Assembly (NCBI GenBank): GCA_963836755.1
Contig: CAWIKF010000002.1
Location: 1,888,001 to 1,952,000, forward strand
Reading direction: 5' to 3'
Length of the DNA stretch: 64,000 nucleotides
DNA from: an uncultured Verrucomicrobiae bacterium
GTDB lineage: Bacteria > Verrucomicrobiota > Verrucomicrobiia > Chthoniobacterales > Chthoniobacteraceae
How positions within the stretch are numbered: the first letter of the stretch is position 1; every line of letters begins with the position of its first letter. This document shows, piece after piece, positions 1 through 64,000 of the stretch. The position numbers and the translations under genes were made by a program. The notes under the pieces were generated by a model. The model did not search any database. It saw nothing but the letters and a program-made list of their open reading frames with translations, and was not told the origin of the DNA.

Positions 1-494
<494 letters not shown>

Positions 495-638
495 CTAAAA
501 AATCGCGGACATTCTGCGCCGCGAAAAAAAACTCGCAAGCCGCATCTGCCGGAAACTTTGACGCCCGTCAGCTCAAGCTGTCAAAGCGCCGCCAATCACC
601 GCCAGAAACCTCGCATGGCTGGCGAAATTGTGAATCGG

Positions 639-962
639 TTAATGGGTAAAAACCTCGAACAGGAAGTATACGAGGACCCCGAGAATCGCCACGAGGATGG
701 GAGCGATTAAAATGAAGTCCCACTTCGTGAGACGCTTCACGGGAGTAAACACAAAGCCGCAACTCTCGCACTCGATCCTGCCGTGACGGCTGGAATCGTA
801 AAGAAGGTATGGAACCAAACCGCCAAACATGAGCATCAGACAACCCGTGCTGTCCTCCTCGATCTCCACAGCATGAAAACCGGAAGTAGAACCGCACTTC
901 GGACAGGTGGGTGGATAGTAAGTCTCCGATGCGACCGGCCGGCCCGTTCGGGATGAGTTCAT
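639..962 (-). CDS. Small membrane protein with split zinc ribbon (LITAF-like CxxC-hydrophobic-CxxC)
   Basis: CPKC...hydrophobic stretch...HGRIECESC plus C-terminal TM helix; start at MNSS (962) lies just after the stop of the upstream gene. Confidence 0.6.
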   Translation of the reverse strand: MNSSRTGRPVASETYYPPTCPKCGSTSGFHAVEIEEDSTGCLMLMFGGLVPYLLYDSSRHGRIECESCGFVFTPVKRLTKWDFILIAPILVAILGVLVYFLFEVFTH

Positions 963-963
963 C

Positions 964-1347
964 TCACTGCTTCGCGTAGGGAACAATGACGCAAGTTGCA
1001 TGAACCCCCTGCTGCATCGATTTGCCGCCAAGATACCAGTAGCCGTCGTCACCTATGTAAACACTCACAACCTCGCCGCCGCCTTGGAAGTGACCGGTGA
1101 CGGTAGTGAGGGCACAAAAACCATCCGTCGCGCGAATGAGCCGTTGCGGCGGCTCGCCCTGTTTCCAGGTCGCGAAGCTGACATTGCCTGAAAGCATCCT
1201 GCCTCGGGCCGGTGCGGTCGCAGCTGGCTGGCGTGCGGGAATCGTGGTGCCAGTCGCCGCCCGTGTTGTTGCATGCCGTGAGTCGTGGAGGGACGAACAG
1301 CCTCCCAGAAGAAAAGCGGCCGCTGAGATTAGGTGGATGGATTTCAT
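964..1347 (-). CDS. Hypothetical lipoprotein
   Basis: Signal peptide with lipobox (FLLGGC), Ala/Thr/Pro linker, compact beta-rich C-terminal domain. Confidence 0.7.
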   Translation of the reverse strand: MKSIHLISAAAFLLGGCSSLHDSRHATTRAATGTTIPARQPAATAPARGRMLSGNVSFATWKQGEPPQRLIRATDGFCALTTVTGHFQGGGEVVSVYIGDDGYWYLGGKSMQQGVHATCVIVPYAKQ

Positions 1348-1410
1348 AGCGTTGGCTGAGTCGGCTTCTTGTCACGCCACATCGCAGCGGTCAAGGCTAC
1401 GAGCGTTGAT

Positions 1411-1926
1411 TCACCGTTGTTTCTGCGAAACCATTTGCGGTGTGATGGGGCCGGCAATGATCGTATCGTTCAAATCGCCCCAGAGAAACTCGGAGCCGCT
1501 TTTCACGGGCAGATTGGTCGGCTTCTTTTTCTTTTCTTCTTTTGCGTATTTCTGCCAGCTCATGAATTGCACGGGGGTAAAGTCAGTAACTCCAGGATCG
1601 GGAACGATCTTCAGATCCGTATGCCTGAAGCTGACAACCTTTTGGCCATCGCTGGAAGCGAAGAGAAAATTGAAGTGCCGTCCGTCAGTCTTGTTGCGCA
1701 GCTCCACCACCACGCGATCCCCGACCTTCAATTCGACTTCGGGCGAGCGGCTCTCGCCAAGACCCGCCTTATAAACCTTCTGTCCGTTCACATAAATCGT
1801 GCAGCCATCGTCCACTGAGACGTAAAAGGTGCCTTTGATGGGTGGTTCTTCGGGTCCGCCTGGAAGCTGCGCCCGGCAATGCAGCGTAAGCATGCATAGG
1901 AATAGTGTTAGTTTGATTGGATTCAT
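1411..1926 (-). CDS. Hypothetical secreted protein (beta-sandwich-like)
   Basis: N-terminal signal peptide; VDDGCTIYVNG resembles galactose-binding-like/PA14-type beta-sandwich segments. Confidence 0.65.
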   Translation of the reverse strand: MNPIKLTLFLCMLTLHCRAQLPGGPEEPPIKGTFYVSVDDGCTIYVNGQKVYKAGLGESRSPEVELKVGDRVVVELRNKTDGRHFNFLFASSDGQKVVSFRHTDLKIVPDPGVTDFTPVQFMSWQKYAKEEKKKKPTNLPVKSGSEFLWGDLNDTIIAGPITPQMVSQKQR

Positions 1927-2226
1927 CTGCTTGTTTTGTCTGGTTTACTAGGTGCTGGAATTGCCAAGGGGAAAAAGATTAAGCTGCAAGCAGCCAGCGG
2001 GACGCGCGGAGCCTTGATAGCTGCAGTGCAGGGTTGCTCTGGTTGCAAGCCGGAGCGGCTGTTTTCGAGGAAAAATCGCGATCGAGACGCCGCGAGACGG
2101 GACTGCCCAGCCTGCGCCCACTCCGCGCGAGACTTTTGCCGCTCACCAACATGGGGGACCACCCAATCGCCGTAACCACTGCGCTCTTCTAAAAGAGGCG
2201 CGCAGCGGGCGTCAAACTTTATGTCA

Positions 2227-2245
2227 ACAAATTGAAACAATTTGT
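2227..2245. promoter_or_regulatory. AT-rich perfect palindrome, candidate operator
   Basis: ACAAATTG-AAA-CAATTTGT, just upstream of a minus-strand TTGACG (-35-like, 2210-2215) facing the three orphan genes. Confidence 0.45.
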
Positions 2246-2396
2246 GAGACAACGCTAGGTTGGGGAAAATTTCCGCGCGTTGCGGAGGACAATTGGAGAT
2301 TCTTCGCGTTCACGCAACGTTCACGCGAAAAAGTGCACGAGTGGTGCAATCCGGCGCATTTATCAGCTGACGAGAAACGCCGCCTTAAGAAACAAC

Positions 2397-2438
2397 AAAG
2401 CCCGCGAAACCGTCATTCATGCGGCTTCGCGGGCTTTT
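2397..2438 (-). terminator. Stem-loop downstream of tRNA-fMet
   Basis: AAAGCCCGCGAA...TTCGCGGGCTTT inverted repeat immediately after the tRNA CCA end. Confidence 0.65.
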
Positions 2439-2443
2439 AAGAG

Positions 2444-2520
<77 letters not shown>

Positions 2521-2598
2521 ATTGAAGGACGTGAAGATACTCAGGCGCAGCCGAGTGGCAAGCGAAATTTTTACTTCGAGGACAAAGCTTTGCGCGCT

Positions 2599-3090
2599 TC
2601 ACAAGCGCTCCATCTCGCGGAGGAGACATTCCTGCAGAAAGCCGTAAAAATGGATCTGGAAAAGATGAAAGTCCCGCTCCGTGGCGAATGACGGAGGTTC
2701 GTCGCGCGTCAAATCTTCGTCGGTGAAAGCGTGTCTTGCAGCGAGAACGAGACGCGCCTGGTTGAGGCTGCTGAGCCAGTTTTCAAAGTGCGCGCGCGGG
2801 ATGAGGAGGCTGGGCGCCTTCGCCTTGACCGGAGACACTTCGTCAAAGCGGCCAAGGTCGCGCACGACAGTTTGATTCGCTGTTTCGAAAATCGTCCGCA
2901 GCTCCGGCTCCACGTATTCGCGCCATTCCTCGATCGCATGCAAGTCGTCGCCAGGCTTGCTGTAGAGCCGATCACGAGCCGCAGGGCTTTCGCCGGGATT
3001 TGCTTGCACGGGAATTTCGCGAAGCAAATCAACGAGAAAGCTGTCGAGTTTTGCGAGCAGCAATCCCTCTTCCGTGCGCTCAATTTTCAC
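2599..3090 (-). CDS. DUF2017-family protein
   Basis: ARDRLY...EWREYVEPEL...WLSSLNQARLVLA; directly downstream of clpS, the usual context; GTG start at 3090. Confidence 0.75.
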   Translation of the reverse strand: MKIERTEEGLLLAKLDSFLVDLLREIPVQANPGESPAARDRLYSKPGDDLHAIEEWREYVEPELRTIFETANQTVVRDLGRFDEVSPVKAKAPSLLIPRAHFENWLSSLNQARLVLAARHAFTDEDLTRDEPPSFATERDFHLFQIHFYGFLQECLLREMERL

Positions 3091-3095
3091 GGCGG

Positions 3096-3383
3096 CTATG
3101 GACCTTTTTCCAGCGTTGCAAGCAGGAGATAGCCGTGCAATTGCTGGACGTAGAGTTCGGCGCGTTCGCGCACTCCGCTCCAGACGATGGAGCGCCCGCG
3201 CTGATGCACCTCGAGCATGTGGCGCGTGGCGCGCTCGCGCGAATAGCCGAAGATCCGCTGAAACACCATCGTCACGTAGCTCATTAAATTCACCGGATCG
3301 TTGTGCACGACGATATTCCACGGAAGATCGACCGTCTCCTCGGTCTTCTCCGTTTTTTCAATGACTGGAACATCCTGAGCCAT
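3096..3383 (-). CDS. clpS: ATP-dependent Clp protease adaptor ClpS
   Basis: WNIVVHNDPVNLMSYV...MLEVHQRG motif. Confidence 0.93.
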   Translation of the reverse strand: MAQDVPVIEKTEKTEETVDLPWNIVVHNDPVNLMSYVTMVFQRIFGYSRERATRHMLEVHQRGRSIVWSGVRERAELYVQQLHGYLLLATLEKGP

Positions 3384-3416
3384 GCGGTTGAAAAATGATG
3401 CGGGCGAAAGCGAAAC

Positions 3417-3851
3417 TCAAGCGGCAGAAACGGGCAAAATCATTTGTAAAACTCTGGTTTGCGCGCGGCGCATGCGCTCGGCGTCGCGGGGTTGCTGGTC
3501 GTCGTGACCGCTGAGGTGCAAAAGCCCGTGGATGATATAAAGACAAAGTTCGCGCTCGACGCTCTGTCGGAATCGCGCCGCGTTTTCGCGAGCAGTGTCG
3601 GCGCCGATCAAAATCTCACCGTGCTCAAAAGTCATGACGTCAGTGGCGCTCGGAATTTTCAGAAACTGCCCGTGAACTTTCGCCATCGCTTCATCCGAAA
3701 TGATCGAGACTTCAATGGCGTGAAGAGCAGTCAAGGGAACATCCGATGCGCTGTTCGCAGCGACTTCCGCGAGCGCCGCGCGCGCTAGTCTTCGGAGCAA
3801 TCGACGGTCAAACTTAACGCGAGCCTGCTGATCGGACACCGTGATCGTCAC
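3417..3851 (-). CDS. ybeY: rRNA maturation endoribonuclease YbeY
   Basis: TDVMTF, GEILI, HGLLHLSGHDD (H3xH5xH); GTG start overlaps the upstream TGA. Confidence 0.92.
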   Translation of the reverse strand: MTITVSDQQARVKFDRRLLRRLARAALAEVAANSASDVPLTALHAIEVSIISDEAMAKVHGQFLKIPSATDVMTFEHGEILIGADTARENAARFRQSVERELCLYIIHGLLHLSGHDDQQPRDAERMRRAQTRVLQMILPVSAA

Positions 3852-5449
3852 GCTGCGGAAACGGGCGGCGCGGTCTGCGGAGCGCGCGAAGCTTCCGGCG
3901 TGCGCTGGGAAACATTTTCCGCAGGATAGGCGATGCGGCTGTGAAGCATGCTCTGGAGCGTGAAGCGGAAACTTTCGCCGATCATGCGCAGTTCCTTCAG
4001 CGTCAAATTGCATTCATCGAGCTGGCCGTCGAGGATTCGCTTTTCGATGATGTCCCCGATCAATTGCTCGAGACGCGTCGGCGTCACTTTTTCCATGCTG
4101 CGCGACGCGCTTTCGACAGCGTCGGCCAGCGAGATGACACCCGACTCGCGCGTCTGCGGCTTCGGCCCGCTGTAGCGGAAACTTTCCTCGCTCACCTCGG
4201 GAATGTCTTCCTCGCGGATGTTCATGATTTTCCCGCCCTGCCGCGCGTCCTCCTGCTGCTGCAACGCTCGTTTATAAAAGTATGCAACAACCGATGTGCC
4301 GTGATGCTCCTGGATCATGTCGACGATCTGCTGGCTGAGCTTGTGCTTGAGCGCGAGATCGATGCCTTCTTTCACATGGGCGATGATGATCAACGCGCTC
4401 ATCGTCGGCGCGAGCTCGTCGTGCGGATTGTGATCCGGGCTCATGTTTTCGGTAAAATATTCCGGCTTCACGAGCTTGCCGATGTCGTGAAAATATGCGC
4501 ACACGCGGCACATCGTGGCATTCGCGCCGATCGCTTCCGCGGCGGCTTCGGCGAGATTCGCGACCACCAGCGAATGATGATAAGTGCCCGGCGCCTCGAT
4601 GGTGAGGCGCTTGAGCAAAGGATGATTCAAGTCCGCGGCCTCAAGCCACGAAATGTCGGTCGTGATGCCGAAAAGTGTTTCCAAAATCGGCAGCGCGCCG
4701 CCGACGATCATCGCGGTGACGATGCCGCTGCCGATCGCCGCGAGGCTTTGGCCGCCGATCGTTTTCCAATCGATGCCGAGCCCGAGTTCCCACGGGACGA
4801 TGATGAGCCCGAACGTGATCGCGAGCACCCACGTCGCGAGCCCGACGAAGACTCCGGCGCGAATCAACCGGCTGCGCTTGCGCACTTGCAGCGTCACGAA
4901 AACCGCGATGAAACCGCAGATCAAACTCATCACGAGAAACACGGCGTCGATGCCGCGAAACACGACGACCGAGCCCCACAAACTGACGAAGACCGCGGCA
5001 TAAAGCGCCTGATTTTTTCCGAGCAAAACCGACAGCACGAGCGGCGCGAATGCGTATGGAATGAGCAACGGCCCGTATTGCGGGTCGATCGCGCCGGTGC
5101 GCGCGAGCACGAGCACGACCTTCGTGATGGTGAGATGCGTGAGCATGGTGCCGAACATCAGGACGATGCGCGAATTGCTCGCAAAGCTGATCGGATGGTT
5201 GATCCAGAGCTGCGCGAGCGCTGTCATGAAAATCAGCAGCGCGATCAGAAATTTCTCCGCCGGCTGCGGCTGCGTGCCGTAAAAAATCAAAATTCCGAGC
5301 CCGAGAATGAAGAGGAAAAAAATGAGAACTTTGACGAGCATGCCCGTCTCGAGCGCATGAAAAAATTCGCTGCGCGAACGGCGGCGGCGCGTTTTCGTGG
5401 ACGAGAGTCCTTTTTTGATGAGCCGGCGCTTCTCGAAAAAACCAAACAT
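3848..5449 (-). CDS. 7TM-HD (HDIG) membrane phosphohydrolase, PgpH-like
   Basis: Multiple TM helices followed by EAPGTYHHS, YFHDIGK, EHHGT, RYSGPKP, LADAVESASR; located between phoH and ybeY. Confidence 0.9.
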   Translation of the reverse strand: MFGFFEKRRLIKKGLSSTKTRRRRSRSEFFHALETGMLVKVLIFFLFILGLGILIFYGTQPQPAEKFLIALLIFMTALAQLWINHPISFASNSRIVLMFGTMLTHLTITKVVLVLARTGAIDPQYGPLLIPYAFAPLVLSVLLGKNQALYAAVFVSLWGSVVVFRGIDAVFLVMSLICGFIAVFVTLQVRKRSRLIRAGVFVGLATWVLAITFGLIIVPWELGLGIDWKTIGGQSLAAIGSGIVTAMIVGGALPILETLFGITTDISWLEAADLNHPLLKRLTIEAPGTYHHSLVVANLAEAAAEAIGANATMCRVCAYFHDIGKLVKPEYFTENMSPDHNPHDELAPTMSALIIIAHVKEGIDLALKHKLSQQIVDMIQEHHGTSVVAYFYKRALQQQEDARQGGKIMNIREEDIPEVSEESFRYSGPKPQTRESGVISLADAVESASRSMEKVTPTRLEQLIGDIIEKRILDGQLDECNLTLKELRMIGESFRFTLQSMLHSRIAYPAENVSQRTPEASRAPQTAPPVSAA

Positions 5450-5453
5450 AAAG

Positions 5454-6437
5454 TTAAACACGCGGCGCGGTCGCTTTTTCACCGCGATAACGTTTGTAAG
5501 CATGCACGATCCGCTGCACCAATTCATGCCGGATCACGTCGCGCTCCTCAAAAAAGATGAAGTCAACGCCGTCCACTTTTTTCAAAGCCTGCATCGCTTC
5601 GATGAGGCCGGAGCGTTTGTTGCTCGGCAAATCGATCTGTGTGTGATCGCCCGTGATCACGCATTTGGAATCGCCGCCGAGCCGCGTGAGAAACATGAAC
5701 ATCTGCTCGGTCGTCGTGTTCTGCGCCTCGTCGAGCACGATGAATGCGCGGTGCAGCGTGCGGCCGCGCATGTAGGCAAGCGGCGCGATTTCGATGATGC
5801 CGCGCTCGACATATTTCTGGACCTCGTCGGCCTCGAGCATGTCGTGCAGCGCATCGTAAAGCGGGCGCAGATACGGGAAAATTTTCTCGTTCAAGTCGCC
5901 GGGCAAAAAGCCGAGCGCCTCGCCCGCCTCGACTGCGGGGCGCGTCAAAATAATGCGCGAAATTTGTTCGCGCTTGAGCGCCGCGACGGCCATCGCCATC
6001 GCGAGATAAGTCTTGCCGGTGCCGGCTGGGCCGACGCCAAAAACCATGTCATGCGTCTGGATGGAACGGATGTAAGCGCGCTGACCATTTGTCTTTGCGA
6101 CGATCGGCGCGCGGCGGGGCGAGACGACGATTTTTGTCTCGATTAATTCGTCCAGACCGCCGCCGTCGCCATCTGCGTCGACGACGGCGCGCAGTGCGTA
6201 ATTGAACTCATCGCGCCGCACTTCGACTCCCTTTTTCCGCGCGGTTTCCAGTTGTTCAAAAACACGTTTCGCGCGACCGATCTGCGCCGGTTCGCCCTCG
6301 AGCCGCAGCCAGCCGTCGCGCGTCGTGACCTTCACTTTCAGTGAATCCTCGAGACTTTTGAGAAGCTTGAGGTCGTTCGCGTAAAGCGCCTGAAGGGCGC
6401 GCGCATTTTCAAACTCGAGCGTTTGCGATTCGGCCAT
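5454..6437 (-). CDS. phoH: PhoH-family ATPase (YbeZ-like)
   Basis: GPAGTGKT, RPAVEAGEALGFLPGDL, APLAYMRGRT, DEAQN. Confidence 0.95.
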   Translation of the reverse strand: MAESQTLEFENARALQALYANDLKLLKSLEDSLKVKVTTRDGWLRLEGEPAQIGRAKRVFEQLETARKKGVEVRRDEFNYALRAVVDADGDGGGLDELIETKIVVSPRRAPIVAKTNGQRAYIRSIQTHDMVFGVGPAGTGKTYLAMAMAVAALKREQISRIILTRPAVEAGEALGFLPGDLNEKIFPYLRPLYDALHDMLEADEVQKYVERGIIEIAPLAYMRGRTLHRAFIVLDEAQNTTTEQMFMFLTRLGGDSKCVITGDHTQIDLPSNKRSGLIEAMQALKKVDGVDFIFFEERDVIRHELVQRIVHAYKRYRGEKATAPRV

Positions 6438-6468
6438 TGGGACAGCCGCGGCTATGCGCTGGCGGCGA

Positions 6469-6903
6469 TCATCGAAAGCCGTAAGCCAGCGCCCAGTGCG
6501 TCCGCTCCTGATCGGATTTTTCAATCTCGACGATCAGATAATAGGAGCCGCTGGTTTTCGGAATCACACGCGCCGCGGCCATGTGCTGTTTTTGCCAATG
6601 CTCGACCTCCGCAAGATTGCCGTCGGCGTCGTAAATATGGACGGAAATTTTGGCGTTATCCACATCGGTGCCCATCCAGAACCAATATTCGTTGCCCTTA
6701 AACAACTGATGAATAATCGCTTTCTGCTGTTTGACAGGCAAATCGCCGCCCCAATAATCCTCGCGGACCGTGAAGCCCTCCTTCACATAAGGATCCGCAG
6801 CCTGCAGCGCGAAGGAAAGCGCGTCGTCAATCGTCGCGCCGCCCCGGGTTTGCAAAAGCGCGAAGCAAAGCAGGCCGACGGCAATTTTTGGAAAAAGTTT
6901 CAC
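6469..6903 (-). CDS. Hypothetical secreted protein
   Basis: Signal peptide and beta-rich domain; co-oriented with 2-nt gap to the upstream gene. Confidence 0.75.
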   Translation of the reverse strand: MKLFPKIAVGLLCFALLQTRGGATIDDALSFALQAADPYVKEGFTVREDYWGGDLPVKQQKAIIHQLFKGNEYWFWMGTDVDNAKISVHIYDADGNLAEVEHWQKQHMAAARVIPKTSGSYYLIVEIEKSDQERTHWALAYGFR

Positions 6904-6905
6904 GG

Positions 6906-7700
6906 CTATTCGTTTGAGTTGATTGTCTTCACCAGGTCGCCGGTGATCGCGTTGATTTGGTCCACCGATTTTGCGGAAATCACGGAGTTATCCTTGCCGA
7001 TGAGCGGGCGGAGTTCCGGCAGGCGCTGTTCAACGTGCGCGACAGTCGGGTCGCTCTGCAGCCGCGGGCTCATGCTCTTGAGACGGCGGTCGAAGAAATC
7101 GAGCAAGCTCGGCTGGTGTAAAAGTTCCGCGCCATCCTTCGAGTAATTCTTTTTGACGACCTGCGTGAGCGCTTCGGTGCCGCGCAGCCAGCCGCCAAGG
7201 CTGACGAGCTGAGCAAGTTCTTCATCGTGCAGCTCGCTCATTGCTTGTTTTACGTCCGCTAGCGCTCCGTCAAGCTCGCGACGCACGCGCGGCCAATCTT
7301 TTTTGTCGGCAAAATCGATGATCGCTTTGCTGCGCGCGACGACTGCTTTTTCCACGCCGATCGCCTTTGAAAGATTCAGAACGCTCCGCCCGATCTTTTT
7401 CACTTCTTCGCCTTCCTGCGCCTCGACCGCGATGAAACCTTCGGCGATCACGCTGCCGAGCAGGAGCGCAGTCTGCGGGCGAGCGCCCGGCGGCTCAGCT
7501 TTTACGGGCCGCAGAACATCGTGCCAGTTCGGCGAGCCAAGTTTGTCGAGCACGCCGAAGACTTCGCTCGGCACCGGCACGATCACGTCCTCGACCAGCG
7601 TCGCTTGCTGCGGCAGCTTGCCCACGTCGATGTGCTGGGGCGGCTCGGCGGCCAGCAGGCTGCCGGCGGTCGCGATCAAAAGGAATGCTGAATATTTCAT
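6906..7700 (-). CDS. Hypothetical secreted all-helical protein
   Basis: MKYSAFLLIATAGSLLA signal peptide; LVSLGGWLRG motif. Confidence 0.75.
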   Translation of the reverse strand: MKYSAFLLIATAGSLLAAEPPQHIDVGKLPQQATLVEDVIVPVPSEVFGVLDKLGSPNWHDVLRPVKAEPPGARPQTALLLGSVIAEGFIAVEAQEGEEVKKIGRSVLNLSKAIGVEKAVVARSKAIIDFADKKDWPRVRRELDGALADVKQAMSELHDEELAQLVSLGGWLRGTEALTQVVKKNYSKDGAELLHQPSLLDFFDRRLKSMSPRLQSDPTVAHVEQRLPELRPLIGKDNSVISAKSVDQINAITGDLVKTINSNE

Positions 7701-7916
7701 AAAAAGCCGGACGCGCCGAAGCGTGCCGTAATTGGGGAAGGTAAAATCGATCCTCACAAAGTAAACCTGAGCCCGCACTCAAGCAAAGGGCGTTTTCCGA
7801 TGGCAAGCATCTTTTTGCGCGCAGATGGCCGGGAAATGGGTTGACACCATTCTTGCTTTGATTCGCAATCCGCGCACGCGGCGGCGGTTTCCGCGACGCC
7901 CGCGTCGTCCGTTTGC

Positions 7917-8855
7917 ATGAAATTCGCGCCGCTCGATTTTTCGAAAATCAAAACCTATCCGCTCGCCGATCGCGTCAACAAGGTCGACGCCGAGCACTTC
8001 GCGCAAGTGCACGAAAAGGGAGAAAGTTTCGCGCGATTTCTGGAAAAGTTGCCGCGCTTTTTGGCTGCGAATGATTTTCGGAAAATCGCGCGGGCGATCG
8101 CTGAAGCTGTCCGCAATCAGCGTCCGGTGCTGTTCATGATGGGCGCACATCCGATCAAGTGTGGGCTCAATCCGCTGATAGTGGACATGATCGAGCGGGA
8201 GATTATTTCCGCCGTTGCGTTCAACGGCGCGGGCGCGGTTCATGATTTTGAAACTGCCTACCAAGGTGAGACGAGCGAGGATGTGCAGCGTGGGCTCGAT
8301 GACGGAAGTTTCGGCATGGTGGATGAAACGCCGCGGCTGATGAATGCTGCGCTCGGGGCCGGAGTCGCGCGCGGCGAAGGCGCTGGCGAGGCGCTCGGTC
8401 GCGCGACCGCTGAGGGAAATTTTCCGAGCCGCGAACTCAGTATTTTGCACGCGGGCTTCACGCGCGGCGCGCCGGTCACGGTTCACATCGCGATCGGCAC
8501 CGACATCATTCATCAGCATCCGAGCACTGATGGCGCCGTGCTCGGCGAGGCGAGCTATCGCGATTTCCAGCGCTTCGCCGCCGTGGTCGCGCAGCTCGAG
8601 GGCGGCGTGGTGCTAAACGTCGGGAGCGCCGTCATCATGCCGGAAGTTTTTTTGAAAGCGCTCACGGTCGCGCGCAATCTCGGCCATCGCATCGAAAATT
8701 TCACGACGGCGAACTTTGACATGATCCGCCATTACCGGCCGTCGGAAAATGTGGTGCGACGTCCGACGCATCTGGGCGGCGAGGGCTTCAACATCGTCGG
8801 CCATCACGAGCTGATGCTGCCGCTGCTTTTCGCGGCGGTGACGGAAGCATTATGA
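7917..8855 (+). CDS. Deoxyhypusine-synthase-like fold protein of unknown function
   Basis: GAHPIKCGL, NGAGAVHDFE, GTDIIH, GSAVIMPEVFLKAL, GHHELMLPLL; first gene of the LPS sugar operon. Confidence 0.7.
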   Translation: MKFAPLDFSKIKTYPLADRVNKVDAEHFAQVHEKGESFARFLEKLPRFLAANDFRKIARAIAEAVRNQRPVLFMMGAHPIKCGLNPLIVDMIEREIISAVAFNGAGAVHDFETAYQGETSEDVQRGLDDGSFGMVDETPRLMNAALGAGVARGEGAGEALGRATAEGNFPSRELSILHAGFTRGAPVTVHIAIGTDIIHQHPSTDGAVLGEASYRDFQRFAAVVAQLEGGVVLNVGSAVIMPEVFLKALTVARNLGHRIENFTTANFDMIRHYRPSENVVRRPTHLGGEGFNIVGHHELMLPLLFAAVTEAL

Positions 8856-9862
8856 ATCGCGCGCGCTTCCAGCAGATCCTCGCGAACTTTGACGCCAAGC
8901 GAATTCTCGTGATCGGCGATTTGATTCTCGACGAATTTGTCTGGGGACGCGTCAGCCGGATTTCGCCCGAAGCGCCGGTGCCGGTCGTTGACGTCGAACG
9001 CGAAACTTACTATCCCGGCGGCGCAGCGAACGTCGCGCGCAACCTGCGGGAATTTTCGCAGAATGTTTCCGTCATGGGCCTCGTCGGCGATGACGCGCCC
9101 GCGGATCATTTGCAAAAATTGCTCGCGGGCGAGGGGATCAATCTCGAAGCGGTGCAGCGGGACGCGGCGCACCAGACGATCGTGAAAACGCGCATCATCG
9201 CGCGCCAGCAGCAGGTCGTCCGCGTCGATCGCGAAAAGAAAACGCGGCTCTCGTCGGTGCAAATGGAGCGCGCTTTGCAGCACCTTGAAATCGTGATGCC
9301 GAAGCTCGACGCGATCGTGCTCGAGGATTACGGCAAAGGGCTCATCGTCCAGGAATTTGCTGACGCGATCACGCAGCTCGCGCGGCGTGCCGGCAAAATT
9401 CTCGCCGTCGATCCGAACCCGCAGAACGTCCTGCAATGGCGCGGCACGACCGTCATGAAGCCAAACCTTTCCGAAGCCTTCGCCGCTGCGGGCCAGCCGC
9501 ATTCCGAACCGACCGAGCCGATTTCGAGCGACGAGCATCTTTTGCGCGTTGGCGAAAGTTTGTTAAACAAATGGCAACCAGAAAATCTTCTGCTCACGCT
9601 CGGCGAGCACGGCATGCTTTTGTTCCAACCGGGCGAAAAGCCTTTCCACACGCCGACGCGCGCGCGCGAAGTTTTCGACGTTTCCGGCGCGGGCGACACG
9701 GCGATCGCACTTTTCACGCTCGCTTTGTGCGCCGGCGCGACACCGGCAGAGGCTGCCGAAATTTCCAATCACGCGAGCGGAATCGTCGTCGGCAAACTCG
9801 GCACCGCGATCGTGACGCACGCGGAATTGTCCGCGAGCTTCGCACAACACGCCGATGCCTGA
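8852..9862 (+). CDS. rfaE1: D-glycero-beta-D-manno-heptose-7-phosphate kinase (RfaE domain I)
   Basis: RISPEAPVPVV, PGGAANVA, DYGKG, DVSGAGDT, VVGKLGTA. Confidence 0.93.
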   Translation: MNRARFQQILANFDAKRILVIGDLILDEFVWGRVSRISPEAPVPVVDVERETYYPGGAANVARNLREFSQNVSVMGLVGDDAPADHLQKLLAGEGINLEAVQRDAAHQTIVKTRIIARQQQVVRVDREKKTRLSSVQMERALQHLEIVMPKLDAIVLEDYGKGLIVQEFADAITQLARRAGKILAVDPNPQNVLQWRGTTVMKPNLSEAFAAAGQPHSEPTEPISSDEHLLRVGESLLNKWQPENLLLTLGEHGMLLFQPGEKPFHTPTRAREVFDVSGAGDTAIALFTLALCAGATPAEAAEISNHASGIVVGKLGTAIVTHAELSASFAQHADA

Positions 9863-10382
9863 CGCAGCAGTTTTTTTTGACCGCGACGGGACGCTGATGG
9901 AGGAGGTCGATTACTGCGGCGATCCCGACAAAGTCCGCGTGCTGCCCGGCGCAGCCGATGCGCTCGATGCGCTCCACGCTGCCGGTTTTAAAAACGTGAT
10001 CATCACGAACCAAAGCGGCGTCGCGCGCGGCTTCATCACGCACGCGCAATATCATTCCGTCAACGAAGCGTTGCTCGCTCGAATCGGTGCGGGCAAAATT
10101 GACGCCGTTTATTTTTGCCCCGATTTTTCCGAGCGTCGCAAGCCGTCGCCCGCGATGGTTCTGGAAGCAGCGGACGATCTCGACCTCGATCTCGCGCGCT
10201 CCTTTTTCATCGGCGACAAAACTAGCGACATCGAGTGCGGGCGCGCCGCGGGCGTTCGCACGATTCTCGTCGAGACCGGCTACGGAAAAGCGCAATCGGA
10301 CGCGCGACCGGATTTCATCGCGAAAAATCTCGCCGACGCCGCACGCCACATTCTCGCGCAGACTCATGCCCAGCGCGCCTGA
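9855..10382 (+). CDS. gmhB: D,D-heptose 1,7-bisphosphate phosphatase (HAD IIIA)
   Basis: FFDRDGTL, ITNQSG, RRKPSP, IGDKTSD, TGYG. Confidence 0.88.
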   Translation: MPDAAVFFDRDGTLMEEVDYCGDPDKVRVLPGAADALDALHAAGFKNVIITNQSGVARGFITHAQYHSVNEALLARIGAGKIDAVYFCPDFSERRKPSPAMVLEAADDLDLDLARSFFIGDKTSDIECGRAAGVRTILVETGYGKAQSDARPDFIAKNLADAARHILAQTHAQRA

Positions 10383-11121
10383 AAAAGTTGCGGCCATTCT
10401 GCCAGCGCGCTGGGGCTCGACGCGATTTCCCGGCAAACCGCTCCACATCATCGCCGGCAAACCTTTACTCCAACACGTTTGGGAACGCTGCCTCCGCGCT
10501 CGCCGCCTCGCGCGCATCCTCATCGCCACGGACGACCACCGCATCGCGGACGCCGCGCGCGACTTTGGCGCCGAGGTTGTGATGACATCGGCGCGCCACC
10601 GCAGCGGCACGGATCGGGTCGCCGAAGCTGCGCGCAGGCTGCGCGGCATTTCGCATATTATAAATGTGCAGGGCGACGAACCGCTCATCGACCCGCGCCT
10701 CATCGATCGCATCGCCGACCTCCTTCTCGGCGAAAAGCCGGAGATGATTACAGCCGCAAATCTTTTTCCAACAGACGAACCACTCGATAATCCGAATGTA
10801 GTCAAAGTTGTCCTCGATCGTGATGGGAACGCGCTCTATTTCTCGCGCAGCCCGATCCCGCACGATCGCGACCGCGCGGACAAAGTTCGACATTACCGGC
10901 ATCAGGGAATTTACGGTTACTCCGCGAAATTCTTGCAGCGCTTCGTCGACTGGAAACCGACGCCGCTCGAATGCGCGGAGCAGCTCGAGCAACTTCGTGC
11001 GCTCGAGCATGGCGTGAAAATTCGTGTCCTGGTGACGAAGCACAGCAGCGCTGGCATCGACACTCCGGCCGATGCGGAACGGCTGGAAGCGCTGCTCCGT
11101 TGCGCGAGCGGGAACAAGTAA
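10366..11121 (+). CDS. kdsB: 3-deoxy-manno-octulosonate cytidylyltransferase
   Basis: PARWGSTRFPGKPL, SGTDR, NVQGDEP, LYFSRSPIP, LEQLRALE. Confidence 0.96.
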   Translation: MPSAPEKVAAILPARWGSTRFPGKPLHIIAGKPLLQHVWERCLRARRLARILIATDDHRIADAARDFGAEVVMTSARHRSGTDRVAEAARRLRGISHIINVQGDEPLIDPRLIDRIADLLLGEKPEMITAANLFPTDEPLDNPNVVKVVLDRDGNALYFSRSPIPHDRDRADKVRHYRHQGIYGYSAKFLQRFVDWKPTPLECAEQLEQLRALEHGVKIRVLVTKHSSAGIDTPADAERLEALLRCASGNK

Positions 11122-11264
11122 AAGTCTGCCGGCGAAAGTTTTTCTCCGCCTCGCCGGGTGCGATTGGGCGCAGAGTTTGAACACCGGCCGCGCAGCGCTT
11201 GTTTAAATATTTTGTAAAACGGCGGTGACGAATCGCGCGTGGTCGTGCATCTTTTCCCGGCCGA

Positions 11265-14200
11265 ATGCGCAAATCTATTTCCTCGATGGAAAAACCGGAG
11301 CTTCTCGATGAGCGTGGATTCCACCGGGTGTTGCGCCGGGCGACGGTCGCGCTGTCGCTGGCCTTGAGCTTGCCGACGCTGGCGCTGCTCTCGCTGGTTT
11401 TGATCCTGCTGCACGCGGGCGAGCGCGTGAATCACACCGACGAGGTGATCGCGCAGGCGAACGTGCTCAATCAGCTTTTAGTCGAGATGCAGACGAGCTT
11501 CCGCGGCTATCGGCTCTCGAATGACGAGAGTTATCTCAAGCTTTTCGCGCAGGACCGGAGTTCGTTTATTCCGGCTGCGAACGGGCTCTCGATGCTGGTG
11601 GCGGACAATCCTCCCCAACTCGCGCAGGTGGCGAGATTCCGAGACGAGGCGAATGCGTGGTTCGCTTTCGTCGATGACGAGCTCGCGAAGGTGCGCGGAA
11701 ACGAGGCGCTGGTGCACAACCCGGAATTTCTGAAACGAGGCGTGCCGATTTTTAACACAGCGCAAACGCGCATGGATCAAATCGTCATCGAAGAGCGCAG
11801 GCTGCGGGCCTTGCGCGACAAGAATTTGGATGGCGTCGTCAATGCGCTGCTGTGGACGCTCGGCCTCGTCGCGCTCGCTGGAATTCCCGCGCTGGCGTTT
11901 GGGCTGCGGCGGCTGTTGCTGCGAGTGAGCGCGTCTTACCAAGCGAGCGTCGATGCGGCCGAGCTGCGCGCGCGCGAGCTGCGCGTGACGCTGAGCTCGA
12001 TCGGCGACGCGGTGGTCGCGACGGACGCGGAGGGGAAAGTTACTTTTTTAAATCCGGCTGCGGAGGGATTGATGGGATGGTCAAACGCGGAGGCAACAGG
12101 CCGGCCGCTGTCGGAAGTTTTCGACATCTTCAATCAGACGACGCGTGTGCCGGTGGAAAATCCGGTCGCGCGGGTGTTGCGGAAAAATGTCGTTGTCGGC
12201 CTCGCGAATCATACGGTGCTCCGCGCGCGGGACGGCCGCGAAGTGCCGATCGAGGATTCGGCGGCGCCAATCCGCAGCGACCGCGGCGAAGTGCTCGGCG
12301 TCATTCTTGTTTTTCACGATGTCACGGAAAGGCGCGAGATCGAGCGGAAGCTGCACGAGGGCGCGCTCCTTTCGACGCTGCGCGCAGATGTCGCGGGGCA
12401 ATTCGATCTCGGCAGTCCGCTCGACAAGACGCTGCAAGGTTGTTGCGAAATTCTGGTGCGGCATCTCGATGTGGCATTCGCGCGCATCTGGACGCTCGAT
12501 GCGGAGGGCGAGACCCTTATTTTAAAAGCGAGCGCCGGCCTCTACACGCATCTTGACGGGCCGCACGCGCGCGTGCCGGTGGGAAAATTTAAAATCGGCC
12601 GCATCGCGCAAAACCGTCAGCCGCATTTGACGAACGACGTGGCGCACGATCCGAACATCAGTGATCCGGAGTGGGCGCGGCGCGAGGGGATGGTGGCCTT
12701 TGCCGGTTACCCGCTGCTCGTCGAGGGGCGGCTGGCGGGTGTGCTGGCGGTTTTCGCGCGACACACATTGTCGGACGCGGTGCTGGGCGACCTCGCGCCG
12801 ATCTCGGATGCAATCGCGCAACACATCGAGCGCAAGCGCGCCGAGGCTGCGCTGCACGCGAACGAAGTTTTGAAAACCGCCGTTCTCGACACTTCGCTCG
12901 ACGGTTTCATCCTGATGAATCACGAGGGCCGCATCCAGGACTGGAACGCAGCGGCGGAGCGGATCTTCGGCGCGACGCGAGCGGAGGTCGCCGGAGAATT
13001 TCTCAGCGAAACGATCGTGCCGGAAAATTTGCGCGAGGCGCATCAGCGTGGATTGGCGCGCTACCTCGCCACGCGCGAGGGGCAGATTCTCGGGCGCCGT
13101 CTGGAGCTTCCGGCGCTGCGTGCGGATGGGAAGGAGTTCCCGTGCGAGCTTTCCATCACGCACATCCCCGGCACCGAGCCGCCGCTTTTCGCCGGCTACG
13201 TGCGCGACATCACCGACCGGAAGGAAAATGAAATGGCGCTTCGCGCGGCGACTGAGCAGGCCGAGGCCGCGGCGCGGGCGGTGGCCGAATCGGCGGACCG
13301 CTTCCGCCTCCTCTCGGAAGTCGTCTCGCTGCAAGTCTGGACCGCGCGGCCCGATGGTGAACTCGATTTTACCAACACCGAATGCCGCGCGTATTTCGGC
13401 GTCGTCGCCGACGAGGAGATTCTCGGGAACGGGTGGACGCAATTCGTGCATCCCGACGATCTGCCGACGGTGGCGGAGATGTGGCAAAAGTGTCTCCCGA
13501 CCGGCGACAGCTACGAGGTGGAATTTCGGCTGCGCGATCGCGACGGCGTCTATCGCTGGTTCCTTGGCCGCGCCGAGGCGATGCGGGACGGCGACGGCCG
13601 CATCGCGAAATGGTTCGGCACGAACACCGACATCCACGATCTCAAAATGGCGCAGGGGGAAGCGGAGCGGGCCAGTCGCGCGAAAGATGATTTCCTCGCC
13701 GTCCTCTCCCACGAGCTGCGCACGCCTTTGACGCCGGTTTTGCTCACGGCCGCCGCGCTGCGCGAGGACGACCGCCTGCCTCTCGACGTGCGCGAACAGC
13801 TCGGCATGATGGAACGCAACATCGGCCTTGAGGCGCGTCTCATCGATGATTTGCTCGACCTCACGCGCATCGCAAAGGGGAAACTGCCGCTGCGCCAGCA
13901 GCTCTGCGATACGCACTCGCTCATCGGGCTCGCGATCGAGATCGTGCGCGACGAAGCGCAAACGAAAGGGATTTTTCTCGACCGAAGATTCGATGCCCAG
14001 CACAGCGGGCTCTTCGTCGACCCCTCGCGCTTGCAGCAGGTGATGTGGAATTTGCTGCGCAACGCCGTCAAATTCACCCCGCGAGGCGGACGCGTCACGA
14101 TTCGCACGCGCGACCTTCAGCGTGAAGACGGCGCGGAATGGCTTTCGATCGAAGTGCGCGACTCCGGCATCGGGATCGAACCCGATGCCCTCGAGCGAAT

Positions 14201-14822
14201 CTTCCAGCCATTCGAGCAGGCGCAATTGACCGGCGACCACCGCTTCGGCGGCATCGGCCTTGGCCTCGCCATCGCGCGAGCCATCGTCGATTTGCACGGC
14301 GGCACCATCCGCGCCGAAAGCGAAGGGGCGGACCGCGGCTCGGTTTTCATCGTGACACTCCCCGGCGCAACCACGCCGCCGGCCGGAATCGAGCTGCCGG
14401 ACACTGCCGATCTCTTTTTGCACGGTATCGCTCCAGCCGAGCCCGCGCCCGCGATGCCGTCGCTGCGCTTGATGCTCGTCGAGGATCACGAGGCGACGCT
14501 GCAAGTGCTCACCCGACTGCTCACCCGCGCGGGGCATCAAGTTTTCACCAGCAATTCCGTGGCGGGCGCGCTCGCTGTGGCGGCTACGAAAAAAATCGAC
14601 CTCGTCATCAGCGACCTCGGCCTGCCCGATGGCACCGGCAACGATCTGATGGAGCAGCTTCGCGACCGGCATCAATTGAGCGGCATCGCCCTGACCGGCT
14701 ATGGAATGGAAGAAGATCTGGAGCGCTCGCGGCAGGCGGGATTTTTCACCCATCTCATCAAGCCGGTCGACTTTAACCAGCTCCGCCGCGCCGTCGCGGC
14801 ATTCAGAGTCGATCGGGAGTGA
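11265..14822 (+). CDS. Hybrid sensor histidine kinase (CHASE3-PAS-GAF-PAS-PAS-HisKA-HATPase-REC)
   Basis: Two TM helices around a CHASE3-like region (FRGYRLS), three PAS domains, a GAF domain, SHELRTPL, NAVKFT, GIGLGLAI, C-terminal LVISDLGLPD receiver; start may be 11286. Confidence 0.93.
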   Translation: MRKSISSMEKPELLDERGFHRVLRRATVALSLALSLPTLALLSLVLILLHAGERVNHTDEVIAQANVLNQLLVEMQTSFRGYRLSNDESYLKLFAQDRSSFIPAANGLSMLVADNPPQLAQVARFRDEANAWFAFVDDELAKVRGNEALVHNPEFLKRGVPIFNTAQTRMDQIVIEERRLRALRDKNLDGVVNALLWTLGLVALAGIPALAFGLRRLLLRVSASYQASVDAAELRARELRVTLSSIGDAVVATDAEGKVTFLNPAAEGLMGWSNAEATGRPLSEVFDIFNQTTRVPVENPVARVLRKNVVVGLANHTVLRARDGREVPIEDSAAPIRSDRGEVLGVILVFHDVTERREIERKLHEGALLSTLRADVAGQFDLGSPLDKTLQGCCEILVRHLDVAFARIWTLDAEGETLILKASAGLYTHLDGPHARVPVGKFKIGRIAQNRQPHLTNDVAHDPNISDPEWARREGMVAFAGYPLLVEGRLAGVLAVFARHTLSDAVLGDLAPISDAIAQHIERKRAEAALHANEVLKTAVLDTSLDGFILMNHEGRIQDWNAAAERIFGATRAEVAGEFLSETIVPENLREAHQRGLARYLATREGQILGRRLELPALRADGKEFPCELSITHIPGTEPPLFAGYVRDITDRKENEMALRAATEQAEAAARAVAESADRFRLLSEVVSLQVWTARPDGELDFTNTECRAYFGVVADEEILGNGWTQFVHPDDLPTVAEMWQKCLPTGDSYEVEFRLRDRDGVYRWFLGRAEAMRDGDGRIAKWFGTNTDIHDLKMAQGEAERASRAKDDFLAVLSHELRTPLTPVLLTAAALREDDRLPLDVREQLGMMERNIGLEARLIDDLLDLTRIAKGKLPLRQQLCDTHSLIGLAIEIVRDEAQTKGIFLDRRFDAQHSGLFVDPSRLQQVMWNLLRNAVKFTPRGGRVTIRTRDLQREDGAEWLSIEVRDSGIGIEPDALERIFQPFEQAQLTGDHRFGGIGLGLAIARAIVDLHGGTIRAESEGADRGSVFIVTLPGATTPPAGIELPDTADLFLHGIAPAEPAPAMPSLRLMLVEDHEATLQVLTRLLTRAGHQVFTSNSVAGALAVAATKKIDLVISDLGLPDGTGNDLMEQLRDRHQLSGIALTGYGMEEDLERSRQAGFFTHLIKPVDFNQLRRAVAAFRVDRE

Positions 14823-14900
14823 CGCGCTCGACGGACTTTCGTCGGCGATCCCAAACCTTCGGGCTTCCTACGCAGGGCTTCGCACGCCCGAAATAATTCG

Positions 14901-15608
14901 CTATCCGCGGACCAGCACCGTCTGGATCCCACTCGGCTGGCCCACCGGCGTGTCCTTCGCACAAGCCTGACCCTGGATTTCCCACTCCTCCGGCTGGCCG
15001 GGCGTGGTGATCGGGATGTGCAGCGACGCTGGCGTCGCCATGAACCGGCCGAGATTGATCCATGTGCCCGTGCCCGCTTTGCGCCCATGAAACTCCATCG
15101 CGGCAACATTGCCGCCGGCCTTGCGAAATTTCGCGCTCACCGTCGCTGTGGCCGTGCAGGTCACGCCGCTGACCACCGCGACGTAGCTGGCGGGATCAAA
15201 GCCGCTGCCCGTTCCTTCAGTCCGCAGCGTATTCCCCTGCACTTCGGGATTGTAGCTTGTCGAGCTTTTCACCGCCTGCACCCATTTTTCGCGGCGCGCC
15301 TCGATCCCGCCGAGCACTGCGTCGGGCGAGGTCGGCAACGTCGGCATCGCGGGAAAGACCGGCGCGGCCCCGTCAATTGCCCCGTCGAGATACGCGTGGA
15401 TGTAGCCGGTGATGCTCATCACGAACCCGGCGTAGATATTCGGCAACGTGCGGTAGAGATAGACCGCCATGGCGGCATCGGCGAGGATCGAGGTGATCTG
15501 CGCGGCGGGAATTCCGCAGGCCGCGAGCGTGGTCCCGTTATCGGAGATGATGTTGGCCCACCATTCAGCGCGGCCGTCGTTGGTTTGTGGATAGTAGCGG
15601 TTTGCCAT
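14901..15608 (-). CDS. Hypothetical protein, helical N-terminus plus Ig/FN3-like C-terminus
   Basis: MANRYYPQTNDGRAEWWAN... with Pro-rich hinge; C-terminal beta-strands ending PVGQPSGIQTVLV; no signal peptide. Confidence 0.75.
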   Translation of the reverse strand: MANRYYPQTNDGRAEWWANIISDNGTTLAACGIPAAQITSILADAAMAVYLYRTLPNIYAGFVMSITGYIHAYLDGAIDGAAPVFPAMPTLPTSPDAVLGGIEARREKWVQAVKSSTSYNPEVQGNTLRTEGTGSGFDPASYVAVVSGVTCTATATVSAKFRKAGGNVAAMEFHGRKAGTGTWINLGRFMATPASLHIPITTPGQPEEWEIQGQACAKDTPVGQPSGIQTVLVRG

Positions 15609-15697
15609 AGCTTGTTTTTGTTGGGTTGGAGCCGTCCCACCATGGGGCGGCTTTGGACGGATTCTGATCTTCGGCCGAGCGTTGTCGAAATATTTAG

Positions 15698-15715
15698 TGT
15701 TACGATTTCGTAACA
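15698..15715. promoter_or_regulatory. Perfect palindrome, candidate operator
   Basis: TGTTACGA-TT-TCGTAACA, about 90 bp upstream of the ATG at 15608. Confidence 0.5.
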
Positions 15716-15756
15716 AACGCCCGGCGCTTCCCGCCCGCCAGCGTCAGTCCAGGCCG

Positions 15757-16004
15757 AAAAATCCAAGGAGTGCCGGCGAAAATCCCAGGATTGGCGGCAA
15801 AAATCCTAGACTGGACGCCGAAAATCCTACGCTGGACGGCAAAAATCCCGCGTTGCTTCGCGAAAATCCTAGGTTGGCGGCAAAAATCCTAGGATGGATG
15901 CAGAAAATCCCAGGATGAATTGAGAAAATCCTGGGATGGATCGAGAAAATCCTAGGACTGGCGGCGAAAATCCCAGGTTGGAAGGAGAAAATCCCAGGAT
16001 TTTC
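15757..16004. repeat. Tandem array of 12 ~21-bp units
   Basis: Units start at 15757, 15778, 15799, 15820, 15841, 15862 (20 bp), 15882, 15903, 15924, 15945, 15966, 15987; consensus RAAAATCCYAGGATGGMNGSN. Confidence 0.93.
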
Positions 16005-16310
16005 GCGGCCAGTCCTGCGCATTTCCTCTGTAGAGCGGTCGCGAAATCCATTTTGTGACCCTTGGGATGAGGCCGGTTCCCACCGGAAGAGGGCCACGGA
16101 GTCTGTTCCATCGAGATGCGGCTCACCGGGTTCCATAGCCCCAGTCCCACCCGAGCCAGCGCACTCCGTTGGCCCGAAAACCTAGGATTCCGACGACCCA
16201 TTCGCGAATAGTCACAATAAAAACACAAAACGACACACGAAACTGATGGAATTATTATTTGACCCCACTATTTTACCGCAGCCGAAAGGCTCCTCCACCT
16301 CCAAAACCAA

Positions 16311-18563
16311 ATGAAATACAAGCAATCCTTCGCACTCAAGCTCCGCAACCGTTTCCCCATCGTCGCCGCCACGGCCACTTTGCTCGCCGTCCACTCCGCG
16401 CAGGCGATCGCCCCGACAAACACTGAGGACGACGTCATCAATGGTCAGACGGATTTGACGCTGGATGCCACATACACCGGCGGCCTGCCCGGGACTTCGA
16501 GCGATGTCACCTTTACGGCGCAGTCATACAATCCGGCGACCTTCACTGTTCCTACAGATCTCAGCATCGGCACGCTGAATGACCTGGCCACGAACTCCCT
16601 GACCATACAAGCCGGCGCGGGTAATACGAGCACGCTGACTCTCAATGGTGGCTCCAATACAGTGGGCGCCGACCCAGCCGATCTGATTTATGTAAAAAAC
16701 AACGTCGCCTTTACCGTCGGCACCACGGGCACCACAAATGGCACGCTCAAACTGTTTTTGGCAAACGGAGGCAACATCGATATCGCTGCCAATACGACCA
16801 CGATCAACTCCGTCATCTCCGACAACGGCGGCGGCTTTACAAAGACCGGCGCCGGAACGCTCAAGTTGACTGCAGCGAATACCTACACAGGCGCGACCGC
16901 GATCAACGTCGGCACCCTGAACCTGACCGGCAGCATTCTCAACAGTGCCGTCACCGTGAACACTGGTGCTACTCTTTTATTTACCAGCAACAATAACGAG
17001 AGCGCCTTCGTCACGGGAGGCATTGCCGGGCAGGGCGGAGTAACTTTCAACTACGGTAATCCGAGCAGTGTTTTTACCTTGAATGAAGCCAACACCTACA
17101 CAGGCACGACGACTTTCCAGAGTCGTGGCGTGGTTAAGGCCAACGTAGCCACGGTTTATAGTGGAGGCGCGCCCGTCAGTGGCGCGCTTGGCGTGAACTC
17201 GATGCTGAGCTTTGTCAATGGTTCCTCGGGCGAGACCGTTATCCTCAATGGAAAAAGCCAGCAGGTCGGTGCGCTGATTGGCGGCCAAAGCGGAAATGGC
17301 ATCGTGCTTAACGGTGCAAACTTAACGATCGGCGGTGCTGATGAGAGTGGCTCGTTTTCGGGCCAAATCACTGGCGGCCTGATTCCCGGGGGTGCGACCG
17401 GGACGCACTATAACGGTCTTGGCAGTAGCGCGAATGTAGGCGGGAATCTTATCAAGATTGGCTCGGGCGTTCAGACTCTGACTAATTCGAACTTCTACGT
17501 CGGATCGACGACGATCAGCGGTGGCACCCTCTCAATCAGCAGTATCGCCGATGGCGGCTTTGCGACGACCTTGACCTCAACCACTGCGTCAGGTGGAACG
17601 GTGCTGAACGTGGCAGATCCTACCGGCATCACCGCCGGCCAGAACGTCGTGGGGTCGGGAGGTATTCAAGGCCAGAAAGTTTCTTCCGTCTCAGGCAACG
17701 CGGTTACTTTGAACGGGGGCCTCACGGATCAAGCGGCAAATAGTGGCACAGCTGTCTACTTCGGAACTGGAAACGGCCTCGGTATTTCCACGAACGCGGC
17801 ATCGAACCTCGTCCTCGACGGCGGCACCCTGCAATACAAGGGCACCACGGTCGGCAGCACGGATCGTCTCTTTCAGATCGGCCAAAGCGGCGACGCAGGC
17901 GCGGTAACCGCCACGATCGATTCATCCAGCACTTCCAGCACGAACACGCTCAGCTTCACCAACACAGGCGCGGTGACATACGGAAACATTGGTCAGGCCG
18001 ATAACCTGACTTTAACCGGCAGCAACACGGGAGCTAACACGTTAGCTCCGAGCATCGGTGACAACGGCGCCGGCGCAGTTAGCGTGGCGAAGACCGGCGT
18101 CGGTTCCTGGACGGTCACCAACACGAACACCTACACGGGTGGAACCACCGTATCGCTCGGCAATCTTTCAACTAGCTCCACCGGCACTCTGGGAAATGGA
18201 AACGTTGCGGTCGCGGATACCGCCGGGACGGTTCTGACCTTGCAGAACACCGCGTCGATCGGCAGTTCGGCGATCCTCAGCTTCGGCACGAATTCCGTGA
18301 TCAACATGAACTTTACCGGCGATGATACGCTCGCGGGGATCACTGACACGACCACCTCGCAGATGATCACACCCGGCACTTACACCGCAGCGCAACTCGA
18401 CAGCTTCTTCGGCGTCAGCTCCTTCGCGACCAGCAATGGCGATCCGACGTCCGCAACGTTCACAGTTGTCCCCGAGCCCGGCACATGGGCGATGCTGCTC
18501 GGTGGCTTCGGCACATTGGTCGTCTTCCAGCGCGCGCGCCGGCGGAAATCGCTTCTCGCGTAG
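16311..18563 (+). CDS. PEP-CTERM surface protein with autotransporter-associated beta-strand (passenger) repeats
   Basis: Signal peptide; repeats such as KTGAGTLKLTAANTYTGATAINVGTL; C-terminal VPEPGTWAMLLGGFGTLVVFQRARRRK. Confidence 0.93.
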   Translation: MKYKQSFALKLRNRFPIVAATATLLAVHSAQAIAPTNTEDDVINGQTDLTLDATYTGGLPGTSSDVTFTAQSYNPATFTVPTDLSIGTLNDLATNSLTIQAGAGNTSTLTLNGGSNTVGADPADLIYVKNNVAFTVGTTGTTNGTLKLFLANGGNIDIAANTTTINSVISDNGGGFTKTGAGTLKLTAANTYTGATAINVGTLNLTGSILNSAVTVNTGATLLFTSNNNESAFVTGGIAGQGGVTFNYGNPSSVFTLNEANTYTGTTTFQSRGVVKANVATVYSGGAPVSGALGVNSMLSFVNGSSGETVILNGKSQQVGALIGGQSGNGIVLNGANLTIGGADESGSFSGQITGGLIPGGATGTHYNGLGSSANVGGNLIKIGSGVQTLTNSNFYVGSTTISGGTLSISSIADGGFATTLTSTTASGGTVLNVADPTGITAGQNVVGSGGIQGQKVSSVSGNAVTLNGGLTDQAANSGTAVYFGTGNGLGISTNAASNLVLDGGTLQYKGTTVGSTDRLFQIGQSGDAGAVTATIDSSSTSSTNTLSFTNTGAVTYGNIGQADNLTLTGSNTGANTLAPSIGDNGAGAVSVAKTGVGSWTVTNTNTYTGGTTVSLGNLSTSSTGTLGNGNVAVADTAGTVLTLQNTASIGSSAILSFGTNSVINMNFTGDDTLAGITDTTTSQMITPGTYTAAQLDSFFGVSSFATSNGDPTSATFTVVPEPGTWAMLLGGFGTLVVFQRARRRKSLLA

Positions 18564-18700
18564 AAGAAGCACGTCGCGGGAAACGTCGGAAACCTCTCCG
18601 TCGCCACTGGCGTCAAAGTAGAGGCTGCGCCCTGATTGGCATCACGCCGATCATTCGCGATTGGCGCAGGTAGAATCGCTTTCCTGGCGACTCCCTCGTC

Positions 18701-21289
18701 TTACTCGGAAAAAGTCGTCTCGCCGATGGTGAGATCGTCGATCCCGATCCAATGCTGCCCCTGTGGCGCGCTAATGGGGAAGCTGACTTTCGTTTCCTCG
18801 TCGCGGCCGAGCGTGACCGGCTTCGTGGCTGAAACTTTGCCGTCGAGCAGCAGGTTCACCGCAGTTTTTCCAGCAAGACTTCCTTCGTTGCGAATCGTCA
18901 CTTCGACGCTTTTGTTCTTCGAATTGCCGGAGGGGAGCAGGCGCAGGTTGCGATAGACGAAGACCGGGTGGTAGGGGGCCTTGATGAGGCCGGTGATGGT
19001 GTTGTTGCCGCCGTAGTAGTGCCAGAGCCAGCCGTCGTGGATGATGGTCTGGCCAGGGAAAACGGAGCCGTTGGTGAAAGTCGCCTCGTTCAAGTCGCCG
19101 GTGGGCGCGTCGCCGTAGTAGTCGGGCAGGTAGGGGAGGTCGCCGCGCGAGAGGACTTTGGTCGGGTCGCTTCCGCTCAAGATGTCTTCCACATTGGTGC
19201 AAAGGCGGTTGCCGGAGATGCGGTCTTTGCCGTTGACCTTGGTGCCGGCCTGGGTTTCCACCCGCAGATTGTGATCGGCATCGACGAAGATGTCGCCCGC
19301 GCATTCGTGGCCATCGCACCAGCGGTCGGGTTTCCCAGTGTAATCGGCGGTGCCCATTTTGACCCAGTCGTGAAGATCGTTCGAGAGATAGATGCCGCCT
19401 TCCTCGATGGCTGCGAGGTAGCGGTATTTTTGTCCATTGAAAGCAAACTCGGGGATCTGCTGCTCGTTGTGAGTGTCGATCATACCGCCGATCTTTCCTT
19501 TCACTGGCAGATCCCACGGCTCGGAGTAATGGATGCCGTCTTCGCTGCTGGCCATGAGTTCGTGAACGGGGGATTTGGTGCTATAGCGCTCGAGGAAATA
19601 CAGATTCGTTCCCGCAGGCTGGAGCAGGTCGGGGTCTTCCTCGCTGTCGCGCCCCGGAATCTTTTTGATGATCGGGTTGTGCTCATCCTTGGTCCAATGG
19701 ACGCCGTCGGTGCTGGTGGCCACACCGAGTTCGCTGTCGGGACCGCCATTGGGCGGCGCCGGGATCGGGTTGCCGCGGTAAACCATATACCAGTGGTTGC
19801 CTTTCACGATGACGGCGTTATTCAAAACGCCGCGCGAATCCCAACTGCCGGGCGGGCCGGGGCGCATCACGATTTGATTGGTATCAATGTCCCACGGGTA
19901 GGCTTTGCGATTGATCCGCCGGTAGGCGAGCTGCTGAAAATGCGCTTTGCCTTGGTTCACCGCCAGCATCGGATGATCCGGCAGGTTGACATCGGAGAGG
20001 TCTCGCAAGGTGACAAGGTTGCCGCCATCGACATCCATCAACGTTGCCATGACCGCGCAGGAACGGCGGGACCATGCCAGCTTTAACTGATACGCGACGC
20101 CCGGCTTCAGCGCGGCGGGAGACGATGCGATCTGCCAGAGATAGGCGCCATCCTGCGTGCGGCTCTCCTTCCATGCGGGGAGTTGATAAGCCTTCGGCGT
20201 GATCGCCAAGATGGAGTAACTTTTCACGATTCGCTCGAGGTTCAGCGTCCCACTGGCGGCATCGATCGTGGCGCGGATGCAGGTGCCGTCGGCGTCCGTG
20301 AAGCCGGCCGAGGCAGAGCTGGTCGCGTCGTCGAGCGTGACCATTGTCGAGACCTCGCCTTCGCTCACACCGAGGCTGACGTTCTTCACGTAAGCCGAGG
20401 AATTCGGCGCTCCCGCGAGCGACTTTTTTCCATCGGTAGAGTCCGCGGAGGCCACCCCATGGTTGACGTAGTTTGAGAGATCACCGGCGTCAAAGTTGTC
20501 GCTGTAATCGCGATCGGGATAAGGCGCAGGCGGGCCGGCCGTGAAGCGAAAGCAATTCGAGCGCTGCTTTTCTTTCTTCGGCCCTTCAGCGACCACATAC
20601 CAGTGATGCTCGCCCGCGCCCGGATTTTTCACTTCGAGAAAAGTCTTCTTTGTCGGCGATTGCGGAGCGTCGTCGAGATAGACGGTGTAGTTAACGTCCT
20701 TCCCGAGGCTGGTCCATTGCAGGACCGGATTTCCCTCCTCAAAACATGCGCCGTTCGGGGCGACGAGGCGGAAACCTTCATCGCTGGTCAAGTCGATGGC
20801 GTTAAACTCCATGGCGTATCCCTGGCTTTGCGAGTTCTTCCCTTCCACCTGCAAACGAAGGATTGCCTTGCCCGCTTTCAGGAAAGTGCAGTTGCCAAAG
20901 TCGAGCGTCCGCGGCGAGCGAGACGCGGCGAACAAGTCCTGCGCCTCCCCTTGCTTCACTCCATCAACGAACGCCTGGACTTTTGCGGAGGAATTGCCGG
21001 CAAACGCCTGCACCGTGAGTTTGTAAGTTCCCGCTTCGGGAATCTGGAGCACGTATTCCACCCATTGGCCGACGGCGAAGGTCCCGTAAAAATGGGAGTC
21101 GAAGCCGGGCTCACCGAAGTGGAGCCAGTTCAAGTTTGGCGGGAAGGAACGTGAGACCAGTTCTTCGGATTTAAAATCGAGCGAAGCGCCCGCAGCAGAA
21201 GTCGCGGAAACGCCGTTGGGCAAACCGCCCAGCGAAAGTAACAGCGCCGTTCCTACCGGAAGAAAAAGCGCATGTGAAAGAAGCTTCAC
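18701..21289 (-). CDS. Secreted multidomain glycoside hydrolase (CBM6/35-like, FN3-like, GH130/GH43-type beta-propeller, CARDB-like)
   Basis: GQWVEYVLQIPEAGTY (CBM-like); WYMVYRG, STDGVHWTK, EEDPD, YYGGNN propeller motifs; VEVTIRNEGS C-terminal Ig domain. Confidence 0.75.
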   Translation of the reverse strand: MKLLSHALFLPVGTALLLSLGGLPNGVSATSAAGASLDFKSEELVSRSFPPNLNWLHFGEPGFDSHFYGTFAVGQWVEYVLQIPEAGTYKLTVQAFAGNSSAKVQAFVDGVKQGEAQDLFAASRSPRTLDFGNCTFLKAGKAILRLQVEGKNSQSQGYAMEFNAIDLTSDEGFRLVAPNGACFEEGNPVLQWTSLGKDVNYTVYLDDAPQSPTKKTFLEVKNPGAGEHHWYVVAEGPKKEKQRSNCFRFTAGPPAPYPDRDYSDNFDAGDLSNYVNHGVASADSTDGKKSLAGAPNSSAYVKNVSLGVSEGEVSTMVTLDDATSSASAGFTDADGTCIRATIDAASGTLNLERIVKSYSILAITPKAYQLPAWKESRTQDGAYLWQIASSPAALKPGVAYQLKLAWSRRSCAVMATLMDVDGGNLVTLRDLSDVNLPDHPMLAVNQGKAHFQQLAYRRINRKAYPWDIDTNQIVMRPGPPGSWDSRGVLNNAVIVKGNHWYMVYRGNPIPAPPNGGPDSELGVATSTDGVHWTKDEHNPIIKKIPGRDSEEDPDLLQPAGTNLYFLERYSTKSPVHELMASSEDGIHYSEPWDLPVKGKIGGMIDTHNEQQIPEFAFNGQKYRYLAAIEEGGIYLSNDLHDWVKMGTADYTGKPDRWCDGHECAGDIFVDADHNLRVETQAGTKVNGKDRISGNRLCTNVEDILSGSDPTKVLSRGDLPYLPDYYGDAPTGDLNEATFTNGSVFPGQTIIHDGWLWHYYGGNNTITGLIKAPYHPVFVYRNLRLLPSGNSKNKSVEVTIRNEGSLAGKTAVNLLLDGKVSATKPVTLGRDEETKVSFPISAPQGQHWIGIDDLTIGETTFSE

Positions 21290-21340
21290 CGATGTGTATT
21301 GAGTAAAAGTTTGGGCGACAGTTCCCGAAGCTTTACCGCG

Positions 21341-22588
21341 TCACTTCACCGGTGCGTTCGCCAGCCCGACAAACCGGTCCCCGGCGCCATAGTAGAGATA
21401 CCATTGGCCATCGCGCTGGATGATGCAGTTGGTCCAGAGACAATTTTTGTTTTGCCCGCTTTCGTAGGGTTCGCGCGGCTTCATGATGCAATCGTCGAGT
21501 TTGCCGGTCGTCGTGGTAAGGTCGTTCTTGTTAATCAGCATCTCGGAGATGGCGTAAAACCATTTGCCTTTGCCGTTCAAGGTGCCGGCGATGAAAAGGA
21601 CGATGTTGTCAGGATTGGCCGACGAGGAGTCGATCACGGCCACGCAAGGTTCGTAGGGACCGCCCCAGCCCGGGGGAAGTTTGACGCCGCTGAGGTTCAC
21701 CGTCGGCGTCCAAGTGAGCATGTCGTCCGAGTAGCTGATCTTGAAGTTGCCGTTGCCGCAATACATGACGTATTTGCCGTTGACCTTCACCGGCGTCCCG
21801 TTTGGATCGGAGAGCACAGCGGCATTCTTCGTCCCGCTCACCACCGAGCCGAGCTTCTTCCAGTGAATCGCATCGGGCGAAGTCGCTTCGCAGATAGCCA
21901 TGTGCCTGTTGAGGTCGTTGCCGGTGTAGAAGGCGTAATAGGTATCGCCGAGCTTAAAAAGCCGCGCGTCCTCGGCGCCATAATTTTTCTCGTTCGGCCC
22001 CGTCTTGTCGATGACCGGGTCCGGCTTGCTCTCAAAGGTCACGCCATCCGTGCTCTCTGCGTAGCCTTCGGTGGAGGGCCAGCTCCTGTCCTGCGCGCGG
22101 TAGAGCATGTGAAACTTCCCATCGGCATAGACCACACCGGGATTGAAAGCATTCTTCGACTCCCAAGTCGTGCCTTGGGGACTGAGAATCGGATTTTTTC
22201 CATAACGAACGAACGGGCCGATGGCCCACGCCGGCCAACTTTCCGGAGGATCGACCGTGAACGCAGAAGGGCTGGAAGAAACCGCATCGCCGCTGGCAGG
22301 GATGGCTTTGATGGACCAATGATGCACACCCGGCGCGAGCGGAGTCGTGAGTGCGTAATTCAAGACCGGCCCCGCGGCTCCCTTGGTCTCGCCTACTTTA
22401 GCGTCATCGACATAGACCTCGTAGTTTTTTGAGCCAGGAATTTCTTTCCAGAACAACAAAGGTTTGGCGACCGGGAAATGATCGTCATTTTTAGGCGAGC
22501 AAAGTTCCAAAGTCGCCGGAGCTGCCTCAAGCCGGAAAGCAGTGAGAGCCAGGAGAAGAACGGTGGTGAAGCTGAGCTTGTTTTTCAT
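21341..22588 (-). CDS. Secreted GH130-like glycosidase with N-terminal FN3-like module
   Basis: Signal peptide; WESKNAFNPGVV, MLYRAQD, AEDARL, TKNAAV, YEP, YYGAGD. Confidence 0.82.
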   Translation of the reverse strand: MKNKLSFTTVLLLALTAFRLEAAPATLELCSPKNDDHFPVAKPLLFWKEIPGSKNYEVYVDDAKVGETKGAAGPVLNYALTTPLAPGVHHWSIKAIPASGDAVSSSPSAFTVDPPESWPAWAIGPFVRYGKNPILSPQGTTWESKNAFNPGVVYADGKFHMLYRAQDRSWPSTEGYAESTDGVTFESKPDPVIDKTGPNEKNYGAEDARLFKLGDTYYAFYTGNDLNRHMAICEATSPDAIHWKKLGSVVSGTKNAAVLSDPNGTPVKVNGKYVMYCGNGNFKISYSDDMLTWTPTVNLSGVKLPPGWGGPYEPCVAVIDSSSANPDNIVLFIAGTLNGKGKWFYAISEMLINKNDLTTTTGKLDDCIMKPREPYESGQNKNCLWTNCIIQRDGQWYLYYGAGDRFVGLANAPVK

Positions 22589-22763
22589 AAGGGGAGCAAA
22601 GTTTCTATTTCGATCGGAACCGGAGATTTAGTTTCCCCGCGAAATGGGAAGCAAGTTTTTTCAAAAATGTTTTCACGCTACTTCGCTTGCAAACCCACTT
22701 GTCGGCGATTCCGGTTCGTGCATAGTAGCTGCCCTACGCAACGCCGCACGCGTAGCGCAATTC

Positions 22764-22836
22764 GCACCGTTAGCTCAACTGGCAGAGCACGTGACTCTTA
22801 ATCACTAGGTTGAAGGTTCGATTCCTTCACGGTGCA
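22764..22836 (+). tRNA. tRNA-Lys (anticodon CTT)
   Basis: GCACCGTTAGCTCAACTGGCAGAGCACGTGACTCTTAATCACTAGGTTGAAGGTTCGATTCCTTCACGGTGCA; CCA not encoded. Confidence 0.93.
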
Positions 22837-22840
22837 CATC

Positions 22841-22877
22841 ATCGGCTGCCGATGGCTTGAGGCGCCGCCGATTTTTT
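22841..22877 (+). terminator. Probable rho-independent terminator after tRNA-Lys
   Basis: ATCGGC...GCCGAT stem followed by a T run. Confidence 0.55.
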
Positions 22878-22880
22878 GCG

Positions 22881-23288
22881 TCAGCTTTTGTCGATGCTGT
22901 ATTTGCCGGGCCCGATGACGACAAGGCTCGCAAAGACAATCGCCAGCTCAATGGGACGCGAAGCCACGCTCTGAAAATCTTTCTTTTCTTTTAGCATTTT
23001 CGTGGAGGCGACGAGCATGGTGATCGTCAGCAGAATGCACGCGGGGCGAAAAAAAAGACCGAGAATGAGAAAGATGCCGCCAAAGCATTCCGAGAACGCC
23101 GCCATGAAGCCCCACACTTTCGGGTAGCCGTGGATGCCGACAAAGTTGATCGCCTTTCCGAGCACTGCCCAGCCTGCCGGTCCGCTCATGATTTTCGGCG
23201 CGCCGTGGATGATGAACATGATGCCGAGGCCGATGCGAAGAAAAAGCAGCGCGCCTTCGCGGTAGCGGTTGAGAAAGCTCAGGATCAT
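22881..23288 (-). CDS. DoxX-family membrane protein
   Basis: LFLRIGLGIMFIIHG, ECFGG, GPGKYSID. Confidence 0.88.
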   Translation of the reverse strand: MILSFLNRYREGALLFLRIGLGIMFIIHGAPKIMSGPAGWAVLGKAINFVGIHGYPKVWGFMAAFSECFGGIFLILGLFFRPACILLTITMLVASTKMLKEKKDFQSVASRPIELAIVFASLVVIGPGKYSIDKS

Positions 23289-23507
23289 GCGCGCGAAGCT
23301 ATTTCCCGCGCCGGTAATTGCCAATTTGAAAATCAGTAGCGCGGCGAATTTTCGGGAGCAAAATGCTGCTGCAGTGGATGAAGGCAACGTTGCGAAAAAA
23401 TATGAACGCAATGGCAATTCCAGCTATTGCCGGAAGCCTCTGCGCGAGCCAAAAAGAAACGGCATGAATCGCTTGCCAGAATCGAAAAAACTGACAGCCT
23501 GCCGCCG

Positions 23508-24335
23508 ATGAAAACTTCTTTGACTCTCACGGTTGCCGGTGTGGCCTTGGTCGCCGGCGTGTTCACCTCCACATTTTCCGCTCCCGCTTTTGCCGAAGAT
23601 GCTCCTGCCGAAAAGGCGCAGGTGCTTTTGGACAAAGTGAAAAAAAGTCAGCTCGATCGGCAGCTCGCGGAGAAGCAGACGACGATCGATCGTCTGCACG
23701 AAGATCTCGATCACAACAAAAAGGACGCGGAAAGTTTGCAGCAGACGATCGACGCGACGGCAAATCTCATCAACGACAGCACGAAGCATTACGAAGAATT
23801 GAGCGCCGAGCGCCGCCGCTTGCAGCACGACCTCAATCTCACCATCGCCCGCATCGACGCCGAGACGCAGCGCCTCGACGGCTTGCGCAACCTCAGCACC
23901 GCGCAAGGCAAATCGCTGAGCGCGCTCAATCGCCACATCGAGGAAATCGACGTCCGCAGCCAGCTTCATACAGCGGAGATGAAGGCGATGGCCGACGGCA
24001 AGCTGCAAGCCGGCGAAGAAATTGACGACAAAAAGCATCCCGACCTGATGAAGCTCCGCAAGGAACTCTACACGTCCGAGGCGAAGACGGAGTCGGAGGA
24101 AAAGGCGGCGCGCATCGCGATGAAAGCCGCTGCTTCCAAAGTTCAGGCCGCCGACATGGCGGCAGCGCGCGTGCAAAAACTTTCCGCGGAAGTTGCATCC
24201 GAGGAAACGGGTTCCGGTGCGAAACCTGTCACCGCGAAGGCTGTGCCAAAATCTTCAAACTCGCTCGCGCCGATCGGTGAAAAATTGCCGCCGAAAACTT
24301 TGGCGAAGCCCAGCGCGACGCCGACGAAACATTGA
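23508..24335 (+). CDS. Hypothetical secreted coiled-coil protein
   Basis: Signal peptide ending APAFA, long heptad-rich region, low-complexity tail. Confidence 0.75.
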   Translation: MKTSLTLTVAGVALVAGVFTSTFSAPAFAEDAPAEKAQVLLDKVKKSQLDRQLAEKQTTIDRLHEDLDHNKKDAESLQQTIDATANLINDSTKHYEELSAERRRLQHDLNLTIARIDAETQRLDGLRNLSTAQGKSLSALNRHIEEIDVRSQLHTAEMKAMADGKLQAGEEIDDKKHPDLMKLRKELYTSEAKTESEEKAARIAMKAAASKVQAADMAAARVQKLSAEVASEETGSGAKPVTAKAVPKSSNSLAPIGEKLPPKTLAKPSATPTKH

Positions 24336-24350
24336 CGCGCTGCGCTGCGC

Positions 24351-25631
24351 CTAAAATTCCTCGATCGTCAATTTGATGTCGTCGAGCTTGTGCAGCAGCA
24401 GATCGTGGTCGGCCAGAAATTCATCGCGCGTCGCAAGCGTCTTGAATTTTACCTTCGGTTTCTCCTGCGCCATTTCATCGCCGTAGAGAATCGCGATGCG
24501 CGCGCCGATTTGCTCCGCGGTCTGAAACTGTTTGCCGACCTTTGCGGGCGCCAGCGAGAAATCGACGCGGAACCCGAGCTCGCGCAGACGCTGCGCATCC
24601 GATAGCGCGACGATGCGAAATTCCTCCTTCGCGATGACGAGATAAATCTGCGCGCTCGGCCGCTGCGAGATCCAGCGCTGCATTTTTTCCAGCGCGTGCG
24701 GCGTCTCGTCAATCAGTTCGCCCAGAACGACGTCGCCCATTCCGAAACCGAGCGCGGGGAGCGCCGTTTTACCGTCGCTCATGTCGCGCAGCAGATTGTC
24801 GTAGCGTCCGCCGCCGGCGAGCGCGCGGAGATTTTTACCGCAATCGAAAACCTCAAAAACCAGGCCTGTATAATAAGCAAGACCGCGGACGATCAGCGGA
24901 TCGAGTTTGTAAAAACGCCTCAAGCCGCGCGCATCGAGCTCTGCCGACAGTTCGTTAAACTTCTTAAAATTCTCGCCGGGATTTTCAATAAACCCGCGGA
25001 CGCTCTCGATGCTCAGTCCGAACGCCTCCAACTTTTTCGCCGTCTCTTGCGGCGACTCGCGTTCCATTTTGTCGATGATCTGCAAAAACTCCGGCGCGCG
25101 CGCCGAGGCGATATTTTTCGCGGCGAGAAAAGCCAGCCACGCATCGCGGTCGCTCACGCGCACGACGAAATCTTTTTCCGTGAATCCAAAGCTGCGCAGC
25201 ACATCGATCATCAGCGCGATCATCTCTGCATCGGCAGCGACGCCTGGCTCGCCGATGATGTCGCAGTTGAGCTGGAAAAACTCGCGCAGCCGACCGCGCT
25301 GCTGTTTTTCGTAGCGGAAACATTGCGGCATCGCGAACCACTTCAGCGGCTTTTTGAAATCGCGTTCGCGCGCCGCGACCATCCGCGCGAGCGTCGGCGT
25401 CATCTCCGGGCGCAACGCGACGGCGCGTTCACCTTTATCGACAAAGTTGAACAACTGTTTCACGATCTCGGTGCCGCTTTTTTTGCGGTAAAGTTCCTCG
25501 TTTTCCAAAACCGGCCCGTCATATTCGACGAAACCATAGCGGCGGCAGACCTCGCGCCAATGGGTTAGAATGTAGTAGCGGCGCACGCACTCATCGGGGA
25601 AAAAATCGCGGAAACCGGGAAGGATTTGCAT
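24351..25631 (-). CDS. hisS: Histidine--tRNA ligase
   Basis: PGFRDF, LRPEMTP, FRYEKQQRGRLREFFQ, VRGLAYYTG, GGGRYDNL. Confidence 0.96.
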   Translation of the reverse strand: MQILPGFRDFFPDECVRRYYILTHWREVCRRYGFVEYDGPVLENEELYRKKSGTEIVKQLFNFVDKGERAVALRPEMTPTLARMVAARERDFKKPLKWFAMPQCFRYEKQQRGRLREFFQLNCDIIGEPGVAADAEMIALMIDVLRSFGFTEKDFVVRVSDRDAWLAFLAAKNIASARAPEFLQIIDKMERESPQETAKKLEAFGLSIESVRGFIENPGENFKKFNELSAELDARGLRRFYKLDPLIVRGLAYYTGLVFEVFDCGKNLRALAGGGRYDNLLRDMSDGKTALPALGFGMGDVVLGELIDETPHALEKMQRWISQRPSAQIYLVIAKEEFRIVALSDAQRLRELGFRVDFSLAPAKVGKQFQTAEQIGARIAILYGDEMAQEKPKVKFKTLATRDEFLADHDLLLHKLDDIKLTIEEF

Positions 25632-25733
25632 GGGTTGGAGGCAAAGATCAATGCGAATGGAGCAACGATAGTCGAGCAAATCATCGCGCGGTTCCATGTT
25701 TCTTCGATGCGCATCCGCAGCTAATTTTTACGC

Positions 25734-26786
25734 GTGCTCACCGATCTTTCGCTCCGGAACTTTCGCTGCTTTCATGCGCTCGCGTGCGAGTTCGCGCCAG
25801 GGATGAATGTATTCGTCGGGCCAAACGCGCAGGGGAAGTCGTCGCTGCTGGAAGCCGTCTGCGTGCTGCTGCGGCTGCAATCGCCGCGCATCGCAAAGCT
25901 CGGCCACGCGATCCGGCACGAGCAGCGCGGTTTCGTGCTCGACGGATATTTCGCGCAGCGGCACATGCAGTTTTATTTTTCCCGCGAGCGGAAAAAACTT
26001 GCTCTCGATTCCGTGGAGCAAAAGTCCGCGCGGCAATATCTCGAGGTCGCGTCGGTGGTGCATTTTTCAAACGCGGACATCGAGATCGTGCGCGGCGCGG
26101 CCGAGCAGCGGCGGCGTTTCATGGATTTTGTCGCCGCGCAGATGGACGGCAGCTATCGCAAAAGATTGCGCGATTATGAGCGCGCACTGCGTTCGCGGAA
26201 CTTTTTGCTGAAAGCCGCGCGGCAAAATTGGCGCGAAATCTCCGCGTTCGATCGACCGCTGGTCGAAGCAGGCGATTATGTGACTGCGGTGCGCCGACGG
26301 CTGGCGACGGAGCTGGAGCCTCACGCGGCGGCAGCGCAATCGGGAATTACGAGCCAAAACGAAACATTGACGCTCCGTTACACGAGCGGCAGCGCAGAAA
26401 ATTTCGCCGATGAACTGGAAAAGACGCGCGACGAGGATTCGCGTCTTCGCCAGACAAATTGCGGTCCACATCGTGACGAACTTTTCTTCACGCTGAACGG
26501 CGTCGGCGCGGAAATCGCGAGCGAAGGGCAGCAGCGCTCGATCGTGCTTTCGCTCAAGCTCGCGCAAACGCGTTTGCTCGCTTTGAAAACCGGTGCGCAG
26601 CCGCTTCTTCTGCTTGACGATATTTTCGGCGAGCTTGATCCGGCGCGGCGCAACGCGCTTTTCGCGAGCCTGCCGCCGGACGCGCAGCAGCTCGTGACGA
26701 CGACGCATCTCGATTGGATGCGGCCGCTGCCTCAGGTGAGGATTTACGATATAAACGCTGGGAAAGTCCGACTGCGCGACGCGTGA
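25734..26786 (+). CDS. recF: DNA replication/repair protein RecF
   Basis: GPNAQGKSSLLEA, RRRFMD, GPHRDEL, SEGQQR, LLLDDIFGELD. Confidence 0.93.
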   Translation: MLTDLSLRNFRCFHALACEFAPGMNVFVGPNAQGKSSLLEAVCVLLRLQSPRIAKLGHAIRHEQRGFVLDGYFAQRHMQFYFSRERKKLALDSVEQKSARQYLEVASVVHFSNADIEIVRGAAEQRRRFMDFVAAQMDGSYRKRLRDYERALRSRNFLLKAARQNWREISAFDRPLVEAGDYVTAVRRRLATELEPHAAAAQSGITSQNETLTLRYTSGSAENFADELEKTRDEDSRLRQTNCGPHRDELFFTLNGVGAEIASEGQQRSIVLSLKLAQTRLLALKTGAQPLLLLDDIFGELDPARRNALFASLPPDAQQLVTTTHLDWMRPLPQVRIYDINAGKVRLRDA

Positions 26787-26788
26787 AT

Positions 26789-27901
26789 TCAGCAGCAATG
26801 CGACTTTGACGCACTGCCGCTTTTTCGATGAACGAAAACGAGCCATGCGCCAAAAGCGATCGCGACGAAGTTGAGCCACGTCGTGTAATTCCACAAGAAT
26901 CCCGCATGCATCATCGCCGCCGAAGCTTGATGCGGTGCGGGCGCGAGGCCGATCGATGTAAAAAGTAAATCGACGACCATGCTGGCGATCACCATCGAAA
27001 GATACAGGACGAGCGCGAGATACGCGGCGAGTTTTGTGCCATAATATTTCCGATAAGCGGACAGCAGCGGCAGCACGAGCAGATCGCCATAAATGAACGC
27101 GATGACGCCGCCGAAGCCGATGCCCGATGACCATAGCAAAGCGGCGAGGGGAATGTTGCCGACGGAACAAACGAAGGACGCAAGCGCGATGAGCGGGCCG
27201 ATTGAAGCGTTTCCGATGAGCCGCAGCGGCGACGGGTTTTGTGTGTCGAAAAGTGCCTTCCACCAATCGTGAGGCACGAGCACCATCAGAAATCCTGCGA
27301 TCACAACGCCGAGGAGGATTTCTTTCCAGAGCATCGAAACATCCATGAAAAATGCATCGGCGATCCGCGACCAAACTTTGATTCCAGTGCCCATTCCATC
27401 GTCCTTGTGAGCATGTTCGCCGTGGTCATGCTGATGGCAGCCGCCGCCGTTTTCGCTGCCGCGTTTGCGCGCCGCGTCGACCAACTTTTGCGGGAGCGTG
27501 ATCGCCATGATGATCCACATGACGCCGATTAAAACGAACGCGCCCACAAATTCCGCGAGCACGAAACGCCAGCCCATCAGCATCCAGAGCACGAGTCCGA
27601 GCTCGGCCACGAGATTGGTCGAGGCAAACATGAACGCGACGGATGGAATGAATGCCGCGCCTTTTTTAAACGCTGTGTTCGCCGTGGCCGACGCTGCGTA
27701 GGAGCAGGACGAGCTCGCGGCGCCGAGTGCAGTGGCGAGGCCGATCTCGCGCCAGCCGGCGCGGCCAAACCATTCCGCCATTTTTTCTTTGCTCACGAAA
27801 ACCTGCATCGCGGCGGAAATCGTGAAGCCGAAGACGAGCGCCCAAAGCATTTCCCAAAGCATCGCGGCCGCGAAATACAAACTCTGCCAAAGCCATTGCA
27901 T
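26789..27901 (-). CDS. DUF318/ArsP-type permease, probably metal-related
   Basis: SSSCSY and FVCSVGNIP motifs, His-rich loop CHQHDHGEHAH, C-terminal HCC. Confidence 0.82.
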   Translation of the reverse strand: MQWLWQSLYFAAAMLWEMLWALVFGFTISAAMQVFVSKEKMAEWFGRAGWREIGLATALGAASSSCSYAASATANTAFKKGAAFIPSVAFMFASTNLVAELGLVLWMLMGWRFVLAEFVGAFVLIGVMWIIMAITLPQKLVDAARKRGSENGGGCHQHDHGEHAHKDDGMGTGIKVWSRIADAFFMDVSMLWKEILLGVVIAGFLMVLVPHDWWKALFDTQNPSPLRLIGNASIGPLIALASFVCSVGNIPLAALLWSSGIGFGGVIAFIYGDLLVLPLLSAYRKYYGTKLAAYLALVLYLSMVIASMVVDLLFTSIGLAPAPHQASAAMMHAGFLWNYTTWLNFVAIAFGAWLVFVHRKSGSASKSHCC

Positions 27902-27937
27902 GTGAAAATCTTCGATCCGCGCGGGGAATATGCGCGG

Positions 27938-29230
27938 CTAAAGTTGCCAGACAGTTTCGCCGGCGACAATCGTCCGAACGGCGCGGCCTTTGACCTGCCA
28001 GCCATCGAACGGCGTGTTGCGCGAGCGCGACGCAAACTTTGTTTTGTCCACAGTCCATTCCAATTGCGGATCGATCAGCGTGACGTCGGCGATTGCGCCG
28101 GGTGAAAGCGTGCCGCGATCGAGCTTCAGCAAACGCGCGGGCTCGATCGTGAGCAGCGCGACGAGGCGCGGCAGATCGATGGCGCGCCTCTTGTGCACAA
28201 GGATGTCGATGAAAAGTCCGAGCTCCGTCTCGAGCCCGACGATGCCGAACGGCGCCATGTCGAACTCGACTTCTTTTTCATAATCGCAATGCGGCGCGTG
28301 GTCGCTGGCGAGGATCGTAATCGTGCCGTCGGCGATGCCGGCGATGAGCGCATCGATGTCCCCGGCCGTGCGCAGCGGCGGATTCATTTTAAAATTTGTG
28401 TCAAAAGCGCGGATCGATTCGTCAGTCAGCGCGATGTGATGCGGACAAACTTCGCCGGAAATTTTGACGCCACGCGCTCGCGCTTCGCGCAAAATGCGCA
28501 CGCTGCCGGCGGCACTGAGATGCTGGCAATGCACAGTTGTCTCACAAAGCTCAGCAAGCTGTGCATTGCGCGCGACGATCACTTCCTCGCCGAGAGATGG
28601 CCAGCCGGGAAGACCGAGTAACGCCGACCAATAGCCCTCATGCATCACGCCTTTGCCGACGAGATTGTAGTCCTGGCAATGGTCCATGATCGGCAGCTCA
28701 AACATGCGCGCGTATTCGAGCGCGCGGCGCATCACCTCATGATTTTGGACGCAATGCCCGTCGTCAGTCAGCGCAACGACGCCCGCGCGATGCATCGCGC
28801 CAATCGGAGCGAGTTCTTCGCCGGCGAGGCTTTTTGTGATCGCGCCGCTTGGAAAAATGTTCACGCATGCTTCGCGAGCCGCGCGATCTTTTACCGATGT
28901 GACGACGCTTGCGTTGTCGATGGCTGGCGAGGTGTTTGGCATGCAGACGACGCTTGTAAAACCGCCCGCCGCCGCCGCGCGCGCGCCGGTCGCGATTGTT
29001 TCCTTCGATGTCTGGCCGGGCTCGCGCAGGTGAACGTGGATGTCGATCAGGCCTGGGGAAACTGTCAGCCCCGTCGCATCGATGACCTCAATTTGCTCGT
29101 CGTGCTTTCGTTCCTTTCCATCGAGATCGATTTTTTCGACGCGGCCGTCGCACAAATAAATGTCGCCGACGCGGTTGAGCGCATTCGCCGGATCGATGAT
29201 GTGGCCGTTGGTGATGAGCGTCCTTTTCAT
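27938..29230 (-). CDS. pyrC: Dihydroorotase
   Basis: [34 protein letters not shown]. Confidence 0.95.
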
Positions 29231-30162
29231 GCAGCGATGCGTTCGCCTCCGGCGCACAAATAAAGGACGGCCATGCGGACGGCGAGACCGTTGGTGACTT
29301 GATCGAGGATGACGCTGCGCGCGCTGTCGGCGATGTCGCTGTCGATCTCGACGCCGCGATTGATCGGGCCGGGATGCATGATGAGCGCATCGGGCTTCAG
29401 CTTTTGCGCACGCTCGCGCGTGAGGCCGAAGAGTGCGGTGTATTCGCCGATGCCGGGAAAATATTCCTTCCGCTGGCGCTCGTGCTGGATGCGCAAAAGA
29501 TTCACGACATCGACTTCCTCGAGCACGTCGTCGATTCGGTGCGTGACTCGCACACCCATTTGTTCAAACACACGCGGAACAAGCGTGCTGGGGCCGACGA
29601 GCGTGACGCGCGCGCCGAGTTTCAACAGCGCCCAAATGTTCGAGCGGGCGACGCGGCTGAATAAAATGTCGCCGATGATCGCGATGTGCAGACCGGCGAT
29701 CTCGCCGCGCTTTTCGCGAATGGTAAAAACGTCGAGCAGCGCCTGCGTGGGATGCTCGTGCGCACCGTCGCCGGCGTTGATGATGCTCGCGCCGAGCCGG
29801 TCTGCGAGGAACTTCGGAGCGCCGGCGGAGCTGTGGCGCAGCACGATGATGTCCGCGTGATTAGCCTCGAGAATTTTTGCCGTGTCCTTGAGCGATTCGC
29901 CCTTCGTGAGGCTGGTCGTGCTGGCGGAAATATTGATGACATCGGCGCTGAGACGGATTGCTGCGATCTCGAAAGAGGTGCGCGTTCGCGTGCTGGGCTC
30001 GACGAAAAAGTTCACCAGCGTCTTGCCGCGAAGTGCGGGAACCTTTTTAATTTCGCGCACGCCGACTTGCTTAAATGCAGCGGCGGTATCGAGAATCGTA
30101 TTGATTTCGCTCGCGCTAAGCTCCTCGATTCCCAGCAGATCTTTTCGTGACCAGTCGCTCAT
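29227..30162 (-). CDS. pyrB: Aspartate carbamoyltransferase catalytic subunit
   Basis: [32 protein letters not shown]. Confidence 0.97.
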
Positions 30163-30713
30163 ACGCGCTCCATCCAGACGGAATCTTCGACGCCATCCAC
30201 AGCATTAAAACGAACGTAAACACGTTGCGAAGCCGCGGTCGGTAAATTTTTCCCCACGTAATCGGCGCGAATTGGCAATTCGCGATGGCCGCGGTCGACA
30301 AGCACCGCAAACTGAATGCGCGCCGGCCGTCCGAATGAGGCGATCGCATCCATCGCGGCGCGACATGTGCGACCCGAAAATAAAACGTCGTCGACGAGAA
30401 TGATCGTGCGGCCGTCGAGCTGAAGCGGGAGTTGCGAAACCTCGACCGGCGACAACTTTTTTCGCAACCGCAGATCGTCGCGATGCATCGAGACATCGAT
30501 CATGCCGAGCTCAACCGGCGCTTTCTCGATCTGCTCAATATTTGCCGCAAGGCGGCGGGCCACCTCGACGCCGCGCGACGGAATTCCGGCGAGGGCGATT
30601 TTCGCCAGCTCTGGATTGCGCTCGATGATCTCGTGCGCGATACGGCGCAGCGCCCTGTCGATGGCAGGGGCGTCGAGGATGAGCTGCGCGGTGGGTGAGG
30701 GTGGGTTTGGCAT
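30159..30713 (-). CDS. pyrR: Bifunctional pyr operon regulator/uracil phosphoribosyltransferase
   Basis: [39 protein letters not shown]. Confidence 0.95.
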
Positions 30714-30761
30714 GTCCTTCGCGATCTCGCGGGATCGCGTTAAAGGAAAGCGCGCCGGCAA

Positions 30762-30977
30762 CTAGCCGGAGTTCGCCTGTTTTTGGCGTTTGTCGCGCCA
30801 GGCGGAGCGGAATTTCACGATCCAGTCGAGGAGCGCTTTTTCGAAGCCGATATCCTGCCCGGCCTTCTCGCTTTCGAGCCACTTGTGCTTCAGGATTTCC
30901 TCCCGCTCGGCCAAAAATTCCTTATAAAGCACGGAATTCTTGACGAGATCGGAGTTCTCCGTGTTGGGAATTTCCAT
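30762..30977 (-). CDS. Small DUF4032-like protein
   Basis: EREEILKHKWLESEKAGQDIGFEKALLDW. Confidence 0.75.
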   Translation of the reverse strand: MEIPNTENSDLVKNSVLYKEFLAEREEILKHKWLESEKAGQDIGFEKALLDWIVKFRSAWRDKRQKQANSG

Positions 30978-31085
30978 TAAGGCAGTAACTTTCAAAAGAT
31001 TTGGGAATGCGTCAACACCTTTGCGTGTGTGGCGCGGCTGGCGGGGTGGGAAGAAGGAATAACGGTCGTTTAAGTTCACGTCAAT

Positions 31086-32126
31086 CTAAAGGGGAAGTGT
31101 CGCGCGCAGATGTGCCGCTACTTTTGCGAAAGCCTCGCTCGCCGCGTTGTCGCGGTCAATGGCGACGATCGGCTCACCGCGGTCGCCGGCTTCGCGGGTG
31201 GAAATGTCGATCGGGATTTGCGCGAGCAGCGGCACGCCGAGGCGCTGCGCCTCTTTTTCACCGCCGCCGCTGCCGAAAATATCGTAGCGCGTCTTGTCGC
31301 TCGGGCAGAGAAAGTAGCTCATGTTTTCGACGAGGCCCAATACGGCCACGTTGACTTTTTCGAACATCGTTGCGGCTTTGCGCGCATCGATGAGCGCGAC
31401 CTCCTGCGGTGTCGTGACGATGATTGCGCCGGCGAGTGCGACTGTCTGAACGATCGTTAACTGAATGTCGCCAGTGCCCGGCGGCAGATCGAGCACGAGA
31501 AAATCGAGTTCGCCCCATTCGACCTGACGCAAAAATTGTTGCGTGTAGCGCGTCACCATTGGTCCGCGCAAGATCGCGGGCGCGGCGTCGTCCAGCAAAA
31601 ATCCCATCGACATCAGCTTGAGACGATACCGCTCGATGGGAATGATGATGTTCTCTTCCGTAGCGTGTGGCCGCTCATCGCTGCCAAACATGAGCGCGAT
31701 GCTCGGGCCGTAAATGTCGCAATCACACAGCCCGACCCGCGCGCCGCTCTGCTCGAGCGCGAGCGCGAGATTGGCCGCGACGGTCGATTTGCCGACGCCG
31801 CCTTTGCCGCTGGCAATAGCGATGACGTGTTTGACCCCCGCGATTGCTGTTGCTCCGACGCCGGCAGCTTGGGGCGGCGCCTGCACGTCGATCAGCACAC
31901 GGACCTCGCCAATTCCCGAGAGGCTGCGCAGTGCGGCTTCGCTTTCGCTTTTGATCGACTGCGGGATCTTCGGATCGCTCGCCGCGAGCGCGAGCTGCAC
32001 GGTCACATCGGCGCCGTCGATGCGCACGCTTTTGACGAGCCCGAACGAGACGATGTCGCGCGTGAAGCCAGGGTATTTTACGGACGAGAGCCGCTCACGA
32101 ATCTGAGCGTCGGTGAGAGCTGCCAT
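31086..32126 (-). CDS. mrp: Mrp/NBP35 Fe-S cluster carrier ATPase (ApbC)
   Basis: N-terminal DUF59-like region, ASGKGGVGKST, DLPPGTGD, ENMSYFLCP. Confidence 0.93.
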   Translation of the reverse strand: MAALTDAQIRERLSSVKYPGFTRDIVSFGLVKSVRIDGADVTVQLALAASDPKIPQSIKSESEAALRSLSGIGEVRVLIDVQAPPQAAGVGATAIAGVKHVIAIASGKGGVGKSTVAANLALALEQSGARVGLCDCDIYGPSIALMFGSDERPHATEENIIIPIERYRLKLMSMGFLLDDAAPAILRGPMVTRYTQQFLRQVEWGELDFLVLDLPPGTGDIQLTIVQTVALAGAIIVTTPQEVALIDARKAATMFEKVNVAVLGLVENMSYFLCPSDKTRYDIFGSGGGEKEAQRLGVPLLAQIPIDISTREAGDRGEPIVAIDRDNAASEAFAKVAAHLRATLPL

Positions 32127-32162
32127 TGAAGCGGCAAATCTCCGCTCTCCGGCACAGTGAAG

Positions 32163-33566
32163 TCAATACTGCTTGCGCATGTTGCTCGGCAGGATGCCGA
32201 GTTCCGTGCGGTATTTTGCCACGGTTCGGCGCGCGATTGGGATGCCGCGCTTGCTCAAAATTTCCACAATCTCCTTGTCGCTGAGCGGAATTTTCGTGTC
32301 CTCGTTTTTCACGAGCTCGGCAATGGCTTCTTTGACGCTCGTGTTGCTCATCGACGCGCCGGCGGAGGTTTGATAGCCGGGCGTGAAGAAATACTTCATG
32401 TCAAAAACTCCCTGCGGCGTCGCCATGTATTTGCCGGAAATTGCGCGGCTAACCGTGGTTTCGTGGACGCCGACCACGTCCGCGATTTGCACCATCGTCA
32501 GCGGCTTCAGCGCCGAGGACCCTTTGGCCAAAAACTCTTTTTGCCGCGCGACAATTTCATGCGCGATGTTCGAGATCGTCTGCTGGCGCTGGTGGATCGA
32601 TTTGATGAGAAATTTGCCGCTGCGGATTTTGTCGCGGATGTATTCTTTGACCTCGTTGCCGCTGCCGTCCTTCGCCATCAAGTCCTTGTAGGTATTGCTG
32701 ATGCGCAAATGTGGAATCTGCTCGCCGTTGAGCGTGATTTGATAATCGTCCTCGCCGACTTTTTCGACGTTGACATCCGGCAACACGTAGTTGTTCGGGT
32801 CGGCTGTGAAAATTTGCCCGGGCTTCGGATCGAGCGTGCTAATGAAATTCTGGCAGCGCTGCACTTGATCCACAGTCGTGCCGAGGCGACGTGCGATTTC
32901 CGGGAAACGGCGCTTGCCCAAATCGTCGAGATGTTTCTCGACGATGCGATATTCGAGCGTGCCTTCCTTGCCGATGCGGCGCAGTTGGATGAGCAAACAA
33001 TCGCGCAGGTCGCGCGCCCCGACGCCGATTGGGTGAAAAGTTTGGATGATCCCGAGCACGCGCTCAAGATCGGGCAGATCGAGGCCGGAATTTTGCGCGA
33101 TGTCTTCCGGCGAAGTTTGCAGGAAACCGATGTCGTCAATGTTGCCAATGATCAGCTCGGCGATTTTTCTGTCCTGATCTTCGAGGTCGCCGCCGTGGAC
33201 TTGCTCGAGCAAATGCTGCTGGAGCGTTTCGTGTGAAATGATCGAGTCAAAGAAAAACTGCCGGCGATCCTCTTCGTCCTGTGACTTTGCGGAATAGGAA
33301 TTGTTCTGCGCCATGTAATCGCGCCACTCTTCGTCGAGCTTGGCAAGGCGCTCGAATTCCTCCTTGAATTCGTCCTGCTCCTGCTGGCGGTCCTCGATGC
33401 TCGGCTCCGTGATTTCCTCCTCGAGCACCGGATTCGTCTGAATTTCCTGCTGCACGAGATTGCGCAACTCGAGCATCGGCACCTGGAGAATCTGGAGACT
33501 TTGCTGCAACTGAGGTGCGAGCACCTGTTGCATCGATACGCTTAAATTTTGCTGCATTCCGGCCAT
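32163..33566 (-). CDS. rpoN: RNA polymerase sigma-54 factor
   Basis: Gln-rich region I, HETTVSRA, RpoN box ARRTVAKYR. Confidence 0.97.
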   Translation of the reverse strand: MAGMQQNLSVSMQQVLAPQLQQSLQILQVPMLELRNLVQQEIQTNPVLEEEITEPSIEDRQQEQDEFKEEFERLAKLDEEWRDYMAQNNSYSAKSQDEEDRRQFFFDSIISHETLQQHLLEQVHGGDLEDQDRKIAELIIGNIDDIGFLQTSPEDIAQNSGLDLPDLERVLGIIQTFHPIGVGARDLRDCLLIQLRRIGKEGTLEYRIVEKHLDDLGKRRFPEIARRLGTTVDQVQRCQNFISTLDPKPGQIFTADPNNYVLPDVNVEKVGEDDYQITLNGEQIPHLRISNTYKDLMAKDGSGNEVKEYIRDKIRSGKFLIKSIHQRQQTISNIAHEIVARQKEFLAKGSSALKPLTMVQIADVVGVHETTVSRAISGKYMATPQGVFDMKYFFTPGYQTSAGASMSNTSVKEAIAELVKNEDTKIPLSDKEIVEILSKRGIPIARRTVAKYRTELGILPSNMRKQY

Positions 33567-33604
33567 AATTTTAAAGGGAGTTGCTAATCTGAGAAAATAC
33601 TATG

Positions 33605-33620
33605 AGCAGGTTCCGCGCCA
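33605..33620 (-). promoter_or_regulatory. Sigma-54 -24/-12 element upstream of rpoN
   Basis: Minus strand TGGCGCGGAACCTGCT = GG-N10-GC with exact spacing, 38 bp upstream of the rpoN ATG. Confidence 0.6.
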
Positions 33621-33682
33621 GCTCTTTTTTCCGCTTCTGCGGCCCGTGAAATGCTTGAATTTCCCTTGAAGTTCAAATGCCC

Positions 33683-33910
33683 ATGAAAAAAAACTATCTT
33701 CATCCACTCCTCTGCGGCCTTGTGCTGCTCGGAACTTCCGCGGCTGTCCATGCGGAACCTGATGCCACCGCCGCGGTGGCGCAGGAGGTTCTCCTTCAGC
33801 AAAAGGTGATCGCCGACAACCAGTCGAAAATTGACACGAAGCTTGCTGAAATCGCCGAAGATTTGCGCGTCGCTCGCATTTTCGTTTCCCGCGCGGGAGG
33901 TCGGAAATGA
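33683..33910 (+). CDS. Small secreted coiled-coil protein
   Basis: Signal peptide ending AVHA; heptad pattern; start 33677 or 33683. Confidence 0.7.
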   Translation: MKKNYLHPLLCGLVLLGTSAAVHAEPDATAAVAQEVLLQQKVIADNQSKIDTKLAEIAEDLRVARIFVSRAGGRK

Positions 33911-34125
33911 AACGCGTTGCCGTCCGACTTTTCGCCACCGTCATCCTCGCGGGAGCGACTGCAAATTCACAAGCGCCCAGCGCTGCGGCTTCGCTCTTGA
34001 GCCAGCTTCAGGCCGTGCAGGCTGCGAACAAAGTCCTCATCGATCAGCAGCAAAAAACTTTGCAGATGCTGGACGAAATGAAGGCAACTGCCGAGCAGTT
34101 GAAGACTTTCGGTAAGCGCGGCTAG
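33907..34125 (+). CDS. Small secreted coiled-coil protein
   Basis: ATGA overlap with the previous gene; signal peptide; heptad pattern. Confidence 0.7.
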   Translation: MKRVAVRLFATVILAGATANSQAPSAAASLLSQLQAVQAANKVLIDQQQKTLQMLDEMKATAEQLKTFGKRG

Positions 34126-34132
34126 CGCTACT

Positions 34133-35515
34133 TTAGCGCCTCGCGGGGACGCGCGGCATCTTCACATCGAGCTTGCGATAAAGCGTCGCCATGCTGATGC
34201 CGAGCATCTTCGCGGCCTTTTCGCGGGAGCCGCCGTTGAACTTAATCGTCTCGTCGATGTAGGTGCGTTCCTGCTCGCGAATGTATTCATCGAGGGACTG
34301 TCCGATTGGCAGGGAGCTCGATTTTTCCTCCGACGGCGCGTTGGCGAGACGCACCACGTGAGGCGGGAGATCTGAGGTTTTGATCAATCCATCCTCGCAC
34401 AAAGCGCATGCCCGCTCGATCGCATTTTCAAGCTCCCGCACATTTCCCGGCCACGGATAGCGCGCTAAAACCTCGAGCGCTTTTCCATCAATCTTCTTTG
34501 GCTCGAGCCCGGTTTGCACCGCGTTCTTGTGGATGAAATGATTGACGAGCAGCGGGATGTCCTCGATCCGTTCGCGCATCGCCGGCATTTCCAGCGGGAT
34601 CACCGCGAGCCGGTAATACAAATCCTCGCGGAAATCTCCGTGCTTGGTTTTTTCCAAAAGCGATTCATTCGTCGCGGCGAGCACGCGGACATTGATCGGC
34701 ATGCTCTTCGTTTCTCCGACGCGCCGAATTTGCCGCTCCTGCAGCACCCGCAGCAACTTTGTCTGCAGCGGCTGCGCCATCGAATTCACTTCATCCAGAA
34801 AAATCGTCCCATGCGACGCCTCCTCGAACAGCCCGACCTTGTCCTGCACCGCGCCGGTAAATGCGCCTTTTTTGTGGCCGAAAAGTTCGCTCTCCAGCAA
34901 GTTTTCCGGCAGCGCTGAGCAGTTGATCGCGACGAATGGCTGATGCTGCCGCGCGGAGTTGAAATGAAGCGCGCGTGCGACTAGTTCCTTGCCCGTGCCG
35001 CTTTCGCCCTGAATTAAAATCGTGCTGTCCGTGTCCGCTATTTTTGCGATCAGGTTGTAAATTTCCTGCATCTTCTCGCTCGTGCCGATGATGTTTTCGA
35101 ACCGATACTTTTCCTTCACTGCCTGCCGCAATGTCCGGTTTTCTTTTTCCAAATGCTGGTGATCTAGCGCCCGCTGGATCGTCAGCTGCAGTTCGTCGAT
35201 CTTGAACGGCTTCACGATGTAATCGAAAGCGCCCGACTTCAGCGCTTCGACCGCGGTTTCGACTTTTGCAAAAGCCGTGATCATGATGAAAGGCGTCTGC
35301 GGCAGCGCTTCCTGACATTCCTTGAGCACATCGAAGCCGCCCACTTTTTCCATCTTCATGTCGCAAATCACCAACTGCGGCGCGACCGACCCGAGTGTCT
35401 CGATTGCCTTGACGCCGGAGTTGCATGGAATCGGTTCGTGGCCTCGGTCGCGGCAGATTGTGGAAATGACATCCACCATCGCCGGCTCGTCGTCAATAAT
35501 CATGATTCTCGCCAT
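34133..35515 (-). CDS. Sigma-54-dependent response regulator (NtrC/AtoC family)
   Basis: Receiver domain, GESGTGKE, ESELFGH, GAFTGA, WPGNVRELEN, Fis-type HTH. Confidence 0.95.
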   Translation of the reverse strand: MARIMIIDDEPAMVDVISTICRDRGHEPIPCNSGVKAIETLGSVAPQLVICDMKMEKVGGFDVLKECQEALPQTPFIMITAFAKVETAVEALKSGAFDYIVKPFKIDELQLTIQRALDHQHLEKENRTLRQAVKEKYRFENIIGTSEKMQEIYNLIAKIADTDSTILIQGESGTGKELVARALHFNSARQHQPFVAINCSALPENLLESELFGHKKGAFTGAVQDKVGLFEEASHGTIFLDEVNSMAQPLQTKLLRVLQERQIRRVGETKSMPINVRVLAATNESLLEKTKHGDFREDLYYRLAVIPLEMPAMRERIEDIPLLVNHFIHKNAVQTGLEPKKIDGKALEVLARYPWPGNVRELENAIERACALCEDGLIKTSDLPPHVVRLANAPSEEKSSSLPIGQSLDEYIREQERTYIDETIKFNGGSREKAAKMLGISMATLYRKLDVKMPRVPARR

Positions 35516-35610
35516 AGTTTCAGAGTGATTCGCAGAAACGAAACTGTTTCAACGATGAGAAAAGTAAAGTTTTATTTTTGCGAAAAAGGTTTTTGCTCTT
35601 TCGCTTGCCG

Positions 35611-36258
35611 CTAGCTTTGTAACCTCGCCAAAGCGGCCTCATGCACTGTTGCCGATTCGTCGGGCGAGGTGACCGTGACATCGAGGTCGCGGATCAATCC
35701 GTCTTTCAATCCATACACCCAGCCGTGCACGCAAAGGTCTTGGCCGGCTGCCCACGCATCGGCGACAACGTTTGTGCGGCAGACATTTGCGACCTGCTCG
35801 ATTACGTTCAGCTCACACAGGCGATCGGCGGCTTCCGTTTCATCCGTGAAACCCGTGAGATGAGTGGCGTATTTTGCCTGCACGTCCTGCACGTGACGCA
35901 GCCAATTATCGGCGAGCCCAATACGCCTGCGCTGCAGCACGGCTCTCACTCCGCTGCAGCCGTAATGCCCGCAGACGATAATGTGGCGGACTTTCAGAAT
36001 TTCCACGGCGAACTGGAGCACCGAGAGGCAGTTGAGGTCCGAGTGCACCACGATGTTCGCGACGTTCCGATGAACGAAAAGTTCGCCCGGCAGCAGGCCG
36101 ACGATTTCGTTTGCCGGGACACGGCTGTCGGCGCATCCGATCCACAGATAGCTGGGCGATTGCTGGGCGGAGAGTTTGAGAAAAAAATCGGGATCGCGCT
36201 GACGGATACTGTCCGCCCAAGCCTTGTTCTTTTCAAAAAGGATGCTGAGAGTTCTCAT
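35611..36258 (-). CDS. can: Beta-class carbonic anhydrase
   Basis: IGCADSRVP, FVHRNVAN, CGHYGC. Confidence 0.95.
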   Translation of the reverse strand: MRTLSILFEKNKAWADSIRQRDPDFFLKLSAQQSPSYLWIGCADSRVPANEIVGLLPGELFVHRNVANIVVHSDLNCLSVLQFAVEILKVRHIIVCGHYGCSGVRAVLQRRRIGLADNWLRHVQDVQAKYATHLTGFTDETEAADRLCELNVIEQVANVCRTNVVADAWAAGQDLCVHGWVYGLKDGLIRDLDVTVTSPDESATVHEAALARLQS

Positions 36259-36318
36259 AACCCACGTGGGCTTAGGCTGTCCGCGCGCCGCTTTGCAATC
36301 CTTAAAGTGCAGCGCCGG

Positions 36319-36765
36319 CTACGCTTGAGGTTTCGCCAGCGTCTCGTCCACGAGCTCCGCGACGAGCGTCACCGTCGTATCACCGCGCAGCGCCTTTGAA
36401 TAAGGGCAGGTCTCGTGGGCCGCAGTCATCATGCGCTCGACTTCCGGTAGATCGATGCCCGGCAATTGCGCATGCAGCTCGACACCGAGGCGATAGCCAC
36501 CGTCTTCTTCCTCGATCAAGCTGACGAGCGCGCGAACGGTGGAATCTTTCAGCTTCACGTCCATGCGCTTTGCGGCATTGAGCAGCGCGCCGTGATAACA
36601 AGCGGAGTAGGCGCCGGCGAAAAGAAGTTCCGGGCTTGGGCCGCCCTTTTCAGCGCCTTCCTCGAGCGGATTGCCGAGGGTCACATCAAGCAGGTGATCG
36701 GGATTCGAAATGCTGCCGGAGCGGCCGCCTTTCGAGATCGCCTCGCTGGTAAACAAAGTTTTCAT
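36319..36765 (-). CDS. ohr: Ohr-family organic hydroperoxide reductase
   Basis: GGRSG, SPELLFAGAYSACY, AHETCPYSKA. Confidence 0.9.
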   Translation of the reverse strand: MKTLFTSEAISKGGRSGSISNPDHLLDVTLGNPLEEGAEKGGPSPELLFAGAYSACYHGALLNAAKRMDVKLKDSTVRALVSLIEEEDGGYRLGVELHAQLPGIDLPEVERMMTAAHETCPYSKALRGDTTVTLVAELVDETLAKPQA

Positions 36766-36859
36766 GCCCAATCATCGTTCCGATTCCACGCGATGGCTGT
36801 GCGGACGCCGCGCATATTTTGCTCGGAAGCGGCGAAGCGTCCGGCGCACATTCCCCGGC

Positions 36860-37423
36860 ATGACGCGCTGCCCTTGGGCCACGGCCGAGCCGAACATCAC
36901 CTATCACGACTGCGAGTGGGGTGTGCCGGAGCATGATGATCGGAAGCTGTTCGAGTTTTTGATTTTGGAAGGAGCGCAGGCCGGGCTAAGCTGGACGACG
37001 ATTTTGAAAAAGCGTGCGAATTATCGGGCGGCGTTTGCACAATGGGATGTGCAAGCCGTGGCAGACTTTGACGCGCAAGACGTGGCGCGGCTGCAGGGCG
37101 ACGCCGGCATCGTGCGCAATCGGTTGAAAATCGCCGCAGCCATCCGCAACGCGCAGGCATTTCTCGAAGTGCAAAAGGAATGCAAAAGTTTTGACGCCTA
37201 TCTCTGGAGCTTTGTCGGCGGGAAGCCGTTGCAAAGCCGCCGGCGCTCGATCGCCGATGTGCCTGCGCGCACTGCCGAATCGGACGCGTTGAGCGAAGAC
37301 CTGCGGCGGCGCGGTTTCAAATTTGTAGGCACGACCATTTGCTACGCGATGATGCAGGCGTGCGGGCTCGTGAACGATCATCTCGTGACCTGCCCGCGCT
37401 GCACGGAGCTGGATGGTGGATAG
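36860..37423 (+). CDS. tag: DNA-3-methyladenine glycosylase I
   Basis: RCPWA, YHDCEWG, LEGAQAGLSW, GFKFVG, NDHLVTC. Confidence 0.95.
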   Translation: MTRCPWATAEPNITYHDCEWGVPEHDDRKLFEFLILEGAQAGLSWTTILKKRANYRAAFAQWDVQAVADFDAQDVARLQGDAGIVRNRLKIAAAIRNAQAFLEVQKECKSFDAYLWSFVGGKPLQSRRRSIADVPARTAESDALSEDLRRRGFKFVGTTICYAMMQACGLVNDHLVTCPRCTELDGG

Positions 37424-37563
37424 CTGGAACTTTGTGCTTGCGCGCGTTCCGAAATTGATGTGGATGGAAAGCAATCCCACCCCGTCTGTGCGCATGTGCC
37501 TTTCGCTCAACTCTCGTCGTTGCGTCCCAGTGCCGCGAGCAGGCCTCGCGAACTTTTAAAGCT

Positions 37564-38808
37564 ATGAAAATCAAAAAATACACCATCGGAATGGGCGACC
37601 GCTTCGCTCATCAAGGCAACGCGCAGCTCACGGCAGTGCTCCAGGCGCGGGACGCCGGCGTCGAAATCTACCCGGTCTGGAACAAGTCCAACCGCGAACA
37701 CACGATCGTCAAAAGCAAGCCGGCCGACCTGCGCGCGGAAGCTGATGCGGCTGTGGCTGCGCTCGGATGGAAGGAAGCTTACTATGTGGACGCCGACCAT
37801 ATCGGTTTGAAGACCGTGGATAGCTTCATCGACGGCAGCGACTTTTACACGCTAGATGTGGCGGACTTCACGGGAAAAGCCGCCGATGAGGCGACGATCG
37901 AGAAGTTCGTCAAATCGATGGATGACTACCTCGGCTCGCTGGAAATCGCCGGCATCGACGACCCGATCGAACTGACGGAAGTTTCCGTGCGTGCGGCGGC
38001 TGGAAAGTTCCTTCTTGCGACGCAGGAAGCAGGGCGCATTTACCGTCACATCGAAGCCAAAAAGGGCGCCGGGAATTTCGTGACCGAAGTCTCAGTCGAC
38101 GAAACCGATACTCCGCAAACTCCAGTGGAGTTGTTTTTGATCCTGGCCATGATCGCAGCCGAAGGAGTCCCGGCACAAACAGTAGCTCCAAAGTTCACCG
38201 GCCGATTCAACAAAGGTGTCGATTATGTGGGTAACCTTGCGCAGTTTGAAAAGGAGTTCGACGAAGACCTTTGCGTCATCGCCTTTGCCATCCGAGAGTT
38301 CGGCTTGCCGGATAGCTTGAAACTAAGTGTCCATTCCGGCAGCGATAAGTTTTCACTCTATTCAATCATCAACCGCCTCGTCAAAAAGCACGACGCAGGT
38401 CTTCACGTGAAGACTGCTGGAACCACGTGGCTTGAGGAAGTCATAGGTCTCGCTGAAGCGGGCGGCGAGGGATTGGTGATCGCAAAGGAAGTCTATGCCG
38501 GAGCTTATGCGCGGTTCGATGAACTGACCGGGCCCTATGCAACAGTGATCGACATTGACAAGGCGAAGCTGCCGAAGCCGGAGGCGGTAGAGCAGTGGGA
38601 TTCGGTGAAATACGTGAATACATTGCGCCATGTGCAAAGCAACCCGGACTATAACCAACACTTCCGGCAGTTGATCCACGTGGGATTCAAAGTAGCCGCC
38701 GAAATGAAGACCCGCTACACCGACGCCCTTGCTGCCAATGAAGCGATCATCGCTAGAAACGTGACCGGCAACCTTTACGACCGTCACATCAAGCCCATCT
38801 TCGGATAG
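37564..38808 (+). CDS. uxaE: Tagaturonate/fructuronate epimerase (UxaE family)
   Basis: GMGDRF, DADHI, EVSVDETD, APKFTGRFNKGVDY, KLSVHSGSDKFS, HVKTAGTTWLE, RQLIHVGF. Confidence 0.9.
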   Translation: MKIKKYTIGMGDRFAHQGNAQLTAVLQARDAGVEIYPVWNKSNREHTIVKSKPADLRAEADAAVAALGWKEAYYVDADHIGLKTVDSFIDGSDFYTLDVADFTGKAADEATIEKFVKSMDDYLGSLEIAGIDDPIELTEVSVRAAAGKFLLATQEAGRIYRHIEAKKGAGNFVTEVSVDETDTPQTPVELFLILAMIAAEGVPAQTVAPKFTGRFNKGVDYVGNLAQFEKEFDEDLCVIAFAIREFGLPDSLKLSVHSGSDKFSLYSIINRLVKKHDAGLHVKTAGTTWLEEVIGLAEAGGEGLVIAKEVYAGAYARFDELTGPYATVIDIDKAKLPKPEAVEQWDSVKYVNTLRHVQSNPDYNQHFRQLIHVGFKVAAEMKTRYTDALAANEAIIARNVTGNLYDRHIKPIFG

Positions 38809-38820
38809 AACTAAGTCAGG

Positions 38821-39765
38821 ATGAAATATCGCAAACTCGGCAACACTGGCCTTGAAGTATCGGTGCTAGGCTTCGGCGGTTCCTCGCTCGGCTCTGTCTT
38901 CAAGGCCATCAATGAATCCGAAGGCATTAAGGCAGTCCACGTTGCCATTGATCATGGGATCAACATTATCGACACAGCTCCCTACTACGGTGCGACCACC
39001 GCGGAAGCTGTTTTAGGTAAGGCGTTGAAGGAGATTCCGCGCGAGAAGTATTACCTCGCTACCAAAGTCGCGCGCTATGGCGATGAGATCAAAGACTTTG
39101 ACTTCTCGGCGGCGCGAGTGATGCAAAGTGTCGAGCAAAGTCTGCAAAGGTTGAACGTCGACTATCTCGACTTCATACAGGTGCACGACATGGAGTTCGG
39201 CGATATCGACGTGATAGTCAATGAAACCATTCCGGCTTTGCGCAAGATGCAAAGGGAAGGCAAGGCTCGTTTCGTTGGAATTACTTGCCTGCCAGTCTGG
39301 CTGTTTGAAAAAGTAATGGATCAGGTGGAGGTGGATCAAATCCAATCCTACTGTCACTACTGCCTCAACGATACGGCCCTCGCGGGAATGCTACCTTACT
39401 TTCAGCAGAAAGGAGTTGGCATCTTTAATTCCGCGCCGCTGGCGATGCGTCTTCTAAGCGATGAAGGCCCGCCCAAGTGGCATCCCGCGCCTGCCGAGGT
39501 TCGCGAGAAGTGTGCCGAAGCTGCAAGATACTGCCGCGAGCGCGGTGCGGACATTGGAAAGCTAGCTTTGCAGTTTTCGGTAGCTAATCCCGCCATCCAT
39601 ACCAACATTGTCGGCACTGCAAATCCTAATCGCATACTCCAAAACATCCGCGAGATGGAAGAACCACTGGACGAGGAGTTGTTGCACGGAGTCTTGGAAC
39701 TCCTAAGGCCGATTCATAACCGAACCTGGGCTTCGGGACGCCCGGAAAACAATCACCCATGCTGA
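38821..39765 (+). CDS. Aldo/keto reductase, L-galactose dehydrogenase-like
   Basis: LGNTGLEVS.LGFG.S.LGSVF, DTAPYYG, FDFSA.RV, HDMEFG, ETIPAL, WHPAP, all closely resembling plant/Bacteroides L-galactose dehydrogenases. Confidence 0.85.
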   Translation: MKYRKLGNTGLEVSVLGFGGSSLGSVFKAINESEGIKAVHVAIDHGINIIDTAPYYGATTAEAVLGKALKEIPREKYYLATKVARYGDEIKDFDFSAARVMQSVEQSLQRLNVDYLDFIQVHDMEFGDIDVIVNETIPALRKMQREGKARFVGITCLPVWLFEKVMDQVEVDQIQSYCHYCLNDTALAGMLPYFQQKGVGIFNSAPLAMRLLSDEGPPKWHPAPAEVREKCAEAARYCRERGADIGKLALQFSVANPAIHTNIVGTANPNRILQNIREMEEPLDEELLHGVLELLRPIHNRTWASGRPENNHPC

Positions 39766-40151
39766 AGAGCGGTATCTTAAACCCGCAGATCAACTCACTG
39801 CTAAGTCGAGTGCGTCATACGAATGCGCTGGTCATTTCCGATCTTGGTTTTCCATTCTGGCCGATGGTTGAAACAGTGGACATCTCCTTGGTGAAAGGCG
39901 TGCCGACTATTCCGCAGCTACTTGCGGCGATCCTGCCGAACTTTAACGCCGGAGAAGCTTTCATGGCCGAAGAATTCCTGGCGAACAATGACCAAGCTGC
40001 TTGCGCCGTCTTTACAGAAGCGTTGGGTAATGTGCCTCTAACCTTCGAGCCTCATGAGGCAAAGTTTAAAAAACGAGTGCCTTCAGCCATAGGTCTTATT
40101 CGAACTGGTGATGCGACGCCTTATGGGAACATCATTCTAGTTTCGGCCTAG
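39759..40151 (+). CDS. RbsD/FucU-family sugar mutarotase/pyranase
   Basis: MLKSGILNP, HTNALVISD.GFP, IRTGDATPYGNIIL. Confidence 0.88.
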   Translation: MLKSGILNPQINSLLSRVRHTNALVISDLGFPFWPMVETVDISLVKGVPTIPQLLAAILPNFNAGEAFMAEEFLANNDQAACAVFTEALGNVPLTFEPHEAKFKKRVPSAIGLIRTGDATPYGNIILVSA

Positions 40152-40154
40152 GTC

Positions 40155-40808
40155 ATGAAGCTCCTTGATTTATCGCAGCCTATTTACCACGGAGGTCCAA
40201 ACTGCCCCGCGCATCCGCCCGTAAAGAGCGAGATCATCGCCGACCATCCCGTTGACGGCTGGCGATTGGAACTGCTAACTCTTGCGAGCCACACTGGCAG
40301 TCATGTAGATGCTCCATTGCATAAGGTAGCCGGCGGGGCGGACATTGACGGAATTGCACTTGACTCCTTTGTAGGTCCTGCTTGCGTCGTGGACATACGA
40401 GGTATTGGCGCGAACGAGCCAATTACCCCGCAACTATTGGATCAACATCTTCAACTGCGCTTGGATGACACCATCGTCCTTCTCGCTACCGGCTGGGGAA
40501 CGAAGCGCGCAAAGACGGATGAATGGCATCATCACTCGCCATACCTTTCGCCGGCCGCGGCGCAATGGCTGGCTGAGAAAAATGTGCGCGGAGTTGGAAT
40601 CGACCACTACTCCATCGGCGGCAGCCGTGATCCCGATAACACTCGGACACACGAGATTCTGCTGGGCGCGAACGTGTGGGTGGTGGAGGATTTGAATTTC
40701 CCGGCAGAGGTATGGAGCTTGCGGCAGCCTTTTACATTCTGGGCCTTGCCGGTTAACTTAAAGAACCATTCGGGCGCTTTCTGCCGACCGGTGGCGCTTG
40801 TTGAATAA
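40155..40808 (+). CDS. Cyclase-family (kynurenine formamidase-like) metallohydrolase
   Basis: DLSQPI, HTGSHVDAPLH metal motif, GVGID, H..LL, VVEDL, RPVA. Confidence 0.88.
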   Translation: MKLLDLSQPIYHGGPNCPAHPPVKSEIIADHPVDGWRLELLTLASHTGSHVDAPLHKVAGGADIDGIALDSFVGPACVVDIRGIGANEPITPQLLDQHLQLRLDDTIVLLATGWGTKRAKTDEWHHHSPYLSPAAAQWLAEKNVRGVGIDHYSIGGSRDPDNTRTHEILLGANVWVVEDLNFPAEVWSLRQPFTFWALPVNLKNHSGAFCRPVALVE

Positions 40809-40832
40809 CGTGAACATGAAACCCTTGTAAAA

Positions 40833-41645
40833 ATGAGCGCTAACCTATTTGATCTTTCAGGTGAAGTGGCAGTTGTCATCGGCGCAACGGGTGCGCTAGG
40901 TGGAGCGCTGGCCGCAGGTTTAGGAAAGGCGGGAGCATCAGTCGCCGTGCTCGGACGCAATGTAGAACGCGGTGAAGCTTGTGCGAATGGCATCAACGGA
41001 AATGGCGGAAGCGCGAAATTTTTCCAAACGGATGCTATCGATGCTGCGAGCCTCGCGACGGCACATCGAGCAATCGAGACGGCTTTCGGCGCGACGACGG
41101 TGCTCGTGAATGCTGCCGGCGGCAACGACCCGAAAGTGACGGTCACGGCCGAGCGACCTTTTGAAAAAATCACGGCTGAAGATTGGCGCGCGGGCTTCGA
41201 CCTCAACCTTGTCGGCGGTTCTCTCCTGCCGTGCCAGGAGTTTGGACCGGCGATGACGCAGCGGGGAAAAGGGAGCATCATCAACATCGCCAGCGTGTCG
41301 GCGCACTTGCCGCTAAGCCGCGTGGTTGCTTATTCCGCGGCCAAGGCCGCCGTGATCAGCCTCACGCAATTCCTCGCGCGCGAGTGGGCGCCGCGCGGTG
41401 TGCGCGTCAATTCCATCACGCCCGGTTTTTTCCCCGCCGAGCAAAATCGCGCGCTGCTTTTCAACCCCGACGGAACGCCGACGGCGCGTGCCGCATCGAT
41501 TCTCGGCCATACGCCTATGGCACGTTTTGGCACTTCGCAAGAGTTGGTGGGCGCCGCGATTTTTCTCGCCAGTCAACACGCGAGCAGCTTTGTCACCGGC
41601 ATCGATCTGCGCGTCGACGGCGGATTTTTGTCGCAAACGATCTAA
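40833..41645 (+). CDS. uxuB: SDR-type D-mannonate oxidoreductase / fructuronate reductase (UxuB-like)
   Basis: NAAGGNDP, PLSRVVAYSAAKAA, PGFFPAEQNRALLFNPDGTPTAR...HTPMARFG, signatures of Bacillus/Bacteroides SDR UxuB. Confidence 0.78.
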   Translation: MSANLFDLSGEVAVVIGATGALGGALAAGLGKAGASVAVLGRNVERGEACANGINGNGGSAKFFQTDAIDAASLATAHRAIETAFGATTVLVNAAGGNDPKVTVTAERPFEKITAEDWRAGFDLNLVGGSLLPCQEFGPAMTQRGKGSIINIASVSAHLPLSRVVAYSAAKAAVISLTQFLAREWAPRGVRVNSITPGFFPAEQNRALLFNPDGTPTARAASILGHTPMARFGTSQELVGAAIFLASQHASSFVTGIDLRVDGGFLSQTI

Positions 41646-41652
41646 GTCTAAA

Positions 41653-42951
41653 ATGCCCCTCGAAGTCCTTTCCCGCATCGGAGCAAATGGCGGCGCTGTC
41701 ACTGCCAATGAAATCCGTGACCTTGTCGTTGAGGCTTGTCCCGCGGCGGATTATCGCAATCGGAAGGTTCTTGTCATTGTTCCCGATGCCACCCGAACCG
41801 CGCCGGTGGACCTCTTTTTTAAAGCGCTGCACACGCAGATCGGCGCGACGTGCCAGCACTTTGACGTCATGATCGCGCTCGGCACGCATCCGCCAATGAG
41901 CGATGCGGCAATCTGCGAAAGGCTTGGCCTCACTCCGGAAGAAAGGCACGAGCGTTATCCTAATGTTCAGTTTCTGAATCACGAGTGGGACAATCCCGGC
42001 GCGCTCACCTCGCTGGGAGTGATTCCAGCGGCGGAAATCAGTGCGCTCTCGGGCGGACTTTTTGCCATGGATGTGGAAGTGCGCGTCAATCGCCGCCTGT
42101 TCGACTACGATCAAATCATCATTGTCGGGCCGGTCTTTCCGCACGAGGTTGTCGGTTTTTCCGGCGGTAACAAATACCTTTTTCCGGGCGTGAGCGGACC
42201 CGAAGTGCTCAACTTTTTTCACTGGCTCGGCGCCGTGGTCACGAACCCGATGATCATTGGAAATAAGTGGACGCCGGTTCGCAAAGTAGTCGATCGAGCC
42301 GCCTCGATGGTGAAGGTGCCGAAGCTCTGTTTTTGTCTCGTAGTGAAAGGTGCGGACTTGGCCGGCGCATTCGTCGGCACCCCGGAAGCCGCATGGACAG
42401 AGGCTTCGGAGCTTTCGCGGCAATTGCACATTGTTTACAAGGAGAAGCCTTTTCACACGATTCTGTCCTGCGCGCCGAAGATGTATGACGAACTTTGGAC
42501 GGGTGGAAAGTGCATGTATAAGCTTGAGCCCGTCCTCGCGGACGGCGGCGAGCTGATCATTTATGCGCCGCATATTTCGGAAGTCTCCATCACGCACGGA
42601 CGCGTGATTGAAGAACTCGGCTATCACTGCCGGGACTATTTTTTGAAGCAGTGGGACAAATTTAAAAGCTATCCGTGGGGCACGCTGGCCCATTCAACTC
42701 ATGTCCGTGGCATCGGCGAGTTTGACGAAAAGACCGGCGTCGAAAAATGCCGCGCACGTGTCACGCTTGCCACACGAATCCCGCGAGAGATTTGCGAGAA
42801 AATCAACATGGGCTACCGCGATCCTGACTCGATCGACGTCGAGAGTTTCGCCAATCGCGAAGAAGAGGGCATCTTGCTCGTGCGCAAGGCTGGCGAGATG
42901 CTTTATCAGTTGCGTGAACCGCCGGAGTGGGCGCGTGGAGGATCAGCATGA
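41653..42951 (+). CDS. LarA-superfamily (lactate racemase domain) 2-hydroxyacid epimerase
   Basis: PDATRT, ALGTHPPM, FPHEVVGFSGGNK, WTGGK, DGGELII; ATG at 41653. Confidence 0.87.
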   Translation: MPLEVLSRIGANGGAVTANEIRDLVVEACPAADYRNRKVLVIVPDATRTAPVDLFFKALHTQIGATCQHFDVMIALGTHPPMSDAAICERLGLTPEERHERYPNVQFLNHEWDNPGALTSLGVIPAAEISALSGGLFAMDVEVRVNRRLFDYDQIIIVGPVFPHEVVGFSGGNKYLFPGVSGPEVLNFFHWLGAVVTNPMIIGNKWTPVRKVVDRAASMVKVPKLCFCLVVKGADLAGAFVGTPEAAWTEASELSRQLHIVYKEKPFHTILSCAPKMYDELWTGGKCMYKLEPVLADGGELIIYAPHISEVSITHGRVIEELGYHCRDYFLKQWDKFKSYPWGTLAHSTHVRGIGEFDEKTGVEKCRARVTLATRIPREICEKINMGYRDPDSIDVESFANREEEGILLVRKAGEMLYQLREPPEWARGGSA

Positions 42952-43466
42952 GTGAGTTTGTGGTCATGGGTGTCGCAGGTTGTGGTAAGACAAGTGTAGC
43001 TCGCTGTTTGGCGGAAAAATCGAACGGTATCTACTTTGACGCCGATGAATTTCATCCAGCTGCCAACAAGGAAAAAATGGCGGCGGGAATCCCACTGACT
43101 GATGATGACCGCTGGCCGTGGTTGGATCTTCTGAATGAAAAATTAAAGGCACTCTCAAGAAAAGAGATGCCTGTTTTTCTGGCATGCTCCGCGTTGCGCC
43201 AGAGCTATCGCGACCGGCTCGGTGTCGGCATTCCCAGGCTGCGCTTCATTTACTTGAGAGGCTCGACGGAGCTGATTCGTCAGCGGCTCGAATCGCGAAG
43301 AGATCACTTCATGCCTCCGTCTTTGCTCGACAGCCAGTTTGCGACATTGGAAGAGCCGAAGGATGCGATAGTCGCACCAATCGAGGAACCGGTGCCGGTG
43401 GTTGTCGAAAAAATCCTCTCGCAGATCAAAGCACTCTCCTGGCAATCAACCCTAAAAAATTCATGA
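42948..43466 (+). CDS. gntK: Gluconokinase
   Basis: MGVAGCGKT, DADEFHP, KMAAGIPLTDDDRWPWL, CSALRQSYR, HFMPPSLLDSQFATLE. Confidence 0.93.
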   Translation: MSEFVVMGVAGCGKTSVARCLAEKSNGIYFDADEFHPAANKEKMAAGIPLTDDDRWPWLDLLNEKLKALSRKEMPVFLACSALRQSYRDRLGVGIPRLRFIYLRGSTELIRQRLESRRDHFMPPSLLDSQFATLEEPKDAIVAPIEEPVPVVVEKILSQIKALSWQSTLKNS

Positions 43467-44485
43467 AAACCATCCGACTCGAAGAACCTGGAACCTTGGC
43501 CTTTCTCGAAACCGACGCGCCCTCTCCGCAGTTGGCCGCAGAAGATGCACTCGTCCGCGTGCATCGGATAGGAGTCTGCGGCACAGACATTCATGCCTTC
43601 CGAGGTAAGCAGCCATTTTTTTCCTATCCTCGAATCCTAGGTCATGAGTTGGCTGTTGAAGTAGTTCAAGTAGGCAGCGAAGTAACCAATCTATCTCCCG
43701 GTGATCGCTGTTCCGTCGAACCCTATATCAACTGCGAAAAGTGCATCGCGTGCCGCCGCGGCAAGCCCAATTGCTGCACAGACATCAAAGTGCTCGGCGT
43801 GCACACGGATGGCGGCATGCGCGAGCAGTTTGTCATGCCAGCTCGCAAGCTGCATAGTTCGAGCAAGCTAAGTCTCGACCAACTTGCGCTAGTTGAAACA
43901 CTCGGCATCGGCGCTCATGCCGTCGAGCGGGCGCAGGTGGAAAGGGATGAGTTCGCGCTGGTCATTGGCGCAGGTCCCATAGGTCTCGCCGCAATGCAAT
44001 TTGCGCTCGAGAAAGGCGCGAAGGTCATCGTGCTGGACATCAATGACGCACGGTTGGAGTTTTGCCGCCAGCAGCTACTCGTGCCTCACACAATCAATGG
44101 CGCCAAGGAAATTCCACTGGAGGCATTGAAAAAAATCACCAACGGAGATCTTCCAACCGTCGTCTTCGATGCAACGGGCAGTCCAAAATCCATGATGGCT
44201 TCTTTCGAATATCCGGCTCATGGCGGCCGGCTCGTTTTCATTGGGCTGTTCCAAGGAGAGGTGACATTTAATGACCCGAACTTTCATCGGCGTGAGTTGA
44301 CGTTGCTCGCCAGTCGAAATGCGCAGCCCGGAGACTTCACGCGCATCATCCAGCTCATCGAAGCCGGGCGCATCAATACCACGCCATGGATTACTCATCG
44401 GGCTAAGTTTGACGAAGTGGTAGACGTATTTGCGAGTTGGACGAACCCGCAAACGGGTGTGATTAAGGCCATGATCGAGATCTAG
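43463..44485 (+). CDS. Zn-dependent dehydrogenase, L-galactonate 5-dehydrogenase (LgoD/YjjN)-like
   Basis: GVCGTDIHAF.G.QPFFSYPRILGHE, C..C.AC..G..NCC, LGVHTDGG, FHRRELTLLASRNA. Confidence 0.85.
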   Translation: MKTIRLEEPGTLAFLETDAPSPQLAAEDALVRVHRIGVCGTDIHAFRGKQPFFSYPRILGHELAVEVVQVGSEVTNLSPGDRCSVEPYINCEKCIACRRGKPNCCTDIKVLGVHTDGGMREQFVMPARKLHSSSKLSLDQLALVETLGIGAHAVERAQVERDEFALVIGAGPIGLAAMQFALEKGAKVIVLDINDARLEFCRQQLLVPHTINGAKEIPLEALKKITNGDLPTVVFDATGSPKSMMASFEYPAHGGRLVFIGLFQGEVTFNDPNFHRRELTLLASRNAQPGDFTRIIQLIEAGRINTTPWITHRAKFDEVVDVFASWTNPQTGVIKAMIEI

Positions 44486-44492
44486 GTCTACA

Positions 44493-47129
44493 GTGAAGCA
44501 ACCCTCTTGTTTCTTGCTTTTCCTTAGCTATTGCTTGCTTGCGGCACTGACTCATTCAGCAATGGGCGAGACGTCACCTCGCGAGCGGATTCTTTTGACT
44601 TCGAACTGGCTTTTCAAGAAGGACGACCCGGCCGGCGCGGGTGAAAGTTTTGCATACGATAAGCTAAAGCCATGGGTGCTTCCCGCCGCGAATGCGTTCT
44701 CCTCGAAACAGGTTCGGCGGCCTGCGGGCGAGGCGCCGGGCGAAAATGTAGATTATACCCAAGGCTCCTACGACGATTCTTCATGGCGAAAGGTGAACCT
44801 GCCGCACGACTGGGCGATAGAAGGTCCTTTCAAACAAGAATATCCGGGCAGCACCGGAAAGCTTGCTTATTGGGGCGTTGGCTGGTATCGCAAACACTTT
44901 ACCTCGCCGAGTGCTGACAAAGGCAGGCAAGTCTTTTTGGATATCGACGGCGCAATGTCCTACTCGGCAGTCTGGTTAAACGGCAAGTTTGTTGGCGGCT
45001 GGCCCTATGGCTACTCATCCTACCGTCTGGATCTTACGCCTTATCTTAAAATAGGAGCTGACAACGTCATCTCCATCCGCCTCGACAACCCTAAGAATTC
45101 CTCGCGGTGGTATCCCGGCGCCGGCATCTATCGCAACGTCTGGCTCGTCAAAACTGCTCCAGTTCATGTCGCTCATTGGGGAGTGATAATCAAAACGGTC
45201 AATGCGAGCAAAGATGAAGCGACTATTCAGATATCAGCCAACATAGACCAACCTCCGGACACGAGCATTGCGGTCGCGGAAACCATTTATGAGTTGAAGC
45301 CAGACGGCACGAGGGGAGGGGAACCAGTTGCCAAAGGTATGCCTTTGGCGAGCGACGTGCTTGTGAAAACAGGAGTGCAGTTGACTGAGTTAAAAGTTAA
45401 AAAGCCGAAGGTCTGGAATTTGGATTCTCCCAACCTCTACTGTGTCGTGACGGATGTTCTTAAAGACGGAAAGGTGGTTGATCAATGTGTGACCGCCTTC
45501 GGCATACGCACTATCGAATTCACAGCCGACAAAGGGTTTTCATTGAACGGGAAGAAGGTAAAGCTAAATGGCACCTGCAATCATTCTGATCTCGGAGCGC
45601 TTGGAATAGCAGTCAATGTCCGCGGGCTCCAGCGCCAGATTGAGATCCTCAAGGAGATGGGCTGCAATGCGATTCGCACCAGTCACAACATGCCGGCACC
45701 TGAGTTGTTAGACCTTTGTGATCGGATGGGGATGCTCGTCATGGATGAATCTTTCGACTGCTGGCAACGCGCCAAAACTCCGGGCGACTACCATCTTCTT
45801 TTTAACGATTGGCATGAGCCAGATATCCGCGCGGAAGTGCGTCGCGACCGCAACCATCCTTCCATAGTTCTCTGGAGCATTGGCAATGAAATTCCGGAGC
45901 AGGGAAGTCCAAAAGGGAGTTCAATTGCGGCGGAGCTAACTCATATCATTCACGAAGAGGATTCCACGAGATACTCTACCGTCGCTTGCAGTTCCACCAC
46001 CGCCGGCTATACGGATTACGCAAAAGCCGTCGATGTCTTTGGCTATAACTATAAACCTGATGAGTATACGAAATTTCATGAGACCAACCCGCTCATACCG
46101 CTCTTTGGCAGCGAAACTTCCTCCACTGTCAGCACGCGCGGCGAATACTTTTTTCCGTTGAATACGGAACTTGAGGATTTTCAGGTAACTTCCTATGACA
46201 CCTACAAGCCGCACTGGGCGACTCTTCCGGATACTGAGTTCGCCGGGCAGGAAAAGAACCCTTTCGTGGCAGGTGAGTTTGTGTGGACTGGTTTTGACTA
46301 CATGGGCGAGCCAACTCCCTATAACAAGGATAGCAGCATACTTCTCAACTTTTCCACTCCAAAAGAAAAAGCCAAGGCCGAAGCCGACCTGAAGGCTTCT
46401 CAGAAGATACCTGTTCCTTCGCGGAGTTCCTACTTTGGAATCGTCGATTTGTGTGGGTTTAAAAAAGACCGTTTCTACCTCTACCAATCCGTTTGGCGCC
46501 CGGATTATCCAATGGCCCACATTGTTCCGCATTGGAACTGGCCTGAGCGCGTCGGTCAGCAGACGCCGGTCTTTGTCTATACTTCTGGCGACGAGGCTGA
46601 ACTTTTTCTCAACGGCGCTTCGCTCGGTAAAAAGAAGAAGGATCCATTTCAATACAGGATCGGCTGGGACGAGGTGACTTATCAGCCAGGGGAATTGAAA
46701 GTGGTTGCTTACAAAAATGGCAAAGAGTGGGCGACCGATCGCGTGAAGACTACAGGACAGCCGGCAAAGATTCTGCTGGCGCCCGACCGAAAATCTATCA
46801 TGGGCGATGGCCGCGACCTTTGCTTTGTGACGGTAAGCATCGTGGATCAAAATGGACTTTCGGTTCCGCGCTCTCATCCGAAGCTGCAATTTGCTATCAC
46901 CGGGCCCGGAGAGATCGTTGCGACCGACAACGGCGATCCGACCGATCAAACCTCTTTCCCGTCCACCGAACGCGCCGCTTTCAACGGTATGGCTCTTGTC
47001 ATTATTCGAGCCAAACCCGGTGCCGCGGAAAAGATCACCCTCCATGCAATCGGGGAAGGACTGCCAGCGAGCGATACAGTGATTCTGCCGACGAGCTCGG
47101 TAGTCTCGCCTTTAACTCCTGAAGGTTGA
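44493..47129 (+). CDS. Secreted GH2 glycosidase (beta-galactosidase-like)
   Basis: LPHDWAIEG, SRWYPGAGIYR, IRTSHN, RDRNHPS..LWSIGNE, FGSETSS, WTGFDY.GEP. Confidence 0.92.
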   Translation: MKQPSCFLLFLSYCLLAALTHSAMGETSPRERILLTSNWLFKKDDPAGAGESFAYDKLKPWVLPAANAFSSKQVRRPAGEAPGENVDYTQGSYDDSSWRKVNLPHDWAIEGPFKQEYPGSTGKLAYWGVGWYRKHFTSPSADKGRQVFLDIDGAMSYSAVWLNGKFVGGWPYGYSSYRLDLTPYLKIGADNVISIRLDNPKNSSRWYPGAGIYRNVWLVKTAPVHVAHWGVIIKTVNASKDEATIQISANIDQPPDTSIAVAETIYELKPDGTRGGEPVAKGMPLASDVLVKTGVQLTELKVKKPKVWNLDSPNLYCVVTDVLKDGKVVDQCVTAFGIRTIEFTADKGFSLNGKKVKLNGTCNHSDLGALGIAVNVRGLQRQIEILKEMGCNAIRTSHNMPAPELLDLCDRMGMLVMDESFDCWQRAKTPGDYHLLFNDWHEPDIRAEVRRDRNHPSIVLWSIGNEIPEQGSPKGSSIAAELTHIIHEEDSTRYSTVACSSTTAGYTDYAKAVDVFGYNYKPDEYTKFHETNPLIPLFGSETSSTVSTRGEYFFPLNTELEDFQVTSYDTYKPHWATLPDTEFAGQEKNPFVAGEFVWTGFDYMGEPTPYNKDSSILLNFSTPKEKAKAEADLKASQKIPVPSRSSYFGIVDLCGFKKDRFYLYQSVWRPDYPMAHIVPHWNWPERVGQQTPVFVYTSGDEAELFLNGASLGKKKKDPFQYRIGWDEVTYQPGELKVVAYKNGKEWATDRVKTTGQPAKILLAPDRKSIMGDGRDLCFVTVSIVDQNGLSVPRSHPKLQFAITGPGEIVATDNGDPTDQTSFPSTERAAFNGMALVIIRAKPGAAEKITLHAIGEGLPASDTVILPTSSVVSPLTPEG

Positions 47130-47207
47130 CTGAAGCATTCGCGTAGTCCTCGCTGTATTTGTTTTCCCGCATCCGATATGCCTTGCCCTTCTTTATGACT
47201 TATTCAA

Positions 47208-48347
47208 ATGCGACTAAGTAGACTTATAGGAATTTTCTGGTGTGGACTGCTCGCCACTGCAGGCTGCGAACGCAGTTCTGGAGTCCCGTCGGCGACTACG
47301 GATGGTCACAAAAAAGTCCGCGTCGGCTACATCGGTATCACGTGTGAAGCGCCGATATTTTGCGCGGTCGAGAACGGCTTCTTCAAAGAGGAAGGCCTCG
47401 ACGTCGAGCTCGTCAAATGCGAATGGTCGAAATACAAGGACGTCCTTGCGCTGGGCGGGTTCGATGTCACGCATCATCTCGTGATGTATTTTTTGAAACC
47501 CATCGAGCAGGGGCTTGATGTAAAATTCACTGCAGGAATTCATCGTGGCTGTCTGCGCCTGCAATCCGGAACCGATGGAAATGTGCGCACGGTGCGCGAC
47601 CTGCGCGGCAAGCGAATCGGTGTGCCAGGGATGGGAACTCCGCCTTTCATTTTCGCAACGCGCGTGCTCGCTGCGAATGGCGTCGACGCGAGAAAAGAGA
47701 TCGAGTGGCGGGTTTTTCCTGCGGGCGAACTTGGCCTGGCGCTCGAAAAAGGCGAGGTGGATGCGGTGGCGGATTCGGAGCCAATCGGAAGTTTGCTACT
47801 GCACGATGGAAAGGTGCGTAATGTCGCCGACCAGGCCACGGACGCGCCTTACAGCAGTGAATATTGCTGTGCGATCATCGTGAACGGAAAATTCCTGACA
47901 GCGAATCCACAAGCAGCGGCCGGCGCGACCCGCGCGCTGCTGAAGGGCGCGAAATGGGTGGAGGCAAATCCGGCGGCTGCGGCAAGATTGTCGGTCGAGA
48001 AAAAATACCTCGCGTCAAACCCGGAGCTTAACACGCTTGCAATCTCGCACTTGCGTTATGAGCCGAGCGTGTCGGGCGCAGAAGCAGCCGTAAGTTCGGC
48101 GGCAGCGGAAATGAAAATGGCTGGGATGCTCAGCCCGACGACCGATGTTCCGGCGCTCGCGAAACGCGCCTTCGCGCATCTCGACGGCGTGACCGACGAA
48201 TGGATTCAAAGTTTGCACGTGGAAAAAGTTGCAGGTGGCCAGTTGCCGCCGGACGAGGATCTTCGTGTGACCGATGAGCTCGCCCGCCAGCGTGGCCCGC
48301 TCGTGATTTCATCGTGCTGCGCTCCGGTGATCGCGGTGGCAAAGTGA
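47208..48347 (+). CDS. ABC transporter substrate-binding lipoprotein (SsuA/NrtA/THI5-like), Cys-rich
   Basis: Lipobox TAGC, GFFKEEGLDVE, DLRGKRIGV, GEVDA; Cys motifs ITCE, HRGC, EYCC, SSCC. Confidence 0.87.
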   Translation: MRLSRLIGIFWCGLLATAGCERSSGVPSATTDGHKKVRVGYIGITCEAPIFCAVENGFFKEEGLDVELVKCEWSKYKDVLALGGFDVTHHLVMYFLKPIEQGLDVKFTAGIHRGCLRLQSGTDGNVRTVRDLRGKRIGVPGMGTPPFIFATRVLAANGVDARKEIEWRVFPAGELGLALEKGEVDAVADSEPIGSLLLHDGKVRNVADQATDAPYSSEYCCAIIVNGKFLTANPQAAAGATRALLKGAKWVEANPAAAARLSVEKKYLASNPELNTLAISHLRYEPSVSGAEAAVSSAAAEMKMAGMLSPTTDVPALAKRAFAHLDGVTDEWIQSLHVEKVAGGQLPPDEDLRVTDELARQRGPLVISSCCAPVIAVAK

Positions 48348-49360
48348 GCACCTCCGCGAACATAGCCGCGAATGTAATGGTGCGTGGCGTGCCCGAGCCA
48401 AACGCCTCGCGGCGCAATGGAAACGCACGCACTTTTGTCCTCCTTCCCACCGCGCTGATCCTCGCGCTCGTCGTGCATTTGGTCGTCTCGAAAAATGAAC
48501 CGCCGATCGAAACTCATGCGTATTCTGCTTTGCTCTGCATCATTTTCGCCGCTGCGCTTTTCCAAAGTATTGCGCAATTTTTTTGGAAGAAGCTGCGCGA
48601 TTGGATGCGAGAGACGGGGCCGATTCTCACAGCAGCTGTCATCCTCTTTTGCATTTGGGAATTGCTGACGACAGGCTTCCGATTGCTGCCGTTGCCCTAT
48701 TTTCCAAGCCCTGCCGGCGTTTGGCAAAGCATGCTCAGCGATCGCGAGCTGCTTTTTGACAGCACATGGCATTCGCTCGTGCTGCTGCTCACTGGATACG
48801 TGCTGGGAGTCGTCGCCGGCATCATCTCCGGCGTCTGCATCGGCTGGTTTGAACCCGCGCGCTATTGGGGGATGCCGGTGCTGAAAATCGTCGGCCCGAT
48901 TCCCGCGACCGCGTGGATTCCGCTCGCGATGGTCGTTTCGCCATCGGCACTTTTTTCCGCGGCCAGTTTGATCGCGCTGGCGGTCTGGTTTCCCGTCACG
49001 ATGCTCACCGCGTCAGGCGTTTCAAACACACGCGCATCTTATCTCGACGTCGCGCGCACGCTCGGCGCCGGCCGCGCTTATTTGATTTTTCGCGTCGCGA
49101 TTCCCGCGGCGATGCCAAACATTTTCGTCGGACTTTTCATGGGACTCGGCGCGTCGTTTCTCACGCTCGTTGTCGCCGAAACCGTCGGCGTCAAATCCGG
49201 CCTCGGCTGGTATGTGAGCTGGGCGCAGGGCTGGGCGGAATATGGAAAAGTTTTTGCAGCGCTCGTCATCATGGCCGCGTTTTTTTCCACGATCATGACG
49301 GCGCTCTTCAAAGTGCGCGACCGCGTGCTCGTGTGGCAAAAAGGGATGATCAAATGGTGA
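48344..49360 (+). CDS. ABC transporter permease (SsuC/TauC-like)
   Basis: FPSP, PIPATAWIP, VARTLGA, VVAETVGVKSGLG; GTGA overlap with the upstream gene. Confidence 0.9.
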   Translation: MSTSANIAANVMVRGVPEPNASRRNGNARTFVLLPTALILALVVHLVVSKNEPPIETHAYSALLCIIFAAALFQSIAQFFWKKLRDWMRETGPILTAAVILFCIWELLTTGFRLLPLPYFPSPAGVWQSMLSDRELLFDSTWHSLVLLLTGYVLGVVAGIISGVCIGWFEPARYWGMPVLKIVGPIPATAWIPLAMVVSPSALFSAASLIALAVWFPVTMLTASGVSNTRASYLDVARTLGAGRAYLIFRVAIPAAMPNIFVGLFMGLGASFLTLVVAETVGVKSGLGWYVSWAQGWAEYGKVFAALVIMAAFFSTIMTALFKVRDRVLVWQKGMIKW

Positions 49361-50151
49361 GCGCGCTGGAACGCGTCGCCGAGGGTTCCTCGCTCCGCGT
49401 GCTCGATGTCCGGAAAAGTTTTGCTGCTTCGGACAAAGCAGAAACTTTTTCGCCCGCTCTGGACGGAGTTTATTTTTCCGCGCGCGCGGGAGAATTGATT
49501 TCACTCATCGGTCCGAGTGGTTGCGGTAAATCAACCCTTTTGCGGCTGATGGCCGGTCTCGATTCGCCGACTGCTGGAGAGCTTTTTGTCGGCGACGAAC
49601 CGATCACCGGCCCAAGTGCAAAACGTGGTCTCGTCTTTCAAGATCCAAATCTTTTCCCATGGCTGAGCGTGCGCCGCAATATCGAAGCAGGGCTCGTGGC
49701 GCGCGGCGCGCTGCGTGAAAAACGTCACGAAGTCGACGATTTCATCCGATTGGTCGGGCTGCAGGATTTTGCAGAAAGCTATCCGCATCATCTTTCCGGC
49801 GGCATGGCTCAGCGCGCCGCCCTCGCGCGAGCGTTGATCAATCATCCGCAAGTGCTTTTGCTCGATGAGCCGCTTGGCGCGCTCGATGCATTCACGCGGA
49901 TGCGTATGCAGGACGAGGTGCTACGGCTCTGGCACGCGCGCCGCACGACGATGGTGCTCGTCACGCATGACATCGACGAGGCCATTTATATGAGCGACGC
50001 GATCGCGATCATGACGCCGCGTCCGGGAAAAATTGAGCGCACGATCCGTGTCGACATCGCCCGTCCGCGCGATCGCAGCAGCACTGAATTTTTGCAGCTT
50101 CGCGGCGAGATTCTCGAGCTGCTCCACTTTGCAGGAAGTGCCGCGGCGTAA
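49354..50151 (+). CDS. ABC transporter ATP-binding protein (SsuB/TauB-like)
   Basis: GPSGCGKST, LSGGMAQR, LLLDEPLGALD, VTHDIDEA. Confidence 0.93.
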   Translation: MVSALERVAEGSSLRVLDVRKSFAASDKAETFSPALDGVYFSARAGELISLIGPSGCGKSTLLRLMAGLDSPTAGELFVGDEPITGPSAKRGLVFQDPNLFPWLSVRRNIEAGLVARGALREKRHEVDDFIRLVGLQDFAESYPHHLSGGMAQRAALARALINHPQVLLLDEPLGALDAFTRMRMQDEVLRLWHARRTTMVLVTHDIDEAIYMSDAIAIMTPRPGKIERTIRVDIARPRDRSSTEFLQLRGEILELLHFAGSAAA

Positions 50152-50186
50152 ATTTTCACAAAGCGACGCTTGGTAACGTCGTAATA

Positions 50187-52772
50187 TCAGCTTTCCGCGC
50201 TTTCTTCCGCTGGCTCTTCTTCCATGCTGACCACCGGGGCGATGGACTGAAGTTTTTCACCCTCGCGCGGCGAAATAAGTTTCACGCCTTGCGCGTTGCG
50301 GCCGGTCTCCCGGATTTCGCTGACGCGCGTGCGCACCATCTGCCCTTTGTTCGTGATGAGCATCAATTCATCCGTGTCGCGCACCGTTAGCGCTCCGATG
50401 ACGTCGCCCGTTTTATCGCCCGTCTTCATCGTGATGATGCCTTTGCCGCCGCGCGACTGCGTTCGGTATTCCTCAAACTTCGTGCGCTTTCCGATTCCAT
50501 TTTCGCCAGCGACGAGGAGCATTGCGTCATTGTTCACCAGCGCCATGTCCACGACGTGGTCGCCGGGCTGCGGGCGGATGCCCCAGACGCCGACGGTATT
50601 GCGTCCTTGATCCCGGAGCTGATCCTCGCTGAAGCGGAGACTGATGCCATCCTTTGTGATCAAAACAATTTCGTCCTGGCCGGTGGTGAGCGAAGCATTA
50701 ATGAGGCAATCTCCTTCCTCCACCTGCTGCGCGATGATGCCGCCTTTGCGGATGTTTTTAAAGTCGGACAGGTTCGACTTTTTCACAATGCCCGTGCGTG
50801 TGGCGAAGACGATGTGAAAGTTTTCATCCCATGTTTGATCGACAGCATTCGGCCCAGTGCCGGTGATTTTCGATTGGACGCGAATGGTCGCCGCGATTTT
50901 CTCGTCGGTGCGGAGCTCCAGTAAATTGGCAATGGAGCGGCCTTTTGCAGCGCGACCCATCTCGGGGATCTCGTAAACTTTTTCCACATAGCAACGGCCA
51001 GACTGTGTGAAAAACATCAGATAGTCATGCGTTGTCGCTGTGAAAAGGTGCTCGACGAAATCGCCTTCGTCCTGCTCGGTCGCGCCTTCGCGCGTTGTCA
51101 TACCCATGACCCCTTTGCCGCCGCGGCGTTGCGCACGATACGAGCTGACGGCGGTCCGCTTGATGAAGCCGCCGTGCGTGATGGTGATGATGCAGCCTTC
51201 GTTCGCGATCAAGTCCTCCATGTTGATCTCGCCCTCGTCCGGCACGAGCTGCGTGAGCCGCGGCGTCGCCCATTTCTTCTGCACTTCCCGCAACTCGGTT
51301 TTGATGATGCGCATCACGCGCGCTTCCTTTGCGAGGATGTCCACCAGGTCTTTGATCGTTTCGATCAGCGCGCGATATTCCGCATCAATTTTGTCGCGCT
51401 CGAGGCCGGTGAGTTGATAAAGGCGCAGGTCCAAAATGGCGTTCGCCTGACGTTCGCTAAAGACGTAACGGCCATCAATGAGACGCGCTTCGTCGCGGAT
51501 CAAAATTCCGATCTGCTCAACTTGGCGGCGCGTGAACTCAAATGCGAGCAGCTTGATGCGCGCTTCCTCACGATTCGCTGATTCGCGGATGATGCGAATA
51601 AACTCATCCATGCGCGCGAGCGCAATGAGGTAACCTTCAAGCAGTTCCGCACGTTCCTCCGCTTGTTTCAAAAGAAAGCGCGTGCGCCGCAGAACCACTT
51701 CGCGACGATGCTCGATGTAGCAAGCGATCGCGTCCTTGAGCGAAAGCAGCTTCGGCTTTCCATGATCGATCGCCAGCATCGCGACCGCGAATGACGATTC
51801 CAGCGCCGTGTGCTTGTAGAGATTGTTGATGACGACTTTCGGCAGCGCGTCGCGCTTTAACTCAATGACGACACGCGTATTTTCGTCCGACTCGTCGCGG
51901 ATCGCCGAGATGTCCGTGATGATTTTCTCGTTTACCAACTGCGCGATGCGCTCGACGAGCGTCGCACGGTTCACGTTGTAAGGAATTTCGGTGACGACGA
52001 TTTGCTCGCGCCCGCCTTTCAATTCCTCGACCCCGGCTTTGCCCCGAACTTTTAAACTTCCGCGACCGGTTTCGAAATACTGCCGGATCCCTGCGAGGCC
52101 GCAGAGCATGCAACCGGTCGGGAAGTCCGGCCCTTTCACATGCGCCATCAATCCCTCGATCGTGATCTCCGGATCGTCGATCTGCGCGCAAATGCCGTCG
52201 ATGATCTCGCTGAGATTGTGCGGCGGCATGTTTGTCGCCATGCCGACGGCGATGCCGGTGCCGCCGTTGACCAAAAGATTCGGGAACGCCGCGGGAAAGA
52301 CTTTGGGCTCAGTGCGCGTCTCGTCGTAGTTGGGAACAAAGTCGACGGTATCCTTGTCCATGTCCTCCATCAGCGCCGCGCCGAGATGCGTCATGCGCGC
52401 CTCGGTGTAACGCATCGCAGCCGGTGGATCGCCCTCGACCGAGCCGAAATTTCCCTGGCCGTCGACCAGCCGCTCGCGCATCGCCCATGGCTGCGCCATG
52501 TGCACGAGTGTGGGGTAGATCACCGCCTCGCCGTGCGGATGGTAATTGCCGCTCGTGTCACCGCAAATCTTCGCGCATTTCCGATGCTGCCGATTCGGAA
52601 AAAGCGACAGATCGTGCATCGCGTAGAGGATGCGGCGCTGGCTCGGTTTTAATCCGTCACGCGCATCCGGCAGCGCGCGCGAAATGATGACCGACATCGA
52701 GTAGTCGAGGAACGACTTCGACATCTCCTCCGCCACATTGATTTTTTCGACTTTTTCGTTTTGGGTATACAC
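50187..52772 (-). CDS. gyrA: DNA gyrase subunit A
   Basis: [24 protein letters not shown], GyrA-box QRRGGKG, C-terminal pinwheel repeats. Confidence 0.97.
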
Positions 52773-52818
52773 GGAAGGGGTGGAAAAAAGAAAGCGTCAG
52801 CGCTCGCGACGGCTGTAT

Positions 52819-52974
52819 CTAAGCGGCTGGAGCGGCATCTGAAGAAGCCGCCGATTTTTTCGGCGCGCGCGTTTTCGGCTTCGGTTTTACGGCTGCTTTC
52901 GCGATTTCTTTTTTGCGCTCAAGGTAAGTTTCGCGACGGCGGCGCTTCTGGATTTTGTTCGATTGTTGTCCCAT
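52819..52974 (-). CDS. Small very basic protein (51 aa)
   Basis: MGQQSNKIQKRRRRETYLERKKEIAKAAVKPKPK...; fills the gap upstream of gyrA. Confidence 0.65.
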   Translation of the reverse strand: MGQQSNKIQKRRRRETYLERKKEIAKAAVKPKPKTRAPKKSAASSDAAPAA

Positions 52975-53075
52975 AAAGTAGAGCCCGCCTTTATATGCGC
53001 CGCCCGCGATGCGAGCAACGCATTTCGCCGCAAAAACCTTGTCATCGCGCGGCACGTTTGAAACTTTACGCGCCT

Positions 53076-53687
53076 ATGCCAACCGACTCCGAAATTCCCG
53101 TCACCTCTGGCTTCGAGCCGCAAATTTTTTGGGACGCACACAAGAGCAAAATCATTGTTTACGGAGCGTTGCTGATTGGTGCGCTTTTGATTTTTTCGAT
53201 TTACCAATACACCACCTCGCAGCGCCTCGAGGCTTCTGGCACACTTTTCGCGCAGGCGAAAACGGCTGCCGATTACCAGGCAGTGATTGACAAATATCCG
53301 CACACGATCAGTGCAGGAAACGCCTCACTTCTTCTGGCCAAAGTTTTGCGCGATGAAAAAAAATACGATGAGGCTGTGGCGACGCTCCGCAAATTTACGC
53401 AGGATTTTCCGGATCATCCGCTCGTCAGCACAGGCTGGCTCAGCCTCGCAGAAACCTTGGAAGTGCAGGGGAAAACGGCTGAAGCCGATTCCACTTTTCA
53501 ACAGGTCACGGCAAAGTTTCCCGACAGTTACAGCGCGCCGATTGCAGCTTTGGAAGAAGCCAACTCGCTCAGGATTAGAGGGAAAAATGAAGAAGCGCGC
53601 GTCGCTTACGAAAACATTCTGACACAGTATCGCGAGAGTTATTGTGCGCAGGAAGCGACGCGCGACCTGCGACTCCTGCACAAGTAA
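53076..53687 (+). CDS. Membrane-anchored TPR protein (YfgM-like)
   Basis: FWDAHKSKI plus single TM helix, followed by TPR-like repeats. Confidence 0.82.
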   Translation: MPTDSEIPVTSGFEPQIFWDAHKSKIIVYGALLIGALLIFSIYQYTTSQRLEASGTLFAQAKTAADYQAVIDKYPHTISAGNASLLLAKVLRDEKKYDEAVATLRKFTQDFPDHPLVSTGWLSLAETLEVQGKTAEADSTFQQVTAKFPDSYSAPIAALEEANSLRIRGKNEEARVAYENILTQYRESYCAQEATRDLRLLHK

Positions 53688-53702
53688 GCGTGAGACGCTT
53701 CG

Positions 53703-54524
53703 TTAAACAACTGCGAGCGACTGCTGCTCCCCGCGGCCGCCACCTGCTTTTTTCCTGGCTGGTTTCGGCTTCGGCGGGAGCAATTCCGGTTGCTCCAGTT
53801 CGCTCTGGCCGATGAAAAGATCGCCGTGGAAAATGCCGCCTTTTTCAATCTTGATCGATTTCGCGTGGACGCTGCCGTCGAGCTCGCCGGTCTGGCTTAT
53901 CTTTACGGAATCGGCGTAAAGCCGCGCAGAAACCTTGCCCTCAATTTCGATCGACGTGACCCGCAACGGCCGCACGAACTCGATCTCCGAACGCTTCTCG
54001 ATGATCAAAGTTCGCGCCTCGATTGCACCCGTTACTCGGCCGTGCATTCGCACACGCGCCGTGCCGGTGCATTGAAGATTGCCGTGAACTTTGCCAAAAA
54101 TCAGCGCCTCGCCGCAAAGAATTTTTGAGCTCGTGACGTCGCCACTTTTTCCGACCGTCAGCGTCCCGTGCGTCTGCACTGCGCGGCTGAAATTTCCGTT
54201 GATTTTGAAATCGCGCAGATCCATGTAGGTCCCGCAATGCGCGCAGCTGCCGGACTCGGCGAAACTGCTCACCGTTTGCTGCGCATCGCAACTAAAGCAG
54301 CGGATTTCGCGAAAAGTTTCACGCCGCAGCAAGCGCGTAAACTTTTGAAAAAACCCGGGACTTTCACTCGCGGTCGGCGCCACCTGCGGCTGCGTCGCGA
54401 GCTTGCGCAGATCCATATGCTTGCCGCATTTGCGGCAAAACGTGGACCGCGCAAAGGCAGATTCCGCCTGCTTCGCGTGGCAGTGGGGGCACGCGACGGT
54501 GATCTGGCCGGGGCCTTTCGCCAT
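53703..54524 (-). CDS. Bactofilin (polymer-forming cytoskeletal protein) with two N-terminal zinc ribbons
   Basis: CPHC/CRKC and CFSC/CAHC, then bactofilin beta-helix repeats ending IEKGGIFHG. Confidence 0.85.
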   Translation of the reverse strand: MAKGPGQITVACPHCHAKQAESAFARSTFCRKCGKHMDLRKLATQPQVAPTASESPGFFQKFTRLLRRETFREIRCFSCDAQQTVSSFAESGSCAHCGTYMDLRDFKINGNFSRAVQTHGTLTVGKSGDVTSSKILCGEALIFGKVHGNLQCTGTARVRMHGRVTGAIEARTLIIEKRSEIEFVRPLRVTSIEIEGKVSARLYADSVKISQTGELDGSVHAKSIKIEKGGIFHGDLFIGQSELEQPELLPPKPKPARKKAGGGRGEQQSLAVV

Positions 54525-54543
54525 CGACGTCTGGCGCCGCGCC

Positions 54544-54945
54544 CTAGCGACCGCCGACTGCTTTCGAGTTCTCCGGCTGCCGCACGATTTCTGGTTTCAT
54601 CTGCGCGACTTTGTTCGGCGTGACTTCGGATTTGCCGACAAAAGTGGCGCCTTCCTCGATGACGAGGCGTGCCGCTTTGAGGTCGCCGAAAAGTTGTGCA
54701 CGACCGCGAAGTTCGCAGCGTTCGTCGACGGTGATGTTTCCGTTAACCTTGCCCAAAACCGTCACGGATTTTGTTTTGATTTCACCGCGGAGCTCGGCCA
54801 TTTCGCCGATCGTCAACGCGCCGTCTTCGGAAGTGATTTCGCCTTCGATCTTTCCGTCGAGGGTCAGGTTGTTGCGAAATTTGATCGTTCCTTTGATGTC
54901 TACTTCGCTGCTCAGAATGTTTTTTGTCGTGTTTGCTTCAGCCAT
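54544..54945 (-). CDS. Bactofilin
   Basis: DVDIKGTI...LDGKIEGEI...GKVNGNI...LVIEEGATFVG. Confidence 0.92.
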   Translation of the reverse strand: MAEANTTKNILSSEVDIKGTIKFRNNLTLDGKIEGEITSEDGALTIGEMAELRGEIKTKSVTVLGKVNGNITVDERCELRGRAQLFGDLKAARLVIEEGATFVGKSEVTPNKVAQMKPEIVRQPENSKAVGGR

Positions 54946-55019
54946 AAATTTCTTTCGTTGAGCCGGACGCGCCGGCGGTTGGTGTTATGTCTGCCTCGTT
55001 TCGACGCAGGCCTTTTGGG

Positions 55020-55048
55020 ACTATTAGACCCCGCGAAACCGATGTCAA
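55020..55048 (-). promoter_or_regulatory. Possible sigma-70 promoter of the bactofilin genes
   Basis: Minus strand TTGACA-N16-TAATAG about 75 bp upstream of the ATG at 54945. Confidence 0.35.
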
Positions 55049-55077
55049 CGCCCGTTTCGATTTATGCGAAAAACAGG

Positions 55078-56508
55078 CTATTTCGGCATCAAAGGAGCAC
55101 CGCCGCCGGCAAGTTCTTCTGCGGGATAAGTCCAGATTTCGCTCAACGTAGGATGATAATGCGGCACGCGCGCGAGGTCGGCCGCGGTCGCGTGAAAGTG
55201 CATCGCCACCGCGATTTCGTGGATCAATTCGCCCGCTTCCGGCCCGATCGCCGCGCCGCCAAGAATCTCGCCGCCGTGCTCGCGCCCGATCAATTTCACA
55301 AAGCCTTCCGTCTCGCCGAGCACGATCGATTTTCCATGATCATTGAACGGATACGACGCCACGACATATTCCGCGCCGGCGCTGATCAGCTCCTTTTCCG
55401 TCAAGCCGACGGACGCGATTTGGGGCTCGGTGAAAACGACAAAAAGTTTGAGGCGATAATCGATTTCCTCGAGCGGCTCCGCGCTGCCGCGCACGATGCG
55501 CGCTGCGTTTCGCGCGGCCAGCTCGCCTTGCAGGATCGCGATGTGGACGATCTCGTAAGGCCCCGCCGCATCCCCGGCCGCAAACACATGTTCAACGCCT
55601 GTTTGCTGGCGCGCATTCGTCGCGACATGGCCACCGGCCGGCTCCAGCCCCGCATTTTCTAACTGCAGCCCGTCGAGCTGCGGCGAGCGGCCAAGCGCAT
55701 AGATAATCTCCTCGGCCTCGACGAACTTTTCGTCCCCTTCGTGACAAAAATGCACGCGCTTTCCCGTCGAGGTTTTTTCGATGCGCCGCAAAGTGGTGTG
55801 GAAAAAAAGTCGCATGCCACGTCGCGTAAATGCATCGGTGACGGCACACGCCACGTCGCCATCCATCTCTTTCAAAACCTGCCCGCCGCGCTGCAAAATC
55901 GTCACTTCGCAGCCGAGCGCGGAATAAAAATGCGAGAACTCCAGCGCGGTCGGTCCGGCGCCGAGCACGATCACCGATTTCGGAATGTGCGTCGAATCGA
56001 GCACCGCGTCGCTGTCGAGAAAACAGGTCTCGTCGCAGCCCTCGATGTCGATGTGCGTGAGCTTTGATCCGGTCGCGATCAAAAAAGTTTTGCTCGTGAT
56101 GCGGCGCGCATTTTCTCCGCGAACCTCGAGCGTGTGCGCGTCTGAAAAACTCGCCCAGCCGCGGATGAAGTCGAACGCGCCTTTCTCCAGTTGCTCCTGA
56201 CGATAATTCGCAAACTCCGCCACGAGCCGTCGCTTTCGCTCAATGATTTCCGTGCCATGCGCCTCAGCATTTTCCATCGAAAGCCCAAACTCCTTCGCGC
56301 GGCGGATCGTCAAAAAACGGTTCGCCGATTGGATCAAAGTCTTGCTCGGCATGCACCCGCGCAAAATGCAGAGCCCGCCAACATCGCGACCGCCTTCGAC
56401 GACCGCGGTTTTCAATCCGAGCTTTGACGCGGTCGCCGCGGCCGAATAGCCCGCGCTGCCGCCACCGATCACAACAAAATCGAAATCAAAATCGTAATCT
56501 TCATTCAT
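55078..56508 (-). CDS. Pyridine nucleotide-disulfide oxidoreductase (dihydrolipoamide dehydrogenase family)
   Basis: IGGGSAG, GGLCILRGCMPSK, FAAGD, C-terminal HPTLSE. Confidence 0.9.
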   Translation of the reverse strand: MNEDYDFDFDFVVIGGGSAGYSAAATASKLGLKTAVVEGGRDVGGLCILRGCMPSKTLIQSANRFLTIRRAKEFGLSMENAEAHGTEIIERKRRLVAEFANYRQEQLEKGAFDFIRGWASFSDAHTLEVRGENARRITSKTFLIATGSKLTHIDIEGCDETCFLDSDAVLDSTHIPKSVIVLGAGPTALEFSHFYSALGCEVTILQRGGQVLKEMDGDVACAVTDAFTRRGMRLFFHTTLRRIEKTSTGKRVHFCHEGDEKFVEAEEIIYALGRSPQLDGLQLENAGLEPAGGHVATNARQQTGVEHVFAAGDAAGPYEIVHIAILQGELAARNAARIVRGSAEPLEEIDYRLKLFVVFTEPQIASVGLTEKELISAGAEYVVASYPFNDHGKSIVLGETEGFVKLIGREHGGEILGGAAIGPEAGELIHEIAVAMHFHATAADLARVPHYHPTLSEIWTYPAEELAGGGAPLMPK

Positions 56509-58064
56509 GGCGTTGCCGATTGGTTGACGGCGAAAACTTTGTAGATTTGATTCGCATAAACCAGCGAAAGATAACCCGGCGCTATGTGCGGACGCTCATA
56601 AAGCATTTGTGTGACAGTCGTCGTGGGCAGCGGCTGGAAAAGCAATTCGGCCGAACTTTCCACGATCGGTCCTGGATCGCCAATGACGATCGCGCCGACC
56701 GCGCGCTTTTCTAAAATTTTGTGCGCGTCGGCGAAATTCGACGCCGTGAAAAATCGCGCGCTGTCCACGATTCCGCTCAATCCCTCGTGCGCGCTGCCCG
56801 CGATCGCTGGCTGCCCAGACCAATAAACAAGCGGCGGCGAAATCCACCACGGCGCGAGCAGCGGAACAGTTTCCTTCATCCGCAAATGCTCCGCGACATC
56901 GCGCAGCGCCACGGCTTGCTGGCGCTTTTGCGTTAGAAGAACCACGCGCGCCTCATCGGGAAACAAACGGCCATCCCAATCCCGCAGCACCGGCCACAAG
57001 CTCAAGATGAACAGCGGCCAGACCAGCCACTGTTTACGAAAAAGCGAAAGCTGCCACGGCAGGCTCATTGCAAAAACGAGCGCGAAAAAATAGCCCCAGC
57101 GCACTTGCGTGATCGTGAGCGTGAATGTCACCGCGAGCAGCGCCAGCAAAAGAATCGAGCGCTTCGCATCGCGAATCCGCGCGATCAATAACAGCGGCGC
57201 CGCGAACAGACCGAAGCCGACCCACGAAAAAAGCAGCGATTGAAAAATGCTGCCCGGCGAAAGTTTCCACATCGGCGACATCTCGCCGATCTGCTGTTTC
57301 CACGAGCCGAAATAGTGCAACATCGTCGCGTCCGGCAAAGTCATGTGCCAGCGCTCGATCAGCAGTGCGACGGCGACGATGGCCAGCAACAGCACGTGCC
57401 CCCGCAGACGCGCGCGCGAGAAAAGTTGCGCGCGAAAAAACAGCAGCTTCGTCACCAAAATTGTCGCCATCAAAATCAACGGCTCATAAAGCGAAACCCA
57501 CAATCCGAGACCCCACGCTGCGCCCGCGATCGTGCTCCATTTCACCGATGGGTCGCGCGCTTGCGCCAGCTCCGCGGCAAGCGCGACCGTCATTAAAAAA
57601 ATGAGCAGCGACTGATGGTCGGGTCGGCCGAGATTCGTCCCGTGCACGAGGATCGGGCTCAGCGAGACGAGCAGCAGCATGAGTCTCCGATAGCGCTGCA
57701 GCAGCTCGCGCGACCAATACCAGAGGAAGCCGGTGGTCATCACTCCGAGCAGCGGTGAGATGATCGCGCCGGCCAGATCAACGTAGTATTTCGTGAAAGG
57801 CTTCAGCATCCACGCGAGCACCGCGATCAGGTAATCGAACGGAGCAGTCGCGTGCGAAGAAATGCCTTCGGGATAATTTTCAAAATCGTGATGCCGGATG
57901 ATCGTGCCCGGCGCGTCCATCACCATCCGCACGCGCGTCATCCGTGAATAACAATCGGCGTCGATGAAATAAACGTTGCCGCCGACGAAAACATCCGCGT
58001 GATTTGCGCAGCGCGTCGCCAGCGTCAGCGCAAGAAAAAAGCAGAGCCAAAGCGCAGATTTCAT
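56505..58064 (-). CDS. STT3/AglB-like GT-C membrane glycosyltransferase
   Basis: DADCYSRMTR, DFENYPEG, GRPDHQ, IGEM, RWGYF, many TM helices, C-terminal APWWISPP at the WWD position. Confidence 0.65.
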   Translation of the reverse strand: MKSALWLCFFLALTLATRCANHADVFVGGNVYFIDADCYSRMTRVRMVMDAPGTIIRHHDFENYPEGISSHATAPFDYLIAVLAWMLKPFTKYYVDLAGAIISPLLGVMTTGFLWYWSRELLQRYRRLMLLLVSLSPILVHGTNLGRPDHQSLLIFLMTVALAAELAQARDPSVKWSTIAGAAWGLGLWVSLYEPLILMATILVTKLLFFRAQLFSRARLRGHVLLLAIVAVALLIERWHMTLPDATMLHYFGSWKQQIGEMSPMWKLSPGSIFQSLLFSWVGFGLFAAPLLLIARIRDAKRSILLLALLAVTFTLTITQVRWGYFFALVFAMSLPWQLSLFRKQWLVWPLFILSLWPVLRDWDGRLFPDEARVVLLTQKRQQAVALRDVAEHLRMKETVPLLAPWWISPPLVYWSGQPAIAGSAHEGLSGIVDSARFFTASNFADAHKILEKRAVGAIVIGDPGPIVESSAELLFQPLPTTTVTQMLYERPHIAPGYLSLVYANQIYKVFAVNQSATP

Positions 58065-58099
58065 CCGGCGCGGAGCGTTTCAGAACGCGCAACGAGTGT

Positions 58100-59476
58100 C
58101 TATGAAACTGTCGGCAGAGTGGGTGAACGTTCAGCGAACGCAGCGTTAACGGCGTGAAATTTTGCGAGACACTCGATGAAGCCGGTCGCGAAGTCTTGCG
58201 GCCGCTTCTTGAGCCAGCGCTCGATCAAGTTGATCGGGAAAAATCCGCCGCATTCGATCTCCGCGCGGCTGAGCGCAAACGGGCCTTCATGCCGTGCGCG
58301 GTAAAGTTGCACGAATTCCCATCCGGTGTTCGCGCAGGCGGAAATTTTCGCAACGGATTCCAGCGGCGCGCTCACGCCGAGCTCCTCGATGATTTCGCGC
58401 GCCGCAGTCTCGTCGTAACTTTGACCCGCGTCGACATGCCCAGCCGCGCTCGAATCCCATTTCAGCGGATGCATGTCTTTGCGATGCGAACGCTTTTGCA
58501 AAAAGAGTTCGCCCGCGCGATTGAAGACAAAAATGTGGACGGCGCGGTGCCGAAGATTTTGTGTATGGACTTCGTGGCGCGTGGCGATGCGTTCCGCGCG
58601 ATCCGTTTCGTCGACGACATCAAACTGCTCGCGGTGCACGTCCTGCGCGGCTTCCGGCTCAGCGCGCGCCAGCAAATTCGTGAGCGCGATCCATTGCTCG
58701 AGTGAAAGTTCCTCTGCGCGTGCGGTCGCGGTCGCCCCAATCTGCGCGGCGAGCGGCGGCCAATTTTGCACGCGGTCGGCGAGCATTTTGTGAAGCTGTT
58801 TGCGACGTTGTGAGAAACCTTGTTTGACAATCGCTCGGAAGAGCGCGTCATCGCATTCCGGCAAGTCGCCGGCTCCGCGCGGCGTCAGACGCAGCACCGC
58901 CGATTCGACTTTCGGCGCAGGAAAAAAAACGTCGCCGGGCAGCGTGCGCAGATATTCCACGCGCCAGCGCCGTTGCACGAGGAGCGTGAGCGCGCCGTAA
59001 TCTTTGGTGCGCGGTTTTGCGGAGAGCCGTTCGGCAAATTCGCGCTGCGTGGTGATCAGGATGCAGCTGATCGGCGTCGGCTCGGCGGTGAAATGAAAAA
59101 GAACCGGGCTCGTAATGTTGTAAGGCAGGTTGCCGAGCAGCTTCACGGGCGCGTTTGGGAAAAGGCCGCGCGGATCAAAGTCCAGCGCGTCCTGCTGCCG
59201 CACTTCCACGCGATCGCTCGCAAAACGCGCGCTCAATGCATTCGCAAGACGGCGATCTTTTTCGATCAAAGTCGCGGAGCCGCAGCGCGCGAGGGCTGAT
59301 TCGGTGAGAGCTCCGAGGCCGGGGCCAATCTCCACGAGATGATCCTCCGGCGTGAGCGCGAGCTGCTCGACGATCCAGTTCGCGGCATTTTGATCGTGAA
59401 GAAAATTTTGCCCGAGACTTTTGCTCGGATGCAAATCGAGCGCGGCCAACTCCCGCCGGATTGCCGAAAGATTCAC
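58100..59476 (-). CDS. rsmA: 16S rRNA dimethyltransferase RsmA/KsgA fused to a C-terminal Nudix (Idi/YfcD-like) domain
   Basis: KSLGQNFL, EIGPGLG, GNLPYNIT, F.QRRKQL, RAEELS, then HRAVHIF..LQKRS..WDSSAAGHVDAGQSYDETAAREIIEELGV. Confidence 0.92.
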   Translation of the reverse strand: MNLSAIRRELAALDLHPSKSLGQNFLHDQNAANWIVEQLALTPEDHLVEIGPGLGALTESALARCGSATLIEKDRRLANALSARFASDRVEVRQQDALDFDPRGLFPNAPVKLLGNLPYNITSPVLFHFTAEPTPISCILITTQREFAERLSAKPRTKDYGALTLLVQRRWRVEYLRTLPGDVFFPAPKVESAVLRLTPRGAGDLPECDDALFRAIVKQGFSQRRKQLHKMLADRVQNWPPLAAQIGATATARAEELSLEQWIALTNLLARAEPEAAQDVHREQFDVVDETDRAERIATRHEVHTQNLRHRAVHIFVFNRAGELFLQKRSHRKDMHPLKWDSSAAGHVDAGQSYDETAAREIIEELGVSAPLESVAKISACANTGWEFVQLYRARHEGPFALSRAEIECGGFFPINLIERWLKKRPQDFATGFIECLAKFHAVNAAFAERSPTLPTVS

Positions 59477-60048
59477 TCGATGCGCGCGGGCGCGAGAAGC
59501 TTGGGTGAGGATTTTAATTTGCCGCGTTTGCGGAAAATCGCTCGCGCATCTTTCATCGAAACGCCTTCGATAAAGTAAGCCATCGCTGCTTTTCCAAGCG
59601 CGTAGGTGCCCGCGCCCGCGATCGCGCCGGAGACGGCGTTGCCCCAGCCGGGAACGAATTTCAGAACGGCGCGGGAACTTTCGCGCAGCACCAATCCGAC
59701 GCTGACATTGGTGCCAAGCGTGGCGATGAATTCCGCCGCGGCGCGCCGGCTGAGTGAGCGCCCGCTGACATACGCGATGCCGCAGACCATCGAGAACTGG
59801 ACGCTCGTCAGCAGCGGAAAATCAGCGAAGGGAATCGGCTCGAAACCAATCGTCGTGCATAGTGCCGCGCTCGTCTCGACGATGGTCCGCGAAGCTTCGA
59901 GTTTGACGGCCGGATCGTGCGAACGCCGCGCCGCATCGAGTTTTCCGTGCGAGAATAGGTCCCGCACCGCCCGCACATGATCGAGCACAGACCCGCGGAT
60001 CGCACCCGGCAGTTTATCGAGGAGTTTTTCGAGATGCGGAATTTTCAC
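59473..60048 (-). CDS. DUF697/YcjF-like membrane-associated protein
   Basis: PIPFADFPLL..VQ, KFVPGWGNAVSGAIAGAGTYALG. Confidence 0.78.
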   Translation of the reverse strand: MKIPHLEKLLDKLPGAIRGSVLDHVRAVRDLFSHGKLDAARRSHDPAVKLEASRTIVETSAALCTTIGFEPIPFADFPLLTSVQFSMVCGIAYVSGRSLSRRAAAEFIATLGTNVSVGLVLRESSRAVLKFVPGWGNAVSGAIAGAGTYALGKAAMAYFIEGVSMKDARAIFRKRGKLKSSPKLLAPARIE

Positions 60049-60143
60049 CTGTGGCTATTGCTCACGATTTTGGTCTGCCGCTTTTAAAAAAGCAGCCGCC
60101 AACTTTGATTTCAGAGGTTCACCGACGCGCAGCAAACGGCACG

Positions 60144-60515
60144 CTACCACCTGTAAACGTGATCGTGCCGATCGTGATCGTAACCGCCGGCGCGGTTCCG
60201 CAAATCGACCTCGATGTCGCTGAGCAAATCGGAGGCGTCAGAAGCAAGGTCCCTGAGCTTCCGCGGATCTGCATCGCGATCCTCAAGACCTCTTCGTAAC
60301 TTTTTCATCATATTGTCGAACCGCCCGATCTTGTCGTTGATCCGGACGTTGGCGCCGTAGCGGTCGCGCATGTCGAGCACATGATTGTAGCGGTCTTTCA
60401 GAACCTCGTATTGCCCGGCCGCCGCACGATAATCGTCGCTGCGGGGATGGTATGCCTGCGCGGGCGGGGCAAAAATCGGCAGCAGCACCACCAGGAGGAG
60501 AAGAAGTTTTTTCAT
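60144..60515 (-). CDS. Hypothetical secreted helical protein
   Basis: MKKLLLLLVVLLPIFAPPAQA signal peptide; His/Asp/Arg-rich tail. Confidence 0.72.
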   Translation of the reverse strand: MKKLLLLLVVLLPIFAPPAQAYHPRSDDYRAAAGQYEVLKDRYNHVLDMRDRYGANVRINDKIGRFDNMMKKLRRGLEDRDADPRKLRDLASDASDLLSDIEVDLRNRAGGYDHDRHDHVYRW

Positions 60516-60556
60516 GGTTTTATTTTGCAAGCAGACGGCGTGAAATCCAGTTTTAT

Positions 60557-61507
60557 TCAATTGCCCACGAGCGCCAGCCCGAGCCGAATCCATAGCGGCG
60601 CGGTGGCAATGGAAACGATGGTTGTGGCGAGCACAATCTGGAGTGCGATTTTCGGATCGCCGCCATAATGTTTCGAGATGATGACCGGCAGCATGCCCGC
60701 CGGCACCGCGGCCTGGACGACGATGATGTGCTTGAGCGCGAGCGAGCAGGGGAGCCACTTCGCGAGCGCGAGAAACAAAAGCGGGAGCACGCCGAGCCGC
60801 AGCATGCAAGCCATGGCGGCCATTGGCAGACCTCCGCGCGGATGCAGCTCCGCAACTTGATCGGAAAAAGTTGCGCCTGTTAAAATAAGCGCAAGCGGCA
60901 CGGCGCAACTGCCGAGCGAATGGACGCTGCCTAGAAAAATGTCCGGCAGCCACGTATTTGCGCGAACAAAGTTGAGCGCGACGAAAATCAAAATCGCGAT
61001 GACGGGCGGGCTGAAAATTTTCCGCAAATCGCGATGCGAGGAGGCGCCGGCAAGGATTAGGCTCGCGCCGAGCCAGAATGCGATTTCGACGCCGAGGTTG
61101 TGCGTGAAAAGCACACCCATTGTCTCTTTGTCAAACAACGCCTGCACCATTGGAATCCCGATGTAACCGTAATTATAAATGCCGACTCCAAAGCAAAAGG
61201 TGCGTGTTTTCGGGCCCGGCTCCAGCCGCAGCACCCGCGCGCCAAGCCACGCGCAGCCGAAGCCGAGGAAGCAGGTGAAAAATCCTACGAGCGGCGGCCA
61301 CGTCAGGTTTCCGATTTTTTCCAGCGACGGATTTCCAAGGATCGAATCGGCGATCAATGCCGGGATCAGCAGGTTGACCGTGAGCCGCAGCAAGCTGTGA
61401 TCAGCCTCCGCGGTCAGCCATCGGCAGCGACGGATGAAAAAGCCGGCGAGCACGATCGCGTAGACCGGCGCCACAGCGTTAAATATTGTTGCGTAACCGA
61501 AACTCAT
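60557..61507 (-). CDS. AEC (auxin efflux carrier)-family transporter
   Basis: NYGYIGIP, SPPVIA, AVPLALILTG, QAAVPAG, about 10 TM helices. Confidence 0.9.
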   Translation of the reverse strand: MSFGYATIFNAVAPVYAIVLAGFFIRRCRWLTAEADHSLLRLTVNLLIPALIADSILGNPSLEKIGNLTWPPLVGFFTCFLGFGCAWLGARVLRLEPGPKTRTFCFGVGIYNYGYIGIPMVQALFDKETMGVLFTHNLGVEIAFWLGASLILAGASSHRDLRKIFSPPVIAILIFVALNFVRANTWLPDIFLGSVHSLGSCAVPLALILTGATFSDQVAELHPRGGLPMAAMACMLRLGVLPLLFLALAKWLPCSLALKHIIVVQAAVPAGMLPVIISKHYGGDPKIALQIVLATTIVSIATAPLWIRLGLALVGN

Positions 61508-61568
61508 CGGCAATCGAGGAAACTGCGTCGTCGCGGCGACTTTTGCGACATCACGCCGCCGATGATGC

Positions 61569-62036
61569 TCAGCGTTTTTTAGGCTTCCCGAGCACAGGGA
61601 ATTTTTTTGAGAGCAGGTCGATGTCGTTCTGCGTGAGCCCGCTTCCGATCGTGATGATGCCGTCGCTCACTTTCTTGTCGATGAGCATGTCGATGACCTG
61701 CCGGCCATTGACCACGGCGATGATCGAGCTGCCGCGCCGGTCGGTGCTCACGGCCTCGAGATCGAAGGTGCCGTGTTCATTGAGTTTGAACGCGCAGCCC
61801 ATCGTGCCGTCGTTCGCGGGGAATGGATAGATCGAGCTGACGTCGCGCTCGCTGAGCGTGGGAATTTTTTCCACGAAAGCTTCTCGGGGCGGATTTTTCA
61901 AAGTCACCGGTGTTGAAAATGTGGAGGTGTCGCGCGCGTTCGCCTCGAGGAAAAAACGCACCGTCAGTGGCGGCTCTTTTTTTCCAGCAGCGACAAAGGC
62001 GAGAGCGAGCAACGGGAGCAAAAAGCGAGAGCGCAT
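61569..62036 (-). CDS. Hypothetical secreted protein (SecDF P1-head-like)
   Basis: Signal peptide; LSERDV..FKLNEHG..L...S...RG..I...VNG pattern. Confidence 0.55.
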   Translation of the reverse strand: MRSRFLLPLLALAFVAAGKKEPPLTVRFFLEANARDTSTFSTPVTLKNPPREAFVEKIPTLSERDVSSIYPFPANDGTMGCAFKLNEHGTFDLEAVSTDRRGSSIIAVVNGRQVIDMLIDKKVSDGIITIGSGLTQNDIDLLSKKFPVLGKPKKR

Positions 62037-62093
62037 GCAGCATTCTGTGCGGCGGCAAATGCGTTTGCAACCCGTGAAGGTGTCCGCTAGGAG

Positions 62094-62621
62094 ATGCGAA
62101 TGAGTCTTCGCTTCCTCGCTTCGGTTTTCGTCTGCCTGCTGCTGGTCACGCGCGCCGGGGCCTCAGGCAATGATGCCAAGAAACCGACGCTGCTCAGCCG
62201 CACGTTGCAGGCGATGCATCTCGGGCCGCATCCTGCATCCAGCGATGTGCATTCGAGTAATCTCACGCTCAGCATGGACCTCGCGCCGCAGCCGCTGAAG
62301 CTTTCTGAAGCGCGGCAGCTCAAGGTGACGCTCGAGCTCGCCAATCACTCGAAAAAGCATGTGCACCTGGAATTTCCGACCACGCAGCGGATCGAAGTCA
62401 TCGTCCGCAATCAGGCGGCGAAAACAATTGCACAGTGGTCGGAGGATCAGTCATTCACGGCCGAGCCCGGATACGTGACGGTGAACCCCGGCGAGCACAT
62501 TGAATACAGCGCGCTCATTTCCACACGCGACATGGCCGCGGGCCAGACCTACATCGTGGAAGGCTTTTTTCCGAACTTCACTCAGCTGAAGATTCAGAAG
62601 TCGATTGCGCCGCAGAAGTAG
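62094..62621 (+). CDS. Secreted BsuPI-like (proteinase inhibitor-related) Ig domain protein
   Basis: Signal peptide; VTLELAN...LEFPTTQRIEV...WSEDQSF...VNPGE. Confidence 0.7.
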   Translation: MRMSLRFLASVFVCLLLVTRAGASGNDAKKPTLLSRTLQAMHLGPHPASSDVHSSNLTLSMDLAPQPLKLSEARQLKVTLELANHSKKHVHLEFPTTQRIEVIVRNQAAKTIAQWSEDQSFTAEPGYVTVNPGEHIEYSALISTRDMAAGQTYIVEGFFPNFTQLKIQKSIAPQK

Positions 62622-63981
62622 ACGCCACGGGCGTTGCAGGCGCTTCGACCGTCTCGAGTTTTGCCTCGAGCGGCAACTCGAGCCGACCATTGTGAAACTC
62701 GATGATCCGGCCGGCATCGAGCAGCCAGCGCAGGTCCGTCGCGAGAGCCGCCTTGCGTTTCGCGGCTTCATCCGCGTCTTCGATTTTACCAAGAATCTCC
62801 GCGGCTAGTTCCGCGCGCGTGCATTTTGGAACGGTAATAACCATGCGTAAAATCTCCGCAATGTTTGGCGAAAAAGTTTTGTCCTTGAACGGCTCGGGCC
62901 GCGTGACGGAGATGAACTGGTTCCGTTTCCGATGTTTAAAGGAATGCAGGCCAAAGTGGACGAGCTGATGCCGCAAGTGAAACATCAGCTGAGCCGGAAA
63001 TCCGCGCTCTTTTTCCCACGCTTGACGCACCGCATTCGCGATCGCGCGGTCGGGGAGACTGCGGCTGGTTTCGCCCGGAATGTCAAAACTCATGCCACTG
63101 TGCACGAGCGCGTCTAAATGTGTGGTTCGAAAATGTTGCTCCGCCTCCGCAGCGGTCGCGAACTCAACCGGCGCGGCTTCATCGAGCGTTCGATATGACG
63201 TCACGCTCCGCGCCTCCTGCTTCCACGCTTCGACCGCTGCAGGGTCGTTCACCGTTTCGATTTCGCGCTGAAAATCTGAGAATGGCATGCGCCGACTGAA
63301 GCGCTCCTCGTAAAGTTTCCGCAGCGCCGGCTGAAACCCGTGATGGTTCGTCGGCCCGAGCCATGTGCCCGTCAATTTGCAGCGCGCGACGTTTGAAAAG
63401 TTTCCCTTGATCGGTTCGCGCTCCGTTTTTTCTTCCGCGTAAAATTTTGCGCGCATGATGTCGAACGCGGCTCGTTCCAGCGCGCCGCGCTGGAAGGCGA
63501 CCGGCCCATTTTCACCGAGTTGAAACAGCGGCGCTGTCGCATCCGTCGAGACAATGCGGACACGATGCCGCGAGGGCTTTTCCAAAAACATCCGCGCAAG
63601 ATCGTAAAGCGGATACGCGCGGCCCGTGCTCTTGATTTGATGCGCCACGCTTTCGACGAAAATCGCCTCGGGTAAAAATTCCACACGCACCGGCGCCGGC
63701 TTTTGCTCGACCGGTGGACGGGGTCCATCCTGGCGCGGAGGGCGGGATTTTTCATCGCGCGGCGGGCGCGGAAAATCCCGTTTTTGGCCCTGCGGTTTCG
63801 GACCGCGCTGCTCTTTGCGCCGCTGTCCTTGATCGCCTCGCGGCGGGCGCGGGCGTTCGCCAAAGTCGCGTCGCGGCCGCTCTTCGCGCACTTCGTAATC
63901 CGCATACGGATTTTTCACCGGCGTCTCCTTCAGCCAGTCCGGCATCAGCTTTAGATCGAAATCCGGCGGCGGCGTTTCCAT
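62578..63981 (-). CDS. Hypothetical protein
   Basis: 467-aa ORF with Arg/Pro-rich N-terminus, LGPTNHHGFQ, and a winged-helix-like DLRWLLDAGRIIEF end; 3' end overlaps the convergent gene by 44 bp. Confidence 0.8.
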   Translation of the reverse strand: METPPPDFDLKLMPDWLKETPVKNPYADYEVREERPRRDFGERPRPPRGDQGQRRKEQRGPKPQGQKRDFPRPPRDEKSRPPRQDGPRPPVEQKPAPVRVEFLPEAIFVESVAHQIKSTGRAYPLYDLARMFLEKPSRHRVRIVSTDATAPLFQLGENGPVAFQRGALERAAFDIMRAKFYAEEKTEREPIKGNFSNVARCKLTGTWLGPTNHHGFQPALRKLYEERFSRRMPFSDFQREIETVNDPAAVEAWKQEARSVTSYRTLDEAAPVEFATAAEAEQHFRTTHLDALVHSGMSFDIPGETSRSLPDRAIANAVRQAWEKERGFPAQLMFHLRHQLVHFGLHSFKHRKRNQFISVTRPEPFKDKTFSPNIAEILRMVITVPKCTRAELAAEILGKIEDADEAAKRKAALATDLRWLLDAGRIIEFHNGRLELPLEAKLETVEAPATPVASTSAAQSTSESSAE

Positions 63982-64000
63982 GCGGAGGCTAATAAATCGC

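Follow-up and report, generated by a model that had tools for sequence, protein, structure and literature searches.

A predicted L-galactose gene cluster

Nine genes lie in a row on the same strand of the window, by which we mean the whole 64,000-nucleotide stretch of DNA from an uncultured Verrucomicrobiae bacterium that was analyzed. In order, they encode UxaE, an aldo-keto reductase (AKR), an RbsD/FucU protein, a cyclase-family protein, a UxuB-type SDR, a LarA homologue, GntK, a Zn-dependent dehydrogenase and a GH2 glycoside hydrolase.

37564..38808, + strand: UxaE tagaturonate/fructuronate epimerase (PF16257, E 2e-54)
38821..39765, + strand: AKR, likely L-galactose 1-dehydrogenase, the lactone maker (PDB matches)
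39759..40151, + strand: RbsD/FucU mutarotase-type protein (PF05025, E 2e-26)
40155..40808, + strand: cyclase/KynB-fold metallohydrolase (PF04199), 217 aa, predicted L-galactonolactonase (Pfam, genomic context)
40290..40322, + strand: HxGxHxDxPxH motif of the cyclase, HTGSHVDAPLH, residues 46-56 (H46, H50, D52, H56)
40833..41645, + strand: UxuB-type D-mannonate oxidoreductase, an SDR (NF006132, 313 bits, cut-off 281)
41653..42951, + strand: LarA-superfamily protein, likely a nickel-pincer gluconate 2-epimerase, GntE-like (4NAR, E 3e-68)
42948..43466, + strand: gluconokinase GntK (TIGR01313, 179 bits, above cut-off)
43463..44485, + strand: Zn-dependent dehydrogenase, likely L-galactonate 5-dehydrogenase, which needs the open acid (PF08240/PF00107)
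44493..47129, + strand: GH2 glycoside hydrolase (GalB model NF041463, above cut-off)

When the AKR was searched against the PDB, the top five matches were all L-galactose dehydrogenases (E 8e-105 to 5e-92) and the next match lay at 2.5e-32. Its residues M209 and W220 are spaced like M212 and W223 reported for Lu-LGDH, a likeness of spacing rather than of alignment (PMC13661200). The RbsD/FucU protein falls below the NCBIfam D-ribose pyranase cut-off, with a score of 88 versus 93. The LarA homologue scores under the cut-off of NF052594, and its best PDB match, 4NAR, is given as the gluconate 2-epimerase GntE2 in PMC7583248; larB, larC and larE are present elsewhere in the genome. No curated model was passed by the Zn dehydrogenase in a scan of curated profiles, and its likely role as L-galactonate 5-dehydrogenase is drawn from its recurring linkage to the AKR. 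The role of UxaE is taken from the description in PMC6353982. GH2 genes were found near only 2 of the cyclase loci described below (best 80 of 149), and the GH2 gene is therefore probably peripheral to the L-galactose cluster. A scan of the window for promoters and terminators gave signal at chance level. The gene set of 37564-44485 recurs in loci L020, L029, L127, L187 and L189.

From these assignments we infer a dehydratase-free pathway from L-galactose to 6-phosphogluconate that runs through a GntE-like nickel-pincer epimerase. The mutarotase would supply the L-galactose anomer for the AKR, which would convert L-galactose to L-galactono-1,5-lactone, and the cyclase would then take L-galactonolactone and water to L-galactonate. 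The Zn dehydrogenase would turn L-galactonate into D-tagaturonate, which UxaE would convert to D-fructuronate and UxuB to D-mannonate, leaving the GntE-like epimerase to form D-gluconate and GntK to yield 6-phosphogluconate.

The cyclase gene and its putative metal site

The cyclase reading frame opens with an ATG 3 nt past the RbsD/FucU stop at 40151 and ends 24 nt short of the SDR at 40833, confirming the position between mutarotase and SDR that was given in the preliminary description of this DNA. In a Pfam scan, PF04199 was the sole domain of the protein (E 6e-29, 101.5 bits against a cut-off of 23.1), and neither PF04909 nor PF08450 was detected in it. The metal motif is intact, as had also been claimed, and a two-metal site is predicted in which H166 and E178 would be the remaining ligands. 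Among the 120 closest homologues, a set picked by similarity, H46, D52, H56, H166 and E178 are kept in all 120 and H50 in 119. The ligands reported for the two-zinc site of the cyclase-phosphotriesterase C-PTE are H92, H96, D98, H102, H224 and E236 (PMC12135135), and the six residues of the window cyclase, compared by spacing, are set apart in the same way.

An AlphaFold2 model of the protein has a pLDDT of 88, with residues 55-57 under 50. Foldseek matched this model to KynB, isatin hydrolase, C-PTE and uncharacterized members of the family, and all listed matches at E<=0.001 are members of the cyclase family. As judged from the model, the fold is shared with KynB (4COG, 4COB, 4CO9) at TM 0.74-0.81, and the two proteins have in common the HxGxHxDxPxH motif and the His and Glu of the second metal. 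The Ruegeria pomeroyi cyclase-PTE (8F9X) and the isatin hydrolases belong to the same family as well, at 21-27% identity.

A mechanism modeled on the cyclase family can be proposed, in which two divalent metals, one at H46/H50/D52/E178 and the other at D52/H166/E178, would activate water for attack on the lactone carbonyl, with H56 acting as a proton shuttle. The subfamily-specific polar residues C17, H20, H151 and Y152 would bind the sugar hydroxyls. Two cysteines, C17 (40203-40205) and C210 (40782-40784), are invariant in 120/120 close homologues, within NCPxHPP and GxFCRP, respectively, and a disulfide, a metal or a pocket role is conceivable for them.

Candidate lactonases elsewhere in the genome

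The preliminary description had arrived at a lactonase by elimination, on the grounds that the pathway needs lactone hydrolysis and that the operon has no amidohydrolase or SMP-30 gene. The Pfam scan bears out the second point, as neither is found among the nine operon genes. Nevertheless, elimination makes a weak case, because the genome has candidate lactonases outside the operon and because a lactonase may be dispensable. A single PF04909 amidohydrolase gene, 44% identical to operon-type lactonases, is located at C1:723712, where it adjoins an SDR and RhaT, and a single SMP-30 gene is located at C1:748420; a profile search of the genome found no PF10282. The SDR, the amidohydrolase-family lactonase and the RhaT symporter (G000:C1:722717-725799, locus L230) form a second, rhamnose- or fucose-like sugar locus, one that could serve as a back-up for lactone hydrolysis.

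As for the need for hydrolysis, the characterized cluster of Luteolibacter LG18, as listed in PMC12632266, includes no lactonase, and the same source reports that LguA alone yielded L-gluconate in vitro. The 1,5-lactone of L-fucose, the C6-deoxy analogue, is described as rearranging to a 1,4-lactone that hydrolyzes slowly (PMC13406643), and a lactonase would therefore help. By analogy, a lactonase is plausibly helpful in the L-galactose pathway without being essential.

Cyclase and amidohydrolase genes at homologous loci

The amidohydrolase gene that relatives carry in place of the cyclase matches PDB 4DLF, "Amidohydrolase 2" (E 4e-56). We looked for the two genes in 99 AKR-centered loci, made up of 19 genomes and 80 metagenome contigs, and found the amidohydrolase in 28, the cyclase in 13, both in none and neither in 58. 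Among 80 cyclase-centered loci (the best 80 of 149), the amidohydrolase was found in none. Mutual exclusivity across homologous operons, put forward earlier as a test, thus holds in both sets. Many of the 58 loci with neither gene are short, and 25 have long flanks; a Pfam scan of 104 of the 109 ORFs in these 25 (the remaining five being duplicate L161 ORFs) found no amidohydrolase, SMP-30 or PF10282 gene, with the proviso that a greedy choice of ORFs can miss genes. What the scan turned up instead were neighbors of esterase type, as in L109. A weak SMP-30-like match was seen in L183.

The AKR is present in 26 of the 80 cyclase-centered loci (best 80 of 149), where the cyclase directly follows the AKR in 18, follows RbsD in 7 and lies upstream of the AKR in 1; an adjacent AKR is absent from the other 54. 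What lies downstream varies. In L020, L029 and L127 the cyclase accompanies a UxaE-UxuB-LarA-GntK lower branch, and in L026, L048, L145 and L184 it accompanies a UxaA-UxaB lower branch in lguABCD order. In both types of cluster, the cyclase remains grouped with the upper-pathway genes. In L080, which is titled Haloferula luteola, the AKR, cyclase and dehydrogenase genes are likewise linked.

In order to place the two partners on the history of the AKR, we built a FastTree phylogeny of 59 AKRs (reduced from 68 by merging those 95% identical) with midpoint rooting, from loci that carry one partner or the other. Fitch parsimony gave 7 label changes versus a mean of 19.7 for shuffled labels, indicating that kin share labels, yet swaps recur. 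For example, the AKRs of L121 (amidohydrolase) and L021 (cyclase) are 83% identical and have opposite partners.

Several side observations were made at these loci. Across L121-L193, the Zn dehydrogenase falls into two subtypes, with about 460-475 versus 550-590 bits to the profile; in most loci the lower-scoring subtype accompanies the amidohydrolase and the higher-scoring one the cyclase. GH29 and GH95 glycosidases flank the AKR loci L107, L109, L141 and L149. The GH95 family includes an L-galactosidase role, and these enzymes could be releasers of L-galactose.

Distribution among genomes

In one family (f10), sampled as 101 genomes at least 90% complete, the AKR is present in 17 of 18 cyclase genomes versus 40 of the 83 others. 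Among the 57 AKR genomes of this family, at E<=1e-30 there are 40 with the amidohydrolase only, 13 with the cyclase only, 4 with both and none with neither; at the stricter E<=1e-75 the corresponding counts are 25, 16, 1 and 15. Put differently, the amidohydrolase is absent from 13 of the 17 genomes with cyclase and AKR versus 0 of the 40 AKR genomes without the cyclase. In the 4 of the 17 that also have the amidohydrolase, the copy in G318 is a close one and is linked to its AKR. A phylum sample of 251 genomes contained the AKR in 20 and a close cyclase in 3, all 3 of them AKR-bearing. The window's own genome has both genes, the operon cyclase and the 44%-identical amidohydrolase elsewhere, and an amidohydrolase match is missing from only 2 of the 20 AKR genomes, which are the two other close-cyclase genomes. 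Both genes also occur in G265, G298, G317, G318, G329 and G375, some of which are possibly one genome under two labels. Fisher p-values for these comparisons overstate the case because kin are not independent, labels are clustered on the tree and some genomes recur between samples, which overlap in part and consist mostly of incomplete assemblies. Across AKR-bearing loci and genomes, the distribution of the cyclase is largely complementary to that of the amidohydrolase lactonase.

Unlinked and distant copies of the cyclase

Of the 54 cyclase loci with no adjacent AKR, 50 were examined at the genome level, the four left out (L031, L037, L076 and L078) having other pathway genes adjacent. The AKR is located elsewhere in 41 of these 50 genomes, which is only a moderate enrichment given the high AKR background in f10 (57 of 101 genomes). 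A close amidohydrolase (58% identity or more) is present in 2 of the 50; with a threshold of E<=1e-30 the count is 6, and with E<=1e-15 it is 28. A recurrent group comprising an enolase-superfamily gene, a protein of ~480 aa with no Pfam match and an unknown protein of ~160 aa (L054:10724-13445, L065:7445-9391 and L115:4975-6895) is found beside unlinked cyclases, and follows the AKR and dehydrogenase in L115.

In a sample of the class Planctomycetia, the cyclase is present in only 4 of 151 genomes. Among the orphan-cyclase genomes titled Planctomycetia, only 8 of 14 have the AKR; its identity there is 40-44%, and the proportion is close to the background level. In the family of G272, which is Gemmataceae going by the title of L043 (Zavarzinella formosa, in which the AKR query gave no match), the cyclase is found in 3 of 81 genomes, and the AKR in none of these 3 versus 47 of the 81 overall; the Zn dehydrogenase is present in all 3, yet it is also present in 57 of the 81. 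In five genomes of Gemmataceae, the genes neighboring the Zn dehydrogenase gave no matches to the operon profiles. The cyclases of Gemmataceae may have a different lactone as substrate; alternatively, L-galactonolactonase may be too narrow an assignment.

More distant cyclases (~30% identity) occur in mixed contexts, including one beside kynureninase in L238, and the lactonase claim is therefore limited to the close subfamily. The neighbors of such distant cyclases in L231, L232, L235 and L237 include genes for an SDR, Gfo/Idh/MocA or a four-carbon acid-sugar kinase, a hint that more of the cyclase subfamilies are linked to sugars. P0175 and P0260 are AMP-binding enzymes with a cyclase domain fused at the C-terminus; fusions among distant relatives, whether tandem cyclase or AMP-binding, are uninformative on the role of the cyclase.

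Predicted function and alternative explanations

The reading that we favor, at a probability of roughly 70%, is that the window cyclase is the L-galactonolactonase of the predicted L-galactose pathway and replaces the amidohydrolase-family lactonase of related clusters. It was proposed in the preliminary description as a non-orthologous L-galactonolactonase, and exclusivity at the AKR loci (0/99) and cyclase loci (0/80, best 80 of 149), along with complementarity in f10, supports that proposal. That the predicted protein has some role with a sugar lactone is very probable.

The family had been characterized as one that hydrolyzes C-N bonds. Formamide and cyclic amide hydrolysis are indeed known, but the restriction to such bonds does not hold, since the cyclase-PTE is reported to degrade phosphotriesters and the lactone TBBL (PMC9371700). 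For its statement on lactones, PMC12135135 refers to a review from 2008, which is older than C-PTE, and we therefore take the lactone activity from PMC9371700. TBBL as described there is a synthetic, hydrophobic lactone, in contrast to the sugar lactone of the pathway.

An unlikely alternative would have the protein act as a broad aldonolactonase, or as a 1,5/1,4-lactone isomerase, with L-glucono-, L-fucono- or D-arabinono-lactone as the main substrate, and the L-galactose cluster would then have recruited it. Unlinked copies in Gemmataceae genomes that have no AKR fit such an enzyme, as do a fucose isomerase near the cyclase in one locus (L080) and a xylose-isomerase-like TIM-barrel gene with RbsD near the cyclase in L005, L035, L066 and L075, the latter pair resembling the lguG-rbsD pair described for L-glucose use (PMC12632266). 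However, the cyclase of Verrucomicrobia tracks an L-galactose-type AKR in 17 of 18 genomes (f10), and LguA is reported to be inactive on L-fucose and D-arabinose (PMC12632266). Considered on its own, the pairing of this TIM-barrel gene and a divergent RbsD in the vicinity of the cyclase, seen in L005, L007, L035, L045, L046, L066 and L075, may mark wider L-glucose use.

It is improbable that the protein acts upstream of the AKR as an esterase or amidase that strips modified sugars of an acyl or formyl group as they come in. The family is best known for hydrolyzing formamides and cyclic amides (PMC6117287, as described there) and several AKR loci are flanked by glycosidases and esterases, but such an activity leaves unexplained both why the cyclase and the amidohydrolase lactonase so rarely occur together and the AKR-cyclase-dehydrogenase gene order.

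Source annotations name the protein arylformamidase or kynurenine formamidase, its fold and metal ligands are identical in kind to those of such enzymes, and many cyclase copies are unlinked. Even so, we consider it quite improbable that the protein works as a kynurenine formamidase, or as an amidohydrolase of the isatin type, and lies in the operon by chance. Identity to KynB is ~23-26%, and the TIGR03035 equivalog score is 80.9 versus a cut-off of 223. The W-P-G-D stretch of KynB, with its Trp and Asp, is replaced by C17-P-A-H20, and its D-V/T-P-S (DxPS) stretch by D150-H-Y-S. Of the kynurenine-pathway genes, a search of the genome, which is 96% complete, turned up neither tryptophan dioxygenase (TDO) nor kynureninase. 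The GLQC/GLAS signature given for isatin hydrolases in PMC6117287 is absent, with VVEDL at 176-180 instead.

The cyclase, with its His-rich metal site, is encoded two genes before the LarA homologue, which would suggest a metal or cofactor helper of the nickel-pincer epimerase. Such a role is scarcely credible, given that LarA is present in only 3 of the 80 cyclase loci (best 80 of 149), that the cyclase is kept with both types of lower branch, including UxaA/UxaB clusters without LarA, and that larB, larC and larE lie elsewhere in the genome.

Comparison with known systems

BVU0220, the L-galactono-1,5-lactonase of Phocaeicola (Bacteroides) vulgatus, and 4DLF are enzymes that we take to be cog3618 amidohydrolase lactonases. 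The reaction predicted for the window cyclase equals that of the cog3618 lactonases (L-galactono-1,5- in P. vulgatus and L-fucono-1,5- in Burkholderia), and both occupy the step that follows L-galactose dehydrogenase and precedes L-galactonate dehydrogenase, whereas the families, PF04909 and PF04199, are unrelated. The L-galactose pathway of P. vulgatus was described by Hobbs et al., as cited in PMC13661200.

The lguABCDEF cluster of Luteolibacter LG18, which encodes an L-glucose/L-galactose pathway as presented in PMC12632266, shares its order of AKR, UxaA, UxaB and Zn dehydrogenase with L026, L048 and L145, which differ in that the AKR is followed by two additional genes, RbsD and the cyclase. 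LG18 uses an altronate/KDG branch, in contrast to the UxaE-UxuB-GntE-GntK branch of the window.

A further lead comes from FdrD, a SalO-like "putative cyclase" whose gene comes right after that of FdrC, a ribose dehydrogenase that forms a lactone (PMC5947533). Its location beside a lactone-forming dehydrogenase is like that of the window cyclase, and the same source reports that FdrC itself hydrolyzed the lactone and that a salO knockout had no obvious effect. In the literature searched, to which few subscription papers contributed, we found no sugar lactonase of the PF04199 family.

Significance

A broader reading, which we advance tentatively and hold to be somewhat doubtful, is that the cyclase/KynB fold is an independent sugar-lactonase scaffold that has been swapped repeatedly with the amidohydrolase across Verrucomicrobia and that completes a dehydratase-free, nickel-pincer route for L-galactose. 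The same scaffold possibly explains the orphan cyclases (SalO/FdrD) beside lactone-forming dehydrogenases. The novelty would lie in the pairing of a known reaction with a known fold, which would add one more fold to the known sugar lactonases. If the lactonase assignment is correct, it would fill the missing step of L-galactose use in Verrucomicrobia and explain the apparent absence of a lactonase from some L-galactose clusters. Furthermore, it would give the kynurenine-formamidase (cyclase) family a new physiological job, and a large subfamily now named kynurenine formamidase or arylformamidase would be assigned its real one.
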